Below, piece after piece: positions 1 to 64,000 of a stretch of DNA of 64,000 bases. A program made the position numbers and the translations under genes. The DNA comes from Alphaproteobacteria bacterium (GTDB lineage Bacteria > Pseudomonadota > Alphaproteobacteria > UBA828), in contig CBDEFM010000002.1 of NCBI GenBank assembly GCA_965237415.1, positions 1,440,001-1,504,000 of the forward strand. The letters are read 5' to 3'. Every line of letters starts with the position of its first letter. Within the stretch, counting starts at the first letter, position 1. A model generated the notes under the pieces. That model made no database searches. It was given only the letters and a program-made list of their open reading frames with translations, and was not told the origin of the DNA.

Positions 1-750
1 CACCATTTCCAGCGTCTGTTCCGGCGCTGGGCAGGCATCTCGCCCAAGCGCTTCGGCCAGTATCTCACGCTGGACTACGCCAAGGCTCAACTGGAAGACT
101 CCGCCTCGATCCTCGATGCCGCCTATGACGCGGGCCTCTCGGGCCCCTCACGGCTGCACGATCTCTTCGTCACCTACGAAGCGATGAGCCCCGGCGCCTT
201 CAAGCGACGCGGCGAGGGCGTGGAAATCGCTTATGGACTGCATCCGAGCCCCTTCGGCCCCTGCTTTGTCGGGCAGACGGAGCGCGGCATCTGCGCCCTG
301 GGTTTCGCCGATGGTGGCGAAGGCAATGGCGAAGCAGTCCGTGCCGAGTTCGAGCGTCGCTGGCCCGCCGCGCACTTCCGCGAGGATCAGAACGCCACGG
401 CGGCCGTCGCAGCGCGCATTTTCGGCGAGCGCCCAGCAGACAGCACGCCACTCCGCCTGGCTGTCGCCGGCACCAACTTCCAACTCAAGGTCTGGGAGGC
501 ACTGCTGCGCATTCCCCCCGGCCGCATCACCTCCTACTACGCGCTCGGCCAGGCGCTGGGGCTGCCGCGTTCGGCCCGCGCGGTGGGCGGCGCCGTTGCC
601 GCCAACCCGGTCTCCTATCTGATCCCTTGCCACCGGGTGATCCGGCACACGGGCCGCATCTCGCACTATGAGTGGGGCCGCTCCCGCAAGCGTGTCATGC
701 TGGGCTGGGAGGCGGCGCACTTCGGGCCGGCCGCGAGCGACGGCGCATAA
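1..750 (+). CDS. ada: Ada-like bifunctional AraC-HTH / methylated-DNA-[protein]-cysteine S-methyltransferase (5'-partial)
   Basis: Frame 1 is open from base 1 (HHFQRLFRRWAGISPKRF, AraC-type HTH) into the 184..750 ORF, which has GTNFQLKVWEAL, RAVGGAVAANP and the active-site IPCHRV. Confidence 0.85.
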   Translation, partial: HHFQRLFRRWAGISPKRFGQYLTLDYAKAQLEDSASILDAAYDAGLSGPSRLHDLFVTYEAMSPGAFKRRGEGVEIAYGLHPSPFGPCFVGQTERGICALGFADGGEGNGEAVRAEFERRWPAAHFREDQNATAAVAARIFGERPADSTPLRLAVAGTNFQLKVWEALLRIPPGRITSYYALGQALGLPRSARAVGGAVAANPVSYLIPCHRVIRHTGRISHYEWGRSRKRVMLGWEAAHFGPAASDGA

Positions 751-761
751 GTCGAGCGCCT

Positions 762-3224
762 TCAGGCCTGTTTCGCCTGGGCCTCACGGATGAGGGCGCG
801 GAGTCGGCTCGGCGGTAGCGGCAGGCTGTCGATGGTGACGCCCAGGGGCTTGAGCGCGTCCTCGATGGCGCCGGCGATCGCCGGCGGGGCGCCCATGCGC
901 CCGCCCTCGCCGCCGCCCTTCACTCCGTACTCGGTGAAGGGGGACGGCGTCTCGACGTGGCCGACGACGATATCGACCGGCGTCTCCTTGATGGTCGGGA
1001 TCAGATAGTCGGTCCAGAGCGCGGTCGTGAGCTGGCCGGCCTCGTCGTAGCTGAACTCTTCGAAGAGCGCGGTGCCGATACCGTTCACCGTGCCGCCCCG
1101 GATGTGCCCCTCTAGCGTCATGGGATTGACCATCGTGCCGCAGTCGTGGACGGCGGCGTAGTGGAGAAACTGCACCTGGCCGGTCTCGATATCGACCTCG
1201 ATCACCGGGATGTGACAGCTATGGCCCATGATCGGATAGAAGATCCCCATGTGCCGCTCGTCGGGGTCCGGGAGCGTCGTCACCGGATGGTCGTAGACGT
1301 AGGTCGCGTCGAGCCCGCTGGTGAGGTCGAGGTCCTCGGGCATGCTGAGCCGGTAGTAGTGCGCCTTGTCGGCGAGCTCGGCGATGCTCATCTTCATGCC
1401 GGGCACGCCCTTGACGTGCACCGCGCCGTCCTCCAGCGCGAGATCGCGGACGTCGGCTTCCATGAGATGCGCGGCGAAGCGGAACAGCTTCTCGCGGATC
1501 TTGCCGGCGGCGCCGACGATGGCGCCGGTCACCATGACCGTGAAGCGGCTGCCGCCCGGCCCGGTCGAGTTGAGGCCCTGGTCGGTGTCCGAATAGGTGA
1601 TCTCGATGTCCGCAGGGTCGATGGTGAGCTGCTCGGCGAGCACCTGGGCCGCCACCGTCTCGGGGCTGTTGCCCCAGAATGGCGAATGCAGCGTGACGAA
1701 GGCCTTGCCGGTGGGGTCGATCTTGACCGAGACCGCGTCGGGCGAGCTAGTCCACTCGACGCCCGGTTCCAGATTCCACATCCAGAACTCGGTGGCGCTG
1801 AAGACGCTCCGCTCCTGGCAGGTGGCGACGCCGATGCCGATGTAGCGGCCCTCAGCCCGCGCCTCGGCCTGCTTTGCCCGCCAGCCGTCCACGTCGGCGA
1901 GCTTCAGCGTCTCGTCGAGCACCGCCTGATAGTTGCCGCTGTCGTACATGTTCCCGGTCGGGATCAGATAGGGGAACTGGTCGGGCTGGATGAAGTTCTG
2001 CCGCCGGAGCACGATCCGGTCGACACCGAGCTCGTCGGCAGCCGCGTCCACCAGCCGTTCGATGACGAAGTTCGCGACCTCGGAGCCGAAGCCGCGATAG
2101 GCGCCCTGCTGGCACTTGTTGGTCAGCACGGCGGCCAGATCGATCTCCACGCTGTTGATGCGGTAGGGACCCACGCATTGCGAGAGCGCGTTGCCGTGCT
2201 GGCCGACGCCGAACTGCAGATAGGCGCCATAGTCGTCGATGATCCGGGTCTTCAGGCTGAGCAGCGTGCCGTCCCGCTTGAGCGCGAGCTTGGCGTAGTA
2301 GACGCGGTCCGACGCGTGATTGTCGCAGCTCGTGGTGTTGTCGATCCGGTCTTCCATGAACTTGACCGGCCGCCCCGCCGCGCGCGCCAGCACCGCGGCC
2401 AGCACCGGGACCTTGTGGACGAACATCTTGCTGCCGAAGCTGCCGCCCGCCAGCGTCGGCACGATGTTGAGCTTGTGGGCCGGCACGCGGAGCGTGCTTG
2501 CGATCATCCAGCCGCAGTAGTTGTACATCGACGTATTGCACTGGATGGTGAAGCGGCCCGCGCCGTCATCGAAGCTCGCCACGGCGCCAACCGTCTCCAG
2601 CGGCTGGCCGCCCGAGCGCGGCCAGCGGAAGCGGCGCTCGATTACCAGATCGGCGGCCGCGAAATCCTCCTCCACCGGCCCGAAGGTGAGCTTGCGCTCA
2701 AGCGCGATATTGGTGTCGCCACGCGCGGGGTGCAGGACGGCATCGCCCGCAGACGTCAGCGCCTCTTCGGGGTCGACGACCGGGGGCAACGGTTCGTATT
2801 CGACCTCGATCAGATCGCACGCGTCCTCGGCGATGTAGCGATCCTCCGCCGCCACCGCCGCCACCGCCTCGCCGACATGGCGCACCCGGTCATGGGCGAT
2901 CACCGACTGGAGCACCGGCGGGCTCGCCCAGGTGGGAAGCGGGTCGCAGACTTTCGCGGCATCGGCGCCGGTCATCACGCAGAGAACGCCAGGGAGCGCT
3001 TGAGCCTTGCTCACGTCGATGGAGACGATCCTGGCATGGGCATGGGGGCTCCGCAGCACCGCCGCGTGCGCCATCTCGGGCACGTTGACATCGTCGGCAT
3101 AAATGCCCTTGCCGACGAGGAGGCGCGGGTCCTCCACCCGCTTCATGCTCTTGCCGATCCATTGCAGGTCGCCGCGCGGTTTCTCCCGCTGCCGGCTCTC
3201 GGGGATATGGCCGCGCTCGCTCAT
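762..3224 (-). CDS. Xanthine dehydrogenase family molybdopterin-binding large subunit (paralogue 1, AYRGFG loop), 820 aa
   Basis: Start MSERGHIPES at 3224 overlaps the upstream stop (ATGA); motifs RVEDPRLL, RSPHAHARI, GGSFGSK, AYRGFG, KGGGEGG. Confidence 0.92.
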   Translation of the reverse strand: MSERGHIPESRQREKPRGDLQWIGKSMKRVEDPRLLVGKGIYADDVNVPEMAHAAVLRSPHAHARIVSIDVSKAQALPGVLCVMTGADAAKVCDPLPTWASPPVLQSVIAHDRVRHVGEAVAAVAAEDRYIAEDACDLIEVEYEPLPPVVDPEEALTSAGDAVLHPARGDTNIALERKLTFGPVEEDFAAADLVIERRFRWPRSGGQPLETVGAVASFDDGAGRFTIQCNTSMYNYCGWMIASTLRVPAHKLNIVPTLAGGSFGSKMFVHKVPVLAAVLARAAGRPVKFMEDRIDNTTSCDNHASDRVYYAKLALKRDGTLLSLKTRIIDDYGAYLQFGVGQHGNALSQCVGPYRINSVEIDLAAVLTNKCQQGAYRGFGSEVANFVIERLVDAAADELGVDRIVLRRQNFIQPDQFPYLIPTGNMYDSGNYQAVLDETLKLADVDGWRAKQAEARAEGRYIGIGVATCQERSVFSATEFWMWNLEPGVEWTSSPDAVSVKIDPTGKAFVTLHSPFWGNSPETVAAQVLAEQLTIDPADIEITYSDTDQGLNSTGPGGSRFTVMVTGAIVGAAGKIREKLFRFAAHLMEADVRDLALEDGAVHVKGVPGMKMSIAELADKAHYYRLSMPEDLDLTSGLDATYVYDHPVTTLPDPDERHMGIFYPIMGHSCHIPVIEVDIETGQVQFLHYAAVHDCGTMVNPMTLEGHIRGGTVNGIGTALFEEFSYDEAGQLTTALWTDYLIPTIKETPVDIVVGHVETPSPFTEYGVKGGGEGGRMGAPPAIAGAIEDALKPLGVTIDSLPLPPSRLRALIREAQAKQA

Positions 3225-3703
3225 GGGCCGTCCTCCCGCATCAGGCGTGCCGCGTGCTGGATCGACTCCACGATGGTCTGATAGCCGGTGCAGCGACAGA
3301 GATTGCCGGAGATGGTGTCGCGGATATCGTCGACGGAGGGGTCGGGGTTCCGCTTCAGGAGCTCGACCGCGGTCATCAGCATCCCCGGCGTGCAGAAGCC
3401 GCACTGAAGGCCGTGCTTCTCCCAGAACGCCTGCTGCACCGGGTGCATCGCGTCGACCGTGCCGAGACCCTCGATGGTCCCGATCTCGGCGCCGTCCGCC
3501 ATTACTGCGAAGGTGAGGCAGGAGCGGGCGGTGACGCCGTCCATCATCACCGTGCAAGAGCCGCAGACGCCGTGCTCGCAGCCGACATGGGTGCCGGTGA
3601 GGCGCAGGTCGTCGCGCAGGAAGTCGCTGAGCAACCGGCGCGGCTCGACCGTGCGCTCGTAGGCCCTGCCGTTGACGGTGACGCCGATCGTCTCGCGCTC
3701 CAT
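3221..3703 (-). CDS. (2Fe-2S) small subunit of Mo-hydroxylase (CoxS-like)
   Basis: [28 protein letters not shown]. Confidence 0.95.
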   Translation of the reverse strand: MERETIGVTVNGRAYERTVEPRRLLSDFLRDDLRLTGTHVGCEHGVCGSCTVMMDGVTARSCLTFAVMADGAEIGTIEGLGTVDAMHPVQQAFWEKHGLQCGFCTPGMLMTAVELLKRNPDPSVDDIRDTISGNLCRCTGYQTIVESIQHAARLMREDGP

Positions 3704-3715
3704 TGCCCTACCCTC

Positions 3716-4573
3716 TCAGGAACAGCGCTCGACGGCCCGGCGCAGCGTCCGCCGGGTGAGCGCGGCGATGGCTTCGCGCCGGTAGGCGGCATCGGCGTGG
3801 CTGTCGCTGTGGGGATCGACCGCGCCCGCGGCCGCGGCTGCCGCGCGATCGAGGCTTGCATCGTCGATGGGCCTGCCGATGAGCGCCTCCTCCGCCGGCA
3901 CAAGCCGCGCCGCGTGCTCGCCGACCCCGCTCGCCACCACGCGCGCCGCCCGGCAGTGGCCGTTGGCAAGCCGCAGCGTCGTCGCGATCACTGCGATGGC
4001 GAAGTCGCCGTGCCGGTTGCTGATCTCGGCGAAGGCCCAGCCGTGGGCGCCGCGGCCGGGAATGCGAGTCTCCACCAGCATCTCGTCCTGCTGGGCCGCG
4101 GTTTCGTAGGTGCCGAGGAAGAAGTCCTCCGCCGCGACCTCGCGGCTGCCGCGCAGGCTCCGCAGCACCAGCGTGGCGCCCACGGCGATCATCACCGCCG
4201 GCGTCTCCGAGGAAGGGTCGGCGTGGCAAAGGTTGCCGCCGAGGGTGCCGCGGTTGCGCACCGTGTGGTGCGCGATGGATTCATAAGCTTCCGTCAGCAG
4301 CGGGCAGCGCGCCCCGACCAGCGGCGAATGCTTGACGTCGTTGTGCCGGGCAAGGGCGCCGATGGCGATGCCGTCGCCATCCTCCCCGATGTAGCCCAGG
4401 TCGGGAACGCGGTTGATGTCGATCAGGCAGGCGGGCTTGACGAGCCTGAGGTTCATCATGGCAATCAGGCTCTGGCCGCCCGCAAGGATCCGGGCATCGG
4501 GGTTGTCGGCTAGCGCTTGTAGTGCGTCGTCGACGCTCGCAGCGCGCAGGTAGCGGAAGCGCGGCGGCTTCAT
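3716..4573 (-). CDS. FAD-binding medium subunit of Mo-hydroxylase (CoxM-like)
   Basis: MKPPRFRY, AGGQSL, RNRGTLGGNLCHADP. Confidence 0.93.
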   Translation of the reverse strand: MKPPRFRYLRAASVDDALQALADNPDARILAGGQSLIAMMNLRLVKPACLIDINRVPDLGYIGEDGDGIAIGALARHNDVKHSPLVGARCPLLTEAYESIAHHTVRNRGTLGGNLCHADPSSETPAVMIAVGATLVLRSLRGSREVAAEDFFLGTYETAAQQDEMLVETRIPGRGAHGWAFAEISNRHGDFAIAVIATTLRLANGHCRAARVVASGVGEHAARLVPAEEALIGRPIDDASLDRAAAAAAGAVDPHSDSHADAAYRREAIAALTRRTLRRAVERCS

Positions 4574-5370
4574 CGAGCGAGCGCCGCGCGGACAGCGCGC
4601 TTCGCCATCACGCCGACGAGGTGCGCGCGGTAGTCCTTGTCGGCGTGCAGGTCCTCATTGAGCCCTTCGCTATCCACCGCAATGCCAGAGACCGCCTCTT
4701 CGGTGAAGTTGGCCGCGAGCGCCGCCTCCATTTCCGGCACGCGGAAGACGTGGGACCTGGCGCCCGTGACGGCGAGGCGCACCCTGCCGCCTGCCAGCGA
4801 CACCATCACCGCGACCACGGCGAAGCGCGAAGCCTGGTTGCCGAACTTGGCCCAGCCCGCGCGCTCGGGGATCGGGAAGTCGACCGAGACCACGATCTCG
4901 CCGTCCACCAGCGCGGTCTCGTAAAGCCCGGTGAAGAAGTCGTCGGCGGCAATCGTCCGCCGGTCGGTGTTAACTGTGGCCCCCAGACCGAGCAGGCCAG
5001 CCGGGTAGTCGGCCGCCGGGTCGGCGAAGCAGATCGAGCCGCCGATGGTGCCGCGGTTGCGCACCTGCACGTCGCCGATGGAACCCGCGAGCGCCGCGAG
5101 CGCGGGGATCGCCCCCCTCACCTCGGGCGATTCTGCGACCGCCACGTGCCGGGTCATGGCGCCAATCCGAATATGCCCATCCTGCCGCTCGATCCCGGCC
5201 AGCGCGTCGATGCCGTTGAGATCCACCAGGTCATCACAGGGGGCAAGGCGGAAGCGCATCGTCGGGATCAGGCTCATGCCGCCGGCGAGCAGCCGGCCGT
5301 CCGCGCTCGCGGCGAGACGGGCCTTGGCGTCGTCGAGCGAGGCGGGCCGGTGGTAGGCGAAGGGATACAT
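4570..5370 (-). CDS. FAD-binding medium subunit of Mo-hydroxylase (form-II CoxM-like)
   Basis: Start re-called at MYPFAYHRP (5370); AGGMSLIP, VRNRGTIGGS, DPAADYPA. Confidence 0.9.
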   Translation of the reverse strand: MYPFAYHRPASLDDAKARLAASADGRLLAGGMSLIPTMRFRLAPCDDLVDLNGIDALAGIERQDGHIRIGAMTRHVAVAESPEVRGAIPALAALAGSIGDVQVRNRGTIGGSICFADPAADYPAGLLGLGATVNTDRRTIAADDFFTGLYETALVDGEIVVSVDFPIPERAGWAKFGNQASRFAVVAVMVSLAGGRVRLAVTGARSHVFRVPEMEAALAANFTEEAVSGIAVDSEGLNEDLHADKDYRAHLVGVMAKRAVRAALAR

Positions 5371-5381
5371 CGTGCGCCCCC

Positions 5382-5882
5382 TCAGCCGCTGGCTTCGCGC
5401 CCGCGCGCGTGGGCGCGCGACGCCTTGGCGCCGGCGGCGATGGATTCGACGATGTTGTGATAGCCCGTGCAGCGGCAGAGATTGCCTTCGAGCTCGCTGC
5501 GGATCGTCGCTTCGTCGGGCGCCTCGTGGCGGTTTGCGATGTCGATCCCCATCATCACGATGCCGGGGGTGCAGAAGCCGCACTGCAGGCCGTGATGCTC
5601 CTTGAACGCGGCCTGCATCGGGTGCAGCCCGTCCGGCCCGGCGATGCCCTCGATGGTGGTGACCTCGGCGCCCTCCAGTTGCACCGCCAGCAGCGCGCAG
5701 GACTTCACCGGCTTGCCGTCGAGGTGGACGGTGCAGGCCCCGCACTGGCTGGTGTCGCAGCCGACATGGGTGCCGGTGAGCCTGAGCTCCTCGCGCAGGA
5801 AGTGGACCAGGAGCGTGCGCGGATCGACCGCCGCCGCGACCTCCCGGCCGTTCACGGTGAAGGTGACCGACGCCTTGTCCAT
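5382..5882 (-). CDS. (2Fe-2S) small subunit of Mo-hydroxylase (CoxS-like)
   Basis: [28 protein letters not shown]. Confidence 0.95.
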
Positions 5883-5910
5883 CGCTTCTCCCTCGCGACC
5901 GATCGCGGCG

Positions 5911-8280
5911 CTAGTGCTGCGCCCGCCTCGCGTCCTCGATGGCGCGCCAGATCTTCTTGGGCGTCATCGGCTGCGTGATCTGGCGCACGCCGAGATGCCA
6001 GAGCGCATCGATCACCCCGTTGCAGATGCAGGCGGGCGCGCCGATGGTGCCGCTCTCGCCCGCACCCTTGGCACCCAGCGGATTGCCGAGCGCCCTGGTG
6101 AAGTGCGAATCGAGGCCGAAGGAGGGCACGTCCTCGGCGTGGGGCACGGCGTAATCCATGAACGTGCCCGAGAGGTACTGGCCGGTCTCGGAATCGTAGG
6201 CGCATTCCTCCATCAGCGCCTGGCCGATGCCCTGGACCAGACCGCCGTGAACCTGCCCCTCAAGCACCATGGGATTGATGACCGTGCCGACATCGTCCAC
6301 CGCCCAGTAGTTGCGGAGCGTCACGGCGCAGGTCTCGGGATCGACGAGCACGACGCAGAGATGAACCGCCGAGGGATAGGTGCAATCGGCGGGGTCGAAG
6401 AACGAGGTCTCCTCCAGGCCGATCTCCAGGTCCGACGGCCGGTCGCCGGAATGGTAGGCGGCGTTGGCCACCTCCGAGAACGCGAGCCTCCTGTCCGTGC
6501 CCTTGACCGTGAACTCGCCGTCGGCGAGGTCGAGGTCTTCGGGCGCGCACTCCATCATGTGCGCCGCGAGCCGCTTGGCCTTCGCCACCACCCGGTCGGC
6601 GGCGGTGTAGACCGCCATGCCGGCGGTGGAAAGCGAGCGCGAGCCCCAGGTGCCGATGCCCATGGGCACCCGGTCGGTATCGCCCTCGACCACGTCGATG
6701 TGGTCGATGTCGCAGCCGAGGCGATCGGCGGCGATCTGGCTCCAGGTGGTTTCGTGGCCCTGCCCGTGGCTGTGGCTGCCGGCGAACACGGTGATGCGCC
6801 CGTCCGGATGGACGCGCACGCTGGCGACGTCGTAGCAGCCGACCTTGGCGCCGAGGTCGTTCATCATCTTCACCGGGCCGGCGCCGGCCATGTCGAAGAA
6901 GGCCGAGATGCCGATGCCCATCCACTGCCCTTCTGCCCTGAGCGCCGCCTGCTCCGCGCGGAGCGCATCGTAGTCGCAAAGCGCCTTGATCTTCGCCATG
7001 AGCGCGGGCGGATCGCCGGAATCGTAGGTGATGCCGAGGGCGGTCTGGTAGGGGAACTTCTCGGGGGGGATCAGGTTGCGGGCGCGGAGCTCCAACGGGT
7101 CGATGCCCATCTCCTGCGCGCCGTTCTCGATCATGCGCTCCACCTGATAGACCGCCTCGGGCCGGCCGGCGCCGCGATACGCGTCCACCGGCGTCGCGTT
7201 GGTGTAGACGGCGCGCACGGTGGTGTGGATCGCCGGGATGTCGTAGGCGAGCGAGAGCATGGTGAAGTGGTAGGCGTTGGTAATGCTCGCCTGCCACTGG
7301 CTCTCGTAGGCGCCGAAGGCGGCCAGGGTCTCGAACTTCACGCCGAGGATCTTGCCGCTCTCATCGAATCCCATGCGGCCGACCGTGTGGTGGTCCCTGG
7401 CGTGGGTGTCGCCCAGCAGGCATTCGGAGCGCGTGCCCACCCAGCGCACCGGCCGGTCGCAGACGATGGCGCCCCAGAGCACCAGCGCCTCCTCGGGATA
7501 GTGGTAGAGCTTCATGCCGAAGCCGCCGCCGACGTCCGGTGCGATGACCCTGAGCTTGTGCTCGGGGATGTGCAGCGACTTGGTGAAGTAGCGGCGCACG
7601 ATGTGCGGCGCCTGGTTGGTGGTCCACACCGTGTAGCGGTCGTTGACCCGGTCGTAGTGGCCCAGATAGCAGCGGGGCTCCATCGAGGCGGCGGTGATGC
7701 GGTTGGAGGGCACCGCGACCTCGGTCACGTGATGGGCCTTCGCCAGCGCGGCCTCGGTCTCCTCCTTGAGCCCATGCTCGGTGACCAGCACCTCGTTGGT
7801 GCCGAAGCCGGGATGCACGAGCGGGGTCTCGGGGTCGAGCGCGCTCGCGGTGAGGATGTTGGCCGGCTTCTCCTCATACGTGACCTCGACCGCCTCGGCG
7901 GCATCGAGGGCCTGATGACGGTCCTCGGCGACGACCATGGCGACGATCTCACCGACGCAGCGGACCACGCCGTCGACGCAGATGAGCGGCCGGTAGGCGG
8001 TACGGGCGTCCGCGCCGCTCCTGTCCTTGACCGGCCAGACGCCCTCGGCCTCACCATGGCCGGCTTGGGTCCAGTCCTTGCCGGTGAGCACCGAGAGCAC
8101 CCCCGGCATGGATGCGGCCCGCGACGTATCGACGCGCGTCACCGCAGCATGGGCATGGGGATTGCGGACGAAGGCGGCATGGGCAATCGGCTGGTCGAGG
8201 GTCACATCCTCGACGAAGCGGCCGCGCCCCCGGAGGAAGCGCTCGTCCTCCCGGCGCAGAATCGCCTGACCGACGTACAT
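5911..8280 (-). CDS. Xanthine dehydrogenase family large subunit, form-II CoxL-like
   Basis: [16 protein letters not shown] (form II, not the form-I AYRCSFR of true CO dehydrogenase), HGQGHET, KGAGESG. Confidence 0.92.
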
Positions 8281-8319
8281 GGACCCCCTCCCTGCGCGCG
8301 TGCCGCTCTTGCCGGCGGC
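8235..8319. repeat. 5' end plus upstream region of the 5911..8280 gene, duplicated at 10463..10546
   Basis: atcgcctgaccgacgtacatgg(a)ccccctccc..gcgcgcgt.ccgctctt.ccggcggc occurs at both sites. Confidence 0.9.
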
Positions 8320-8608
8320 CGCCCCGCGCTTGCGCCTTGCTCTCTATCGAATACCTTATCAGGATCAGTCGCTCTCGCACCACTGAGCAAGAGCACCGAA
8401 GCCGCAGAATGAGCAGCAGGGTTTCCGAGCCAGCGTTCCGGATCGTTATGACCGTCCTCGACGAAATCACCAATGACCACGCCAACAACCAGAAGGCTGC
8501 TTTAGCATCCCCCGCTCTAACCAGTCACTGGGGTCGCGGTGTCCCACGATCTCGACCTACCACACCCACTTTTTCATGCAGCTCCAACGAAAGCACTCGT
8601 GCATTCTT

Positions 8609-9397
8609 CTATTTATCCTTGTTGGTCCCAGCTTCCTTGCTCAAGATAAACACTTTGTAAGGCTCAATCTCCGCATAAGCCTTGGACAACCCAACCCACC
8701 CCTTATTGTGAAACAGGCTGCTGAGAGTGCAAAATGCCTCCCTCAAACGAAGTAGTTTCTCGCCCACAACCTCATGTTCTAAACCCGCCGCCAGTTTACT
8801 TTGGATTACTTGGAGAGCCGGATCATTCAAGACTTCATTGGAATCCAGATCAAGCTTCGTCTGTGCAGCACCAGCTCCAACAATCGGCAACTGAGTTCCG
8901 ACATATCTTTTTGGCTGCCACCAATGGTTCTTCCCTGAAAATTCTATTATCGCAAAAGGAACATCAACATTTCCTTCTGTTGGAACACCAACATTCTCTT
9001 TTGCAATTACCTTGCCCCAATCGCTAAAGTCGCCGGCTTCATTAATCTCCAAGTAATTCTTTTGCCACTCGGCCCAAATTGACTCAGGCTCATATGCATA
9101 TCTGACCTTTTCGAGCGAAGGTGCCGATTCCTCCTTTCCGAACAGAGCCTTATTGACCCGAGCCCACCCCTCCCCGAACGTCAACGATCGCGCGGAATAA
9201 TATTCATCTTTCTCGAAGCCTCCAGAAATCGCTTCAATAGCATAGGGCCCCACACAAACGTCCTGTATCAGTCCCATATTAGTTAACGAAAGGTCAACTG
9301 CCTGTTCATCCGCTACTGAAATTGCTGGTATCACCAGTACAAGGCCCATTGCCGCCCTAGCATAAATCTTGCGGAGTTCTGTTCCCAAAGCACTCAC
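8609..9397 (-). CDS. Low-GC hypothetical protein with probable signal peptide
   Basis: Long ORF in AT-rich DNA; GTG at 9397 follows GGAG and sits just after the upstream stop; N-terminus ..RKIYARAAMGLVLVIPAISVA-DEQ. Confidence 0.65.
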   Translation of the reverse strand: MSALGTELRKIYARAAMGLVLVIPAISVADEQAVDLSLTNMGLIQDVCVGPYAIEAISGGFEKDEYYSARSLTFGEGWARVNKALFGKEESAPSLEKVRYAYEPESIWAEWQKNYLEINEAGDFSDWGKVIAKENVGVPTEGNVDVPFAIIEFSGKNHWWQPKRYVGTQLPIVGAGAAQTKLDLDSNEVLNDPALQVIQSKLAAGLEHEVVGEKLLRLREAFCTLSSLFHNKGWVGLSKAYAEIEPYKVFILSKEAGTNKDK

Positions 9398-9401
9398 GGC
9401 T

Positions 9402-9803
9402 TTACTCCCGAAGCAGCTCAGAGACAAGACCTGCCACCAAATAGGTAAATGCAGGCAACATAGCTCCATATACAAAGTGCCGAACTAATGATCCCGTTCG
9501 GATTCCAAAAGCCACAATCGCCGCAAAAATTGAGGAATAAACCACAATAGCAATCAATAGATACAGCCCTAATAGATTTAGATCGATGAAGCCAATATCA
9601 ACATGCCCTTGGGCAGAGCCGACTATCACAATTGCAAAATGCAATACTAGGCATCCCCAAAGTGCCACAAGGAACCGAGAAAGAATGTTGTGGGTACTAC
9701 CGTCACCACGAAGAAACTCGACTAGAAGGCTGATCATGCTTGACGCTGTCACGTCTTGCTTCCTTGCCTCACACTTGTTATCGGTTCCCCGGACACGCCA
9801 CAC
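9402..9803 (-). CDS. Low-GC hypothetical membrane protein (about 3-4 hydrophobic segments)
   Basis: Hydrophobic stretches FLVALWGCLVLHFAIVIVG, LLGLYLLIAIVVYSSIFAAIVAFG, FVYGAMLPAFTYLVAGLV; start uncertain. Confidence 0.6.
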   Translation of the reverse strand: MWRVRGTDNKCEARKQDVTASSMISLLVEFLRGDGSTHNILSRFLVALWGCLVLHFAIVIVGSAQGHVDIGFIDLNLLGLYLLIAIVVYSSIFAAIVAFGIRTGSLVRHFVYGAMLPAFTYLVAGLVSELLRE

Positions 9804-10172
9804 GGGCTTACCACCTCTCCACAGCCTCCTGTGGTCGCATACATTTTCAACGTCAGTGCAAAATGCTCAGAAATATACAACGCAAATTCTAGGCTAATAC
9901 CATAAAGTTGAGAACAGTCAAAAAACAATCCCTCTGAGATTTATCCAGTCCAATTAAAGTCCTCCACACCTATTGCGAGACAATATAGCAAGACCGCCAG
10001 GAAATTCAAGCACTCGTTGTGCGTAGGACAGCTTCAAGACGAGAAGAAATAGAACTCCGCATTCCTCTGCGCCGCGTGTAACACTTGTCGCACGGATTCT
10101 GACATTTTCGCGCGGCGCTGGTAAGCGCGCGAACTGTGGGGTGCGCACCACGGTGTCGAACGGCGCCGGTAC

Positions 10173-10474
10173 TCACCCCCCGTTCGCCTCCGCCTCGCGG
10201 ATCATGCCGCGCAGCACCTTGGGCGTGAGCGGGAGCGAGTCCACCTTGACGCCCAAGGGCTTGAGCGCGTCCTCGACCGCCGCGGCGATCGCCGGCGGCG
10301 CGCCCATGCGCCCGCCTTCGCCGCCGCCCTTGATGCCGTACTCGGTGAAGGGCGACGGCGTCTCCACATGGCCCACGCGGATGTGGACCGGGGTCTCCAT
10401 CAGGGTCGGGTGCAGATAATCGCTCAGCAGCACGTTCTGTAGCTGGCCGTTCTCGTCATAGTGGAAGTGCTCGT
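10173..10474. repeat. Diverged 302-bp direct copy of 11326..11627 (3' end of large-subunit paralogue 3)
   Basis: Colinear, same-length match with scattered, mostly synonymous substitutions. Confidence 0.92.
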
Positions 10475-10508
10475 CCGCCCAGCGCAGGATCGCCTGACCG
10501 ACGTACAT
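10173..10508 (-). pseudogene. Chimeric in-frame mini Mo-hydroxylase large subunit (111 aa): N-terminus of the 5911..8280 gene fused to the C-terminus of the 11326..13797 gene
   Basis: [13 protein letters not shown] (cf. [13 protein letters not shown]) joined to EHFHYDENGQLQNV...GMIREAEANGG (cf. ...GMIREAEQNGG). Confidence 0.88.
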
Positions 10509-10663
10509 GGCCCCCTCCCCGCGCGCGTACCGCTCTTCCCGGCGGCTGACCGACACTTGTGTGTCGTTTCTCCGTTCAACAATATCAGCGCCGGACGTCA
10601 TAGCAACATGGTTGCCTGCTACTGCCCGCGCGGCGGCCAACTGCAACAGTGTGAGGATTGGAA

Positions 10664-11182
10664 ATGGGTATTTTACTTAGACTTCTGGTTCGTGCCTTCC
10701 TCCCGACTCCGCGGCGGAATAAACGGCGCGGAGCTTCTCGCCGAACAAGAGGATTGAGGCCCGGAGCAACGATTAGTGGAAAGGCATATGTCATCGACGG
10801 CGACACGATTAGAGTCTCCGGTGAAAGGATACGCCTCTCCGGCCTCGACGCACCCGAGGTTGATCAGGTGGCGAAGCACCAGGACGGCTACTGGTTCAAG
10901 CAGGGGCAGCGCATCAAGAGCGCGCTGATAAATGAGATCGGGGGGAAGGTCGTCAGGCTCACCGTCGAGGGATACGACAAATATGACCGAGTCCTCGGCA
11001 TCGTGACCTGCGATGGCCGGGATATCGGCGAGTGGCTCGTCTGGAACGGCTACGCGATTGCCGCTTTCGGAGAGCGGTATAGACACCTGGAACTCGACGC
11101 TCAACGAGCGCAGCGCGGGATGTGGGCGCACGCCGCCCGATATGACCCGAGGGACTGGCGGCGCATGACATTGAACAGCTGA
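10664..11182 (+). CDS. Thermonuclease (SNase-like) family protein
   Basis: VIDGDTI, IRLSGLDAPE, DKYDRVLG, LVWNGYA, AQRAQRGMW; ATG at 10664 after GAGG. Confidence 0.88.
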   Translation: MGILLRLLVRAFLPTPRRNKRRGASRRTRGLRPGATISGKAYVIDGDTIRVSGERIRLSGLDAPEVDQVAKHQDGYWFKQGQRIKSALINEIGGKVVRLTVEGYDKYDRVLGIVTCDGRDIGEWLVWNGYAIAAFGERYRHLELDAQRAQRGMWAHAARYDPRDWRRMTLNS

Positions 11183-11194
11183 TTGACAAGCCAT

Positions 11195-11226
11195 CGGGAG
11201 GCTGGCGGCAAGCCGCCTGCCTCCCG
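11195..11226. terminator. GC-rich hairpin between the convergent nuclease and large-subunit genes
   Basis: cgggaggc-t-ggcggc-aa-gccgcc-t-gcctcccg. Confidence 0.55.
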
Positions 11227-11325
11227 CTATTGCATCGGCGCCGCCCGGTCCGGTGAACGCCAGGGGCGTCCGTGCTGGTGGAACCTGGGCGCGGAAACAG
11301 GGGCGATGGACCAAGAAAGCGGCGC

Positions 11326-13797
11326 TCAGCCCCCGTTCTGCTCCGCCTCGCGGATCATGCCGCGCAGCACCTTGGGCGTGAGCGGGAGCGAATCCACCTT
11401 GATGCCGAGCGGCTTGAGCGCGTCTTCGACGGCCGCGGCGATGGCCGGCGGGGCGCCCATGCGCCCGCCTTCGCCGCCGCCCTTGATGCCGTACTCGGTG
11501 AAGGGGGACGGCGTCTCCACATGGCCCACGCGGATGTCGACCGGCGTCTCCATCAGGGTCGGGTGCAGGTAGTCGCTCAAGAGCACGTTCTGAAGCTGCC
11601 CGTTCTCGTCATAGTGGAAGTGCTCGTAGAGGGCGCTGCCGATACCGTTCACGGTGCCGCCCCGCACGTGGCCGGCGAGGGTCATCGGGTTGACCATGGT
11701 GCCGCAGTCGTGGACGGCCACGTAGTCGAGGAAGTCGACCTTTCCGGTCTCTATATCCACCTCGACCACCGGGATGTGACACATGTGGCCGACGATCGGA
11801 TAGAAGATGCCGAGGTCGGAACGATCCTCCGACGGCATGGTCGTGACCGGATGGTCGTAGACGTAGGCCGCGTCGATGCCGCTGGTGAGGTCGTGATCCT
11901 CCGGCAGGTCCAGCCTGAAGTAGTGGGCGTGGAGCGCCACCTCGGCGAGGGTCTTCTCCTTGCCGGGCACGCCCTGGACGCCGATCGAGCCCGCGCGGAA
12001 TTCGAGATCGCTCGGATCCGCCTCCAGCATGTGGCTGGCGACGCGCAGCATCTTCTCCTTGATCACGTCGGCGGCGCCGCTGACGGCGCCCGCGATCATC
12101 ACCGTGAACCGGCTGCCGCCCGGCCCCGACGAGTTGAAGCCCTTGTCGGAATCGGCGTAACCGACCGAAATATCAGCGGGATCTATCTCCAGCTTCTCGG
12201 CCAGCACCTGCACCGCCATCGTCTCGGGGCTGTTGCCCCAGAAGGGCGCGTTCAGCGTGATGAACGCCTTGCCGGTGGGATCGATGTTGATGGCGACACT
12301 CTCCGGCGAGCTCGAGAGCGTGAAGCCCGGTGTCTCGTTCGGGTTCCACATCCAGAACTCGGTGGCGCTGAAGACGCTCCGCTCCTGGCAGGTGGAGATG
12401 CCGATGCCGATGTAGCGGCCTTCCTTCCGCGCCTCGGCCTGCTTCTTGCGCCAGCCGTCGTAGTCGATCATGCCGAGCGCCTCGTCGAGCACGGCCTGAT
12501 AGTTGCCGCTGTCGTACATGTTGCCGGTCGGCATGATGTAGGGGAACTGGTCCTTCTCGATCAGGTTCAGCCTACGCATCTCCACCGGGTCGATGCCGAG
12601 CTCCTCGCAGGCCGCGTCGACCAGGCGCTCGATCACGAAGTTGCCGACCTCGGAGCCGAAGCCGCGATAGGCTCCCTGCTGGCACTTGTTGGTGAGCACG
12701 GCGGTGAGGTCGACCTCGACGCTGTTGATCTTGTAGGGGCCGGTCACCTGCGCCATCGCATTGCCGTGCTGGCCGACGCCGTACTGGAAGTAGGCGCCGT
12801 AGTCGTCGATCACCTTGAGCCGCATGCTCAGCATCGCGCCGTCGCGCTTCAACGCGAGCTTGGCGTCGTAGAGGCGGTCGGAGCCGTGGGCGTCGCCGCT
12901 CGTCATGTTGTCGATGCGGTCTTCCAGATACTTGACCGGCCGGCCGGCGGCGCGGGCGAGCGTGCCGGCGAGCGTGCAGACCTTGTGGCAGAAAAGCTTG
13001 CTGCCGAAGCTGCCGCCGGCGTCGGTCGGCACGATGTTGAGCCGGTGTGGATCGACCTTGAGCGAGACCGCGATCAGCCAGCCGACGTAGTTGTACATCG
13101 ACGTGTTGGCATGGATCGTGAACTTGCCCGTGCCCCGGTCGTAGTGGGCGGTGGCGCCGACGGTCTCGATCGGCGTGCCGCCTGAGCGCGGCCAGCGCAG
13201 CCTGCGCTCGATCACGAGATCGGCGGCGGCGAAATCCTCGTCCACCGTGCCGAAATTAATCGTGCGCTGGAGCGCCACGTTGGTATCGCCGCGTTCGGGA
13301 TGGAGCACGGCATCGCCGGTCGATGTCACTGCCTCTTCGAGATCGACGACCGCCGGCAGCGGATCGTACTCGACCTCGATCAGCTCGCAGGCGTCCTCGG
13401 CGATATAGCGGCTGTCCGCCACGACGGCGGCGACCGCCTCGCCCACGTGGCGCACCTTGCCCACGGCGATGCAGTACTGCGGCGTCGGCGGGCTCGAAAA
13501 ATCCGCGCACGGCCCCGTGACCTCCGCCGCCTCGGCGCCGGTCATGACGCAGAGCACGCCGGGCAGCGCCTCGGCCTTCGACTTGTCGATGCTCACGATG
13601 CGGGCGTGGGCATGGGGGCTGCGCAGCACCGCGGCATGCGCCATGTTGGGCAGCGACACGTCGTCCGCATAGGTGCCAGAGCCGGTGAGCAGGCGGGTGT
13701 CCTCTACCCGCTTCATGCTGTGCCCGATGGCGAAGTACTTGGACTTGGGCTTCTCGCGCTGACGCGATTCGGGGATGTAATGGCGTTCGCGGGTCAT
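11326..13797 (-). CDS. Xanthine dehydrogenase family large subunit (paralogue 3, AYRGFG loop), 823 aa
   Basis: Start MTRERHYIPES at 13797 (ATGA overlap); GGSFGSK, AYRGFG, KGGGEGG; closely colinear with 762..3224. Confidence 0.92.
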   Translation of the reverse strand: MTRERHYIPESRQREKPKSKYFAIGHSMKRVEDTRLLTGSGTYADDVSLPNMAHAAVLRSPHAHARIVSIDKSKAEALPGVLCVMTGAEAAEVTGPCADFSSPPTPQYCIAVGKVRHVGEAVAAVVADSRYIAEDACELIEVEYDPLPAVVDLEEAVTSTGDAVLHPERGDTNVALQRTINFGTVDEDFAAADLVIERRLRWPRSGGTPIETVGATAHYDRGTGKFTIHANTSMYNYVGWLIAVSLKVDPHRLNIVPTDAGGSFGSKLFCHKVCTLAGTLARAAGRPVKYLEDRIDNMTSGDAHGSDRLYDAKLALKRDGAMLSMRLKVIDDYGAYFQYGVGQHGNAMAQVTGPYKINSVEVDLTAVLTNKCQQGAYRGFGSEVGNFVIERLVDAACEELGIDPVEMRRLNLIEKDQFPYIMPTGNMYDSGNYQAVLDEALGMIDYDGWRKKQAEARKEGRYIGIGISTCQERSVFSATEFWMWNPNETPGFTLSSSPESVAINIDPTGKAFITLNAPFWGNSPETMAVQVLAEKLEIDPADISVGYADSDKGFNSSGPGGSRFTVMIAGAVSGAADVIKEKMLRVASHMLEADPSDLEFRAGSIGVQGVPGKEKTLAEVALHAHYFRLDLPEDHDLTSGIDAAYVYDHPVTTMPSEDRSDLGIFYPIVGHMCHIPVVEVDIETGKVDFLDYVAVHDCGTMVNPMTLAGHVRGGTVNGIGSALYEHFHYDENGQLQNVLLSDYLHPTLMETPVDIRVGHVETPSPFTEYGIKGGGEGGRMGAPPAIAAAVEDALKPLGIKVDSLPLTPKVLRGMIREAEQNGG

Positions 13798-14285
13798 TGC
13801 CCCTCTCCCTGCATTCGTTCGGCCGCGGCCTGCACCGCCTCGACGATTGTCTGGTAGCCGGTGCAGCGGCAGAGGTTGCTCGACATCGCCTCGCGAATCT
13901 CGTCGAGGCTCGGATTGGGCGTGCTCTCCAGCAACTCGACCGCCGTCATCAGCATGCCCGGCGTACAGAAGCCGCATTGCAGGCCGTGCTTCTCCCAAAA
14001 CGCCTCCTGCAGCGGGTGCATGTCGTCGACACCGCCGAGGCCTTCGATGGTGCGGACCTCAGCCCCCGCCGCCTGGACGGCGAGCATCAGGCAGGAGCGT
14101 GCGGCCTCGCCGTTGACGAGCACGGTGCAGGCGCCGCAGACCCCGTGCTCGCAGCCGACATGGGTGCCGGTGAGCCCGAGCTTCTCGCGCAGGAAGTCGC
14201 TGAGCAGCATGCGCGGCTCGGCGTCGGCCGCGCGGCGCTCGCCATTGACGACAAGCTCGACGGTACGTGGCGTCGTCATCTCCAC
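13794..14285 (-). CDS. (2Fe-2S) small subunit of Mo-hydroxylase
   Basis: [28 protein letters not shown]. Confidence 0.95.
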   Translation of the reverse strand: MEMTTPRTVELVVNGERRAADAEPRMLLSDFLREKLGLTGTHVGCEHGVCGACTVLVNGEAARSCLMLAVQAAGAEVRTIEGLGGVDDMHPLQEAFWEKHGLQCGFCTPGMLMTAVELLESTPNPSLDEIREAMSSNLCRCTGYQTIVEAVQAAAERMQGEGQ

Positions 14286-14291
14286 CTCCCT

Positions 14292-15155
14292 TCAGTGGCA
14301 GCGGGAGGCGGCGTCGGCAAGCGCGCGCCGGGTCAGGCTGCGCACCAGATCGCGCCGATAGTCCGCGTCCGCGTGAAAATCTTCGCTGGGGTCGATGCTG
14401 TCCGCCGCCGCGGCCGCGGCCTGGCGAAAGGCATCGTCGCCCGGTGCCGCGCCTGCGAGCGCATCCTCGGCAGCACGCGCCCGGTGCGGCCCGTCGCCCA
14501 CGCCGGCGCAGACGATCCGCGCGCCAGTGCAGGCACCGTCCGCAAGCTCGACCGTCGCACCTACGGCCACGTAGGCGAAGTCGCCCTTGCGCGGGCTCAC
14601 CTCGTAAAAGGCCGCGCCCTGGCCGGCCGGCGCCTGCGGCACGCGGACCTCGACGAGAAGCTCGTTCGCCTCGGCTGCCGTGGAGAGCGTACCGGTGAAA
14701 AAGTCCTCGGCCCCGACGGTGCGCGTGCCGCCTGCGCTCCGCAGCACCATCTCAGCGCCGCTCGCCACGGCCACCGCCGGCATCTCCGACGCCGGGTCGT
14801 TATGGCAGAGGTTGCCGCAGAGCGTGCCGCGATTGCGGATCGGGCCGTGGGAAACATAGGGATAGGCGGCGGCCATCAAGGGCGAGGCCCCGCGCACGGC
14901 ATCCGCCTCCAGCACTGCCTTGTGGCGGGCGAGCGCGCCGATCCTGAGCTGCCCATCCTCCAGAGTCACATAGTCGAGGCCGGGCAGGCGGTTGATATCG
15001 ATCAGCACGTCCGGGTGCAGCGCCCGCAGGTTCAGCATCGGCACCAGGCTCTGGCCGCCCGCGATCACCTTGGCCGCCTCGCCGTGCTCGGCAAGCAGCG
15101 CCAGTGCCTCCTCCAGGGTCTCCGGACAGCAGTAGTCGAACGGTGGCGGTTTCAT
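14292..15155 (-). CDS. FAD-binding medium subunit of Mo-hydroxylase
   Basis: MKPPPFDY, AGGQSLVP, IRNRGTLCGNLCHNDP. Confidence 0.93.
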   Translation of the reverse strand: MKPPPFDYCCPETLEEALALLAEHGEAAKVIAGGQSLVPMLNLRALHPDVLIDINRLPGLDYVTLEDGQLRIGALARHKAVLEADAVRGASPLMAAAYPYVSHGPIRNRGTLCGNLCHNDPASEMPAVAVASGAEMVLRSAGGTRTVGAEDFFTGTLSTAAEANELLVEVRVPQAPAGQGAAFYEVSPRKGDFAYVAVGATVELADGACTGARIVCAGVGDGPHRARAAEDALAGAAPGDDAFRQAAAAAADSIDPSEDFHADADYRRDLVRSLTRRALADAASRCH

Positions 15156-15221
15156 CCAGTATCTCCCTTGTTCCGTCCCGCCGCCCGGTGGCGAGCCGGC
15201 TACGTTCTTCTGCCAATCAGT

Positions 15222-16454
15222 CTAGAGCAAGCCCCCGCCCTCTTCCAAGCCGAGCACCGCACGGCCGTACTGCGCACCCGCGATATCGAAGTTGAACGAG
15301 ATGTGCGCGTTGATGGCGTGGATATCGCGGAAGAACCGTTGGATCGGATTGCGCTCGTAAAGCGCGGCACCGCCGCTCGCCTCGAACAGGATGTCTACCG
15401 CCCGGCGGCATTCGCTGGCGGCATAGGCGCCGTTGCGGCGGAACCGTGTCTTCGTCGTGAAATCGGGCACCGTGCCTGCCGCCCCGTGCGCCATCGCCTC
15501 GTCGCAGGCGGCCCGCATGAGGGCACCCGCGGCCTCGATCCTGACCGCGGCCTCGGCAATCTTGATCTGGATTGGCACGTGATCGGCGACGCGGGTGCCG
15601 CTGTAGGAACCGACGCGCCGGCGGGTTGCCGCGACGTAGCCCTCCAGCGCGCCCTCCGCCGTGCCGAGGGCGCAGCCGGCGAGCACGTAGGGGAACATCG
15701 TGAAGACGGGGAGCCTGTAGAGCGCGGCATCGTTGACGGCCAGGCCAGGCCCGCGGCACCCCTTGGTCTCGTCGACCGCGAGCGTGCGGTGCGCGGGCAC
15801 GAAGACCTCCTCGGCCGCCACGTCGTTGCTCCCGGTTCCGCGCAGGGCCGTGGCATGCCAGGTATCGATGATCTCGTAGTCGCGGCGGGGGAGGATGAAC
15901 ATTCGATGCTCGGGTGGGTCGGTCTCCGCAACGATCCCGCCCAGCATCGTCCAGGCGCTGGGATCGATCCCGCTCGCGAAGGGCCAGCGGCCGGAAATGA
16001 CGTAGCCGCCATCGACCGCGCGCACCTTGCCCGCCGGGAAGATCAGCGAGGCCGCGATCAGCACGTCCGGGTCCGGCCCCCAGACCTCGTCCTGCACCTC
16101 CGGCTCGAAGAGCGCGAGCATCCAGTGGTGGGCGAGCAAATTGGTCAGGTTCCAGGAGCTGGACGGGCAGGCACGGGCGATGATGGCGCCGAGATCGATG
16201 AGAATGCCGTAGTCGAGCTCGCCACCGCCGACGCGGGCCGGCTGGAGCACGCGGAAGAGCCCGTTCTCATGGAACGCGGCCTCGGTCTCGGCCGGCAGGC
16301 GGCGCAGCGCTTCGGTCGCAGCGGCACGTTCGCACAGGCTCGGCAACAGTGCCTCGGCCCGCTGCAGAACCGCGTCTCGCGCATCGGCACGCGCGGCATC
16401 CGGGGTATCCGCGCGCGCGGCATCCGGACGATCCGTCGCCATGCTTTCGTTCAT
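15222..16454 (-). CDS. Two-component flavin-dependent monooxygenase, oxygenase subunit (acyl-CoA dehydrogenase fold, HsaA-like)
   Basis: GLFRVLQPARVGGGE, SGRWPFASG, DTWHATALRGTGSND, IQRFFRDIHAINAH. Confidence 0.85.
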   Translation of the reverse strand: MNESMATDRPDAARADTPDAARADARDAVLQRAEALLPSLCERAAATEALRRLPAETEAAFHENGLFRVLQPARVGGGELDYGILIDLGAIIARACPSSSWNLTNLLAHHWMLALFEPEVQDEVWGPDPDVLIAASLIFPAGKVRAVDGGYVISGRWPFASGIDPSAWTMLGGIVAETDPPEHRMFILPRRDYEIIDTWHATALRGTGSNDVAAEEVFVPAHRTLAVDETKGCRGPGLAVNDAALYRLPVFTMFPYVLAGCALGTAEGALEGYVAATRRRVGSYSGTRVADHVPIQIKIAEAAVRIEAAGALMRAACDEAMAHGAAGTVPDFTTKTRFRRNGAYAASECRRAVDILFEASGGAALYERNPIQRFFRDIHAINAHISFNFDIAGAQYGRAVLGLEEGGGLL

Positions 16455-16597
16455 GATGCCGCCCGCTGTCGTGGAAAAGCCCGAGGGCAGGGTTCGGCTC
16501 TATGCCCCTTTGCGGAGATTGGCACTGTCGGGCGTCCAGATTTGCCGGTCGCGGACGGCGCGGCCCGCCGCCGGCACAAGCCAGAAGTTGCGATCGC

Positions 16598-16674
16598 TGG
16601 TCGGAGTGAGTGGACTTGAACCACCGACCCCCGCCTCCCGAAGACGGTGCTCTACCAAGCTGAGCTACACTCCG
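16598..16674 (-). tRNA. tRNA-Pro(CGG)
   Basis: Reverse complement CGGAGTGTAGCTCAGCTTGGTAGAGCACCGTCTT-CGG-GAGGCGGGGGTCGGTGGTTCAAGTCCACTCACTCCGACCA: cloverleaf, T-loop GGTTCAA, encoded CCA. Confidence 0.96.
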
Positions 16675-16829
16675 ACCGGTGACGCGCGCGGGAGGCTGCG
16701 ACACCCCCAGCGCGCGCCCCTTATAGCGTGAGGGGCCGGTGGCCGGCAAGCAATGCGGCGGGGGCGAGGCCCTTCTCGACCGCGGAGATCGCGAGCTGCC
16801 TATCGCGACCGATAAGACGCCTTATCGCT

Positions 16830-17666
16830 TTAGTGCGGCACCGCTCGGCAGAGAAGCTCGATCGGCACCGCGCGGCGCTCCTTCAACGCGCGCGCCGAGT
16901 TCGCCGCCGCTTCCTCGGCGAGTGCGCCGTGGACCAGCGAAATGGCACGGTGCAGCGGCTTTCCACCCGCCTCGACCAATGCGCGCGAGCGGGCGCCATA
17001 GGCAAGCGCCGCCTCCGTCGTCTCACGCAGGCTCTCGATCGCGAACCCGCAGGCCTCGAGGCTTTCGCGGGTCTCGGCCTCGGTCGCGAGAAAGCTCGAC
17101 GAGGCCGTCCGCGCCCAGGGCGTCGGGTAGTCCGGCGCGCGCCCCGGCCCTTGCGTGACTTCCGACAGCATGAGCCAGGCGCCGGGCTTGATCACGCGGT
17201 GGATTTCCCGATAGAGCGCGCGCTTGTCGGCGATGTTCATCGAGACGTTCATCGAGTAGGCACCTTCGAACGCCGCGTCGCCGAACGGCATCGTCAGCGC
17301 ATCGCCCTGCCGGATGGAGACGCGCTCCTCAAGCCCGAGATGTGCCGTCAGGTGGCGCGCGACGTCGCAGAATTCGGCCGTCAGATCGATCCCGCTGACA
17401 CGGCAGCCGAAGCGCCGGGCCAGGTAGCGCGCGGGCCCGCCGAGACCGCTGCCGACATCCAGAATATGGTCGGTCACGGCGACCCGGAGCAGCGCCGCCA
17501 TTTCCTCGGTCGCCTCCAGGCCCCGGCCGTGGAAATGATCGTAGGGTGCCAGGACCTCGGCGGTCGCGCGCGACGGATCGACCCCATCCTCCCGCAGCTG
17601 CGCCTCGAGCCGGGCCAGCAGATCGCCGCTCGTGTAATGATCGGTGATGTCGCGCGCGTGGCTCAC
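16830..17666 (-). CDS. Class I SAM-dependent methyltransferase (sarcosine/dimethylglycine N-methyltransferase-like)
   Basis: GTG at 17666 after GGAG; DHFHGRG, ILDVGSGLGGPARYLA, GIDLT, GDALTMPF, YPTPWA. Confidence 0.85.
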   Translation of the reverse strand: MSHARDITDHYTSGDLLARLEAQLREDGVDPSRATAEVLAPYDHFHGRGLEATEEMAALLRVAVTDHILDVGSGLGGPARYLARRFGCRVSGIDLTAEFCDVARHLTAHLGLEERVSIRQGDALTMPFGDAAFEGAYSMNVSMNIADKRALYREIHRVIKPGAWLMLSEVTQGPGRAPDYPTPWARTASSSFLATEAETRESLEACGFAIESLRETTEAALAYGARSRALVEAGGKPLHRAISLVHGALAEEAAANSARALKERRAVPIELLCRAVPH

Positions 17667-17895
17667 TGACAACTCCTTCCCGCCGAGCCCGCAGCCTGCT
17701 TCGGCGGGCACGACATCGAACCGTAAGAGCAAAAGACGCAGCAATCGCCCGGAAGCGGCTTCAGCCGCACGCCGCACCCCGCGCACTCATGGAAGAACAG
17801 ACACGAGTCGTCCGCATTTCCTCTCGCGCCTCATGCCCGCAGGTCGGACAAGTGAGAAGGGAGTAGCGCTCGACAGTGGACGGGGCTAGCGACAT
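17663..17895 (-). pseudogene. GDCCVxC-domain small Cys-rich protein with a 1-bp frameshift near 17813
   Basis: MSLAP..LTCPTCGHEAREEM, then in a shifted frame DDSCLFFHECAGCGVRLKPLPGDCCVFCSYGSMSCPPKQ..SCQ*; adding one C (ATG CCG GAC) restores the ORF. Confidence 0.85.
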
Positions 17896-17960
17896 CGCGA
17901 CCTCCGTGGCGGACAGCCTGGGGATATGACCGGCAATCGCGGCGGCTCGGATAACGGGAT

Positions 17961-18674
17961 TCAGGCGGCGCTTCCCGCCGCGCCCTCCGGCCGGTAGCCG
18001 GGCAAGAGGTTGCGCTTGGTTTCCTCGTCCCACTCCATCTTGAGCTTGCCGAGCTCCTTGCCGGCGTCATAGCCGCGCCGCAGCGCCGGCCGCTGCTGCA
18101 GCGCCTTGTACCAGCGCTTCACGTTGGGGAACGCGTCGAGGTCGACCTTCTGCCCCTTGTAGGTGATCACCCAGGGCCAGCAGGCCATGTCGGCGATGGA
18201 GTACTCGTCGGCAATATAGTCGCGGCCCTCGAGCCTTCGGTCGAGCACGCCGTACAGTCGGAGCATCTCGCTGAGATAGCGCTCGATGGCGTAGGGAATG
18301 GGCTCCGGCGCATAGAGCTTGAAATGGCCGGCCTGGCCGATCATCGGCCCGAGGCCGCCCAGTTGCCACGAGAGCCATTCGAGCACGGTCTTGCGCCCGC
18401 GCAGGTCCGTCGGCAGGAAGCGGCCGGTCTTTTCGGCCAGGTAGATCAGGATGGCGCCGGACTCGAACACCGCGAGCGGCCCGCTGCCGTCCGACGGATC
18501 GTGATCGACGATCGCAGGCATCCGGTTGTTCGGGCTGATGGCGAGAAAGTCGGGTTCGTACTGTTCGCCGCGATAGATGTTGACGGGGACGATGCGGTAG
18601 TCGAGATCCATTTCCTCCAGGGCGATGGAGATCTTCCATCCATTGGGCGTCGGCCAGTAATAGGCGTCGATCAT
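17961..18674 (-). CDS. Glutathione S-transferase family protein (YfcG/Ure2-like)
   Basis: YYWPTPNGWKISIALEE, ISPNNRMPAIVD, FESGAILIYLAEK. Confidence 0.92.
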   Translation of the reverse strand: MIDAYYWPTPNGWKISIALEEMDLDYRIVPVNIYRGEQYEPDFLAISPNNRMPAIVDHDPSDGSGPLAVFESGAILIYLAEKTGRFLPTDLRGRKTVLEWLSWQLGGLGPMIGQAGHFKLYAPEPIPYAIERYLSEMLRLYGVLDRRLEGRDYIADEYSIADMACWPWVITYKGQKVDLDAFPNVKRWYKALQQRPALRRGYDAGKELGKLKMEWDEETKRNLLPGYRPEGAAGSAA

Positions 18675-18973
18675 GGGCCGCCATCCTCCACAAACAGTGT
18701 TCCCGATGTTCGGGCGAACGTAGCCCCAAGGTGGGGCAATTGTAAGCGCGCGGCGTCGCCGCCTTGCCGGTGAGGTGGCCTCGCCCTGAAGGAATGGGCG
18801 CGATCATGTTGGTGACGTTCCCGATGCTTCCAAAATTGGTGTGCGGGCACGCGCGGGGTGGCATGCGACAATGGCCGGACGGGGAGCCGGGCACTATGAC
18901 GTGAGCCGCGGCGCCCGCGCCGCCCGGCTCAGATCGACGAAGGGAGCAGCGGCCGCTCCGCCGCCGCGATCGC

Positions 18974-19948
18974 ATGGTGGATATTCGCTGGGATGCCCAT
19001 AGCTGCGTGCCGCTCAAGGCGGACTACGATCTCGCCTCCCTGAAGCGGCACCGGGACGCGGGCTTCGACTTCGTCTCGATCAATGTCGGCATGGACATGA
19101 CGCCGATTGCGGACGTCGTCTCCATGATCGCGTCCTTTCGCGAGCAGATCGCACGCTGCCCAGAATTCCTCCCGGCTCGCTCCATCGAGGATGTGCGCGC
19201 GGCGGCGAAGCAGAACAAGCTCGCAGTCGGCTTCGACCTGGAGGGCGCAAAGCCGCTCCTGGCCAACCCGTCGACGGTTGCCCTCTACGCCGAGCTGGGC
19301 GTTCGGCAAGTGCTGCTCGCCTACAACCGCGCCAACGAGGCTGCCGGCGGGTGCTACGAGGCGGGCGCCCCCTTGACGGAACTCGGTGCCGAGTTCGTGC
19401 GCGCCTGCGAGGAGGCGGGCATCGTGGTCGATTGCTCGCACATGAACGAAGAGACGGTGATGCGAATCATGGAGATCGCGCAGAAGCCCGTGGTCTTCAG
19501 CCACTCCAACGCGCGCGTCCTGAACGGCAATTTGCGCAACATCACCGACGACATGATCGACGCCTGCGCCGGGCTCGGCGGCGTCATCGGCGTCAACGGT
19601 GTGAGCGTGTTCATGCCGGGCGGGGAGGCCGAGGCCGACGCGATGATCCGGGTCATCGACTATCTGGCCGAGCGCGTCGGCACCCGCCATGTCGGGATCG
19701 GGCTCGACTACGTCTACGACCTGGAGCTCGAGGAGCTGCCGGAAGGAACCGACCCCGCCTACTGGTTTCCGCCGGAGCACGGATACGACGAAGACTCATT
19801 CAAGAGCCTCGGTTTTGTCTCGCCGGAAGCAGCCGGCGGCCTGAGCACGCGGCTGGCGGAGCGCGGTTACGGCGACGACGACATTGCGGCCATCATGGGG
19901 GGGAACTTTCTCCGCGTGGCCGAGCAGTGCTGGTTCCGGCGATCGTGA
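18974..19948 (+). CDS. Membrane/renal dipeptidase family (peptidase M19) amidohydrolase
   Basis: WDAHS, VDCSH, FSHSN, RNITD, HVGIGLDY, MGGNFLRV. Confidence 0.88.
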   Translation: MVDIRWDAHSCVPLKADYDLASLKRHRDAGFDFVSINVGMDMTPIADVVSMIASFREQIARCPEFLPARSIEDVRAAAKQNKLAVGFDLEGAKPLLANPSTVALYAELGVRQVLLAYNRANEAAGGCYEAGAPLTELGAEFVRACEEAGIVVDCSHMNEETVMRIMEIAQKPVVFSHSNARVLNGNLRNITDDMIDACAGLGGVIGVNGVSVFMPGGEAEADAMIRVIDYLAERVGTRHVGIGLDYVYDLELEELPEGTDPAYWFPPEHGYDEDSFKSLGFVSPEAAGGLSTRLAERGYGDDDIAAIMGGNFLRVAEQCWFRRS

Positions 19949-20014
19949 CCGGCAGCGGCCCTTGAGGCCCTGATCGAGCCGCAGGGGCGGCGCAGCGGAC
20001 GGGCCGCGCTGGGC

Positions 20015-20659
20015 CTATGCCGCTGCGGAGTCCGGGCTCCGGCACGCCTCCATTGCGGCCAGCACTTCATCGAGCGAGCGGCGTGCGCCGGTCTGCAGGT
20101 ACTCCATGGCTCTGAGCGCAGCCTCGTGTGCCTCCTCGCTCGAGCCTCCGACGCAGTCCTCGATCACCCGGCAGAAATAGTCGGACTGGTGAGCGTCGAC
20201 GAAGGTGTAGTGCACGCACACGTCGGTCAGTCCGCCGCAGAGCAACAACGTGTCGACCTTCAATCCGCGCAGCAGAATCTCGAGGTCCGTGCCGAAAAAG
20301 GCCGAGTACCGTCGCTTCTTGATGAGGTAGTCGTCCGGGCGAAAGCCCGTCTGCTCGACGGCAATCGCGGTGTTCGGGTCGTCTTCGAGACAGTGGACGT
20401 CCTCGTCACCGTCAAGCTCGCGGCCGAAATCGACAAGGTCCGGACGGTGGACCTCCTGAATGAAAATCACCGGGATGTCCTGTTCGCGCGCCTTGTCGAT
20501 CAGACGACGCGCTTTGAGCATCCGTTCCTTGTAGCCCGGCATGTTGGGGATCGCCCTGTGCCGGATGGTTTCGTCGAAGGTCAGTGCCTGGATGTCGACA
20601 ACGATGAGGGCGGGGCGGCCCTCGATGACGCGGCGCGTGCGGGCGGAGAGGTTTTCCAT
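20015..20659 (-). CDS. Isochorismatase/cysteine hydrolase family protein
   Basis: ATG at 20659 after GAGG; ALIVVDIQ, KKRRYSAFFGTDL, GGLTDVCVHYT. Confidence 0.88.
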   Translation of the reverse strand: MENLSARTRRVIEGRPALIVVDIQALTFDETIRHRAIPNMPGYKERMLKARRLIDKAREQDIPVIFIQEVHRPDLVDFGRELDGDEDVHCLEDDPNTAIAVEQTGFRPDDYLIKKRRYSAFFGTDLEILLRGLKVDTLLLCGGLTDVCVHYTFVDAHQSDYFCRVIEDCVGGSSEEAHEAALRAMEYLQTGARRSLDEVLAAMEACRSPDSAAA

Positions 20660-21080
20660 GCGCGTTCCTCCTCGAAATGACTTGTCGCGGTCGGCCATCG
20701 AAACCGGCGGTCCCGCACAGGGGGCACGTCCAGTTCTCCTCGATCCGAACCATAACGGTGGACCGACCCAATGGGGAAGGACCGACGGGTTGCCCCTGAA
20801 TCCGCTGCGATGTGGTAGAAGGCTGCCATAACGCAACTGTCCTCGTTTCCCACCGTCGTACGGGCCTCGAAACGCCGACACGCGCGCGCTTGGATGCGCT
20901 CAGATGCGAGTGCTGTCGTATGCGTGGTGAAGTTTCAACGTACCGCGACCGGGATCGGTCCGAGACTGCCTCTTTCAGTCGTTGGCGTCACCACAAGCCT
21001 TTGATCGAATGAGGATCAAGGAGCCGAACGAGCCTCGCAACCATCCTATTCGCCGATTTCACGAGGAGCACCGCGCGGCC

Positions 21081-22907
21081 ATGGACTTGCGCAACATCGC
21101 CATCATCGCCCATGTCGATCACGGCAAGACGACCCTGGTCGACGGTCTGCTGCGTCAGAGCGGCACGGTGCGGGCGAACCAGCCGATGCAGGAGCGCGCC
21201 TTGGATAGCGGCGAGCTCGAACGCGAGCGCGGCATCACGATCCTGGCCAAGTGCACCGCGATCGACTGGCACGGCGTGCGCATCAACATCGTCGACACCC
21301 CCGGCCACGCGGATTTCGGCGGCGAGGTCGAACGGGTGCTCGGGATGGTCGACGGGGTGCTCGTCCTCGTGGACGCGGCCGAGGGCCCGATGCCTCAGAC
21401 CAAATTCGTCGTGGACAAGGCGCTCAGGCTCGGCCTGCGACCCATCGTTGCGATCAACAAGATGGATCGCGCGGATGCCAGGCCCAAGATCGTGCACGAG
21501 GCGGTCTTCGATCTGTTCGACGCTTTGGGAGCGACCGACGAGCAGCTCGACTTTCCGCTGGTGTACACCTCTGCGCGTGACGGCTGGGCCTCGCACGACC
21601 CGGCCGCCGCCGGGACCGACATGACCCCGCTCTTCGAGACTGTTATCGCGCACGTCCCGGCGCCTGCGACGGATCGGGATGCCTCGTTCCGCATGTTGAT
21701 CAGCCTGCTTGAGGCCGACCCCTTTCTCGGCCGGCTTGTGAGCGGCCGCGTGCTCTCCGGCCGGGTTGAGGCGAACCAGACCGTGACGGTGCTCGGCCCG
21801 GACGGCGCGGTGGTCGAGGTGACCCGCCTCACCAAGCTTCTACGCGCACGCGGGCTGGAGCGAATCCCGGTCGAGCGTGCCGGGGCCGGTGAGATCGTGA
21901 CGCTCGCCGGCCTCAAGACCGCCTCTGTGGCGGACACCGTCGCGGTCTCCCAGAGTTGCGCCCCGATCCCGGCCGAGCCGATCGACCCGCCGACGATCGC
22001 GATGGTGTTCTCGATCAACAGCTCACCGCTCGCGGGACGCGAGGGAACGCAGCTCACCTCGCGCATGATCGGGGCGCGCCTCGCACGCGAAGCCGAGGGC
22101 AATGTCGCGATCCAGGTGAGCGACATGGCGGAGGAAGGCGCCTTCGAGATCGCCGGCCGCGGCGAACTTCAACTCGCAGTGCTGATCGAGACGATGCGCC
22201 GCGAGGGCTTCGAGCTCTCGATCGGCCGCCCGCGGGTGCTGATGCGCGAAGACCCGGCGGGTGGCACACCGCTGGAGCCCATCGAGGAAATCCAGATCGA
22301 TGTGGACGAAGCCTTCGTGGGCGATGTGGTGACTGCGCTCGCCGAGCGGCGCGGGGAGCTGATCGAGCTGCGGCCCTCAGGGCGGGACAAAGTCCGCGCG
22401 CTGTTTCACGGCCCGTCGCGCGGCCTGATCGGTTTCAACGGCGAGCTGCTCACGGTGACCCGGGGCACGGCGATCATGCATCGGCTATTTCACGGCTATG
22501 CGCCGTTCAAAGGCCCGCTGCCGGGGCGGCGGACCGGCGTGCTGATCTCGAGTACCGCGGGCAGAGCGGTCGCCTACGCGCTCTGGAACCTGGAGCAGCG
22601 GGGGACGCTGTTCGTCGAGCCGGGGGTACCCGTCTATGGCGGCATGATCATCGGCGAGCACACGCGGCCGCAAGACCTCGACGTCAACCCACTGAAGAAC
22701 AAGCAGCTGACCAATATCCGGGCCGCCGGCAAGGACGATGCCGTGCGCCTGAGCCCGCCGCGGCCGATGCCGCTCGAAATTGCGCTGGCCTATCTCGCGG
22801 ACGACGAACTGCTCGAAGTGACGCCGGCGTCGATCCGCCTTCGCAAGCGGCTCCTCGACCCGCATGCCCGCCGGCGCGCCGCACGCGAGAACGCGCGGGC
22901 GCGCTGA
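21081..22907 (+). CDS. typA: Translational GTPase TypA/BipA
   Basis: [57 protein letters not shown]. Confidence 0.97.
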
Positions 22908-23079
22908 TTGCCCGCCGGCGCGGCCGATACCGTTTCGCGCCACTCACACGCGCCGCCCCCGACATTGCCCCGGCGGGCAACCCGAACTAGCGTCTGCGCG
23001 CAGACCGGGGCTAGCGCGGAGAATGTCTCCTTAGCCTTGGGCGTAAGTGGATCGTTGGACAGAGGACGGAGCGGGGTCG

Positions 23080-24081
23080 ATGGAGCAGCTACGTGTGGGA
23101 GTGATCGGGGTTGGCTGGTTCGGGACGGTGCATTGCCGGGCCATCGCCGACCATCCGCAGCTTGAGCTCGCCGCGCTTTGCGATGCGTCGGAAGAGCGCC
23201 TCGCGGAGATGGCGCGCGAGCACGGTGTCGCCCGCACCTGCACGGACTATCGCGAGCTCGTGGACGACCCGGAAATCGATGCGCTCGCCGTCGTGACACC
23301 CTGGGACCACCACGCCGCCCCGACGCTGGCCGGGCTCGCGGCCGGCAAGCATGTCCTCGTCGAGAAGCCGATGGCATCGACGGTGGAGGATTGTCAGCGC
23401 ATGTGCGACGCCGCGCGCGATGCCGAAGCCATCCTGATGGTGGGCCATATCTGCCGCTTCAACCCGCGCTACGCTTCGGCCAAGCGCGAGATCGATGCGG
23501 GCCGGATCGGCAAGGTGGTCGCGATCAACGCCCGGCGAAACGTGCCGGCGCAGTGGGTCATCGATCAGCTCGAGACGATCGGCCCCATCCTGCACACCTG
23601 CTCCCACGACACCGACATGATGCTCTGGCTGACCGGCGCCAAGGTCGTGAGCACCTACGCGCAGACCGTCAACATACTCGGTCTCACGCATGACGACATG
23701 GCCCAGCTGATGTATCGCTTCGACAGCGGCGCAACCGCGATCTACGAGGGCGCCTGGTGCATGCCGGACACCTCGCCCTTCGAACTCGACGAGCGCATGT
23801 CGGTGATCGGCACCGAGGGTTTCATCCACATCCAGGACACCTTCCCCAATATCGGCGTCTGCTCGAAGGAGGGCTTCAAGAGCCCGGACACGACCTATTG
23901 GCCCGAGCTGCACGGCATCACCGGCGGCGCGCTGCGCGACGAATGGTCCTACTTCGCGCGCTGCATCCTCGAAGGCACACGGCCTGCGCTGATCACGCCG
24001 GAGGAGGCGATGGAGGCCGTGCGGACCGTGCTCGCCGCGCATGAATCCGCGACCAGCGGCGCGGTGGTGATGGTCCAGTGA
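23080..24081 (+). CDS. Gfo/Idh/MocA family oxidoreductase
   Basis: RVGVIGVGWFG, GKHVLVEKPMA, GHICRFNP. Confidence 0.9.
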   Translation: MEQLRVGVIGVGWFGTVHCRAIADHPQLELAALCDASEERLAEMAREHGVARTCTDYRELVDDPEIDALAVVTPWDHHAAPTLAGLAAGKHVLVEKPMASTVEDCQRMCDAARDAEAILMVGHICRFNPRYASAKREIDAGRIGKVVAINARRNVPAQWVIDQLETIGPILHTCSHDTDMMLWLTGAKVVSTYAQTVNILGLTHDDMAQLMYRFDSGATAIYEGAWCMPDTSPFELDERMSVIGTEGFIHIQDTFPNIGVCSKEGFKSPDTTYWPELHGITGGALRDEWSYFARCILEGTRPALITPEEAMEAVRTVLAAHESATSGAVVMVQ

Positions 24082-24121
24082 CGCGCGCCGCGCGGACCAT
24101 GATCCTGGTAAGAAATGCGGG

Positions 24122-26146
24122 CTAGAGACGCACGTCGTGCAGCGGCCGGCTCCAGTTCCGGGCGCGTTGCTCGACGCTAGCGATGTCCTCTTCCAGCATC
24201 AGGCCGTCGGCGACCAGGCGTTTTGCCGCCTCGACGATAGCGGCGACGTAGGCGTCTGCGTCGCCATAGCGCTGCCCGATCGATGGCCGCGGGTCGCCGG
24301 TGGCGGCCCGTGTCGATTCCGTTTCAGGCAAGGGGATCGTGCTGCCCGTGAACTCGTGCATGGCGCCCTCGCCCTGGCCTCTGCCGCGCAGGTTCCAGCC
24401 GGTGTAGGTGGCAAGCGGCGCCTCGACCATCGGCACCCGTACCCCGGCGATGTCGTTGCCGTCCGCGTCGACCGCCGGCACCAGCACGGCGTAGCCGTCG
24501 GGATCGACGAGGTCGGGCGGCAGCGTGCTCTGAATGCCGCCCCCCGCCTCCGGCCCGAAGTCGAAGAGCGGCAGCGCGTTGGGCCCGCGCGGGGTGGCGA
24601 CACCGGGGATGTCGGGGAACTGTGTGCGCCATTCGTCCATGCCGACGAGGCTGCCGTCGTCCCGCCTGGGGATACGGCTTGCCGGCGGCGCAACATCGTC
24701 GCTCGCCCACCGGTCCATCGCGTCGAGCAGCGCGCGGAACAGCATCGAGGTCTGAACGACGTTGCTCAAATTCTGGCAGACGCCCCAAACCGGCGCGCCC
24801 TGGTTCGGATCGGCCACATGCGGTGCGCTCGACCAGAAGTAGACCCGCACATTGTCCGGCTGTTCCAGATCGTTGCCCCTGGTGTCGGTATGCACGAGCG
24901 AGCCGCGCCGCTGCCAATATTCCGTCGCACTTTGGCTGTGGAATATGAGCGGGTCGGTCTCGGGCCGCGTGCAGATTGCGTCAGACCTGCCGGTCAAGTG
25001 ATCCGTGCACTCGGCATAGGAGAACGGGAATCTGTCGGCGGCGTTGTCGTGGTCTTCGTATTGCTGACCCGCCGGCACGACGACATTGGCGAAGCGGTGA
25101 TTCATCCACATGCGCCCGCAGCCGGCGACGTGCGCCAGCACGCCGTCGAACACCTTGCGCCCGGTCGCATCGGCGTTGAAGCCGCGATATATCGCATCGC
25201 GGATGCAGCGCCCCGTCTGCGAGCGGCCGAAGGCATAGGCCTTCTCCATCGGCCCGCCGTCGGCCACCGGATTGGCGCGACCCTCGCTGTCGAATTCCTC
25301 GTACCTCAGGAAACTCACGAGGTCGCGCACCGCCACGTAGCCCAAGCCCAGAACGAGCGGATCGCGGCCTTCGTAGACGAGCTCATAGATCCAACCGGGC
25401 TCGAACCCGCCCGGCATATATATGTGGGTGTCGGACTCGATAATCGCCTGCTCGGTGCCTTGGAAATCGAGGCCCATGCCGGTTTCGACGCGCGCGAACC
25501 GCCACGCGTCCGGCGCAATCTCGACGCGTTCGTCGTCCGGGTAGCGGCGCCGTGTCAGCCGGGCCTTCGAAGGATCGCGTGAGACCGTGGGGTGGCTGCG
25601 GGTGGAGACCCAGCCGCTCAGCGGCAGCGTAGTCTGACCTTCGTGAGCGACGATAAACTCGGACCGCACCAGGCCGGTGAGCGGTGCGGCACCGTCGGTT
25701 GCGACGGGCAGGGTCATTACCATGCGGCCATCGCCCGGCAGGAGGTCTCCCTGCCAGGCGCCCCACACCACCGTATAGCCGCGGCGAAACAGATATCCGT
25801 TGCCGGCGTGCTCGCGTGTCGCCGGATCGTTGCAGGCCGGCGCATCGCTAAAATACTGCACCGCCCGCTTGTTGCCGCGGTTGCCGTAGTCGAAGAAGAG
25901 CCGCCTGTTGCCGCGGGCCGGATCGACCGGTTTCAGGATGCAGAGATCGGCGGCGAACTCGACCAGGCCATCGCGATTGCGCGGCGCCTTGTCCACGTCG
26001 ACGATGCCAGCCTGCGCAGGCGCGTCGGGATCGACGGCGAACCGGGCGAGCCCGATCAGCCGCTCGTAAGCGCCGACTTCGGCGAATGCGTGACCGCCGG
26101 CAAAGGCCGTCCGTTCGTGGATGTCGATCGCGATTCTGTTGCTCAC
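24122..26146 (-). CDS. Large alpha/beta-hydrolase-domain protein
   Basis: GRSQTGR nucleophile elbow, GNRGNK, EYWQRRGSL, VDADGNDIAGVRVP..PLATYTGWN. Confidence 0.75.
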   Translation of the reverse strand: MSNRIAIDIHERTAFAGGHAFAEVGAYERLIGLARFAVDPDAPAQAGIVDVDKAPRNRDGLVEFAADLCILKPVDPARGNRRLFFDYGNRGNKRAVQYFSDAPACNDPATREHAGNGYLFRRGYTVVWGAWQGDLLPGDGRMVMTLPVATDGAAPLTGLVRSEFIVAHEGQTTLPLSGWVSTRSHPTVSRDPSKARLTRRRYPDDERVEIAPDAWRFARVETGMGLDFQGTEQAIIESDTHIYMPGGFEPGWIYELVYEGRDPLVLGLGYVAVRDLVSFLRYEEFDSEGRANPVADGGPMEKAYAFGRSQTGRCIRDAIYRGFNADATGRKVFDGVLAHVAGCGRMWMNHRFANVVVPAGQQYEDHDNAADRFPFSYAECTDHLTGRSDAICTRPETDPLIFHSQSATEYWQRRGSLVHTDTRGNDLEQPDNVRVYFWSSAPHVADPNQGAPVWGVCQNLSNVVQTSMLFRALLDAMDRWASDDVAPPASRIPRRDDGSLVGMDEWRTQFPDIPGVATPRGPNALPLFDFGPEAGGGIQSTLPPDLVDPDGYAVLVPAVDADGNDIAGVRVPMVEAPLATYTGWNLRGRGQGEGAMHEFTGSTIPLPETESTRAATGDPRPSIGQRYGDADAYVAAIVEAAKRLVADGLMLEEDIASVEQRARNWSRPLHDVRL

Positions 26147-26230
26147 CCCATGCTCCTAGCCGTCGCCTCCTCCTAGATCGGCGGTGTGCGCCCAGCCCAC
26201 GGACGGAAGGCTTCCAGCGCGGCACCGCGC

Positions 26231-27037
26231 TCAGCGTCTGGCGTCGCGCCAGGCGATGGCGGCGCGCAGGCCTTGCGTCCGCGCAATCTCGAGGAACTCG
26301 CGCTTGGTCGCCGTGCCCTCGGCCTCGATCAGGAGGTCCTGTTCGAGCGCCATGTCGAGCGCCGCGTCGAAGCCCATCATGCGGTACATACGGTTGATCG
26401 TGGCTTTGGTGCGCTTGAGAAGCGCCGGCTCGGTGGCGGCCATGCGGCGGGCGAGCGCGAGCGCGGTCTCCACCTCGTCGCCGGCGGGCACGACGCGGTT
26501 GACGAGGCCGATCTCGTAGGCACGTTGGGCTCCAATCTCGTCCTCGCCGGAGAGCAGAATTTCCTTCGCGTGCTTGGGCCCGGTGAGCCAGGGCATCAGC
26601 ATCACGACGATGCCGGCGCCGAAGCGCAGTTCGGGCTCGCCGAAGCGGGCATCCTCGGCCGCCACGGTCACGTCGCAGGCGAGCGCGAGCTCGCAGCCGC
26701 CGGCGAGGGCCGGGCCCCGCACCGCAGCGACGGTCGGTTTCGAGAGATGCCAGAAGCGCATCACGGTGTCGAAGTCGTCCCGCAGCACCTCACGCCAGGC
26801 GGCGACGCCTACAGGCGGGGCTGCGGCCTGCTCCTTGAGGTCGAAGCCCGAGGAGAAGGTGCCGCCCGCGCCGGTCACGACGAGCGCCCGGATCGTCTCG
26901 TCAGCCTCGACCGCATCGCACGTCGCATTGAGCTCGGCCAGCATGGTCCGGTCAATTGCATTGGCTCGTTCCGGCCGGTTGAGCGTGAGGAGCCCGACCG
27001 CCTCCCGCCGTTCGAACGTGATGCATCGATGATCCAT
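26231..27037 (-). CDS. Enoyl-CoA hydratase/isomerase family protein
   Basis: LTLNRPERANA, FSSGFDL, AGGCELALACD, FGEPE. Confidence 0.9.
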   Translation of the reverse strand: MDHRCITFERREAVGLLTLNRPERANAIDRTMLAELNATCDAVEADETIRALVVTGAGGTFSSGFDLKEQAAAPPVGVAAWREVLRDDFDTVMRFWHLSKPTVAAVRGPALAGGCELALACDVTVAAEDARFGEPELRFGAGIVVMLMPWLTGPKHAKEILLSGEDEIGAQRAYEIGLVNRVVPAGDEVETALALARRMAATEPALLKRTKATINRMYRMMGFDAALDMALEQDLLIEAEGTATKREFLEIARTQGLRAAIAWRDARR

Positions 27038-27149
27038 CGCGGGTCTCCCGCCGGCTCCCGACGCCGTCAGAATAACGCCGACGGCGTGTGGACGAGATAC
27101 AAGGTGGGGCGACAGCCGGGTCCGGCGTGGGCTCCGTTGGCGCCGACCC

Positions 27150-28553
27150 TCAAAGCGCCGGCCGGCGGTCGGCCCAGGGGCGCGCCTGCTCGAAGGCACG
27201 CGCGGCCTGCAGCACCGTCAGGTCGGCGAAGCGCTTGCCCACGATTTGCAGCCCGACGGGGAGCCCTGCATCGGTGAAGCCGCAGGGCACCGAGGCGGCA
27301 GGATTGTGGCTGAAGTTGAAGGGATAGGAGAACTCGGCCCACATGATCCAGTCCCACGGATGCGACGGCCAGTGCTCGGGCTGCAGCCGCTCGGCCGGGA
27401 ACGCCGGTACGGAGACGGCCGGAGTGAGCAGCAGGTCCCACTCCTCGAAGAAGCGATGCACCGCCTCCACATAGGCGAGCTTGCGCGCCCGCGTCTCCAG
27501 ATAGGTCGCGCCCGTCACCCCATCCGCCGCGCGGATGCAGGCGACGAGGCCGGGGTCCATGCGGTCCCCGAACTCGGCGAGCAAGGGGCGGTAGGCGTGG
27601 AGGTGGATGGGCCATAGCAGGCGGATGATCTCCGGCCCCTCGGGGCCGAAGGGCAGCGCCGGGCTCTCCACCGTGCAGCCGAGGGACTGAAACGCCTCGG
27701 CGGCGCTCTGCACCAGCACCGCGACGTCCGAGTCGACGCGCGCGTGCCCGAGGTCGGGGCTGAAGGCAACCTTGAGGCCCGCGATCCCGTCGTCGAGCCT
27801 GGCCGGGTAGTCGGCGGGCCCGGCCTCCAGGCTGGTGTGATCCCACGGGTGCGGGCCCGCCATCGCCTGCAGCATCAGCGCGGCATCGCCCACGGTGCGG
27901 GTCATCGGCCCGACATGGGAGATCTGGTCGTTGTTCGGCACCGGCCAATTGGGCACCCGCCCGTAGGTCGGCTTGAGGCCGAAGATGCCGCTGAAGTGCG
28001 ACGGCATGCGGATCGACCCCGCGCCGTCCGAGCCCTGGTGCAGCGGCCCGTAGCCCGCCGCGGCGGCCGCTCCGGCGCCGGCGGAGGAGGCGCCCGTATT
28101 GTAGCCCTGCTTCCATGGATTGGAGGTGATGCCGGTGAGCGGGCTGTGGCTCACGCCCGACCAGCCGAACTCCGAGGTGGTGGTCTTGCCGAGGATGATG
28201 GCGCCGGCGTCTTCCAGCCGCGGAATCACCGGCGCGTCCACCGTCGGCACATGGCCCTTCAGCGAATGGGTGCCCCGCTCGGTGGGGATCCCGGCGGTCT
28301 CGGTCAGATCCTTGATGGTGACGGGCAGGCCGCAGAGCGAACCCGTGGCGTCGCCCTGCATCAGCTTGGCTTCTGCGCTGCGGGCGGCATCGCGGGCGCG
28401 CTCGGCGGTGAGCGTGGCGAAGGCGTTGATGCGGGGCTCGCAAGCCTCGATGCGGGCCAGCACGGCGTCGATCAGCTCGACCGGCGAGAGCTCCTTGCGC
28501 CGGATCAGCGGCGCAAGCTCGGTGGCGGGCGTGAAGCAGAGATCATCGGTCAC
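27150..28553 (-). CDS. Amidase signature family enzyme
   Basis: GLPVTIKD, GKTTTSEFG, GASSAGA, GSDGAGSIRMP. Confidence 0.92.
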   Translation of the reverse strand: MTDDLCFTPATELAPLIRRKELSPVELIDAVLARIEACEPRINAFATLTAERARDAARSAEAKLMQGDATGSLCGLPVTIKDLTETAGIPTERGTHSLKGHVPTVDAPVIPRLEDAGAIILGKTTTSEFGWSGVSHSPLTGITSNPWKQGYNTGASSAGAGAAAAAGYGPLHQGSDGAGSIRMPSHFSGIFGLKPTYGRVPNWPVPNNDQISHVGPMTRTVGDAALMLQAMAGPHPWDHTSLEAGPADYPARLDDGIAGLKVAFSPDLGHARVDSDVAVLVQSAAEAFQSLGCTVESPALPFGPEGPEIIRLLWPIHLHAYRPLLAEFGDRMDPGLVACIRAADGVTGATYLETRARKLAYVEAVHRFFEEWDLLLTPAVSVPAFPAERLQPEHWPSHPWDWIMWAEFSYPFNFSHNPAASVPCGFTDAGLPVGLQIVGKRFADLTVLQAARAFEQARPWADRRPAL

Positions 28554-28614
28554 CGGCGACTCCTCGGCGGTCGTGGACGGGGGCCCGGATCATGGCGGGC
28601 GCGGGCGGTAAGGG

Positions 28615-29064
28615 CTAGAGAAGGTCGCGCAGCACGGGGATCAGCGGCGCATCGGCCGGCGGCATCGGGAAATCGCGGAGCCGCGCCGGCCGCACCCAGC
28701 GGAGCTCCTGCCCCTCCTTGGGCACGACAGTGCCGCTCCACACCCGGCAGACGTAGAGCGGCATGAGGAGGTGAAAGTCATCGTAGCCGTGGGAGGCGAA
28801 GGCCAAAGGCGCGAGGCAGCTCTGCTCCGTGTCGATTCCGAGCTCCTCGCGGAGCTCGCGGATCAGCGCCTGCTCTGGCGTCTCGCCGGCAGCGAGCTTG
28901 CCGCCGGGGAATTCCCAAAGTCCTTCCATCGCCTTGCCCGGCGGCCTGCGCGCCAGCAGCACGCGGCCGTCGGCATCCACCAGCGCGACGGCAACCACGA
29001 GAACGATCGGCGTCGCCCCCGCAGGGGCGCCTTCGGGAGCCCCCTCAGGAGCGGTAGTCGGCAT
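28615..29064 (-). CDS. mutT: 8-oxo-dGTP diphosphatase MutT (NUDIX)
   Basis: WEFPGGKLAAGETPEQALIRELREELG; start overlaps the argJ end, as in many Alphaproteobacteria. Confidence 0.9.
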   Translation of the reverse strand: MPTTAPEGAPEGAPAGATPIVLVVAVALVDADGRVLLARRPPGKAMEGLWEFPGGKLAAGETPEQALIRELREELGIDTEQSCLAPLAFASHGYDDFHLLMPLYVCRVWSGTVVPKEGQELRWVRPARLRDFPMPPADAPLIPVLRDLL

Positions 29065-30280
29065 TGATGTCGATGTAGCCGTGGGTCAGATCACAGGTCC
29101 AGACGGTCGCAGCGCCTGGGCCTGAGCCGATCTCGACGGCGATCTCGACCTCCTGCCCCTTCATGTGGCGGGCCGTCGCCGGCTCGTCGAAGGCCGGGTC
29201 CGCCACGCCATTCGTCGCCGCGCGCTCGGCGCCGATCCAGATCGAGAGCTGAGCCTGATCGAACGCCACGCCGGCCCGGCCCACCACCGCAACGATCCGC
29301 CCCCAATTGGGGTCCTCGCCGGCGATCGCGGTCTTTACCAGCGGCGAGTTTGCGATCGCGAGGCCGAGCTTGCGGGCCGCCGCCTCCGAGGCCGCACCGC
29401 GCACCGCGATCGAGACGAGTTTGTGGGCGCCTTCCCCGTCCCGCACGATCTGCCGGGCGAGATCGGTCAACACCGCCTCGAGCGCGGTGCGAAAGGCGTG
29501 GAGCCGCGGGTCGCCGGTGCGCGCGATCCGCCGGTGCCGGGCGGCGCCCGTGGCGAAGAGGAGGCAGGTGTCGTTGGTCGACGTATCGCCGTCCACCGTG
29601 ATGGCGTTGAAGGAGCGGTTCACGCCGCGCCGGAGCAGAGGCCCCAACGCCGTCGCCGGCAGGTTCGCATCGGTGAATACGTAGGCGAGCATCGTGGCCA
29701 TGTTCGGCGCGATCATGCCTGAGCCCTTGGCGATGCCGTTGATGACGACCGGCACACCGTCGATCTCGGCCCCGGCCGAAGCGCCCTTGGGGAAGGTGTC
29801 CGTGGTCATGATCGCGGCGGCGGCATCGGGCCACGCACTATCCGAGAGGCCCGAGTGAAGCCCCGGCAGGGCCGCGGTCAGGCGCTCGACCGGGAGCTGC
29901 TCGCCGATCACGCCGGTCGAGCAGACGAAGACCTCGTCCGCGCGGCATCCGACGGCGGCCGCCGCCGCATCCGCCGTCCGGCGCACCGCGACGTGGCCCT
30001 GCTCCCCGGTCGCGGCGTTCGCATTCCCCGCATTGACCACCAGCGCGCGCGCGGTGCCATGAGCCTCATCGAGCAGCGCCCGGCACCACTCGACCGGCGG
30101 TGCCGCCGTGCGCGAGCGCGTGAGCGTGCCTGCCACCGCGGTCTCCGGCGCAAAAGACGCGAGCAGGAGGTCGGGGCGGCCCCGGTAACGCAGGCGCGCC
30201 TCGGCAGCGGCAAGGCGAACGCCGAGGACCGGTGGCAGGTCGGGGAAGCGCGCGGGCGCGAGGGGGGATATCGCGGTCAT
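29045..30280 (-). CDS. argJ: Bifunctional glutamate N-acetyltransferase/amino-acid acetyltransferase ArgJ
   Basis: [46 protein letters not shown]. Confidence 0.96.
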
Positions 30281-30435
30281 CGACCTCTCCAGATGGCGAG
30301 CCGCGCCAACCATACCCGCGGACCGGGGGGAAACGAATTCCGAAGGTCGCGTTGACACGACCGGGGCTCGCGCCTATCTCTCGGTCACTGCCGTCGCCGC
30401 GGGCGGCGGCGGGCGTTGGCTGTCGGGAACACACC

Positions 30436-33237
<2,802 letters not shown>

Positions 33238-33355
33238 CTCGGCATTCAGTTTTTTGCAAAACGAAGCCAATTCGGCGCAACCGCTTGAATCGAAAGCGGA
33301 TTAGCGCTCCGAAGCGGGCCCGGCGAGGTATCGCCCGCGAGCTACGGGAGGCGGT

Positions 33356-33952
33356 TCAAATGATGATGCCGAGCGAGCGGCGCCACTTGCTCTCGTGGTC
33401 GGTGCCGAGAACGAGGTCGGGGTCGGCGTCGGTCACCGTCCAATCGCCGCGCGCGAGCTCCCCCTCCAGTTGCGCCGGACCCCAACCACTGTAGCCGAAT
33501 ATGATCAGGCTGCGGCGCGGGCCCTGGCCGAGCGCGATGTCGATCAGCACCTCGGAACTGACGGTCAGCGCGATACCGCTGGAGACCTGCTGCGTCCCGT
33601 CCACCTCATAGTCGGCGGAGTGGAGGACGAACCAGCGGTCGGGATCCACAGGGCCGCCGTAATGCAGGGTGACGGAGCCCTGCACGTTGAACCCGTATTC
33701 ATCGGCTTCGATGCCGAGTTCGTCGAGGAGCGCGGCGATGGGCCCGATGGCGCTCGGCTTGTTGACCACCAGCCCGAATGCGCCGTTCGCGTCATGCTCG
33801 ACGAGATAGATCACCGTCTCCTGGAAGCGCGGGTCGGGCATGCCCTCGCCCGCGACCAGGACCTTCCCGGTGAGCGAGGCCGCCTGCACGGCACCCGCTG
33901 CTGCGCCGGCGGCCAGGAACGCGATCAGACCAAGGGCTCGCAACAGGCGCAT
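33356..33952 (-). CDS. YqgE/AlgH family protein with an N-terminal signal-peptide-like extension
   Basis: MPDPRFQETVIYL, GAFGLVVNKP, GGPV, GYSGWGPAQLEGEL; ATG at 33952. Confidence 0.88.
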   Translation of the reverse strand: MRLLRALGLIAFLAAGAAAGAVQAASLTGKVLVAGEGMPDPRFQETVIYLVEHDANGAFGLVVNKPSAIGPIAALLDELGIEADEYGFNVQGSVTLHYGGPVDPDRWFVLHSADYEVDGTQQVSSGIALTVSSEVLIDIALGQGPRRSLIIFGYSGWGPAQLEGELARGDWTVTDADPDLVLGTDHESKWRRSLGIII

Positions 33953-33962
33953 GGCGCGGTCC

Positions 33963-34652
33963 TCAGCCGATGCCCAGCAGCGCGGGAAGCTCGGCGAGCG
34001 TGGCGATCTCCGCGTCGGGCGCTTCGGGCACGCGCTCCTGCCCCTGACCGAAGCGGTTGCACCAGGCGACGCGGAAGCCGAAGGCCGCGGCGGCGTTGGC
34101 ATCCCAGGCGTTGGAAGACTGGAAACTCACGTTGGCCCCTTCCACGCCGAGCCGATCCACCACCAGTCGGTAGACAGAGGGGTGCGGCTTATAGATTCCG
34201 ACCTCTTCGACCGAGAGCACGGCATCGAGGCTGTCTGCGATCCCCGCCGCCTCGACGGCAGCATCGAGCATCCCGGACTCGCCGTTGGAGAGGATAGCGG
34301 TCCTGAGCCCGTGCGCCCTGAGTGTCACCAGCGTCTCCTGCACTTCGGGGTAAGCATCCAGGGTGAGGTAAGCCTCCATCAGGTTGGCGCGGAGGGCCTC
34401 ATCCTCGATACCGAGCTCCCCCATGGCAAAGTCGAGCGCCTCGCCCGTGACTTGCCAGAACCCCGTGTAGCGGCCCATGAGGCTGCGAAGCCAAGTGTAC
34501 TGAAGCTGCTTGAGGCGCCAGAGATCGGCGAGCGGCGCGGCCTTCTCGCCGAGCACCGCGTTATGCCGCCCGGCCGCCGCGTTGTAGTCGAACAGAGTCC
34601 CGTAAGCGTCGAAGACACAGACAGAAATATCGCCGAAGCGTGGATGGGCCAT
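33963..34652 (-). CDS. Haloacid dehalogenase type II
   Basis: FDAYGTLFD, WRLKQLQY, ILSNG, YKPHP, SSNAWD. Confidence 0.92.
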   Translation of the reverse strand: MAHPRFGDISVCVFDAYGTLFDYNAAAGRHNAVLGEKAAPLADLWRLKQLQYTWLRSLMGRYTGFWQVTGEALDFAMGELGIEDEALRANLMEAYLTLDAYPEVQETLVTLRAHGLRTAILSNGESGMLDAAVEAAGIADSLDAVLSVEEVGIYKPHPSVYRLVVDRLGVEGANVSFQSSNAWDANAAAAFGFRVAWCNRFGQGQERVPEAPDAEIATLAELPALLGIG

Positions 34653-34754
34653 GCCCTACTCCTCCCGATCCCGGCGGATCCTGCCGGGGCACCGCTACGG
34701 CTATCGGGCCGGCGGCTTCAGCCGCCGCGTGTGACCCGCGTCTCCGCTCCCGGC

Positions 34755-34973
34755 CTACTTGTGGCGGAAGATGATCCGGCCCTTCGACAGATCGTAGGGC
34801 GTCATCTCGACATCGACCCGGTCGCCGACGAGCACGCGGATGCGGAATTTCCGCATCTTACCCGCTGGACGCGCGATGATTTCGTGGCCGTTGTCGAGCG
34901 CCACGCGGAACATCGTATCCGGCAGCTTTTCGCGAACCGTGCCGGAAAATTCGAGCAAGTCTTCTTTGACCAT
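34755..34973 (-). CDS. infA: Translation initiation factor IF-1
   Basis: [46 protein letters not shown]. Confidence 0.95.
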
Positions 34974-35307
34974 AACCGAAGCCGTTGCTTCTTGATCCAG
35001 AGGGCGGCGAGCGGGGCCGCGGAGCATTTCAACCGCACCAGCGGCCGCCCGGGCCGGTTTGTGGCACAGCGCGGCCGGATTGTTAACCCGCAAATCTTTC
35101 CGGGTTCATGGCCTGCGCGGCGAGTTCGGGCAATTCATGGAGACGGCCGGAGCGCACAGACAGTGGCTGCGCGTGTTCAGCGCGGTTGGCAGGCGGGGCC
35201 ATGATGCTATGTTGACGGAATGTTGGAGATGGGCAAATTCGGGCGAAAACGAACCGGGTGCCGGTGGCGCGCCGGCCCAAACGGACTTGTCGGAGTGGAC
35301 TCGTAGA

Positions 35308-36402
35308 ATGGCGCAGCTTCGCCTCACGGGGCTGATCAAGAGCTACGGCTCGGTCCACGCACTACGCGGCGTGGACCTCGAGATCGAGGACGGTGAGTTC
35401 TTCGTCCTGTTCGGTCCGAGCGCGGCGGGAAAGACAACGACGCTCCGCATCATCGCCGGCCTCGAGCGGCCGGACGGCGGCACGCTCACGGTGGACGGGC
35501 ACGACCTCACGGGCGTCCCGGTCAAGCGCCGCGACATGGCGATGGTGTTCCAGAGCTTCGCCCTCTACCCCCACCTCACAACCTTTCAGAACCTCGCCTA
35601 TCCGCTACGCGAGATGAAGCTGCGCCGGAAGGAAATCGACACGCGGGTGCGGGAGACCGCGGAGCTGCTCCGTATCACCCACACGCTGGACCGCAAGCCG
35701 GCATCGCTCAGCGGCGGCGAGCAGCAGCGGCTCGCCATCGGGCGCGCCATCATCCGCCGCCCGCGGCTCTTCCTCTTCGACGAGCCGCTCACCAACCTCG
35801 ATGCGAAGCTCCGCCACGACATGCGCGCCGAGTTCAAGCGCCTGCACCGGGAGCTCGGCACCACCACGCTCTACGCGACTCCTGACCAACTGGAGGCGCT
35901 CAGCATCGGCGAGCGCGTCGCCGTCATCCAGCACGGGCGCATTACGCAGGTCGACACGCCCGAGCGGCTCTACGCCAGGCCGGTCGACCGCCACGTCGCG
36001 GCGCTGATCGGCGATCCGCCTATCAACCTGATCAAGGGCACGCTCAAGCTGGGCGGGAACACGGGCCCGGCCATCGAGCTCCCGTTCATGGAACTGGACG
36101 GCAACCCCTGGCGCGAGAGGCTGCAAGCGCTCGACGCCGGCACCGAGCTGCTGGTCGGCATCAGGCCGCACGACCTCACGCTGGTCGACGACGGCGGCGA
36201 CGGCGTTGCGGCGACGATCGAGATCACCGAGCCGCAGGGCGACATCACGATACTCGACCTCAAGGCGGAAGGTGTTGCGCTGCGCATGGTGGTGGCGGAA
36301 GCGACCGGAGCCCGCTACACCGCCGGCGACCGAGTACGAATTGCGCTCGCCGGCGCCGACACGAGACTTTTCCTGAGCGACTCTGGCACCATGGTGGCGT
36401 AG
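35308..36402 (+). CDS. Sugar-type (CUT1) ABC transporter ATP-binding protein 1
   Basis: GPSAAGKTT, LSGGEQQR, LFDEPL; H-loop reads ATPD. Confidence 0.9.
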   Translation: MAQLRLTGLIKSYGSVHALRGVDLEIEDGEFFVLFGPSAAGKTTTLRIIAGLERPDGGTLTVDGHDLTGVPVKRRDMAMVFQSFALYPHLTTFQNLAYPLREMKLRRKEIDTRVRETAELLRITHTLDRKPASLSGGEQQRLAIGRAIIRRPRLFLFDEPLTNLDAKLRHDMRAEFKRLHRELGTTTLYATPDQLEALSIGERVAVIQHGRITQVDTPERLYARPVDRHVAALIGDPPINLIKGTLKLGGNTGPAIELPFMELDGNPWRERLQALDAGTELLVGIRPHDLTLVDDGGDGVAATIEITEPQGDITILDLKAEGVALRMVVAEATGARYTAGDRVRIALAGADTRLFLSDSGTMVA

Positions 36403-36490
36403 GATGCGGCGCGCCCGCCGGAGCAGCTTGCCGGCATGACCGACGGCAGGTCCGCCGCGGTTCGCGAGTAGAGCAAAAGGGGAGACGAGC

Positions 36491-37921
36491 ATGAGAGGCA
36501 TGACGAAGGGCAAGGCGGCACTGCTCGCCGGCGCGGTGGCGCTGGTCGGCTCCGCCATGTGGGGAGGCCCCGCCCAGGCCGAGGACATCACCATCAACAT
36601 GGCAGCGCCCGATTGGCCGCCGACGCGCATCATGCAGGACATGGCGAACGCGAGCTACCAGGCGCCGAGCGGCAACACCGTGACGCTCGTGATCGACTTC
36701 ATCCCGTGGCCCGACTACTACACGCGGCTCGCGGCCTCGCTGACCTCGGGCGAGGAGAAGTACCAGATGGCGGTCAGCGACAGCCAGTGGCTGGGCGCCA
36801 ACATCGAGGGCGGCTACTACATGAAGATCAACGACTTCATCGATGCCGACCCGGGTCTGCAGGCGGTGTTCGAGGATCTGCATCCCAACCTCGTCGCGTC
36901 CTATTCCACCTATCCGCATCGGTCGGAGAACTACTACGGCTTCCCGCAGATGCCGGACGTGCTGGTGGTCTACTACCGTGAGGACCTGTTCTGCCATGAC
37001 GGCGAGATGGCCGCGTTCAAGGAGAAGTACGGCTACGACCTGCCGTGTTCGCCCGAGGAACATAACGAAGTCCATTGGGACCAGGTAGCCGACTTCGGCG
37101 AGTTCTTCCGCCGGGGTTCCGGTGACTCACTGGGCGGCGAGGCCTTGACCGACGACTTCTACGGAATCGCCTATCAGGCCGGCAAGGGCTACGACTTCTC
37201 CAGCATGCAGATCAACGGCTTCATCTGGCAGCACGGTGGCAGCATCTGGGACGAAACCATGGAGCCCGAAGGCCAGGCGCTCGGCGTCGTGAACTCCGAC
37301 GTCGCCGTTGAGGCTTTCGAGCATTATCTCTCGCTCACCCAGCACATGCCGCCGGTGGTCCAGACCGGCTCGATGGACATTTTCAAGGTCGACGAGCTGT
37401 TCCGCGAGGGCAAGGTCGCCTGGATCATCCAGTGGATCGGTTTCGGCGAATCGGCGATCTCGCCGGACACCTCGAAGGTCTCCGACCAGGTCAACTTCGC
37501 CAAGATGCCAGGCCTCAAGGTGGGCGACGAGATCGTGCGCTGGTCCAACATCGGCGGGCAGCCCTTCGTGCTGACCACCTGGAACAGCGACACGGTGGTC
37601 CAAGAGTCGCTCGACTTCTGCAAGTGGTGGCTCTCCACCCCCGTGCAGCACGAGTTCGCCTCGCGCGGCGGGCAGAGCGGCCTGAAGAGCGTCTACACCA
37701 CGCCCGAGTACATGGAGTACCGGCCGTGGAACCACGCCTTCGGCCCGAGCCTCGACTGGCAGAGGGACGTCTGGCACATCCCCGAGTTCTTCGAGCTGCT
37801 GGTGCAGCAGCAGGAAGAGTTCGACAAGGCGATCACCGGACAGCTCTCCGCCAAGGAGGCGCTGGACAACATCGCCGTATTCCAGGATGACCTCCTGCGC
37901 GAAGCAGGACGCATCGAGTAG
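36491..37921 (+). CDS. ABC transporter extracellular solute-binding protein (sugar family)
   Basis: Signal peptide ..AQA-ED; YYREDLF; position within the ABC operon. Confidence 0.88.
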   Translation: MRGMTKGKAALLAGAVALVGSAMWGGPAQAEDITINMAAPDWPPTRIMQDMANASYQAPSGNTVTLVIDFIPWPDYYTRLAASLTSGEEKYQMAVSDSQWLGANIEGGYYMKINDFIDADPGLQAVFEDLHPNLVASYSTYPHRSENYYGFPQMPDVLVVYYREDLFCHDGEMAAFKEKYGYDLPCSPEEHNEVHWDQVADFGEFFRRGSGDSLGGEALTDDFYGIAYQAGKGYDFSSMQINGFIWQHGGSIWDETMEPEGQALGVVNSDVAVEAFEHYLSLTQHMPPVVQTGSMDIFKVDELFREGKVAWIIQWIGFGESAISPDTSKVSDQVNFAKMPGLKVGDEIVRWSNIGGQPFVLTTWNSDTVVQESLDFCKWWLSTPVQHEFASRGGQSGLKSVYTTPEYMEYRPWNHAFGPSLDWQRDVWHIPEFFELLVQQQEEFDKAITGQLSAKEALDNIAVFQDDLLREAGRIE

Positions 37922-37937
37922 CGATCGAGGCGGTATC

Positions 37938-37968
37938 GGGGGCGGCTCCGCATTTGGGGGCCGCCCCC
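37938..37968 (+). terminator. Hairpin after the solute-binding gene (terminator or mRNA stabiliser)
   Basis: gggggcggctcc-loop-ggggccgccccc followed by ctttcctt. Confidence 0.55.
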
Positions 37969-38020
37969 CTTTCCTTCCCACCGATTGCCTAAGTCAAAGC
38001 GATTAACCGGCCCCTGAGTC

Positions 38021-38938
38021 ATGGCCGCTACCTATCACGTCGAGCGCGGAACGCTTCTGGAGCGCTTTTTCGAGCGCAACCGCGGGCCGCTCCTGGTCGC
38101 GCCGGCGCTCGCCGTGCTGGTCATCATGAATATCTTTCCGCTGCTCTGGTCCTTCGGCCTGAGCTTTTATCGATATCGGGCGAACCGCGTCAAAGAACCG
38201 GAATTCGTCTGGTTCAAGAACTACGAAAAGGTGCTCTCCGACCCGGTGGTCTGGGAGCGCTTCCAGACGACGGCGATCATCGTGACGATCGACGTGCTGC
38301 TGCAGCTCGTGGTGGGCTTCCTGCTGGCGCTGCTCTTCGAGAAGACCTTCCCCGGCCGCCGCGTGCTCCTGATGCTGGTGCTGACGCCGATGATGCTGAG
38401 CTTCGTCGCGGTCGGCGCCTTCTTCCGCTACTACTACGAGCCGACGTTCGGGTTGCTGAGCCAGGCGGTGAAGGCGATCACGGGCGAGCCCTTCATCCTC
38501 CTCGGCTCGCAGGTGGGCGCGCTCGCCGGCATCATCTTCGCCGACGTCTGGATGTGGTCGCCCTTCGTGATGCTGCTGGTGCTGGCCGGCCTCGTCAGCG
38601 TGCCGAAGCACCTCTACGAGGCGGCGGAGATCGACCGGGCCTCGTGGTGGCGGCGGTTCTGGACGATCACCTTCCCCTACATCCGGGGCCTCCTGCTGCT
38701 GGCGATCCTCTTCCGCACCATCGAGGCGTTCAAGCTCTTCGACATCGTGTTCCTGATCACCGAGGGCGGGCCGGGCACCTCGACCGAGACCATCGCGGTC
38801 TACGTCTATCGAGTGGCCTTCCAGTACTTCAAGACGAGCCAATCGGCGGCGCTCGGCTATATCCTGCTCTTCGTGGTCATCGTGCTGACCAACCTCTATC
38901 TCTTCTTCGTCAGGCGACGGGCGGAAGAGGAGCCTTAA
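38021..38938 (+). CDS. Carbohydrate ABC transporter permease 1
   Basis: Multiple TM segments; EAA motif LYEAAEIDRAS. Confidence 0.92.
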   Translation: MAATYHVERGTLLERFFERNRGPLLVAPALAVLVIMNIFPLLWSFGLSFYRYRANRVKEPEFVWFKNYEKVLSDPVVWERFQTTAIIVTIDVLLQLVVGFLLALLFEKTFPGRRVLLMLVLTPMMLSFVAVGAFFRYYYEPTFGLLSQAVKAITGEPFILLGSQVGALAGIIFADVWMWSPFVMLLVLAGLVSVPKHLYEAAEIDRASWWRRFWTITFPYIRGLLLLAILFRTIEAFKLFDIVFLITEGGPGTSTETIAVYVYRVAFQYFKTSQSAALGYILLFVVIVLTNLYLFFVRRRAEEEP

Positions 38939-38941
38939 GCC

Positions 38942-39811
38942 ATGGCGCGCAGACGACCTGAGATCGGCAAGGCAGGCTGGCGTCAGACCGCGGTCTCGAC
39001 GGTGATCAGCTTCATCTACTTCTTCCCGGTGTTGTGGATCATCCTGACCGCGTTCAAGTCGCACACCGACGCGCTCTCCACCCCGCCCGAGTTCATCTTC
39101 ACGCCGACGCTGGAGAATTTCGCCAACGTCTTCTCGCGCGCCTACGAGCGCGGCGGCGCCTCGGTGGACACCGGCTTCGACCTCTTCTTCTTCAACAGCA
39201 TCTTCATCGCCGGCGCCTCGGTCGCGGTAGCGCTGATCCTCGGCACGATCGCGGCCTACGGCTTCTCGCGATGGCCGCTCAAGGGCAACGAAACCTATCT
39301 CTTCATCATCCTCACGACCCGAATGCTGCCGCCGATCATCGTCATCATCCCGATCTTCATCATGTTCCGCGTGAGCGGGCTGTCGGGCAGCTACATCGGG
39401 ATCATCCTGCTGTACGCAGCCTTCAACCTGCCCTTCACCATCTGGATGATGAAGAGCTTCTTCGACGAGATACCGCGCGAGGTGGAAGACGCGGCGCGAA
39501 TGGACGGCAGCTCGGAGATGAAGATCTTCTTCCGCATCTGCATACCGCAGGTGAAGGCGGGCATCGCGGCGACCGCAGTCTTCGGGCTGATCCTGACCTG
39601 GAACGAGTTCCTCTTCGCCCTGCTGCTCACCGGCCGCGACACGCGAACGGTGCCGGTCGCCATGGCGCAGACCATCGGCGGCGACATCGGCGTGCGCTGG
39701 GGGCTGCTGGCGGCCATCGAGACGCTGTTCCTCATCCCCGTCGTGTTCGTGACGTTCCTGCTGCAGAACCAGCTGCTGCGCGGCGTCACCTTCGGCACGA
39801 TCAAGCGGTAG
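38942..39811 (+). CDS. Carbohydrate ABC transporter permease 2
   Basis: EVEDAARMDGSS, WNEFLFAL. Confidence 0.92.
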   Translation: MARRRPEIGKAGWRQTAVSTVISFIYFFPVLWIILTAFKSHTDALSTPPEFIFTPTLENFANVFSRAYERGGASVDTGFDLFFFNSIFIAGASVAVALILGTIAAYGFSRWPLKGNETYLFIILTTRMLPPIIVIIPIFIMFRVSGLSGSYIGIILLYAAFNLPFTIWMMKSFFDEIPREVEDAARMDGSSEMKIFFRICIPQVKAGIAATAVFGLILTWNEFLFALLLTGRDTRTVPVAMAQTIGGDIGVRWGLLAAIETLFLIPVVFVTFLLQNQLLRGVTFGTIKR

Positions 39812-39818
39812 CGCACCC

Positions 39819-40919
39819 ATGGCCGACATCGAGCTGCGCAACCTGAGCAAGCACTTCGGCACGCTCGCCGCGGTCGACGACATCGACCTCGACGTGGAGG
39901 CCGGCGAGGTGGTGTGCCTGCTCGGCCCGTCGGGCTGCGGCAAGACCACGACGCTCCGCATGATTGCCGGCCTCGAGGAAGCGACGGCGGGCGAGATCTT
40001 CATCGCCGGCACACGGGTCAACGACCTCGCGCCGCGCGATCGAGACATCGCGATGGTGTTCCAGTTCTACGCGCTCTACCCGAGCCTGACGGTAGCCGAG
40101 AACCTGGCCTTCCCGCTCCACGCCGAGCGCATCACGAAAGAGGAAATCGACCGCCGGGTGCAGGAGATCGCCGGCCTTCTCGACCTCTCCCATGCGCTCG
40201 GCCGGGTCCCCGGCCGGCTCGCGGAGGGCGAGAAGCAGCGCGTCGCCGTCGGCCGCGCGATCATCCGCGACCCGCAGTGTTTCCTCTTCGACGAACCCTT
40301 GAGCCGCCTCGACATCGTCGTCCGCCAGGAGATGCGCGGGCAGATCAAGCGGCTCTTGAACGGTCTGCACAAGGCGACCGTGATCGTGACCCACGATCAG
40401 ATCGAAGCGCTCACCATCGCCGACAGGATCGCGGTCATGCGCGATGGCATCATCGAGCAGGTGGCGAGCCCGCACGACATCTTCGCCAAGCCGGCCAACG
40501 TCTTCGTCGCGGGCTTCATCGGCACACCGCAGATGAACCTCATCGAGGCACGCGTCATCGACGCGGACGAGGATACGGCGACCGTGGACATGCTGGGCCA
40601 GGAGGTCGTGCTGCCCCTGCACGCGGAGGTCTCCTTGCAGGGCGATAGCGGACGGCGCAACACACCGCTCACCGTGGGCGTGCGCCCGCGCGGCCTCGCA
40701 TCGGCTTCCGAGGCGGGCCCCACCACCATCTCCGGCCGCATCGACCTGATCGAGCCGATGGGAGCGGAGACCCTGATCCACCTCCGCATCGGCGACGACG
40801 ATCTGCGCGTCGTGGCCGGCCGCGGATACCCGGTCGCGGTCGGCGAGACCTTGCACGTGGCGCCGGCTGAGGGGCAGGTCCATCTGTTCGACCATGACGG
40901 CTTGAGGATCGCCTCGTGA
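39819..40919 (+). CDS. Sugar-type ABC transporter ATP-binding protein 2
   Basis: GPSGCGKTT, FLFDEPL, VTHDQ; degenerate signature LAEGEKQR. Confidence 0.92.
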   Translation: MADIELRNLSKHFGTLAAVDDIDLDVEAGEVVCLLGPSGCGKTTTLRMIAGLEEATAGEIFIAGTRVNDLAPRDRDIAMVFQFYALYPSLTVAENLAFPLHAERITKEEIDRRVQEIAGLLDLSHALGRVPGRLAEGEKQRVAVGRAIIRDPQCFLFDEPLSRLDIVVRQEMRGQIKRLLNGLHKATVIVTHDQIEALTIADRIAVMRDGIIEQVASPHDIFAKPANVFVAGFIGTPQMNLIEARVIDADEDTATVDMLGQEVVLPLHAEVSLQGDSGRRNTPLTVGVRPRGLASASEAGPTTISGRIDLIEPMGAETLIHLRIGDDDLRVVAGRGYPVAVGETLHVAPAEGQVHLFDHDGLRIAS

Positions 40920-41209
40920 GCGAGGCTCCGGCACGGCGCAACATGTCCCGCCGCACGGCGCGATTGATCGTGCTGGCGATCATCGCGCTCTGCCTGCTCG
41001 CGCTTGTCTTCATTTTCCAGCCCGTGTACCGCCCGCTCTACTCGGCCGGCTGCGTGATGGTGGTGGCCGGGGGACTCATGTTCAATCTCGTCCCCTTCGC
41101 CAATACACAGAACCCGGTGCGCCGCGTGGTGCGCGTCAGCCTGATCGTCCTCGCGATCCTGATGACCGCCGTGCTGGTCGCCATCGGCTTCGTCGAGATA
41201 CTGCTGTAG
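40916..41209 (+). CDS. Small hypothetical membrane protein (3 TM)
   Basis: GTGA overlap with the upstream gene; three hydrophobic segments. Confidence 0.7.
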   Translation: MSEAPARRNMSRRTARLIVLAIIALCLLALVFIFQPVYRPLYSAGCVMVVAGGLMFNLVPFANTQNPVRRVVRVSLIVLAILMTAVLVAIGFVEILL

Positions 41210-41211
41210 CG

Positions 41212-41676
41212 ATGACGAGGGACGGCTACGTCGACCTTGTGGAGAGGCGCTACTTCGGGAACGTCGCGCAAGCCGACATCCCGGCGGTGGTCGCCTGCTT
41301 CACCGACGACGCCCTGGTCACGATCTATCACGGCGATGCCGCACCACGCCTCTTCAAGGCTCAACCGGGCGCTGGCGAGACCCCGCTGCCCCGCTTCTTC
41401 GAGCATCTGCTCGCCAACTACGACCCGCAATTCACCGAATTCGTCCACTACGTGGACACAGGGGGCGAGCGCTGCGCCGCGACCTTCCTCGTCACGCTGA
41501 CGCCGAAACCGGACTCGACCTATCGCGACGCCGGTGTGCAGCGCTTGCGCAACTGCAACTTCTTCCGCTGCCGGGACGGGCTCATCCACGAGATGACCAT
41601 CTACTACAGCAACCCCGGCTCCGCAGGCGGCACGGAGGCCCACGGCGCCCGCCCCACCGGCTTTCCTCAGGCCTAG
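41212..41676 (+). CDS. SnoaL/NTF2-like fold protein
   Basis: YFGNVAQADIPAVVACFTDDA.., NCNFFRCRDGLIHEMTIYY. Confidence 0.75.
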   Translation: MTRDGYVDLVERRYFGNVAQADIPAVVACFTDDALVTIYHGDAAPRLFKAQPGAGETPLPRFFEHLLANYDPQFTEFVHYVDTGGERCAATFLVTLTPKPDSTYRDAGVQRLRNCNFFRCRDGLIHEMTIYYSNPGSAGGTEAHGARPTGFPQA

Positions 41677-41683
41677 CCCCTAG

Positions 41684-41880
41684 CCCGCACCATGGTGCGA
41701 TGCACGGCGTGCGCCGCCTACGCCACAGTTTCGCGTCATGCGGTGCACGAACGAGCGGACCAAGGCGGGCTCGATAGTCGGCAATTCTCACCGGGTCGCG
41801 CGCCGTATCTGGCCCGCGTGTCCCGCGGAATCTCACTTATCCCACTTAATCCCACTTAATCCCGGCGAATCCCGCTTCAA
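41684..41880 (+). repeat. Dispersed ~200-bp intergenic element, copy A (inverted homologue at 63401..63630)
   Basis: Shared blocks accatggtgcg.tgcacggcgtgcgc, gtgcacgaacgagcgg, tatctggc, tgtccc.cggaatc.cacttatcccacttaatccc. Confidence 0.8.
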
Positions 41881-42149
41881 AAAAGGGGGTTTCCCGCGTG
41901 CGTCGTGCTCCCTCACCCGGCGTTCGTTGCGCGCGTACCGGCCCGGCGCTACAGTCGGCCCGCCGATGCGGCCTTGGCGGGCCGTGCGACCGCCCGAACG
42001 ACGGAACGGTCGGTCCCCGTCGGCGAACGGTCGAGGCGCCGTGGAGGTGCGGGAGCGCTCGCTCCAGTCGGAAATCCGCCTCATGCATTGAAGAATGAGG
42101 AGGAGGCGCGATCCCCGCGGGGATCGCGGCGCACGACGTGCGGGATAGT

Positions 42150-42941
42150 GTGAGCGACCGGCGGCCGCGCCGGTCAGCGGCGCTTCGGGCGCTTTGGCTG
42201 GCGCTCGCCGGGCTCCTCGTCTGCACATGGACGGGGCCGGCGGCGGCCGAGCGCGTGGTCATCCTCGCGGCCGCGAGCAGCGCTCACGCGATCGACGAGG
42301 CGATCGGGCTGTTCGAGGCCGGGCCCGAGGACCGCGTGGTCGCCTCCTACGCCGGGACCTCGGCGCTGGCGCGGCAGATCGAGAGCGGCGCACCGGCCGA
42401 TATCTTCCTCGCGGCCAACGCGGCATGGATGGACCATGTGGAGGCCCTGGGCCTGATCGAGCCCGGCAGCCGGCAGGCGCTCGCGGGCAATCGCCTGGTG
42501 TTCGTCTCGGGGGACAGCGGCATGGCACCGTTCGAGCCGTCCGCAGCACTCGATCTCGGGGCGCTGCTGGCCGGCGGGCGGCTCGCCATCGGCAATCCCG
42601 ACCACGTGCCGGCCGGCATTTACGCGCGCCAGGCGCTCGAAGCGCTCGGCCTCTGGCCCGAAGCGAAAGACCGCCTCGCGCCGGCAGCCGATGTGCGGGC
42701 GGCGCTCGCGCTGGTGGCACGGGGCGAAGCGCCGCTCGGCATCGTCTACGCGACCGACGCCATCCGCGTGCCGGACATCCACGTGGTCGCGCCGGTTCCG
42801 GCATCGCTGCACGAGCCGATCGTCTACCCGGTCGCCCTCATCGCGGGCCGCGCCTCGCCGCTCGCGGCGCGCTTCTTCGCCTTCCTGACCGGGCCGGAGG
42901 GGCGAGCCGCATTCGCCCGCGCCGGCTTCGTCGTCGATTGA
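42150..42941 (+). CDS. modA: Molybdate ABC transporter substrate-binding protein
   Basis: LAAASS, SALARQIESGAPADIFLAA, HVPAGIYA, GIVYATDA; start approximate. Confidence 0.93.
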   Translation: MSDRRPRRSAALRALWLALAGLLVCTWTGPAAAERVVILAAASSAHAIDEAIGLFEAGPEDRVVASYAGTSALARQIESGAPADIFLAANAAWMDHVEALGLIEPGSRQALAGNRLVFVSGDSGMAPFEPSAALDLGALLAGGRLAIGNPDHVPAGIYARQALEALGLWPEAKDRLAPAADVRAALALVARGEAPLGIVYATDAIRVPDIHVVAPVPASLHEPIVYPVALIAGRASPLAARFFAFLTGPEGRAAFARAGFVVD

Positions 42942-42945
42942 GGCC

Positions 42946-43635
42946 ATGTCGCTGACGCCGCTGGAGGTCGAGGCGATCATGCTCAGCCTGCGGGTGGCGG
43001 GCTGGGCGGTTCTGATCAGCCTGCCTTTGGGCATCGCCGTCGCCTGGCTGCTCGCCCGGTATCGCTTCCCCGGCTGGGCGGTGGTCAACGGCCTGGTGCA
43101 CCTGCCCCTGGTGCTGCCGCCGGTGGTGGTGGGCTTCGTGCTGCTGCTGCTGCTCGGCCGGCAAGGGCCGCTCGGCGCCTGGCTCGACGACTGGTTCGGC
43201 ATCACCCTCGCCTTCACCTGGCAGGGTGCGGCGGTGGCTTCGGCCGTGGTCTCCTTCCCGCTCATGGTGCGCGCGATCCGGCTCTCGATCGAAGGCATGG
43301 ACCGGCGCCTGGAGACCGCCGCTCGCACGCTGGGCGCGCCGCCTGTCTGGGTGTTCGCGAGCATCAGCCTGCCGCTGATGGCACCCGGCGTGCTGACCGG
43401 CGCCATCCTGGCCTTCGCCCGTTGCCTCGGCGAGTTCGGCGCGACCATCACCTTCGTCTCCAACATCCCCGGCGAGACCCGGACGCTGCCGCTGGCGCTC
43501 TACACCTACACCCAGGTGCCGGGCGGGCTGGACGGCGCCTTTCGCCTGATGGCGATCGCCATCGTCATCGCCTTCGCCGCGCTCGTGGGCTCCGAGCTTC
43601 TCGCGCGCGTCCTCAGACGCCGGCTGGAGGGGTAA
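42946..43635 (+). CDS. modB: Molybdate ABC transporter permease
   Basis: LPLVLPPVVVG, FARCLGEFGATI, IPGETRTLPLA. Confidence 0.95.
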   Translation: MSLTPLEVEAIMLSLRVAGWAVLISLPLGIAVAWLLARYRFPGWAVVNGLVHLPLVLPPVVVGFVLLLLLGRQGPLGAWLDDWFGITLAFTWQGAAVASAVVSFPLMVRAIRLSIEGMDRRLETAARTLGAPPVWVFASISLPLMAPGVLTGAILAFARCLGEFGATITFVSNIPGETRTLPLALYTYTQVPGGLDGAFRLMAIAIVIAFAALVGSELLARVLRRRLEG

Positions 43636-44738
43636 TGCTGACGGTCAGCGCGCGCCTCACCCGCGGCGCCTTCACGCTCGATGCAGCCTTCGGCGCCGAA
43701 GCCGACGGCGTCGTCGCGCTGTTCGGAGCCTCAGGCGCCGGCAAGACCACCCTCGCCGACGCCATAGCCGGCCTCGTGCGGCCCGAGGCGGGGCGGATCG
43801 TGCTCGAAGACCGCGTGCTCTTCGATTCGGAGGCCGGAATCGACCTGAGGCCCGAGCGCCGCCGGATCGGCTACGTGTTCCAGGACGGGCGGCTCTTCCC
43901 CCATCTCAGCGTGCGTCGCAACCTGCTCTACGGGCATCGCTTCGCGCCGAGGGAGGGGCACTATGCCACGCTCGAGAGGATCGTGACGCTGCTCGGCCTG
44001 GAGGCGCTCTTGCACCGCAGGCCCGGCACCCTCTCGGGCGGCGAGCGCCAGCGCGTGGCGCTGGGGCGCGCGCTCATGGCCCAGCCGGAGCTGCTGCTCA
44101 TGGACGAGCCGCTGGCCGCGCTCGACGTGCCCCGCAAGGCCCAGGTCATCGACTATATCGAGCGGCTGCGCGACGAGATCGGCGTACCCATCGTCTTCGT
44201 CAGCCACGCTGTGGACGAGGTGGCGCGGCTCGCCGGAACCATCGTCGTCATGGCGGGCGGCAGGGTCGCGGCGGCGGGCCCGGCCGCCGAAGTCATGGCG
44301 CGGCTCGACCTCGACCCGCTGGCCGGGATCGAGGCCGCCGGCGCGGTGCTGGACGCGACCGTGCAGCGCCACGACACGGCCTATGGACTCACCGAACTGG
44401 CGGTGCCGGGCGGCATCCTCCGCGTGCCGCGGCTCAGGCTCGCGCCGGGGCGGCAGCTCAGGGTCCGCGTGCGGGCGCGGGACGTGTCTCTCGCGACGGC
44501 GGAGCCGCGGGAGACGAGCGTCCTCAACGTCTTTCGCGGCCGGGTCGTCGAAATCGGCCCGCGCCGCGGCGCCTCGGTCGACGTTGCGGTCGATATCGGC
44601 GCCCGGCTCACCGCACGGATCACGGCACGCTCCGCCGATGCCCTCGGTCTCGCTCCCGGCAAGGAGGTCTACGCGCTCATCAAGAGCGTCGCGGTCGATC
44701 CCGCCTCCCTGGTGCAGGCGGAACAGGACGAGGCCTGA
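43635..44738 (+). CDS. modC: Molybdate ABC transporter ATP-binding protein
   Basis: ATG at 43635 overlaps the modB TAA; GASGAGKTT, FQDGRLFPH, LSGGERQR, C-terminal Mop/TOBE region (SVLN..ALIKSV). Confidence 0.95.
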   Translation: MLTVSARLTRGAFTLDAAFGAEADGVVALFGASGAGKTTLADAIAGLVRPEAGRIVLEDRVLFDSEAGIDLRPERRRIGYVFQDGRLFPHLSVRRNLLYGHRFAPREGHYATLERIVTLLGLEALLHRRPGTLSGGERQRVALGRALMAQPELLLMDEPLAALDVPRKAQVIDYIERLRDEIGVPIVFVSHAVDEVARLAGTIVVMAGGRVAAAGPAAEVMARLDLDPLAGIEAAGAVLDATVQRHDTAYGLTELAVPGGILRVPRLRLAPGRQLRVRVRARDVSLATAEPRETSVLNVFRGRVVEIGPRRGASVDVAVDIGARLTARITARSADALGLAPGKEVYALIKSVAVDPASLVQAEQDEA

Positions 44739-44766
44739 CCCGGGATTGGGCGGAAGCGCCGAATCG

Positions 44767-45030
44767 TCAGGCCCAAACCTCGCCCGCGGCAGGTTCGCGG
44801 ACCTGGCGCCGTGGCGCCCCTTCGAGCCCGACGACATGCGGAACGGCAATCGTCTCATTGTCGGGCAGTGGCGCCTTCCGCGTCGCCTCCGCGTGTTGAG
44901 CGATGCTGGCGAGGCCCTTCAGCTTGTCGCTCCCCGGGAGCGCAGTCAGATCGCTGCCGTAGTACTCGAACCAGGGAAGACCGTGCTCCGTGTACGCCGC
45001 CGCTGTGGGCGGCTCGGTCGGCGGGGAGGG
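44767..45030 (-). pseudogene. 3' remnant of a conserved hypothetical gene
   Basis: Protein-like PPTEPPTAAAYTEHGLPWFEYY..LPGSDKL..QVRE with no plausible 5' part. Confidence 0.5.
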
Positions 45031-45157
45031 CCAGTTGGAGCTTACAGGCAGCACCGGGGTCTATGTCGGGCTGGCAGGGCGTTGCACATACGAGACCGAG
45101 TACCTGGCGAACAACCAGGTCATCACGACCACGGACCGCACCTGGCAGAGGGAGTGA
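45020..45157 (+). pseudogene. 3' remnant of a second hypothetical gene
   Basis: GGEGQLELTGSTGVYVGLAGRCTYETEYLANNQVITTTDRTWQRE*, protein-like, lacking a start. Confidence 0.4.
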
Positions 45158-45270
45158 TTCCGGCGAGCCGACGCACCCCTGTCGCGAGGTGCAAGCCCGC
45201 GCGCGGACTTGCACCGGGGCCGCCAACCTGCGACGCTTCGCGGCGGATAATCCTTGCGGCGGAGGGGGCC

Positions 45271-45552
45271 ATGGGCGCGGCGACGCCAACCCAGTTGATC
45301 GATAATGAGCGCGTGCGCGTTACCGAGTGGCGCTTCAAGCCCGGCGAGGCCACGGGATGGCACCGGCACGCGTTCGACTATGTGGTGGTGCCGGTGACGA
45401 CCGGGCAGCTCCACCTCAAGGAGCCCGACGGCGAGCGCACCATCGATATCGTGACCGGCACCCCCTATTTTCGAGAGGAAGGGGTCGAGCACGACGTCAT
45501 CAACCCGAGCGATACCGACGACGTCATCTTCATCGAAGTCGAGATGAAATAG
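45271..45552 (+). CDS. Cupin domain protein
   Basis: ATG after GGAGG; DNERVRVTEWRF, TGWHRHAFDYVVVP, GVEHDVIN. Confidence 0.88.
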   Translation: MGAATPTQLIDNERVRVTEWRFKPGEATGWHRHAFDYVVVPVTTGQLHLKEPDGERTIDIVTGTPYFREEGVEHDVINPSDTDDVIFIEVEMK

Positions 45553-45602
45553 CGCGCCGGCACGTCGCAGCACGACCCGACGCGGCCGGAGAGCCGGGTC
45601 GG

Positions 45603-45631
45603 CGTCAACGAATCGTCACATTTCCGTATTA
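45603..45631 (+). promoter_or_regulatory. Putative Pho box upstream of pstS
   Basis: 11-bp-phased cgtcaac(gaat)cgtcaca(tttc)cgtatta resembling CTGTCAT repeats. Confidence 0.55.
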
Positions 45632-45733
45632 TTTCCATCTTGGCCCGGCGTTAGCGTTTGCGCGTCATCCCGGGTGGCCACGCGGGCGCGTGTCCGTAGC
45701 CGGCGGGATGCGAGCAAACCCGGAGGAAGCGCC

Positions 45734-46780
45734 GTGACCAAGACACCCCTCGCCATCGCCGCGGCGGCAGCTCTTGCGCTGACCGCGTCCGTTGCGCTGA
45801 CCGACGCCGCGGAGGCCCGCGATCAGATCAGGATCGTGGGCTCGTCCACAGTTTTCCCCTTCGCCGCCGTCGTCGCCGAGGAATTCGGCAAGACCACGGA
45901 CAACAAGACGCCGGTGGTCGAGAGCACGGGCTCCGGCGGCGGGCTCAAGCTCTTCTGCGCCGGCGTCGGCGTCAATCATCCCGACATCACCAACGCCTCG
46001 CGAAGGATCAAGTTGTCCGAGGTCGATCGCTGCGCCGAAAACGGGGTGACCGACATCACCGAGGTCAAGTTCGGCTTCGACGGGATCGTGCTCGCCAACT
46101 CGAAGGCGATCGAGCCGTTCTCGATCACCCTGCAGCAGCTCTTCCTCGCGCTGGCCAAGGACGTGCCTTCGGACGGCGGGATTGTGGCGAATCCCAATCA
46201 GACCTGGGCCGACGTCGACGCGTCGCTGCCGGCGGTCAATATCGAGGTGCTCGGCCCGCCGCCGACCTCGGGCACGCGCGACGCCTTCGTCGAGCTCGCC
46301 ATGGAGGGCGGCTGCAAGACCTTCCCCGACATCGAGGCGCTCAAGAAGCGGGATAAGAAGGCATACAAGGTCCTCTGCCACTCGATCCGCGAGGACGGGG
46401 CCTTCGTCGAGGCTGGCGAGAACGACAACCTCATCGTCCAGAAGCTGAAGGCGAACCCCGGCGCGCTCGGGATCTTCGGCTACAGCTTCCTCGACCAGAA
46501 CCGCGACAAGGTGCAGGGCAGCACCATCAACGGCATCGCGCCCGACTTCGACACCATCGCCGACGGCAGCTATCCGGTCTCCCGCTCCATGTACTTCTAC
46601 GTCAAGAAGGCGCATGTGGGCGTGATCCCCGGAATTGAGGAGTATATCGCCACATTCACGGACGAGGACGCCTGGGGACCCTACGGCTACCTCGCCGACA
46701 AGGGGCTGATCCCGCTCCCCGATGCGGATCGCGAGGCCATGCGTACGCAGGCCACCGCGTTCGCCCAACTCTCCATGTAA
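45734..46780 (+). CDS. pstS: Phosphate ABC transporter substrate-binding protein
   Basis: GTG after GGAGG; RDQIRIVGSSTVFPF, ESTGSGGGLKLFC, GPPPTSGTRDAF, YPVSRSMYFY. Confidence 0.93.
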   Translation: MTKTPLAIAAAAALALTASVALTDAAEARDQIRIVGSSTVFPFAAVVAEEFGKTTDNKTPVVESTGSGGGLKLFCAGVGVNHPDITNASRRIKLSEVDRCAENGVTDITEVKFGFDGIVLANSKAIEPFSITLQQLFLALAKDVPSDGGIVANPNQTWADVDASLPAVNIEVLGPPPTSGTRDAFVELAMEGGCKTFPDIEALKKRDKKAYKVLCHSIREDGAFVEAGENDNLIVQKLKANPGALGIFGYSFLDQNRDKVQGSTINGIAPDFDTIADGSYPVSRSMYFYVKKAHVGVIPGIEEYIATFTDEDAWGPYGYLADKGLIPLPDADREAMRTQATAFAQLSM

Positions 46781-46814
46781 CAGGGCTCATCGCAAGACCC
46801 TGACAATATGTCGC

Positions 46815-46850
46815 CGTGGCGCCCGTTTCTTGCCGGGAACGGGCGCCGCG
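46815..46850 (+). terminator. Hairpin downstream of pstS
   Basis: cgtggcgcccgtt..aacgggcgccgcg followed by ttcgttt. Confidence 0.6.
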
Positions 46851-46908
46851 TTCGTTTGGCGCTGCAAATCCAAAGCCCATAACAGGGAGAGCGACAGGAG
46901 CATGTGCA

Positions 46909-47079
46909 GTGACGGATAACCCGCTCATTCTCGTGATCGAAGACGAAGCCTCGCTGACGACCCTGCTCCGCTACAACCTCGAGAGTCACGGGTTCCGTGT
47001 CGTCTCGGTCGAGAACGGCGACGGAGAGGACGATGTGATACGGACGGTGCGCTCGGCAGGCTACGCCTTCGTCAGCTAG
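46909..47079 (+). pseudogene. phoB: Internally deleted phoB (56 aa: receiver N-terminus fused to the extreme C-terminus)
   Basis: GTG after AGGAG; LILVIEDEASLTTLLRYNLESHGFRV joined via ENGDGE to DVIRTVRSAGYAF*. Confidence 0.85.
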
Positions 47080-47088
47080 CCCGACGCG

Positions 47089-47712
47089 TTAGCCGAACTG
47101 CGGCACCGTCTCGACCGCGCTCTCGCGCTCGTCGATGGCGACCTGCCAGCGGGCGATGTTGGCTCGGGGCGCAAGCAGGCTCTCGCCCTCCGGCGTCATC
47201 TTCAGATAGTGAAGCACGGGCAGCACCATGTAGTCGGCGAGCGACGCTTCGTCGCCGGCGAAGTGGACCTCGCCCTCGAGTGCGCCGTCGAGCGCGACGA
47301 GCGCTTTGTCGGACTTGGGCACGCTGCTCGCGACCAACGCCTCGTCGGGCTCACCGCCCTGCGCGGGGACAACCAGGCGCTGCAGCACGATGTCGATCGC
47401 CGGCCGGTAGAGATACTGGATGAAGACCGATGTCCACTGCCAGCAGCGGGCGTTGGCGAGGGGATCGGCCGGTTGCAGAGGCGGCCCGTCGAACGCGTGG
47501 TCGATGTAGTTGCAGATCGCCAGTGACTCGTACATGCGTACATCGCCGTGGGTCATGGCCGGCACCGAGCCCCAGGGCTGCATTGCCTTCTGCTCCGGCG
47601 ACTGCGGTGCGAGCGGATCGAGCTCGTATGGCACCCCCTTCTCCATGCACGCCATCCGGCAGGTGCGGACATACGTGCTCAGCGGTGTGCCATGGATAAC
47701 CAGTGTCGCCAT
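47089..47712 (-). CDS. Glutathione S-transferase family protein
   Basis: STYVRTCRMACMEKGV, PWGSVPAM, YESLAICNYID, SLADY. Confidence 0.88.
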   Translation of the reverse strand: MATLVIHGTPLSTYVRTCRMACMEKGVPYELDPLAPQSPEQKAMQPWGSVPAMTHGDVRMYESLAICNYIDHAFDGPPLQPADPLANARCWQWTSVFIQYLYRPAIDIVLQRLVVPAQGGEPDEALVASSVPKSDKALVALDGALEGEVHFAGDEASLADYMVLPVLHYLKMTPEGESLLAPRANIARWQVAIDERESAVETVPQFG

Positions 47713-47895
47713 CGTTCACTCCTTTATTCTGGTGGCGGCAGGCCCTGCCCACCCCGATCAACCGCTTATCTTGCACATCCTGCCCCTGGACTGCACCGGT
47801 AACGCATCGGGAACCGTGACACCGGTGTAAGTTGTTCGCCTGCCGGGCGCTGACTATGCTCACGGCGAAAGAGCGAGGCAGCGCGGAGGTGCGGC

Positions 47896-50148
47896 ATGCT
47901 GACCATCACCGGCTATTCCGACCGAATCAGCGTCCGGCCGGGCGAGACCATCAAGTTCATGGTCAATTGCGAGCATCCGACCTATCAGGCGGACATCGTG
48001 CGCCTGATCTGCGCCGACAACACGCCCTCCGGCCCGGGATTCAAGGAGAAACTGGTCAGCTCGCCGGTGAGCAAGCGGCGCAAGGGGCGCCGTCAGGCCA
48101 TCCACGCGGGCTCCTACGCCATGGTAGAGAGCCGGCGGCTGCTGGAGACGCTTGGCAGCTTCACCGTTCAGGCGATGATCTGGCCGACAACGCCCGGCAA
48201 GGGCGAGCAAGGCATCGTCACCAAGTGGGACCCGCGTAGCCGCACCGGCTTCGCGCTTGTCATCGACGATGCTGGCTCTGTCACGCTCAGACTCGGCAAG
48301 GCGGACGGCACGGTGGAGGCGGTGTCGGTCGGCAAGCCGCTGCTCGAGCGCCACTGGTACCTCGCGGCTGCCAGCTACGACGCCGAATCGGGCAGGGTCA
48401 CGGTCCATCAGGAGCCGCTCCTGCCTTACGCGCGGGCGAACGACGGCGGCACGGCGAAGCGCACGTTGGGGCCCGCTGCAGCCAACACCAACGCACCCAT
48501 CGTCATGGCCGGCATCTTCAAGCGGCGGCAGAAGGGGCGTGTGCTGGTGGACGGCCTCTACAACGGAAAGATCGACTCGCCCCGGCTGGTCGGCCGCGCA
48601 CTGGACCGGCTGGAGATCGAGCGCATGAGGAACGAGGCGATCCCCGCCACCATCGCGCCTGACATCCTCTGCGCCTGGGATTTTTCGCGCGACATCACGT
48701 CCATCAAGATTTCCGATCGCTCCCCGCATCACTTCGACGGCGAGATCGTCAACCTGCCTGCACGCGGCATGACCGGCTGGAATTTTTCTGGCGAAGAGAT
48801 GTGCTGGCGCCACGCCCGGCACGAATATGGGGCCATTCACTTCCACGACGACGATCTTTACGACGCAGACTGGGATGTGGACTTCGAATGGACCGTGCCG
48901 GCACGCGTGGCGAGCGGGGTCTATGCGGCGCGGCTCCGGGCCAAGGGCGCCGAGGAATACGTGCCCTTCGTGGTGTTGCCTTCACCGGGCAAGGCGGCGC
49001 GCATCGCATTCCTGCTGCCGACCGTCGAGTACATGGCCTATGCCAACGAGCATCTGGCCTTCGACGGCCCGCTTGGCGAGCTCCTCACCGGGCAGATCCC
49101 GACGCTGAACGCGAACCAACTCTTCCTCAACGAGCATCGGGAATACGGCGCCTCGCTCTATGACACCCATTCGGACGGCAGCGGCGTCTGCTATTCGTCG
49201 CGGCTGCGCCCGATCCTCAACATGCGGCCGAAGGTGGAGACGCCCTGGTCCTGCGCCGGCGAGGACGCGACCAACGCGCGCGAGTTCATCCTCGACATGT
49301 ACGTGGTCGACTGGCTCACCCACTTCGGGTTCGACCACGACGTCATCACCGATGAGGATGTCCACCGCGAGGGCATCGACCTGCTCAAGCCCTATCATGT
49401 GCTGATTACCGGCGGTCACCCGGAGTACTACTCCAAGGCCATGCGGGACGCCGTCCACGGCTTCACCCAGCAGGGCGGCCGGCTGATGTATTTGGGCGGC
49501 AACGGCTTCTACTGGCGCGTCGCGATGCACAGGGAGGTGCCGGGGGTGATCGAGGTGCGCCGCTGCGAGGCCGCCATCCGCACCTGGGAGGCAGACCCTG
49601 GCGAGTACTACCACAGCTTCACAGGCGAGTACGGCGGGATCTGGCGCCATCAGGGCGACACCGCGCCGCAGCGGTTGGCCGGCGTCGGTTTCGTCGCCGA
49701 AGGGTTCGACAAGTCCTCCTACTACCGGCGCATGCCGGGCAGCTTCGACCCCCGCTCACGCTTCATCTTCGAGGGGATCGGCGAGGACGAGCTGATCGGC
49801 GATTTCGGCTATCACGGCGAGGGCGCGGCCGGCAACGAGCTGGATGCCACCGATCCGCGCCTGGGCACGCCCCCGCACGCGCTGGTCCTCGCGCGTTCGG
49901 AGAACCACACCGACCTCTATCTGGTGGTAAACGAGGAGGTGCTTGTGAATCACTCCGGGCTCGGTGGCACCGAGCACGAGAAGGTCAAGGCCGACATGGT
50001 CTTCTACGAAACGCCGAACGGCGGCGCAGTGTTCTCGGTCGGCTCGATCTGCTACCCGGCGAGCCTGCCGTGGAACGGGTATGACAACAACATCGCCCGG
50101 CTCACCACCAACGTGCTCCGCCGCTTCGCCGACCCAACACCGTTCTGA
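47896..50148 (+). CDS. N,N-dimethylformamidase large (beta) subunit family protein
   Basis: GYSDRISVRPGE, YGAIHFHDDD, YMAYAN, SLYDTHSDGSGV, GHPEYYS, GGAVFSVGSI. Confidence 0.85.
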   Translation: MLTITGYSDRISVRPGETIKFMVNCEHPTYQADIVRLICADNTPSGPGFKEKLVSSPVSKRRKGRRQAIHAGSYAMVESRRLLETLGSFTVQAMIWPTTPGKGEQGIVTKWDPRSRTGFALVIDDAGSVTLRLGKADGTVEAVSVGKPLLERHWYLAAASYDAESGRVTVHQEPLLPYARANDGGTAKRTLGPAAANTNAPIVMAGIFKRRQKGRVLVDGLYNGKIDSPRLVGRALDRLEIERMRNEAIPATIAPDILCAWDFSRDITSIKISDRSPHHFDGEIVNLPARGMTGWNFSGEEMCWRHARHEYGAIHFHDDDLYDADWDVDFEWTVPARVASGVYAARLRAKGAEEYVPFVVLPSPGKAARIAFLLPTVEYMAYANEHLAFDGPLGELLTGQIPTLNANQLFLNEHREYGASLYDTHSDGSGVCYSSRLRPILNMRPKVETPWSCAGEDATNAREFILDMYVVDWLTHFGFDHDVITDEDVHREGIDLLKPYHVLITGGHPEYYSKAMRDAVHGFTQQGGRLMYLGGNGFYWRVAMHREVPGVIEVRRCEAAIRTWEADPGEYYHSFTGEYGGIWRHQGDTAPQRLAGVGFVAEGFDKSSYYRRMPGSFDPRSRFIFEGIGEDELIGDFGYHGEGAAGNELDATDPRLGTPPHALVLARSENHTDLYLVVNEEVLVNHSGLGGTEHEKVKADMVFYETPNGGAVFSVGSICYPASLPWNGYDNNIARLTTNVLRRFADPTPF

Positions 50149-50159
50149 GGACCGTTGCC

Positions 50160-50702
50160 ATGCCAGGTTATGTGATCGCCGATGTGACCGTGACCGATCC
50201 TGAGACCTATTCCGGCTACCGGGCACTGACGCCGGGTACGATCCAGGCCTTCGACGGGCGCTTCCTCGTAAGAGGCGGCGACTACGAGGTCATCGCCGGC
50301 GCGTGGACACCGGGGCGCCTGGTGCTGCTGGAATTCGATAGCCCGGCGCGGGCCGCCGCGTGGTACGACTCGCCGGCTTATGTGGAGGCGCGCGCCATCC
50401 GCCAGAGTGCCTCGACCGGCAACATGGTCCATCTCGAAGGCGACGGCGCCGCGCGCGGAGGCGGCAGCTTCTATCTCATCGTCCGCCATCGGGCCGGCGG
50501 AGCCGACACCAACCTCGCCAGCGCCGCCCACACCGGGCGGATTCTGGCAGGCGGCAGCGCGCCCACGGTCAAGGAAGGCAGGTGGCCCGACGGGCAGTTG
50601 TCGGTGATCGAGTTCGACGACCGTGCGGCGGCGACGGCCTGGTGCGAGTCTGAAGGCATCCGGCAGGTGGGGGGTGAGGCCGTACTGGTCGAGGGTGCCT
50701 GA
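50160..50702 (+). CDS. DUF1330 domain protein with a degenerate second repeat
   Basis: GGRF-like FDGRFLVRGG, LLEFDSPARAAAWYDSPAY; second half VIEFDDRAAATAW. Confidence 0.8.
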   Translation: MPGYVIADVTVTDPETYSGYRALTPGTIQAFDGRFLVRGGDYEVIAGAWTPGRLVLLEFDSPARAAAWYDSPAYVEARAIRQSASTGNMVHLEGDGAARGGGSFYLIVRHRAGGADTNLASAAHTGRILAGGSAPTVKEGRWPDGQLSVIEFDDRAAATAWCESEGIRQVGGEAVLVEGA

Positions 50703-50710
50703 CCCTTTCG

Positions 50711-51928
50711 TCACGCGGGCGCGGCGACGATGCCGCGATCGTGCAGCGCGCCGATGGCTCCGTCGCTGAGGCCCAGCACCTCCGCCAAAATCTCGTCGGT
50801 ATGCTGGCCGAGCTGTGGCCCCGGCTTGACGGCACCGCGCGGGGCAGAGGCGAAATCGAGCGGCGAGCCCGGCGTGAGCACGGGCCCGATCCCCGGTTGA
50901 TCGACCCGCTGGAACAGGGGATTCGCGGTCGAACAGAAGGGGTCTTCCGCCACCATCTGGGTATGGGTGCGGAAGGGCCCCCAGAGCACGCCGGCCTCGG
51001 TGAGGCGGGCGCCGACTTCCTCCAGGCTGTGGGCCGCGAACCAGGGCTCGAGCGCGGCCCGGAGCGGCTCTCTCACCTCCCAGCGATCGGCCTCGTCGGC
51101 GAGATTGACGCCGCGCTCCGTCTCGATCGCGGCGAAGGTCTCCGTAAGCCCGGTGGCCTGGCCCAGCGCCTTGACGTGCCGCGGCGTCACCACCACCAGC
51201 ATCGCCCGGCGGCCGTCTCTGGTGGCGAAGTCGCCGCCGAAGGTGCCGTACATGTCATTGCCGATGCGCGGTCGCTCGGCGCCGTTGATCTCGACATCGC
51301 CGATGTAACCCAGCGAGCCGGTGATGTGATAGGCGACGTCCGCGAGGCTGAGCCGCACCTCCTGTCCCTCGCCGGTGCGGCTGCGGTGGCGCTCGGCCGC
51401 GAGCAAGCCGATAGCGGCAGTAAGGCCGCAGGTCAGATCCCAGCCCGGCAGCACGTTGTTGACCGGCTCATCCAGATCCGCCGGCCCGGTGACGTAAGGC
51501 CAGCCCATGCGCGCGTTCACCGTGTAGTCGACGGCGACCGTTCCGTCCGGGTTGCCGATGATGCGGAGCATGATGAGGTCGGCGCGCTGGGCGCTGAGCG
51601 TCTCGTAAGAGAGCCAGTCGCCCACCTGGAGATTGGTGAGGAAGATTCCAGCCTCCGGCCCCGGCGCCGTGATGAGCGCGGCCACCAGCTCGCGCCCCTC
51701 CGCCTCGCGCAGATTGACCGCGAAGGAGCGCTTGCCCTTGTTCATGCCGGCCCAGTAGATGCTCTCGTTCTCGGGCGTGACCGGCCAGCGGCGATAGTCG
51801 AGTCCGCCGCCGAGCGGGTCGAAGCGGATCACGTCCGCTCCCATCTGGGCGAGGGTCATGCCGCCGAGTGGGGCTGCCACGAAGGCCGATCCCTCGACCA
51901 CGCGGAGGCCCTTGAGAATACCGTTCAC
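50711..51928 (-). CDS. Family III CoA transferase, mesaconyl-CoA C1-C4 transferase (Mct)-like
   Basis: GTG at 51928 after AGGAGG; EGSAFVAAPLGGMTLAQMGADVIRFD.GGGLDYRRWP, WAGMNKGKRS, AVDYTVN. Confidence 0.8.
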   Translation of the reverse strand: MNGILKGLRVVEGSAFVAAPLGGMTLAQMGADVIRFDPLGGGLDYRRWPVTPENESIYWAGMNKGKRSFAVNLREAEGRELVAALITAPGPEAGIFLTNLQVGDWLSYETLSAQRADLIMLRIIGNPDGTVAVDYTVNARMGWPYVTGPADLDEPVNNVLPGWDLTCGLTAAIGLLAAERHRSRTGEGQEVRLSLADVAYHITGSLGYIGDVEINGAERPRIGNDMYGTFGGDFATRDGRRAMLVVVTPRHVKALGQATGLTETFAAIETERGVNLADEADRWEVREPLRAALEPWFAAHSLEEVGARLTEAGVLWGPFRTHTQMVAEDPFCSTANPLFQRVDQPGIGPVLTPGSPLDFASAPRGAVKPGPQLGQHTDEILAEVLGLSDGAIGALHDRGIVAAPA

Positions 51929-52014
51929 GCCCGCCCTCCTTGCTCTTGCCGCCCCGCCCCCGTTGCGGGCCGGCCAACGGTGAGCGGGCTGTGTAGTCGC
52001 CATTCAGGCGACGA

Positions 52015-55000
52015 TCAACCGTCGCTTTCGCGATACCGCAGGTGGGGCGCGCGGTCGTCCTCGACCGACCTCTCGCCCGCCTCCGGCGCACGACCGAAGA
52101 GAGCAGCGATGTCGCCTTGGATGGCCAGCAGACACGGCACCAGGATCAGCACGATCGGCGTCACGCCGATCAGACCGAAGACGATGGTGACCGCCATTGG
52201 CTTCAGGAACTGCGCCTGAAGGCTGGTCTCGAAAAGCAACGGCGTAAGGCCGAAGACCGTGGTTACCGAGGTCAGGATGACGGCACGCAGACGATCCCGC
52301 GCGCCGCCGACAATGGCGTCCTGCAGCGGCTCGCCGGCCGAGAGCCGGTCCTGGATCGCCCGCACCAGAATGATCGAATCATTGACCACGATGCCTGAAA
52401 GCCCGAGGAGGGCGACCATACTGAGCACCGTGAGGTCGAATCCCAGGACGAAGTGCCCGCAGACGGCGCCGACCGCGCCGAAGGGGATCACGGCCATGAC
52501 GGCGACGGGCCTCCAGTAACTGGCGAACACCCAGGCCAGGATCAGATAGATCGCGATCAGGCCGACCATGGCGCCGGTCCTCATATCGCCGAGCGTCCTC
52601 GCTTGTTCCTCGGCCTTGCCGCGCAGCAGGACGCCGACGCCATACCGCTCGGCGACTTCCGGCAGACCCTCGATCTGAAGTGCGTCCATGATCTCGTCGG
52701 TGGTGGTGATCGATTCGTCGATCTCCGCCGTGATCGCGACCATGCGCTGGCCGTCCTCGCGGCGGATACGTGCAAAGCCGGCCTTCTCGTCGAAGCTGAC
52801 CACTTCGGCGAGCGGCACCTCGACCCCTGCGAGGCTTCGCACATAGCCGCGGCGGAGATCGGCTTCAGTGAGGGCGTCATGCGGCAGGCGCACGCGAATG
52901 GCGACCTCCTCGTCTCCCCGCGCAAAGCGCTTGGCGATGACCCCCTCGAAGGCGGCGCGGACCTGGCCGGCGGCGCTCTCGGTCGTAAAGCCGAGAGCGC
53001 GGCCGCGTGGGCTCACCGTGAGGATCGTCTCCCGCTTGCCGTAGGGCGTGTCGTCTTCGATATCGCTTACGCCTGGGAAGCGGCTGAGCAGCGTGAGGAC
53101 CTCGCCTGCCGCCCCCTTGAGTGCCCGCACATCGTCGCCCGTCACCCGGATGTCGATCTCGCGGCCGGGCGGTCCCGCTTGGCGCTCGAGGATCGTCATG
53201 GTCTCGAGGCCAGGCAGCGGGCGTACACGGCTGCGCCACGCCTCGATCAGCGCCGGGGTGCGAACGGCGCGCCGATCGGCGGGCCGCAGCTCCACCCGCA
53301 TGCCGCCGATATGATCGCCGGTACCGAGGAAGAATCCGTTGGGGCGAGCCGCAGGCTTGCCGACTTGACCGAGGCTCATGGCCACGAGACCGCCCGCGCC
53401 ACCGGTCAGCTCCGCCTCGGCCTCATTGAGCGCCCGTTCTAGCTCGCGAACCATGGCGATGGTCGTCTCGCGCTTGGTGCCTTCGACGAAGGCGACGTTC
53501 GCGAGCACCGCGTCCGATTCCGGCGAGGGGAAGAAGACGAACGAGATGCGCCCGCCCGCGATCAGGCCCACGAACACCAAGAGGAGCCCGATCGCGAGGC
53601 TCATGGTGAGGTATCGCCAGGTGACGCAGCCGCGCACGATTCGGGCAAACAGCCCGTCTCGGAACGCATCGAAGCGCGGGTTGAACCAGCGTGCGAACCG
53701 GTTCTCGACGCGCGGATCGCCTTTCAGCGCCACGCGCAGATGACCGGGCAAGATAAGGAAACACTCGATCAGGCTCGCGATGAGGACGCAGACGACCACC
53801 AGCGGAATCGCCCGGATGATCTGGCCGATCAGGCCCGACACCATGAATAGCGGCAAGAAGGCAGCGATCGTGGTCAGCGTCGCCGCCATCACGGGCGCCA
53901 GCATTCGGCGCGCGCCGCGTTCGGCCGCACCCACGGCGCCGGCGCCGGCTGTGCGGTGTGTCACCGCGTGTTCGCTGACCACGATCGCATCGTCCACGAT
54001 GATGCCGACCGCCATGATGAGCGCGAACAGGCTTACCATGTTGATGGACTGGCCGGTAAGCATCATCACGCCGAGGGTGGCGAGCAGCGAGACCGGGATC
54101 CCCACCGTGACCCAGAAGGCCACCCGTGCGCTGAGGAACACGAACAGGACGACGATAACCAGGGCGAGGCCGCTGGCGCCGTTACGGAGCAACATGTTGA
54201 TGCGGTCGTCGATAAGCTCCGCCGCATTGTCGTAGTGCTCGACCACCAGTGTCGGCGGCAGCGTTGGCTTAAGCTCGTCGATGAAGGTATCGAGAATGGC
54301 CGCCTGCTCCAGCGCGTCGGAGGTGGGCGCGCGCCGGACCTGCAGCTCGATGGCGGGGTAGCCGGCCCTGAACGCAACCGCATCCCGCTCGTTGAACCGA
54401 TCGCTGATCGCCGCGATGTCGCGGAGGTGGACCTTGGCCCCGTCCTGGCGCGCGATCACCTCGATCTGGCCGATCTCCTCGACCGTTCTCGCGAGACCGA
54501 AGCTGCGGATCTGCTTATTGGTGCCGGCAGGCACGATGCCGGACGGCAGATCGACCGAGCTCTTGCCGATACGCCCGGCGATATCGCCGAGCGTGAGGTC
54601 GAGCTGTCTCAGGTGCCCCTCGCCGACCTCGACCCAGATCTCTTCGCGTCGGCTCCCGAACAGATCGACCTTGTCGACACCTGCGGAAAGCAGCCGCTCC
54701 CGAATGTCCTTGGCATGAGCGCGGAGCGCCGCCTCGGAGAAGGGCCCCGAGATCACGACATTGCCGATGTTCTCGTAAGTGTAGATCCGGGTTACGACCG
54801 GCTTCTCGGAGTCCTCCGGCAGCGTCTCGACTCGGCCCACGGCATTCTCGACATTGGCCAGCGCCGTATCCAGATTCGTCCCGGGATGGAACTCGATGAT
54901 GATCGAGCCGACACCTTCGACCGACTGTGACACGACGCGCTTGACCCCGTCGAGGAAGCGCACTTCCGGCTCGATCGCCGCTACGACGTTGGCATCGACG

Positions 55001-55188
55001 TCCTCGGCGCTGGCGCCGGGCCACGTCACGCTCGCCGAGATCCAATCGATGCCGAAGGTAGGAAAGAACTGGGTGTTCATGCGCGCGAGCCCGAGCGCGC
55101 CGAACAGGATCATAAGTACCATCAGAAGGTTGGCGGCAGTGCGGTGACGCGCGAACAGCGCGATCAGGCCGCGACCGGCTGAGGTCAT
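52015..55188 (-). CDS. RND family efflux transporter permease
   Basis: 1057 aa; GIIVDDAIVV, GIVVNDSI, RLRAVILTS. Confidence 0.93.
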   Translation of the reverse strand: MTSAGRGLIALFARHRTAANLLMVLMILFGALGLARMNTQFFPTFGIDWISASVTWPGASAEDVDANVVAAIEPEVRFLDGVKRVVSQSVEGVGSIIIEFHPGTNLDTALANVENAVGRVETLPEDSEKPVVTRIYTYENIGNVVISGPFSEAALRAHAKDIRERLLSAGVDKVDLFGSRREEIWVEVGEGHLRQLDLTLGDIAGRIGKSSVDLPSGIVPAGTNKQIRSFGLARTVEEIGQIEVIARQDGAKVHLRDIAAISDRFNERDAVAFRAGYPAIELQVRRAPTSDALEQAAILDTFIDELKPTLPPTLVVEHYDNAAELIDDRINMLLRNGASGLALVIVVLFVFLSARVAFWVTVGIPVSLLATLGVMMLTGQSINMVSLFALIMAVGIIVDDAIVVSEHAVTHRTAGAGAVGAAERGARRMLAPVMAATLTTIAAFLPLFMVSGLIGQIIRAIPLVVVCVLIASLIECFLILPGHLRVALKGDPRVENRFARWFNPRFDAFRDGLFARIVRGCVTWRYLTMSLAIGLLLVFVGLIAGGRISFVFFPSPESDAVLANVAFVEGTKRETTIAMVRELERALNEAEAELTGGAGGLVAMSLGQVGKPAARPNGFFLGTGDHIGGMRVELRPADRRAVRTPALIEAWRSRVRPLPGLETMTILERQAGPPGREIDIRVTGDDVRALKGAAGEVLTLLSRFPGVSDIEDDTPYGKRETILTVSPRGRALGFTTESAAGQVRAAFEGVIAKRFARGDEEVAIRVRLPHDALTEADLRRGYVRSLAGVEVPLAEVVSFDEKAGFARIRREDGQRMVAITAEIDESITTTDEIMDALQIEGLPEVAERYGVGVLLRGKAEEQARTLGDMRTGAMVGLIAIYLILAWVFASYWRPVAVMAVIPFGAVGAVCGHFVLGFDLTVLSMVALLGLSGIVVNDSIILVRAIQDRLSAGEPLQDAIVGGARDRLRAVILTSVTTVFGLTPLLFETSLQAQFLKPMAVTIVFGLIGVTPIVLILVPCLLAIQGDIAALFGRAPEAGERSVEDDRAPHLRYRESDG

Positions 55189-56441
55189 CTAACCTGGACC
55201 CTGACACCGGGTCCGATCTCGGGGAAGCGGGTCGTCGCGATGCGCTCGCCGTCTGCGATTCCGCCCGACACCACTACGTCGTTGCCAACGCGGGCGAGCA
55301 GCACCACCGGGCGGGGCTCGAGCCGGCCGTCGACAACGGCGTACACCGTGTCGCCACCCACCAGCGCCGTCTCAGGCAGACGCGCAGCACCCCGGTACAC
55401 ACGGTCCGGGATGCGAACTTCGACGAAGGCACCGGGCCGAAGCGGCACCCGCGCCGCCTCCTGCTCGATTCGCGCAAAGACCCGCACCCCGCCGCTCGCC
55501 GCATCGACCACGCCATCCGCCCGCTGGATTACCGCGCGGAAGGGGAAGCTGCGGCTGCCCGCGCGCCACGTCACCTCGACCGGGCGGCCGCGAAGACCCG
55601 CCGCTGAGGAGACGAGACGACCATAATCCCCGTCGCTCAGTTGAATCCGGATGTCCAGACGCGCCAGATCCAACAGGCGCACGACACGGTCGTTCACACC
55701 CAACCGCTTGCCGAGCGCCGCAGACACACCCGTCAGGTAGCCATCGAAGGGCGCGACAAGCCGCGTGTTCGCAAGATCGTGCCGGGCCCGCTCCACCGCC
55801 ACCGCGCTCCGCGCGATCACCGCTTCCTGACGCGCGATACGCGCCCGCAAGCCCGCAACCCGACGTTCCGTCCCCGCCGCCGCCCGCGCACGCTCGCTGC
55901 GACGCACCAGAGCATCGTCCACTGCCTTCTGCGCCGCCGTCCCCTTGGCCAACAGGTCGCGGCGCCGCTCAAGCTCCCGCTCCGCAAGCTCAAGCTGCGT
56001 CCGCTCCTCGACCAGACCGGCCTCCTCCGCCCCAAGCTCGGTTCTGGTCTCCGCAAGCTGCGCCCGGGCCTCCGCCAGAGACGCCTCGGCCTCCGTCACC
56101 GCAGCGCGATACTCGAACGGATCGATCTCCACCAGAAGCTCGCCCGCCCGCACCGTGCCGCCGTTCACGAAGTTTTCGCCCGCCGCCACCACGGGGCCTG
56201 CCACCAGCGCCCGCAGCTCCACGTCGCGCTGCGCCACCACCTCGCCAAAGGCGGAAATGGAGGGCTGAACGTCGGCTATCTGCACGGTCGTTGCGGCAAT
56301 CGGCCGTGCCCGCTCCTGCGGCCCCTTGCGCTCGATCTCGGGCCTCGTCGCCTGCAGATAGCCGACCGCAAGCACCGCGCAAACCAGCGTCAGCAGCGGA
56401 AGCACGATCTTCAACGTCCGAAAATGCCGGCGGCCAGACAA
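55185..56441 (-). CDS. RND efflux periplasmic adaptor (membrane fusion protein)
   Basis: N-terminal TM, GELLVEIDP, coiled coil, LVAPFDG, LRPGAFV. Confidence 0.9.
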   Translation of the reverse strand: MSGRRHFRTLKIVLPLLTLVCAVLAVGYLQATRPEIERKGPQERARPIAATTVQIADVQPSISAFGEVVAQRDVELRALVAGPVVAAGENFVNGGTVRAGELLVEIDPFEYRAAVTEAEASLAEARAQLAETRTELGAEEAGLVEERTQLELAERELERRRDLLAKGTAAQKAVDDALVRRSERARAAAGTERRVAGLRARIARQEAVIARSAVAVERARHDLANTRLVAPFDGYLTGVSAALGKRLGVNDRVVRLLDLARLDIRIQLSDGDYGRLVSSAAGLRGRPVEVTWRAGSRSFPFRAVIQRADGVVDAASGGVRVFARIEQEAARVPLRPGAFVEVRIPDRVYRGAARLPETALVGGDTVYAVVDGRLEPRPVVLLARVGNDVVVSGGIADGERIATTRFPEIGPGVRVQVR

Positions 56442-56535
56442 CGGTGGCTTCTCCCTACTCCTCTACGCTTCCGCTCGTGATGGGCGGCCTTGTGCCACTG
56501 CCATCCCGCGGCGACAATCGCGGCCCGACGAACGA

Positions 56536-57717
56536 ATGGTGATGCGAATGTCCGGCACCCATTACGATTCCATCGAGATGATTGAGCGGCTCGTGTTCTT
56601 TGACACGACTAGTCGTGAGTCGAATCTCGCGCTCATTCATTTCGTGCGCGACTATCTCGCCTCTCACGGCATTGACTCTACACTTATTCATGACAAGACG
56701 GGAAACAAGGCGAATCTTTACGCGACGGTAGGGCCGGGCGACGTGCCCGGCATCGCGCTTTCGGGCCATACCGACGTGGTGCCGGTGGATGGCCAGCCCT
56801 GGGACACAGACCCGTTCAGCCTCGTGGAGAAGGACGGCCGCCTCTATGGGCGCGGCACTTCGGACATGAAGAGCTTCAGCGCGATTGCGCTCGCCCTCGT
56901 GCCGGAGTTCACCGCCCGCCCGCTCAAGACACCGATCCATTTCGCCCTCTCGTTCGACGAAGAGGTCGGCTGCCTCGGGGCGCCGCTGATGATCAACCAG
57001 CTTGGCACCACGCTGGGCGTCAAGCCGCACATTGTGATCGTGGGCGAGCCCACGAACATGGCGGTCGTGAACGCCCACAAGGGTGTCTACAGCTTCGAGA
57101 CCCGCGTGCGCGGCCGGGAAGTCCATTCCAGCGCCACCCATCTTGGGGTGAACGCGGTGCAGCACGCTGCGACGCTGGTCCACTTCCTGACCGAAATGGC
57201 CGACGAGATGGCTGGCCGGGCCGACCCTGAGAGCGGGTTCGACCCGCCCTATACGACGGTTCATGTGGGCACGATTCGGGGCGGCACCGCCCAGAATATC
57301 GTGCCGCTCGACTGCGCCTTCACGTGGGAATACCGGCTGATGCCGGGGGCGGACCCCGACGAGATTCGCACCCGCTTCGAGCAGTTTGCCGAAGAGACCG
57401 TTCTGCCCCGCATGCACGCGGTCGATCCCGGCACGGCGATTTCCACGCAGGTCCGCGCGCAAGTGCCGGGCCTCGTGCCCGAGGACGGCTCGCCGGCGGA
57501 AGCGATCGTGATGGCGCTCGCGCGCACCAACCATACCGAGGTGGTCGCCTACGGCACCGAGGCAGGGCAGTTCCAGGAAGTCGGGATCCCGACCGTGATC
57601 TGCGGGCCCGGCAGCATCCTCCAGGCGCACCAGCCCAACGAATACGTCGAGTTGAGCCAGGTGCGCGCCTGCGAGGCCTTCATGCGCCGCCTGCTCGACG
57701 AGGTGTGCGCGGCCTGA
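56536..57717 (+). CDS. argE: Acetylornithine deacetylase
   Basis: LSGHTDVVP, GRGTSDMK, FDEEVGC, GEPT, HSS, GTEAG, QAHQPNE. Confidence 0.9.
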   Translation: MVMRMSGTHYDSIEMIERLVFFDTTSRESNLALIHFVRDYLASHGIDSTLIHDKTGNKANLYATVGPGDVPGIALSGHTDVVPVDGQPWDTDPFSLVEKDGRLYGRGTSDMKSFSAIALALVPEFTARPLKTPIHFALSFDEEVGCLGAPLMINQLGTTLGVKPHIVIVGEPTNMAVVNAHKGVYSFETRVRGREVHSSATHLGVNAVQHAATLVHFLTEMADEMAGRADPESGFDPPYTTVHVGTIRGGTAQNIVPLDCAFTWEYRLMPGADPDEIRTRFEQFAEETVLPRMHAVDPGTAISTQVRAQVPGLVPEDGSPAEAIVMALARTNHTEVVAYGTEAGQFQEVGIPTVICGPGSILQAHQPNEYVELSQVRACEAFMRRLLDEVCAA

Positions 57718-57733
57718 TGGCACCGGCGGCGGA

Positions 57734-57809
57734 TTTTCCACAGGTTATCCTCAGGTTACCCGCAGCTTGTCCATAAAGTATCCACAACCTATCCACCGGT
57801 TTATCCACT
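57734..57809 (+). promoter_or_regulatory. Tandem array of seven DnaA-box-like 9-mers with 11-bp period
   Basis: ttttccaca, ttatcctca, ttacccgca, ttgtccata, gtatccaca, ctatccacc, ttatccact at 57734, 57745, 57756, 57767, 57778, 57789, 57801 versus consensus TTATCCACA. Confidence 0.7.
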
Positions 57810-57831
57810 CAAAGACGGAGGAACGCGAGGA

Positions 57832-59931
57832 ATGGGCGGCGCGAGCTTGGAGCGCGAGGGCGCGGTCGGCGTCATCACCATCGACAACCCGCCGGTAAAT
57901 GCGATGAGCCCTGGCGTGCCGGGCGCGATAGTCGAGCGGCTGGCGGAAGCCCAGGCCGACGATACGGTCGAGGCGGTGGTGCTGCGCGGCGCGGGCAAGG
58001 GCGCGCTTGCCGGCGCCGACATTCGCCAATTTGGCAAGCCGTGGCCCGAAGGCGAGCCGACGCTCCGCGACGTGATTCCGGCAATCGAGCAGTCCGCCAA
58101 GCCGGTGATTGCCGCGCTCGCCGGCTATTGCCTCGGCGGCGGGCTTGAGATGGCGCTCTCCTGCCACTACCGGGTCGCGAGCCGGAAGACCGAGGTGGGC
58201 CAGCCGGAGGTGGCGCTGGGCTTCCCGCCCGGCGCCGGCGGCACCCAGCGCCTGCCGCGGCTTGCGGGCGTGGAGACGGCGCTCGCGATGATCGTCGACG
58301 GCACCCCGATCGGCGCCGCAGAAGCAGCCGAGCACGGGATCCTCGATCGGGTGATCGACGGCGATCTGCTGGAAGGCGCGCTTGCCTTTGCGCAAGAACG
58401 GATCGCCGCCGGGCCGCCGCACCCGCTCGCGCGCGACCGCACGCCGGAGCTCAAGGATCCGGAAATCTTCGCGGCCACCCGCGAGCGTCTGGAGCGCCAA
58501 GCACGCGGCCAGAGGGCGCCGGTCGCGTGCCTCGAATGCGTCGAAATAGCGCTGACGCTCCCCTTCGATGATGGAATTCGCAAGGAGCGCGAAATCTTCG
58601 AGGAATGCATGGCCTCGCCGGAATCGACGGCGCTTCGCCACGTGTTCTTCGCGGAGCGCGCGGCGCGCAAGGTCCCCGGTATCGACAAGGAGACACCGGT
58701 GCGGCCCATCGAGAGCGCGGCCATCGTCGGTGCCGGCACCATGGGCAGGGGTATCGCCACCTGCTTCGCCAACGCCGGAATTCCGGTGCGCTTGATGGAC
58801 TCCGACTCCGAGGCCCTCGAACGCGCGCTCGCTGCGATCCGCAGCGATTACGAGCGGCGCGTGGCACGCGGCCGGATCGGCGCCGTCGACGCCGAGGCCC
58901 GCATCGGGCTGATCGAGCCCATCGAGACGATGGAGGGTGTCGCCGGGGCCGATCTCGTCATCGAGGCGGTGTTCGAGGAAATGCCGCTGAAGGAGGAGGT
59001 GTTTCGGACCCTCGATTCGGTCTGCGACGAGGGCGCGATCATCGCCTCCAACACCTCCTATCTCGATGTGAACCGCCTGGCCGATATCGTGCCCCGGCGC
59101 CGGGGCAACGTCCTCGGCATGCACTTCTTCAGCCCGGCCCAGGTGATGCGCCTCCTGGAGGTGGTGCGCACCGATTCCGCCACACCCGAGACGCTGGCCA
59201 CCGTGCTCGCGCTGGCCCGACGGCTCGGCAAGCTCGCGGTGGTGGCCGGCGTTTGCCACGGCTTCATCGGCAACCGCATGCTCGAGGGGTACACGCGGCA
59301 AGTGCGCTTCCTGCTGGAAGAGGGAGCGTCGCCGGTCGAGATCGACGCCGCGCTCACCGGGTTCGGGATGGCGATGGGGCCGTGTGCCGTCGCCGACCTC
59401 GCCGGCCTCGACGTGAGCTGGCGCAAGCGCAAGGCGGACGCCCATCTGCGCGATCCCTCCAGGCGCTATTCGGTGGTGGCGGACCGCCTGTGCGAACTGG
59501 GCCGCTTCGGCCAGAAGACCGGCGCGGGCTACTACCGCTACGAGCCCGGCAGCCGCACGCCGATCCCGGACCCCGAAGTCGACGCGCTGATCGCCGAGGT
59601 TGCGGCGGAGAGCGGCATCGACCGGCGCACCATCGGCGCAGACGAGATCGTCCAACGCCTCCTCTACGCGCTGGCGAACGAAGGCGCGCGCATCCTCGAC
59701 GAGGGCATTGCGCTCCGCGCGAGCGACATCGACCTCGTATGGATCAACGGATACGGCTTCCCCCGCTGGCGGGGCGGCGTCATGCACTGGGCCGATGCCG
59801 TCGGGCTCGACGCCATTCACACGACCGTCGCGCGCTTCGCCGAGAGCCAGGACTACTGGGAGCCCGCGCCGCTCTTGAGCCGGCTCGCGTCAGAGGGCAA
59901 GGGCTTCGCCGACGTCGACCGCGCGGCGTGA
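57832..59931 (+). CDS. Multifunctional enoyl-CoA hydratase / 3-hydroxyacyl-CoA dehydrogenase (FadB/FadJ/PimF-like)
   Basis: [53 protein letters not shown]. Confidence 0.93.
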
Positions 59932-61074
59932 CGGCCGCGGCACGCTTGCCGACTTGAGCTGACCGCAGGCCGCCTGGATGTCCCGGCCGCGCGGCGCCCT
60001 CACCGGCGCCGCGTAGCCGGCGCGGTTGACGATCGCGGCGAACCGCTCGATGGCTTCCGGCGACGAGCACTCGTAGGGCGCTCCCGGCCAGGCATTGAAC
60101 GGGATCAGATTGAGCTTGGCCGGGATGCCGGCGATCAGGCGGATCAGCGCGCGGGCATCCGCCTCCGAGTCGTTCACGCCCTTCAGCATCACGTATTCGA
60201 AGGTGATCCGGCGCGCGTTGCTGGCTCCGGGGTAGCGGCGGCAGGCGTCGAGCAGGGCCGCGATCGGGTACTTGCGGTTGATCGGGACCAGCTCGTCGCG
60301 CAAGTCGTCGCGAACCGCATGGAGCGAGACGGCGAGGCCGACGCCGAGCTCGGCGCCGCAGCGCTCGATGATCGGCACGACACCGGCGGTGGAGAGCGTG
60401 ATCCGCCGGCGCGAGAGCGCGATCCCCTCCGGGTCCATCACGATGCGGAGCGCCTTGGCGACGTTGTCGTAGTTGAAGAGCGGCTCCCCCATACCCATCA
60501 TCACGATGTTGGAGAGCATGCGCGGCCCGCGCGGCGACGGCCATTCGCCGTACGAATCGCGGGCCACCAGGAACTGGGCGACGATCTCGCCGGCATCCAG
60601 ATTGCGCACCATGCGCTGGGTGCCGGTGTGGCAAAAGGTGCAGGAAAGCGTGCAGCCCACCTGGGAGGAGATGCAGAGCGCGCCGCGATCCTCCTCCGGG
60701 ATGTAGACGGATTCCACCTCGCGGCCATCGGCGAAGCGCAGCAGCCACTTTCGCGTCCCGTCCGCCGAACGCTGCTCCGTCGCCGTCTCGGGGCGTGCCA
60801 GGGTATAGCGCTCGGCGAGCGCAGCGCGCAGCACGCCGGCGATGGTCGTCATCGTGCCGAATTCGACGGCGCCCCGGTGGTAAATCCAGTGCCAGAGCTG
60901 CTTGGCCCGCATCCGGATCCGCTCCGGCGGCACGCCGACGGCCTGCAGGCGCTCGGCAAGCTCGTCGCGCGTGAGCCCGATCAGGCTCTCGCGTTCGTCC
61001 TTTACGGAATTCGTCTCGCTTGCTGCGCCGGCGCCGGACCGGGAACCTGCGCCGGGAGCCCGGTCTACGGGCAC
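59890..61074 (-). CDS. rlmN: 23S rRNA m2A2503 methyltransferase RlmN (radical SAM)
   Basis: [30 protein letters not shown]; start approximate. Confidence 0.96.
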
Positions 61075-61601
61075 GCCCTGACGATGGCGTCGTGAATCTT
61101 GGTAAAGCCGATGAGGGAGTACGAGTCCTCGGAATAGGTATTCTTGAGCGAGACCCCGCGCACCTTCAACTCGCGACCGCGAATCATGGCCTTGACGACG
61201 GTGGCGTCCGCCCCCTCGTCACTCACCCACGCGTGCTCCCCATGGGTCAGGTCGAAGCTGAAATTGCGCCCGTCGATGGTCACCTTCACGGGCTTCCCCT
61301 CGGGATAGGGGTATCCGGAGGTCACGCTCACCTCTTCGGTCGTCCTGCTGCCCCGGCGCCGGGTCACCATGATGTTGGGCGTGCCGCGCCGCTTGTAGTT
61401 GCCCGTGGATTTCGCGGGCTTCGCGTGCATGTAGCAGACCTTGCTACCGTCGCTCACGTAGCTGTGGGACCTCCAATTGGAGTTCTCGGCCAAGGGTTCA
61501 GGCTTGACCTGCGCGTCAGCGTCCTGCGGCCCCGCGAGGAGCGAGATACAAAGAAACGCAGGGACGAGGAGAGCCGGCGTCGCGGCTATGCGTCGAATCA
61601 T
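61065..61601 (-). CDS. Invasion associated locus B (IalB) family protein
   Basis: Signal peptide, KVCY, HAW, D.YSLIGFT..C; conserved position upstream of rlmN in Alphaproteobacteria. Confidence 0.8.
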
Positions 61602-61795
61602 GGCCTCTCAGAACCTATGGGCGACGGCGGCGCAGCATAGCGAAAATGATACTCAGCCGCCAGTACCTCTCCCCATACAGTCGGGTCACGATTTTGACAA
61701 CGGCCGCCCGCCTGGACGCGACGCAGGCCGTGACGGCGGTGAGAATATCGGGCGAAGCGGTTTACGGCGCGCGCCGTGCAGGCCATATAGAGAGC

Positions 61796-62410
61796 ATGGC
61801 GATACTCAAGATCGCGCGCATGGGCCACCCCGTGCTGGGCCGCCCCGCATTGCCGGTCGCCGACCCGGCTGCGCCTGCGATCGCGCGTCTGATCGAGGAC
61901 ATGGTCGATACGCTGGTGGACGCGAACGGGGCCGGCCTGGCGGCGCCCCAGGTGCACGTGCCCCTGCGGCTCGTGCTCTTCCGCGTGCCGCCCGGCCGCG
62001 AGACGGCTCGGGAGGAGAGCAACGGCGCGGAGAGCGACGGCGCGGAGAGCGACGGCGGGGAGAGCGACGGCGGGGAGAGCGACCCGGCGGCGGCGCCCGC
62101 CCTCGAGTCGCCCACGGTCCTGATCAACCCCGAGATCGAGCCGATCGGCGAGAGCATGGTGGAGGACATGGAGGCCTGTCTCTCGCTCCCCGGTCTCGCC
62201 GGGATGGTTCCGCGCCACGACCACATTCGCTATCGCTGGACCGATACCGAAGGCCGGGCCCACGAATGCGAGGCATGGGGCTTCCACGCGCGCGTGGTCC
62301 AGCACGAATGCGATCACCTGGACGGCATCCTCTACCCGATGCGGATGACGGACCTCTCCACCCTCGCCTTCACGAGCGAGCTCGGCCGCTCGCAGGCGGC
62401 GGAGGACTGA
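61796..62410 (+). CDS. def: Peptide deformylase
   Basis: MAILKIARMGHPVL, GAGLAAPQV, EACLS, QHECDHLDG. Confidence 0.95.
   Translation: MAILKIARMGHPVLGRPALPVADPAAPAIARLIEDMVDTLVDANGAGLAAPQVHVPLRLVLFRVPPGRETAREESNGAESDGAESDGGESDGGESDPAAAPALESPTVLINPEIEPIGESMVEDMEACLSLPGLAGMVPRHDHIRYRWTDTEGRAHECEAWGFHARVVQHECDHLDGILYPMRMTDLSTLAFTSELGRSQAAED
62015..62083 (+). repeat. 15-bp in-frame tandem repeat (4.6 units) inside def
   Basis: gagagc(a/g)acggcg(c/g)g units encoding ESNGA-ESDGA-ESDGG-ESDGG-ESD. Confidence 0.9.
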
Positions 62411-62413
62411 GCC

Positions 62414-63103
62414 GTGTGGCGAGCGCTCCCGGCTGACGAGACCCGCGACCGGGTTCTGCTGGCAGCCCTGCCCCATGTGCCCTTCGACGGCTGGTCCGAG
62501 GTGGCGCTTACGGCGGCCGCCGTCGATCTCGACCTCGAGCCCGGGGAGGCGCGCCAGGCCTTCCCCGGCGGCCCGGTTGCGCTCGTCGCCTATCACGCGG
62601 CCTACGCCGACCGCTGCATGGAGGAGGCGCTGAAGGAGAGCGATCTGGCGGCGATGCGGGTGCGGGAGCGCATCGCCCGCGCCGTGCGTCTCAGGCTCGA
62701 ACAGAACGCGGCACACCGGGAGGCGATCCGCGCGGCGCTGCCGATCCTGGCGCAGCCGGCGAACGGCGGCCACGCGCTCTATTCCCTCTATCGTACCGTG
62801 GACACGATCTGGTTCGCGGTCGGCGACAAGTCGACCGATTTCGGCTTCTACACCAAGCGCGCTTTGCTCGCAGGCGTCTACCTCTCCACCCTGCTCTATT
62901 GGCTGAACGACGGCTCGGAGGGCGCGCAGGCGACCTGGGCCTTCCTCGACCGCCGCATCGCGGACGTCATGCGCATCCAGACGACGCAGGCGCGCTTCGC
63001 CCGCTTCCGCCCGCCCGGCATGGAGCTGCTGCGGCGCCTGCGAAAGGCCGCACGGGCCGCCGCGGACCCCATGCACGGCCGAGGCCCGCAGAGCCCGTCC
63101 TAG
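62414..63103 (+). CDS. COQ9 family (ubiquinone biosynthesis) protein
   Basis: HVPFDGWS, FPGG, RVRERI..AVRLRL, DTIW..GDKSTDF.FYTKR, TWAFLDRRIADVM. Confidence 0.9.
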   Translation: MWRALPADETRDRVLLAALPHVPFDGWSEVALTAAAVDLDLEPGEARQAFPGGPVALVAYHAAYADRCMEEALKESDLAAMRVRERIARAVRLRLEQNAAHREAIRAALPILAQPANGGHALYSLYRTVDTIWFAVGDKSTDFGFYTKRALLAGVYLSTLLYWLNDGSEGAQATWAFLDRRIADVMRIQTTQARFARFRPPGMELLRRLRKAARAAADPMHGRGPQSPS

Positions 63104-63177
63104 CATCCCGTTCCCTAAGCTCGTTTGCATGTTGTCGGGCCGGTGCGCGGTCTCTCCGACCGACCGCCCCCACACGC

Positions 63178-63289
63178 CGTCATGCCCGGACTCGTTCCGG
63201 GCATCTCCAGCAGCCTGGCCCGCCGGACGCTGGGCAAACACATGGATGGCCGGATACCCGGAACGAGTCCGGGCTGTCCGTCCATGACG
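63178..63289. repeat. Alphaproteobacterial REP/RPE-like palindromic element
   Basis: cgtcatgcccggactcgttccgggcatc ... gatggccggatacccggaacgagtccgggc..catgacg: nested inverted arms. Confidence 0.75.
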
Positions 63290-63400
63290 TGTCGGGGGCG
63301 CCGCGCACACGGATAGAAACTTCTCGAACACGGCACTAGCCCGCAAATCTTACCTCGGTCGCGGTCCGGCTCCTCGTCCCACCTCGGACAGAATTCAGAT

Positions 63401-63630
63401 TCAAAGCGGGATTCGGTGGGATTAAGTGGGATAAGTGGGATTCCGTGGGACAGGGTTGCGCACGCCCGAGTCGCCCGCGCCTGAAAGGTCGCGGGCGCGC
63501 CAGATAGCGTCGTACGCACGGAATCGGGTCGCTCACGACCGTTCATCCTTTCTGCCATGGGCCCGCTCGTTCGTGCACTGCAAGGCGCAAGCGTGGCGCG
63601 CACGCCGTGCACCGCACCATGGTCCGGGTC
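63401..63630 (-). repeat. Dispersed ~200-bp intergenic element, copy B (inverted homologue of 41684..41880)
   Basis: GCGGGA/GTGGGA at 63406, 63416, 63426, 63435, 63445; a 20-bp direct repeat cctgaaaggtcgcgggcgcg at 63480 and just outside at 63638. Confidence 0.8.
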
Positions 63631-63709
63631 GCGCGGGCCTGAAAGGTCGCGGGCGCGGAATCAAGAGTCGAGCGCGTGTCCGGCTGCGGCGGAGGCGGAG
63701 CCCCCGGCC

Positions 63710-64000
63710 TCACCCTGGCCCGCTCCATTCCGAGGGGCAGAAGGGAGGGTCGGTCGGCCAGAGTCGGCCTTCCGCCTCCCGCCGCCTCAGCTCGGCATCC
63801 CGCGCCCTGTGCGCGTCCCATTCATCCTGCGCCCCGGGCGCGTCCGCATCCTGCGCCCCGTCGGCGGCAGGTGACTCGGGCGTGGAGTCCGGCGGAGTGA
63901 CGGGAGAGTCCGCGGGAGGAGCCTCGGCCCACCCGGATGCCGGCGGCGGCTTTATACGCCCAGGGAACAAGTGCCCCTCGAGAGCCCGGCGGACGGTTTC
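63710..64000 (-). CDS. Hypothetical Pro/Ala-rich protein, C-terminal part (start outside the window)
   Basis: Frame open from the window edge (ETVRRALEGHLF..) to the stop at 63710. Confidence 0.4.
   Translation of the reverse strand, partial: ETVRRALEGHLFPGRIKPPPASGWAEAPPADSPVTPPDSTPESPAADGAQDADAPGAQDEWDAHRARDAELRRREAEGRLWPTDPPFCPSEWSGPG

Follow-up and report, generated by a model that had tools for sequence, protein, structure and literature searches.

Integron cassette arrays are rows of small, promoter-proximal, exchangeable cassettes of foreign composition. Homology-facilitated illegitimate recombination is reportedly the subject of studies by de Vries & Wackernagel (2002), Prudhomme (2002) and Meier & Wackernagel (2003). 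According to the available text of PMC10250203, the core defence hotspots cDHS1 and cDHS2 of Pseudomonas aeruginosa lie between conserved flanking genes and have median sizes of 6 and 26 kb. The available part of PMC5361080 describes T6SS effector-immunity orphan-module arrays in Vibrio cholerae, in which modules are stacked without a site-specific recombinase, the proposed route being homology-facilitated illegitimate recombination; Rhs/CDI C-terminal displacement is a further case at polymorphic-toxin loci. In transformation-triggered merodiploids, as presented in the available portion of PMC3784515, alternative pairing of IS861 fragments, which act as the repeats, drives an unequal crossover; the resulting tandem duplications have a new joint and cover 100-900 kb of identical DNA.

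The locus described here lies in a 64-kb stretch of DNA that was analysed as a whole (the window; 67.2% GC). In minus-strand order it consists of L3, an SNase nuclease gene (itself on the plus strand), a 111-codon chimera, a cassette of 47-49% GC and L2, with the following features.

11326..13797, minus strand: L3, large (Mo-binding) subunit of the CoxL/xanthine-dehydrogenase family (Pfam Ald_Xan_dh_C, MoCoBD_1, MoCoBD_2)
11320..11627, minus strand: L3 3' end, copy 1 of the left-flank repeat; last ~100 codons and stop, including the microhomology at 11616-11627
10664..11182, plus strand: cargo A, thermonuclease (SNase) family gene, 172 aa (Pfam SNase E=9e-13)
10463..10609, minus strand: copy 2 of the right flank; L2-type promoter-like motif, 5' leader with ribosome binding site (RBS), L2 codons 1-13
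10173..10508, minus strand: chimeric in-frame ORF, 111 aa; 13 L2 codons and 98 L3 codons
10167..10466, minus strand: copy 2 of the left-flank repeat; 3' end of a different L3 allele, 92% identical to copy 1
8383..10172, minus strand: cargo B, low-GC cassette, 48.9% GC (core 46.9%)
9402..9737, minus strand: cassette ORF 1, 111 aa from ATG 9737 (133 aa from GTG 9803), hydrophobic
8609..9397, minus strand: cassette ORF 2, 262 aa from GTG 9397, signal-peptide-like N-terminus
8235..8385, minus strand: copy 1 of the right flank, including the microhomology at 8235-8246; promoter-like motif (8382-8354), leader, RBS and first 15 codons of intact L2
5911..8280, minus strand: L2, large subunit of the next CoxL-family operon (Pfam)

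A repeat search and alignments of both flanks reproduced exactly the layout and coordinates given in the initial annotation. Its minus-strand order also stands, with one correction of orientation: the nuclease gene is on the plus strand and therefore converges on L3. L3 is the final gene of an M3-S3-L3 operon (M3 14292-15155, S3 13794-14285), and L2 belongs to an L2-S2-M2 operon followed by M1-S1-L1. For both L3 and L2, every NCBIfam match fell under its curated cut-off. The sole tRNA of the window lies 5 kb from the slot.

Among known systems, the nearest are the core defence hotspots and the orphan-module arrays built by homology-facilitated illegitimate recombination. Like cDHS1/2 as described in the available text of PMC10250203, the locus has one fixed pair of conserved genes around cargo that is highly variable and often low in GC, there is no single mobilising element (for cDHS1/2, too, transfer is proposed to go through recombination in the flanks), and defence systems occur among the cargos, here an NsnA-like system and GmrSD. 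It differs from those hotspots in that the slot is tiny (1.4-3 kb, where theirs have medians of 6 and 26 kb), has no cargo in 6 of the 12 relatives, is otherwise a 32-50 bp junction of two operon genes, and holds foreign cargos of which just 2 of 6 match defence models; neither cargo of the window was counted as such a match. The available text of PMC10250203 makes no mention of doubled flanks with a chimeric joint for cDHS1/2, and the stem 'duplicat' occurs in it 0 times. With the orphan-module arrays the locus shares the stacking of modules with no site-specific recombinase and the displaced 3' fragments of a conserved upstream gene between modules. Those arrays, as far as the available part of PMC5361080 goes, have one conserved gene as anchor and an older module pushed downstream, whereas here pieces of both flanking genes form an in-frame ORF, the downstream promoter-like motif is doubled, and the cargos are without recognisable toxin-immunity pairs.

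As in homology-facilitated illegitimate recombination (PMC3240628, available text), homology would anchor one end of the incoming DNA, the other end would be joined at a short GC-rich microhomology, and foreign DNA would be added and not swapped. That process is defined by laboratory transformation and conjugation experiments, while here it would be read from a natural product. Like the merodiploids of PMC3784515 (available portion), the locus has the form of a tandem-duplication product with a new joint, but the joint is a 12-nt microhomology, the unit is ~2.3 kb and the units are different alleles. The row of small, exchangeable cassettes of foreign composition also resembles an integron array; however, there is no IntI, there are no attC-like conserved ends, and fragments of housekeeping genes form the boundaries of the units.

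The slot in related loci

L2 orthologues are present in 35 related loci, and L3 lies upstream of L2 in 12 of these (L3 orthologues, 88-96% amino acid identity). Six of the 12 L3-L2 loci have an empty slot with 32-50 bp between the genes. The other six have a single cargo of 1439-2237 bp, each different, and five of these cargos are at 47-49% GC. A variable slot had been claimed for this interval, and the comparison agrees with it: L3 and L2 are neither always adjacent nor always separated by the same cargo among the 12 loci. No nucleotide similarity was detectable beyond the flanks, either among the cargos of the relatives or between them and the cargos of the window. The cargos of the relatives are as follows.

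L004: NsnA-like DUF262 protein (PADLOC 4e-66) with RiboL-PSP HEPN
L019: GmrSD/Orf5 (3.5e-131)
L022: HigB/HigA and a Phd-like protein
L005, L006 and L007: cargos without recognised identity

All six single cargos lie past the L3 stop and short of the L2 promoter-like motif, and no conserved motif was seen at the cargo ends, with boundaries read by eye. The promoter-like motif, TG(G/T)TGCC..N..CTGATAT, is found upstream of L2 in loci with cargo or without L3, as well as upstream of the chimera, and is absent from the six empty loci. It scores only 8/12, and the consensus scan did not call it.

The interval from the L3 stop to the L2 promoter is best read as a variable hotspot, occupied mostly by low-GC foreign genes, anti-phage and toxin-antitoxin genes among them. 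The most likely means of swapping slot cargos among lineages would be homologous recombination within the conserved sequence of L3 and L2 on either side. None of the 35 representative genomes had a chimera or a doubled slot, so the arrangement is rare, and two unnamed protein clusters (P0001 and P0023, below) are its sole outside support. All sequences compared are metagenome-assembled, and the slot carriers form a clade whose records are titled Alphaproteobacteria or Rhodospirillales MAGs, uncultured.

Duplicated flanks and the chimeric ORF

The 3' end of L3 (11320-11619) is duplicated at 10167-10466 over 300 nt with 92% identity, and the homology ceases within ~4 nt past the stop codon. On the other side, the start of L2 with its upstream sequence (8235-8292) is duplicated at 10463-10520 with 88% identity, and the L2 upstream segment 8284-8332 at 10511-10559 with 84% identity. 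Weaker similarity extends out to about -100 nt and takes in the promoter-like motif, giving 75% over ~150 nt. The proposed fusion at a 12-bp microhomology was borne out: the only sites of the 12-mer GGAAGYGCTCGT in the 64 kb are 8235-8246, 10463-10474 and 11616-11627 (3 seen against 0.04 expected; 0 of 100 shuffles gave 3 matches). The junction microhomology itself is not exceptional. A comparison of L2 from -110 to +600 with the final 1200 nt of L3 gave 13 register-matched 12-mers (0 or 1 mismatch), spread over at least 8 distinct sites; being one of at least 8 comparable sites, the microhomology alone is no pointer to mechanism.

The junction of the chimera is inside ACGAGC(A/G)CTTCC (10463-10474). 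The ORF starts at ATG 10508 behind a ribosome-binding stretch, GGGAGGGGG, identical to that of L2, and the in-frame mini-gene of the initial annotation was recovered as this 111-aa L2::L3 ORF. A 157-aa TTG ORF from the mechanical ORF listing was rejected as the reading in favour of the ATG start with L2-type GGGAGGGGG. The promoter-like motif in this flank copy reads TTGCTA (10606-10601) ... TGATAT (10587-10582). Because the chimera retains the L2 promoter-like motif and RBS, transcription may run from there into the low-GC cassette.

Over 276 nt, the two L3-end copies gave Sd=15, Nd=3, dS=0.258 and dN/dS=0.057. By comparison, dS is 0.25-0.37 between the L3 of the window and L3 of other species, and 0.25-0.61 between either copy and the 12 orthologues. 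Since the copies differ like orthologues of different species, they are, judged by sequence divergence, two alleles and not a fresh duplication, which was also the initial reading.

Origin of the doubled slot

We think it probable that this is an integrase-free variable hotspot which was doubled by one illegitimate join at a microhomology together with homologous recombination between two alleles. Two different slot alleles would have been joined head to tail. At one end, an illegitimate join at the 12-nt microhomology (11/12) would tie L2 codon 12-14 to a foreign L3 allele, 300 nt short of the end of that allele. Ordinary homologous recombination would have resolved the other end, and the 111-codon in-frame L2::L3 chimera would be the by-product. 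Candidate routes are homology-facilitated illegitimate recombination, unequal crossover, and Campbell-type integration of a circle that had closed at the microhomology. The product would be identical for each of them, and the route and the order of events are our inference. The doubled slot with its leftover fusion of flanking genes suggests how gene islands may expand in the absence of a dedicated insertion enzyme.

An origin in two steps is possible, though we consider it unlikely. The whole slot (L3 end, cargo, L2 start) would have undergone microhomology-mediated tandem duplication, and one of the identical cargos with part of its flanks would later have been exchanged with a foreign allele by homologous recombination; in an alternative version, the complete doubled array would have been imported ready-made. 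The joint does have tandem-duplication topology with the same 12-mer at the flanks, and both L3-end copies of the window have Val in QNVLL where 12 of 12 relatives have Ala. An identical chimeric junction (21 residues) is present in P0001 and P0023, two protein clusters among the 120 small homologues listed, despite at least 8 alternative microhomologies, which favours a single old joint, inherited or transferred. However, the copies already differ at 24 nt (L3 side) and 8-12 nt (L2 side) from the joint, and such differences are spread along the full length of the repeats, so a later replacement would need crossovers in very short tracts beside the joint. The L3-derived part of the chimera has no excess of unique changes either (4 against 0-5 in orthologues at comparable distance), and would thus not have been a pseudogene for long. 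The same two clusters bear on the very unlikely case that the assembler or a chimeric read concatenated two co-occurring strains with different cargos. The window is probably of metagenome origin, alleles of ~92% identity are what strain mixtures give, and none of the 35 reference loci has the arrangement. Yet the 11/12-nt overlap is far below assembler k-mer length, and the chimera has unique substitutions of its own on both sides of the joint. P0001 (111 aa, 93% identity, 3 member sequences) is on a 17-kb contig and P0023, a frameshifted version, is on a 4.7-kb contig, and this recurrence of the in-frame joint in other assemblies argues indirectly against misassembly.

The full-length version in P0001, the open frame and the L2-type RBS and promoter-like motif would also fit a chimera selected as a functional mini-protein or as a regulatory leader for the cassette, as would its low dN/dS against L3. 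We regard this as highly improbable: divergence at a time when the sequence still belonged to intact L3 genes accounts for the low dN/dS, P0023 is frameshifted, and a 111-codon open frame is weak evidence in DNA of 67% GC. In Pfam the chimera has only a sub-threshold fragment match to MoCoBD_2 (16.6 bits against a cut-off of 27). It carries R10W and E11A in its 13 L2-derived codons, where all 19 L2 sequences compared have R and E, and D->H in VDIRV, a residue invariant in 13 other copies of the L3 part. These 3 non-synonymous unique changes stand against 3 synonymous ones, too few for a test of relaxed selection. The chimera is best read as a scar and not a functional gene. It is scarcely credible that a putative recombinase acts site-specifically on a core formed by the 12-mer and moves the cassettes as circles, integron-like. 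The 12-mer is indeed confined to the three relevant places in the window and kept in L3 of 7 of the 12 relatives and in L2 of 2, and the same joint occurs elsewhere, in P0001 and P0023. Against this, most L2 orthologues mismatch the motif, all six single-cargo boundaries lie away from the 12-mers, and the cargo ends share no visible motif. A scan across the window found integrase, transposase or recombinase domains in 0 of 50 ORFs, in keeping with the stacking without an integrase that had been proposed.

On the L2 side, identity to the closest relative, L001, is 89.7-95.0% across the initial ~1.35 kb of L2 and 95.1-98.0% across the 1.35 kb that follow. This step is a possible trace of a homologous crossover, and the history of L001 itself could also explain it. 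The two right-flank copies are about equally similar to L001 (83% and 81%). Among the relatives compared there was no crossover signal on the L3 side, because all relatives are about equally distant.

Cargos of the window

None of the three cargo proteins of the window had a match in the 35 related loci. The nuclease of cargo A has a weak PADLOC match to SNc+LTD (E=7e-7) and 241 homologues at E<=1e-10, the best at 94% identity; those with names are alphaproteobacterial thermonuclease family proteins. From the L3 stop to the promoter-like motif of the chimera, GC is 61.8%. Cargo B gave no match to the 35 loci, plasmids or phages by blastn and tblastn. Neither of its ORFs matched a family in Pfam, PADLOC or NCBIfam, and ORF 2 had no match in the Atlas and a structure model with a pLDDT of 31.9, too low for use. 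ORF 2 has only 7 homologous clusters, all unnamed, with a best identity of 95%, and ORF 1 has two to three membrane-span-like segments. Cargo B also has AT-rich promoter-like sites of its own at 10009-9982 and 9914-9886.

The doubled interval between L3 and L2

Three consecutive molybdoenzyme operons of the CoxL/xanthine-dehydrogenase family were recognised on the minus strand by Pfam matches and synteny. L3, L2 and L1 are the large-subunit genes, and M and S with a number are other genes of the same operon. NCBIfam gave sub-threshold matches to CO-dehydrogenase and glyceraldehyde-dehydrogenase large subunits, all below the cut-off. The three gene sets in a row occupy window positions 762-15155, an order that 11 of 12 relatives with L3 keep and the related locus L021 lacks; L1 and L3 are about 71% identical. 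The interval between L3 and L2, here called the slot, is 3045 nt long in the window. It holds two cargos, with cargo A between L3 and a chimeric L2::L3 ORF and cargo B between this chimera and L2.

Features of the doubled slot and its flanks (window coordinates)
15155-14292, minus strand, M3 (Pfam, synteny)
14285-13794, minus strand, S3 (Pfam, synteny)
13797-11326, minus strand, L3 (Pfam, synteny)
11320-11619, minus strand, L3 end, copy 1: final 300 nt of L3
10664-11182, plus strand (opposite to L3/L2), cargo A: thermonuclease (SNase) family, Pfam 9e-13
10463-10559, minus strand, L2 start and leader, copy 2: 84-88% identical to copy 1
10508-10173, minus strand, chimeric ORF: 111 aa, in frame, 13 L2 codons and 98 L3 codons
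10167-10466, minus strand, L3 end, copy 2: 92% identical to copy 1
8383-10172, minus strand, cargo B cassette: 48.9% GC (47-49%) against 67.2% in the window, two co-oriented ORFs
9737-9402, minus strand, cassette ORF 1: hydrophobic, 111 aa
9397-8609, minus strand, cassette ORF 2: 262 aa, signal-peptide-like start
8235-8332, minus strand, L2 start and leader, copy 1
8280-5911, minus strand, L2, followed by S2 and M2 (Pfam, synteny)
M1-S1-L1, minus strand, third operon (Pfam, synteny)

The initial annotation had described a doubled slot between two large-subunit genes, and this layout was confirmed, with both repeats and the joint found as described. The L3-end and L2-start repeats meet at GGAAGYGCTCGT. 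This 12-mer, which had been placed at three sites, has exactly 3 copies in 64 kb (8235-8246, 10463-10474 and 11616-11627) against 0.04 expected. The novel joint, ACGAGC(A/G)CTTCC, connects L2 +34..+45 to L3 -302..-291, which are otherwise non-homologous positions. The RBS stretch of the chimera, GGGAGGGGG, is the same as that in front of L2. An Rfam search of 8000-11800 at E<=1 gave 0 matches, and megablast of the 8.1-kb locus against plasmid and phage collections gave none.

The cargo A segment has a GC content of 61.8%. Its nuclease is a member of an extensive alphaproteobacterial thermonuclease family: 241 homologues have E<=1e-10, some carry the name thermonuclease family protein (Defluviicoccus or Alphaproteobacteria), and the best, protein cluster P0128, is 94% identical. 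The sole match of the nuclease in the defence library was weak (SNc+LTD, 7e-7). A 73% homologue, P0132, is on a contig of 4,150,400 bp and is not inside the 22-kb locus L011 of a related genome; if the P0132 and L011 contigs are one, this genome has the nuclease family at another place.

The 262-aa protein of cargo B had 7 homologous clusters in a collection of 5.8 billion proteins, none of them named, the best being P0121 (95% identity, on a 1.64-Mb contig). This protein had no family match in Pfam, PADLOC or NCBIfam, no usable match in the ESM Atlas and no match to phages and plasmids by tblastn, and the low-GC cassette had no blastn match in the plasmid and phage collections. An AlphaFold model built from 8 sequences had a mean pLDDT of 31.9 and was unusable. 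Judged from its two ORFs, the cassette appears to pair a membrane protein with an exported protein.

Contents and edges of the slot in related genomes

Scanning species-representative genomes with L2 gave 35 loci, all MAG or strain records, the close loci among them being titled Alphaproteobacteria or Rhodospirillales. M3-S3-L3 was located directly upstream of L2 (L2-S2-M2) on one strand in 12 of the 35. The slot is empty in six of these 12 (L002, L003, L008, L009, L010 and L021), with 32-50 nt from the L3 stop to the L2 ATG, and the other six carry a single insert. Insert GC was 47-49% in five of the six and 65% in L022.

Single inserts of the slot in six related loci
L004, 1888 nt, NsnA-like DUF262 protein (PADLOC 4e-66) and RiboL-PSP HEPN protein
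L005, 1534 nt, protein without known family
L006, 1466 nt, protein with VHL beta-domain match
L007, 1578 nt, protein without known family
L019, 2237 nt, GmrSD/Orf5-type restriction enzyme (3.5e-131), in two ORFs
L022, 1439 nt, HigB/HigA and Phd-like antitoxin

Beyond the flanks, no nucleotide similarity was found among the six inserts and the window cargos. The three cargo proteins of the window had no match in the 35 loci, and a second L3 end or a chimera was absent from all 35. The interval had been proposed to be a variable slot, and the aligned relatives, with six different single cargos and six empty slots among the 12 L3-L2 loci, support this. PADLOC defence models matched two of the six foreign cargos (L004 and L019) and a toxin-antitoxin pair was present in one (L022); three of the six, as well as the low-GC cassette of the window, had no such match.

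In L019 (7903-9968), the GmrSD/Orf5-type gene occupies two ORFs, one of them for the N-terminal DUF262 part, which reflects a frameshift or an assembly indel. The sole cargo protein of L006 (7054-7788, 244 aa) matched the Pfam VHL beta domain at 5.5e-8, a domain that is unusual in a bacterium. Beside this cargo the L3 C-terminus differs (L006:6886-6925, 13 additional codons), the last L3 codons having been replaced by the insertion there.

Six more close relatives (L001, L011, L012, L013, L018 and L023; L2 at least 81% identical at the amino acid level) had no L3 within 10 kb upstream. The closest relative is L001 (L2 97% aa). Its upstream DNA (3500-10000) is without L3, includes a stretch of 48-55% GC and carries the following ORFs.

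ORFs upstream of L2 in L001
8379-9821, HTH transposase-like ORF
6933-7790, SDH-type ClpP-like protease
4845-6329, group II intron-type reverse transcriptase

At the left edge of the slot, homology between genomes stops at or within the final few L3 codons. At the right edge it restarts some 60-95 nt before the L2 ATG, at a promoter-like motif that consists of TG(G/T)TGCC, about 15 nt and CTGATAT; a leader containing a small GC hairpin and an RBS comes next. The hairpin (GCCGCC..AGAGCGGC) and the motif were found in the L2 leaders of the window at 8281-8385 and 10509-10609, the motif itself at 8382-8354 and 10606-10581. The motif is present in cargo-bearing loci, in loci without L3 and upstream of the chimera. 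It is missing in the six empty loci, where L3 runs directly into the leader and the hairpin and RBS are kept, so L2 may be co-transcribed with L3 there. A consensus promoter scan made 2 calls against 1.7 expected, both within the low-GC cassette. The L2-type motif matched 8 of 12 positions and was not called by this simple scan, and its promoter function is therefore treated as putative. Neither L3 nor the chimera was followed by a terminator call in the consensus scan, and reading of the boundaries revealed no sequence conserved at the cargo ends.

Origin of the two stacked alleles

The reading given in the initial annotation is supported. We take the locus to be an integrase-free hotspot stacked by illegitimate plus homologous recombination, where the mechanism and its direction are inferred. 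The claim that stacking took place without an integrase is supported by the 50 window ORFs scanned across 64 kb, none of which has an integrase, transposase or recombinase domain. The sole tRNA gene of the window, tRNA-Pro (CGG), is on the minus strand at 16598-16674, 5 kb from the slot. It lies between acyl-CoA dehydrogenase-like and methyltransferase genes, with no island attached in the window.

Over 276 aligned coding nt, the two L3-end copies differ by 15 synonymous and 3 non-synonymous changes (dS 0.258, dN/dS 0.057). When either copy was compared with L3 of 12 related genomes, dS was 0.25-0.61 and dN/dS 0.03-0.15, so that dS between the two ends equals between-species values. Since the copies are as far apart as orthologues, most of their divergence arose inside working L3 genes of separate lineages, which excludes a recent in-place duplication. 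The dN/dS check (dS 0.26, dN/dS 0.057) thus upholds the earlier view that these are two different alleles and not a fresh duplication.

The topology is that of a tandem-duplication joint (end of unit / start of unit), yet the units are different alleles. A plain microhomology tandem duplication was rejected because the units are not copies, their flanks being 92% and 75-88% identical and their cargos unrelated. Alternatively, the slot could have been duplicated in place and one cargo then replaced; the differences between the copies start 8-24 nt from the joint, which speaks against this course. The most parsimonious explanation of the stacking has an illegitimate join at the microhomology at one end and, at the other, a homologous crossover between the resident and the incoming allele. 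The product would be no different after an unequal crossover, or if a circle closed at the microhomology had entered by Campbell-type integration. The first 1.35 kb or so of L2 (6930-8280) is 89.7-95.0% identical to L001 and the next 1.35 kb 95.1-98.0%, a drop that is possibly the trace of the crossover. This trace is only suggestive, since L001 carries an island of its own at this place and fluctuations in identity are seen farther downstream too. More identity dips against L001 occur in M2 and M1 (alignment positions 2850-3750), and the whole region is mosaic-looking. Sliding-window identity across M3-S3-L3 placed all relatives at about equal distance, with no signal of a crossover or of the resident copy, and the promoter-region identities gave no signal for a crossover or for the resident cargo.

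The whole finding rests on metagenome assemblies, and a doubled slot could be produced by misassembly. We consider this very improbable. Among the 120 chimera-related proteins of 61-195 aa listed from the protein collection, two start with the L2 N-terminus and switch to L3 at the chimera's own residue. One, P0001, is 111 aa long and 93% identical to the chimera, with 3 member sequences and a 17-kb contig; the other, P0023, comes from a 4.7-kb contig and is frameshifted. The overlap at the joint (11 of 12 nt) is far under assembler word sizes, and in the chimera both the L2 and the L3 side of the joint bear private substitutions. The same joint in P0001 and P0023, despite at least 8 comparable microhomologies between the two regions, also favours a single older origin in which the array formed once and was then passed on, as does a Val common to both window copies where 12 of 12 relatives have Ala. 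One step in this genome would also fit these data. Recurrent formation at a uniquely favoured microhomology is less likely, given the comparable sites.

Contigs of 5.7-113 kb encode four other proteins, P0020, P0033, P0056 and P0088, which are short and partly frameshifted L3-end ORFs. They were not accepted as further scars; they resemble frameshifted L3 ends and may equally be assembly indels.

The L3 part of the chimera has 4 private changes, one of them D to H in an otherwise invariant VDIRV. Its L2 part (13 codons) has 2, R10W and E11A, at positions that are R and E in all 19 L2 sequences inspected. These private changes (3 non-synonymous against 3 synonymous) would be compatible with relaxed constraint and are too few to test. 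The common Val lies in QNVLL (10430-10435 and 11583-11588), against QNALL in 12 of 12 relatives and P0001, and may reflect a short gene-conversion tract between the copies, or homoplasy.

We also considered, as an unlikely though not negligible reading, that the chimera is not a one-off scar and acts as a heritable, transferable spacer that makes the two-flank hotspot a recombinase-free cassette array. Its left arm (300 nt of L3) and right arm (about 150 nt of L2 promoter and start) would let the slot on either side be swapped independently by homologous recombination, and its copy of the L2 promoter-like motif would drive the next cassette. The same joint with other flanking alleles elsewhere would then mean spread and re-use in the population. 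Were this so, an integron-like architecture would have arisen from housekeeping-gene fragments alone.

Comparison with known hotspots and arrays

Core-gene-flanked defence hotspots of P. aeruginosa have conserved flanks and no single mobilising element, transfer by homologous recombination is considered possible by the authors, and how such regions are built is a question they pose (PMC10250203). Like these hotspots, the slot has the same two conserved flank genes in the same order (12 of 35 loci) and holds unrelated cargos, six single ones and the two of the window. No integrase or transposase was found in the 50 window ORFs; L001 has the HTH transposase-like ORF and the group II intron reverse transcriptase upstream of L2.

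Homology-facilitated illegitimate recombination depends on DNA uptake and RecA. Its described outcome matches the illegitimate join plus homologous crossover proposed here. The window joint is likewise at a short microhomology between non-homologous positions, and the donor was diverged (L3-end dS 0.26; cassette of 47-49% GC in a 67% GC window). Integrons are marked by an IntI tyrosine recombinase next to the array and by attC sites bounding the cassettes. An integron was rejected, as the 50 window ORFs have no IntI or integrase domain. No conserved cassette ends were seen on reading the boundaries, and no relevant inverted repeat was found.

The stacking resembles that of T6SS orphan immunity-gene arrays in Vibrio cholerae and of Rhs/CDI orphan arrays, where a 3' fragment of the conserved upstream gene precedes the older module, as the last 98 L3 codons precede the low-GC cassette. 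The modules of those arrays are toxin-immunity pairs, whereas the window cargos have no toxin or immunity family match and the anchor, L3, is a Mo-dehydrogenase subunit. The stacking also resembles the transformation-triggered tandem duplications by unequal crossover (PMC3784515). In the literature searched, no report described a hotspot that had been doubled by way of a chimera between its two flanking genes, although one may exist.

The construction of integrase-free hotspots and defence islands is an open question, as the authors of the P. aeruginosa work state themselves (PMC10250203). The present locus is moderately interesting as a clean natural trace of how an island grows. Small and readable throughout, it allows the empty state, six single-cargo states and one doubled state to be set side by side, and in the last of these the joint preserves the event, a microhomology join with flank homology. 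This is one concrete way for an island to grow by accretion, not replacement, and accretion makes new internal homology arms and a doubled promoter-like motif. Short ORFs annotated as 'molybdopterin-binding' in such positions are scars and can serve as markers of past stacking.

Compared with the known systems, the joint fuses parts of both flanking housekeeping genes in frame, the promoter-like motif of the downstream gene is doubled along with it, and the cargos are not toxin-immunity pairs. In addition, one and the same site of 32-50 nt is seen in the empty, the single and the doubled state.
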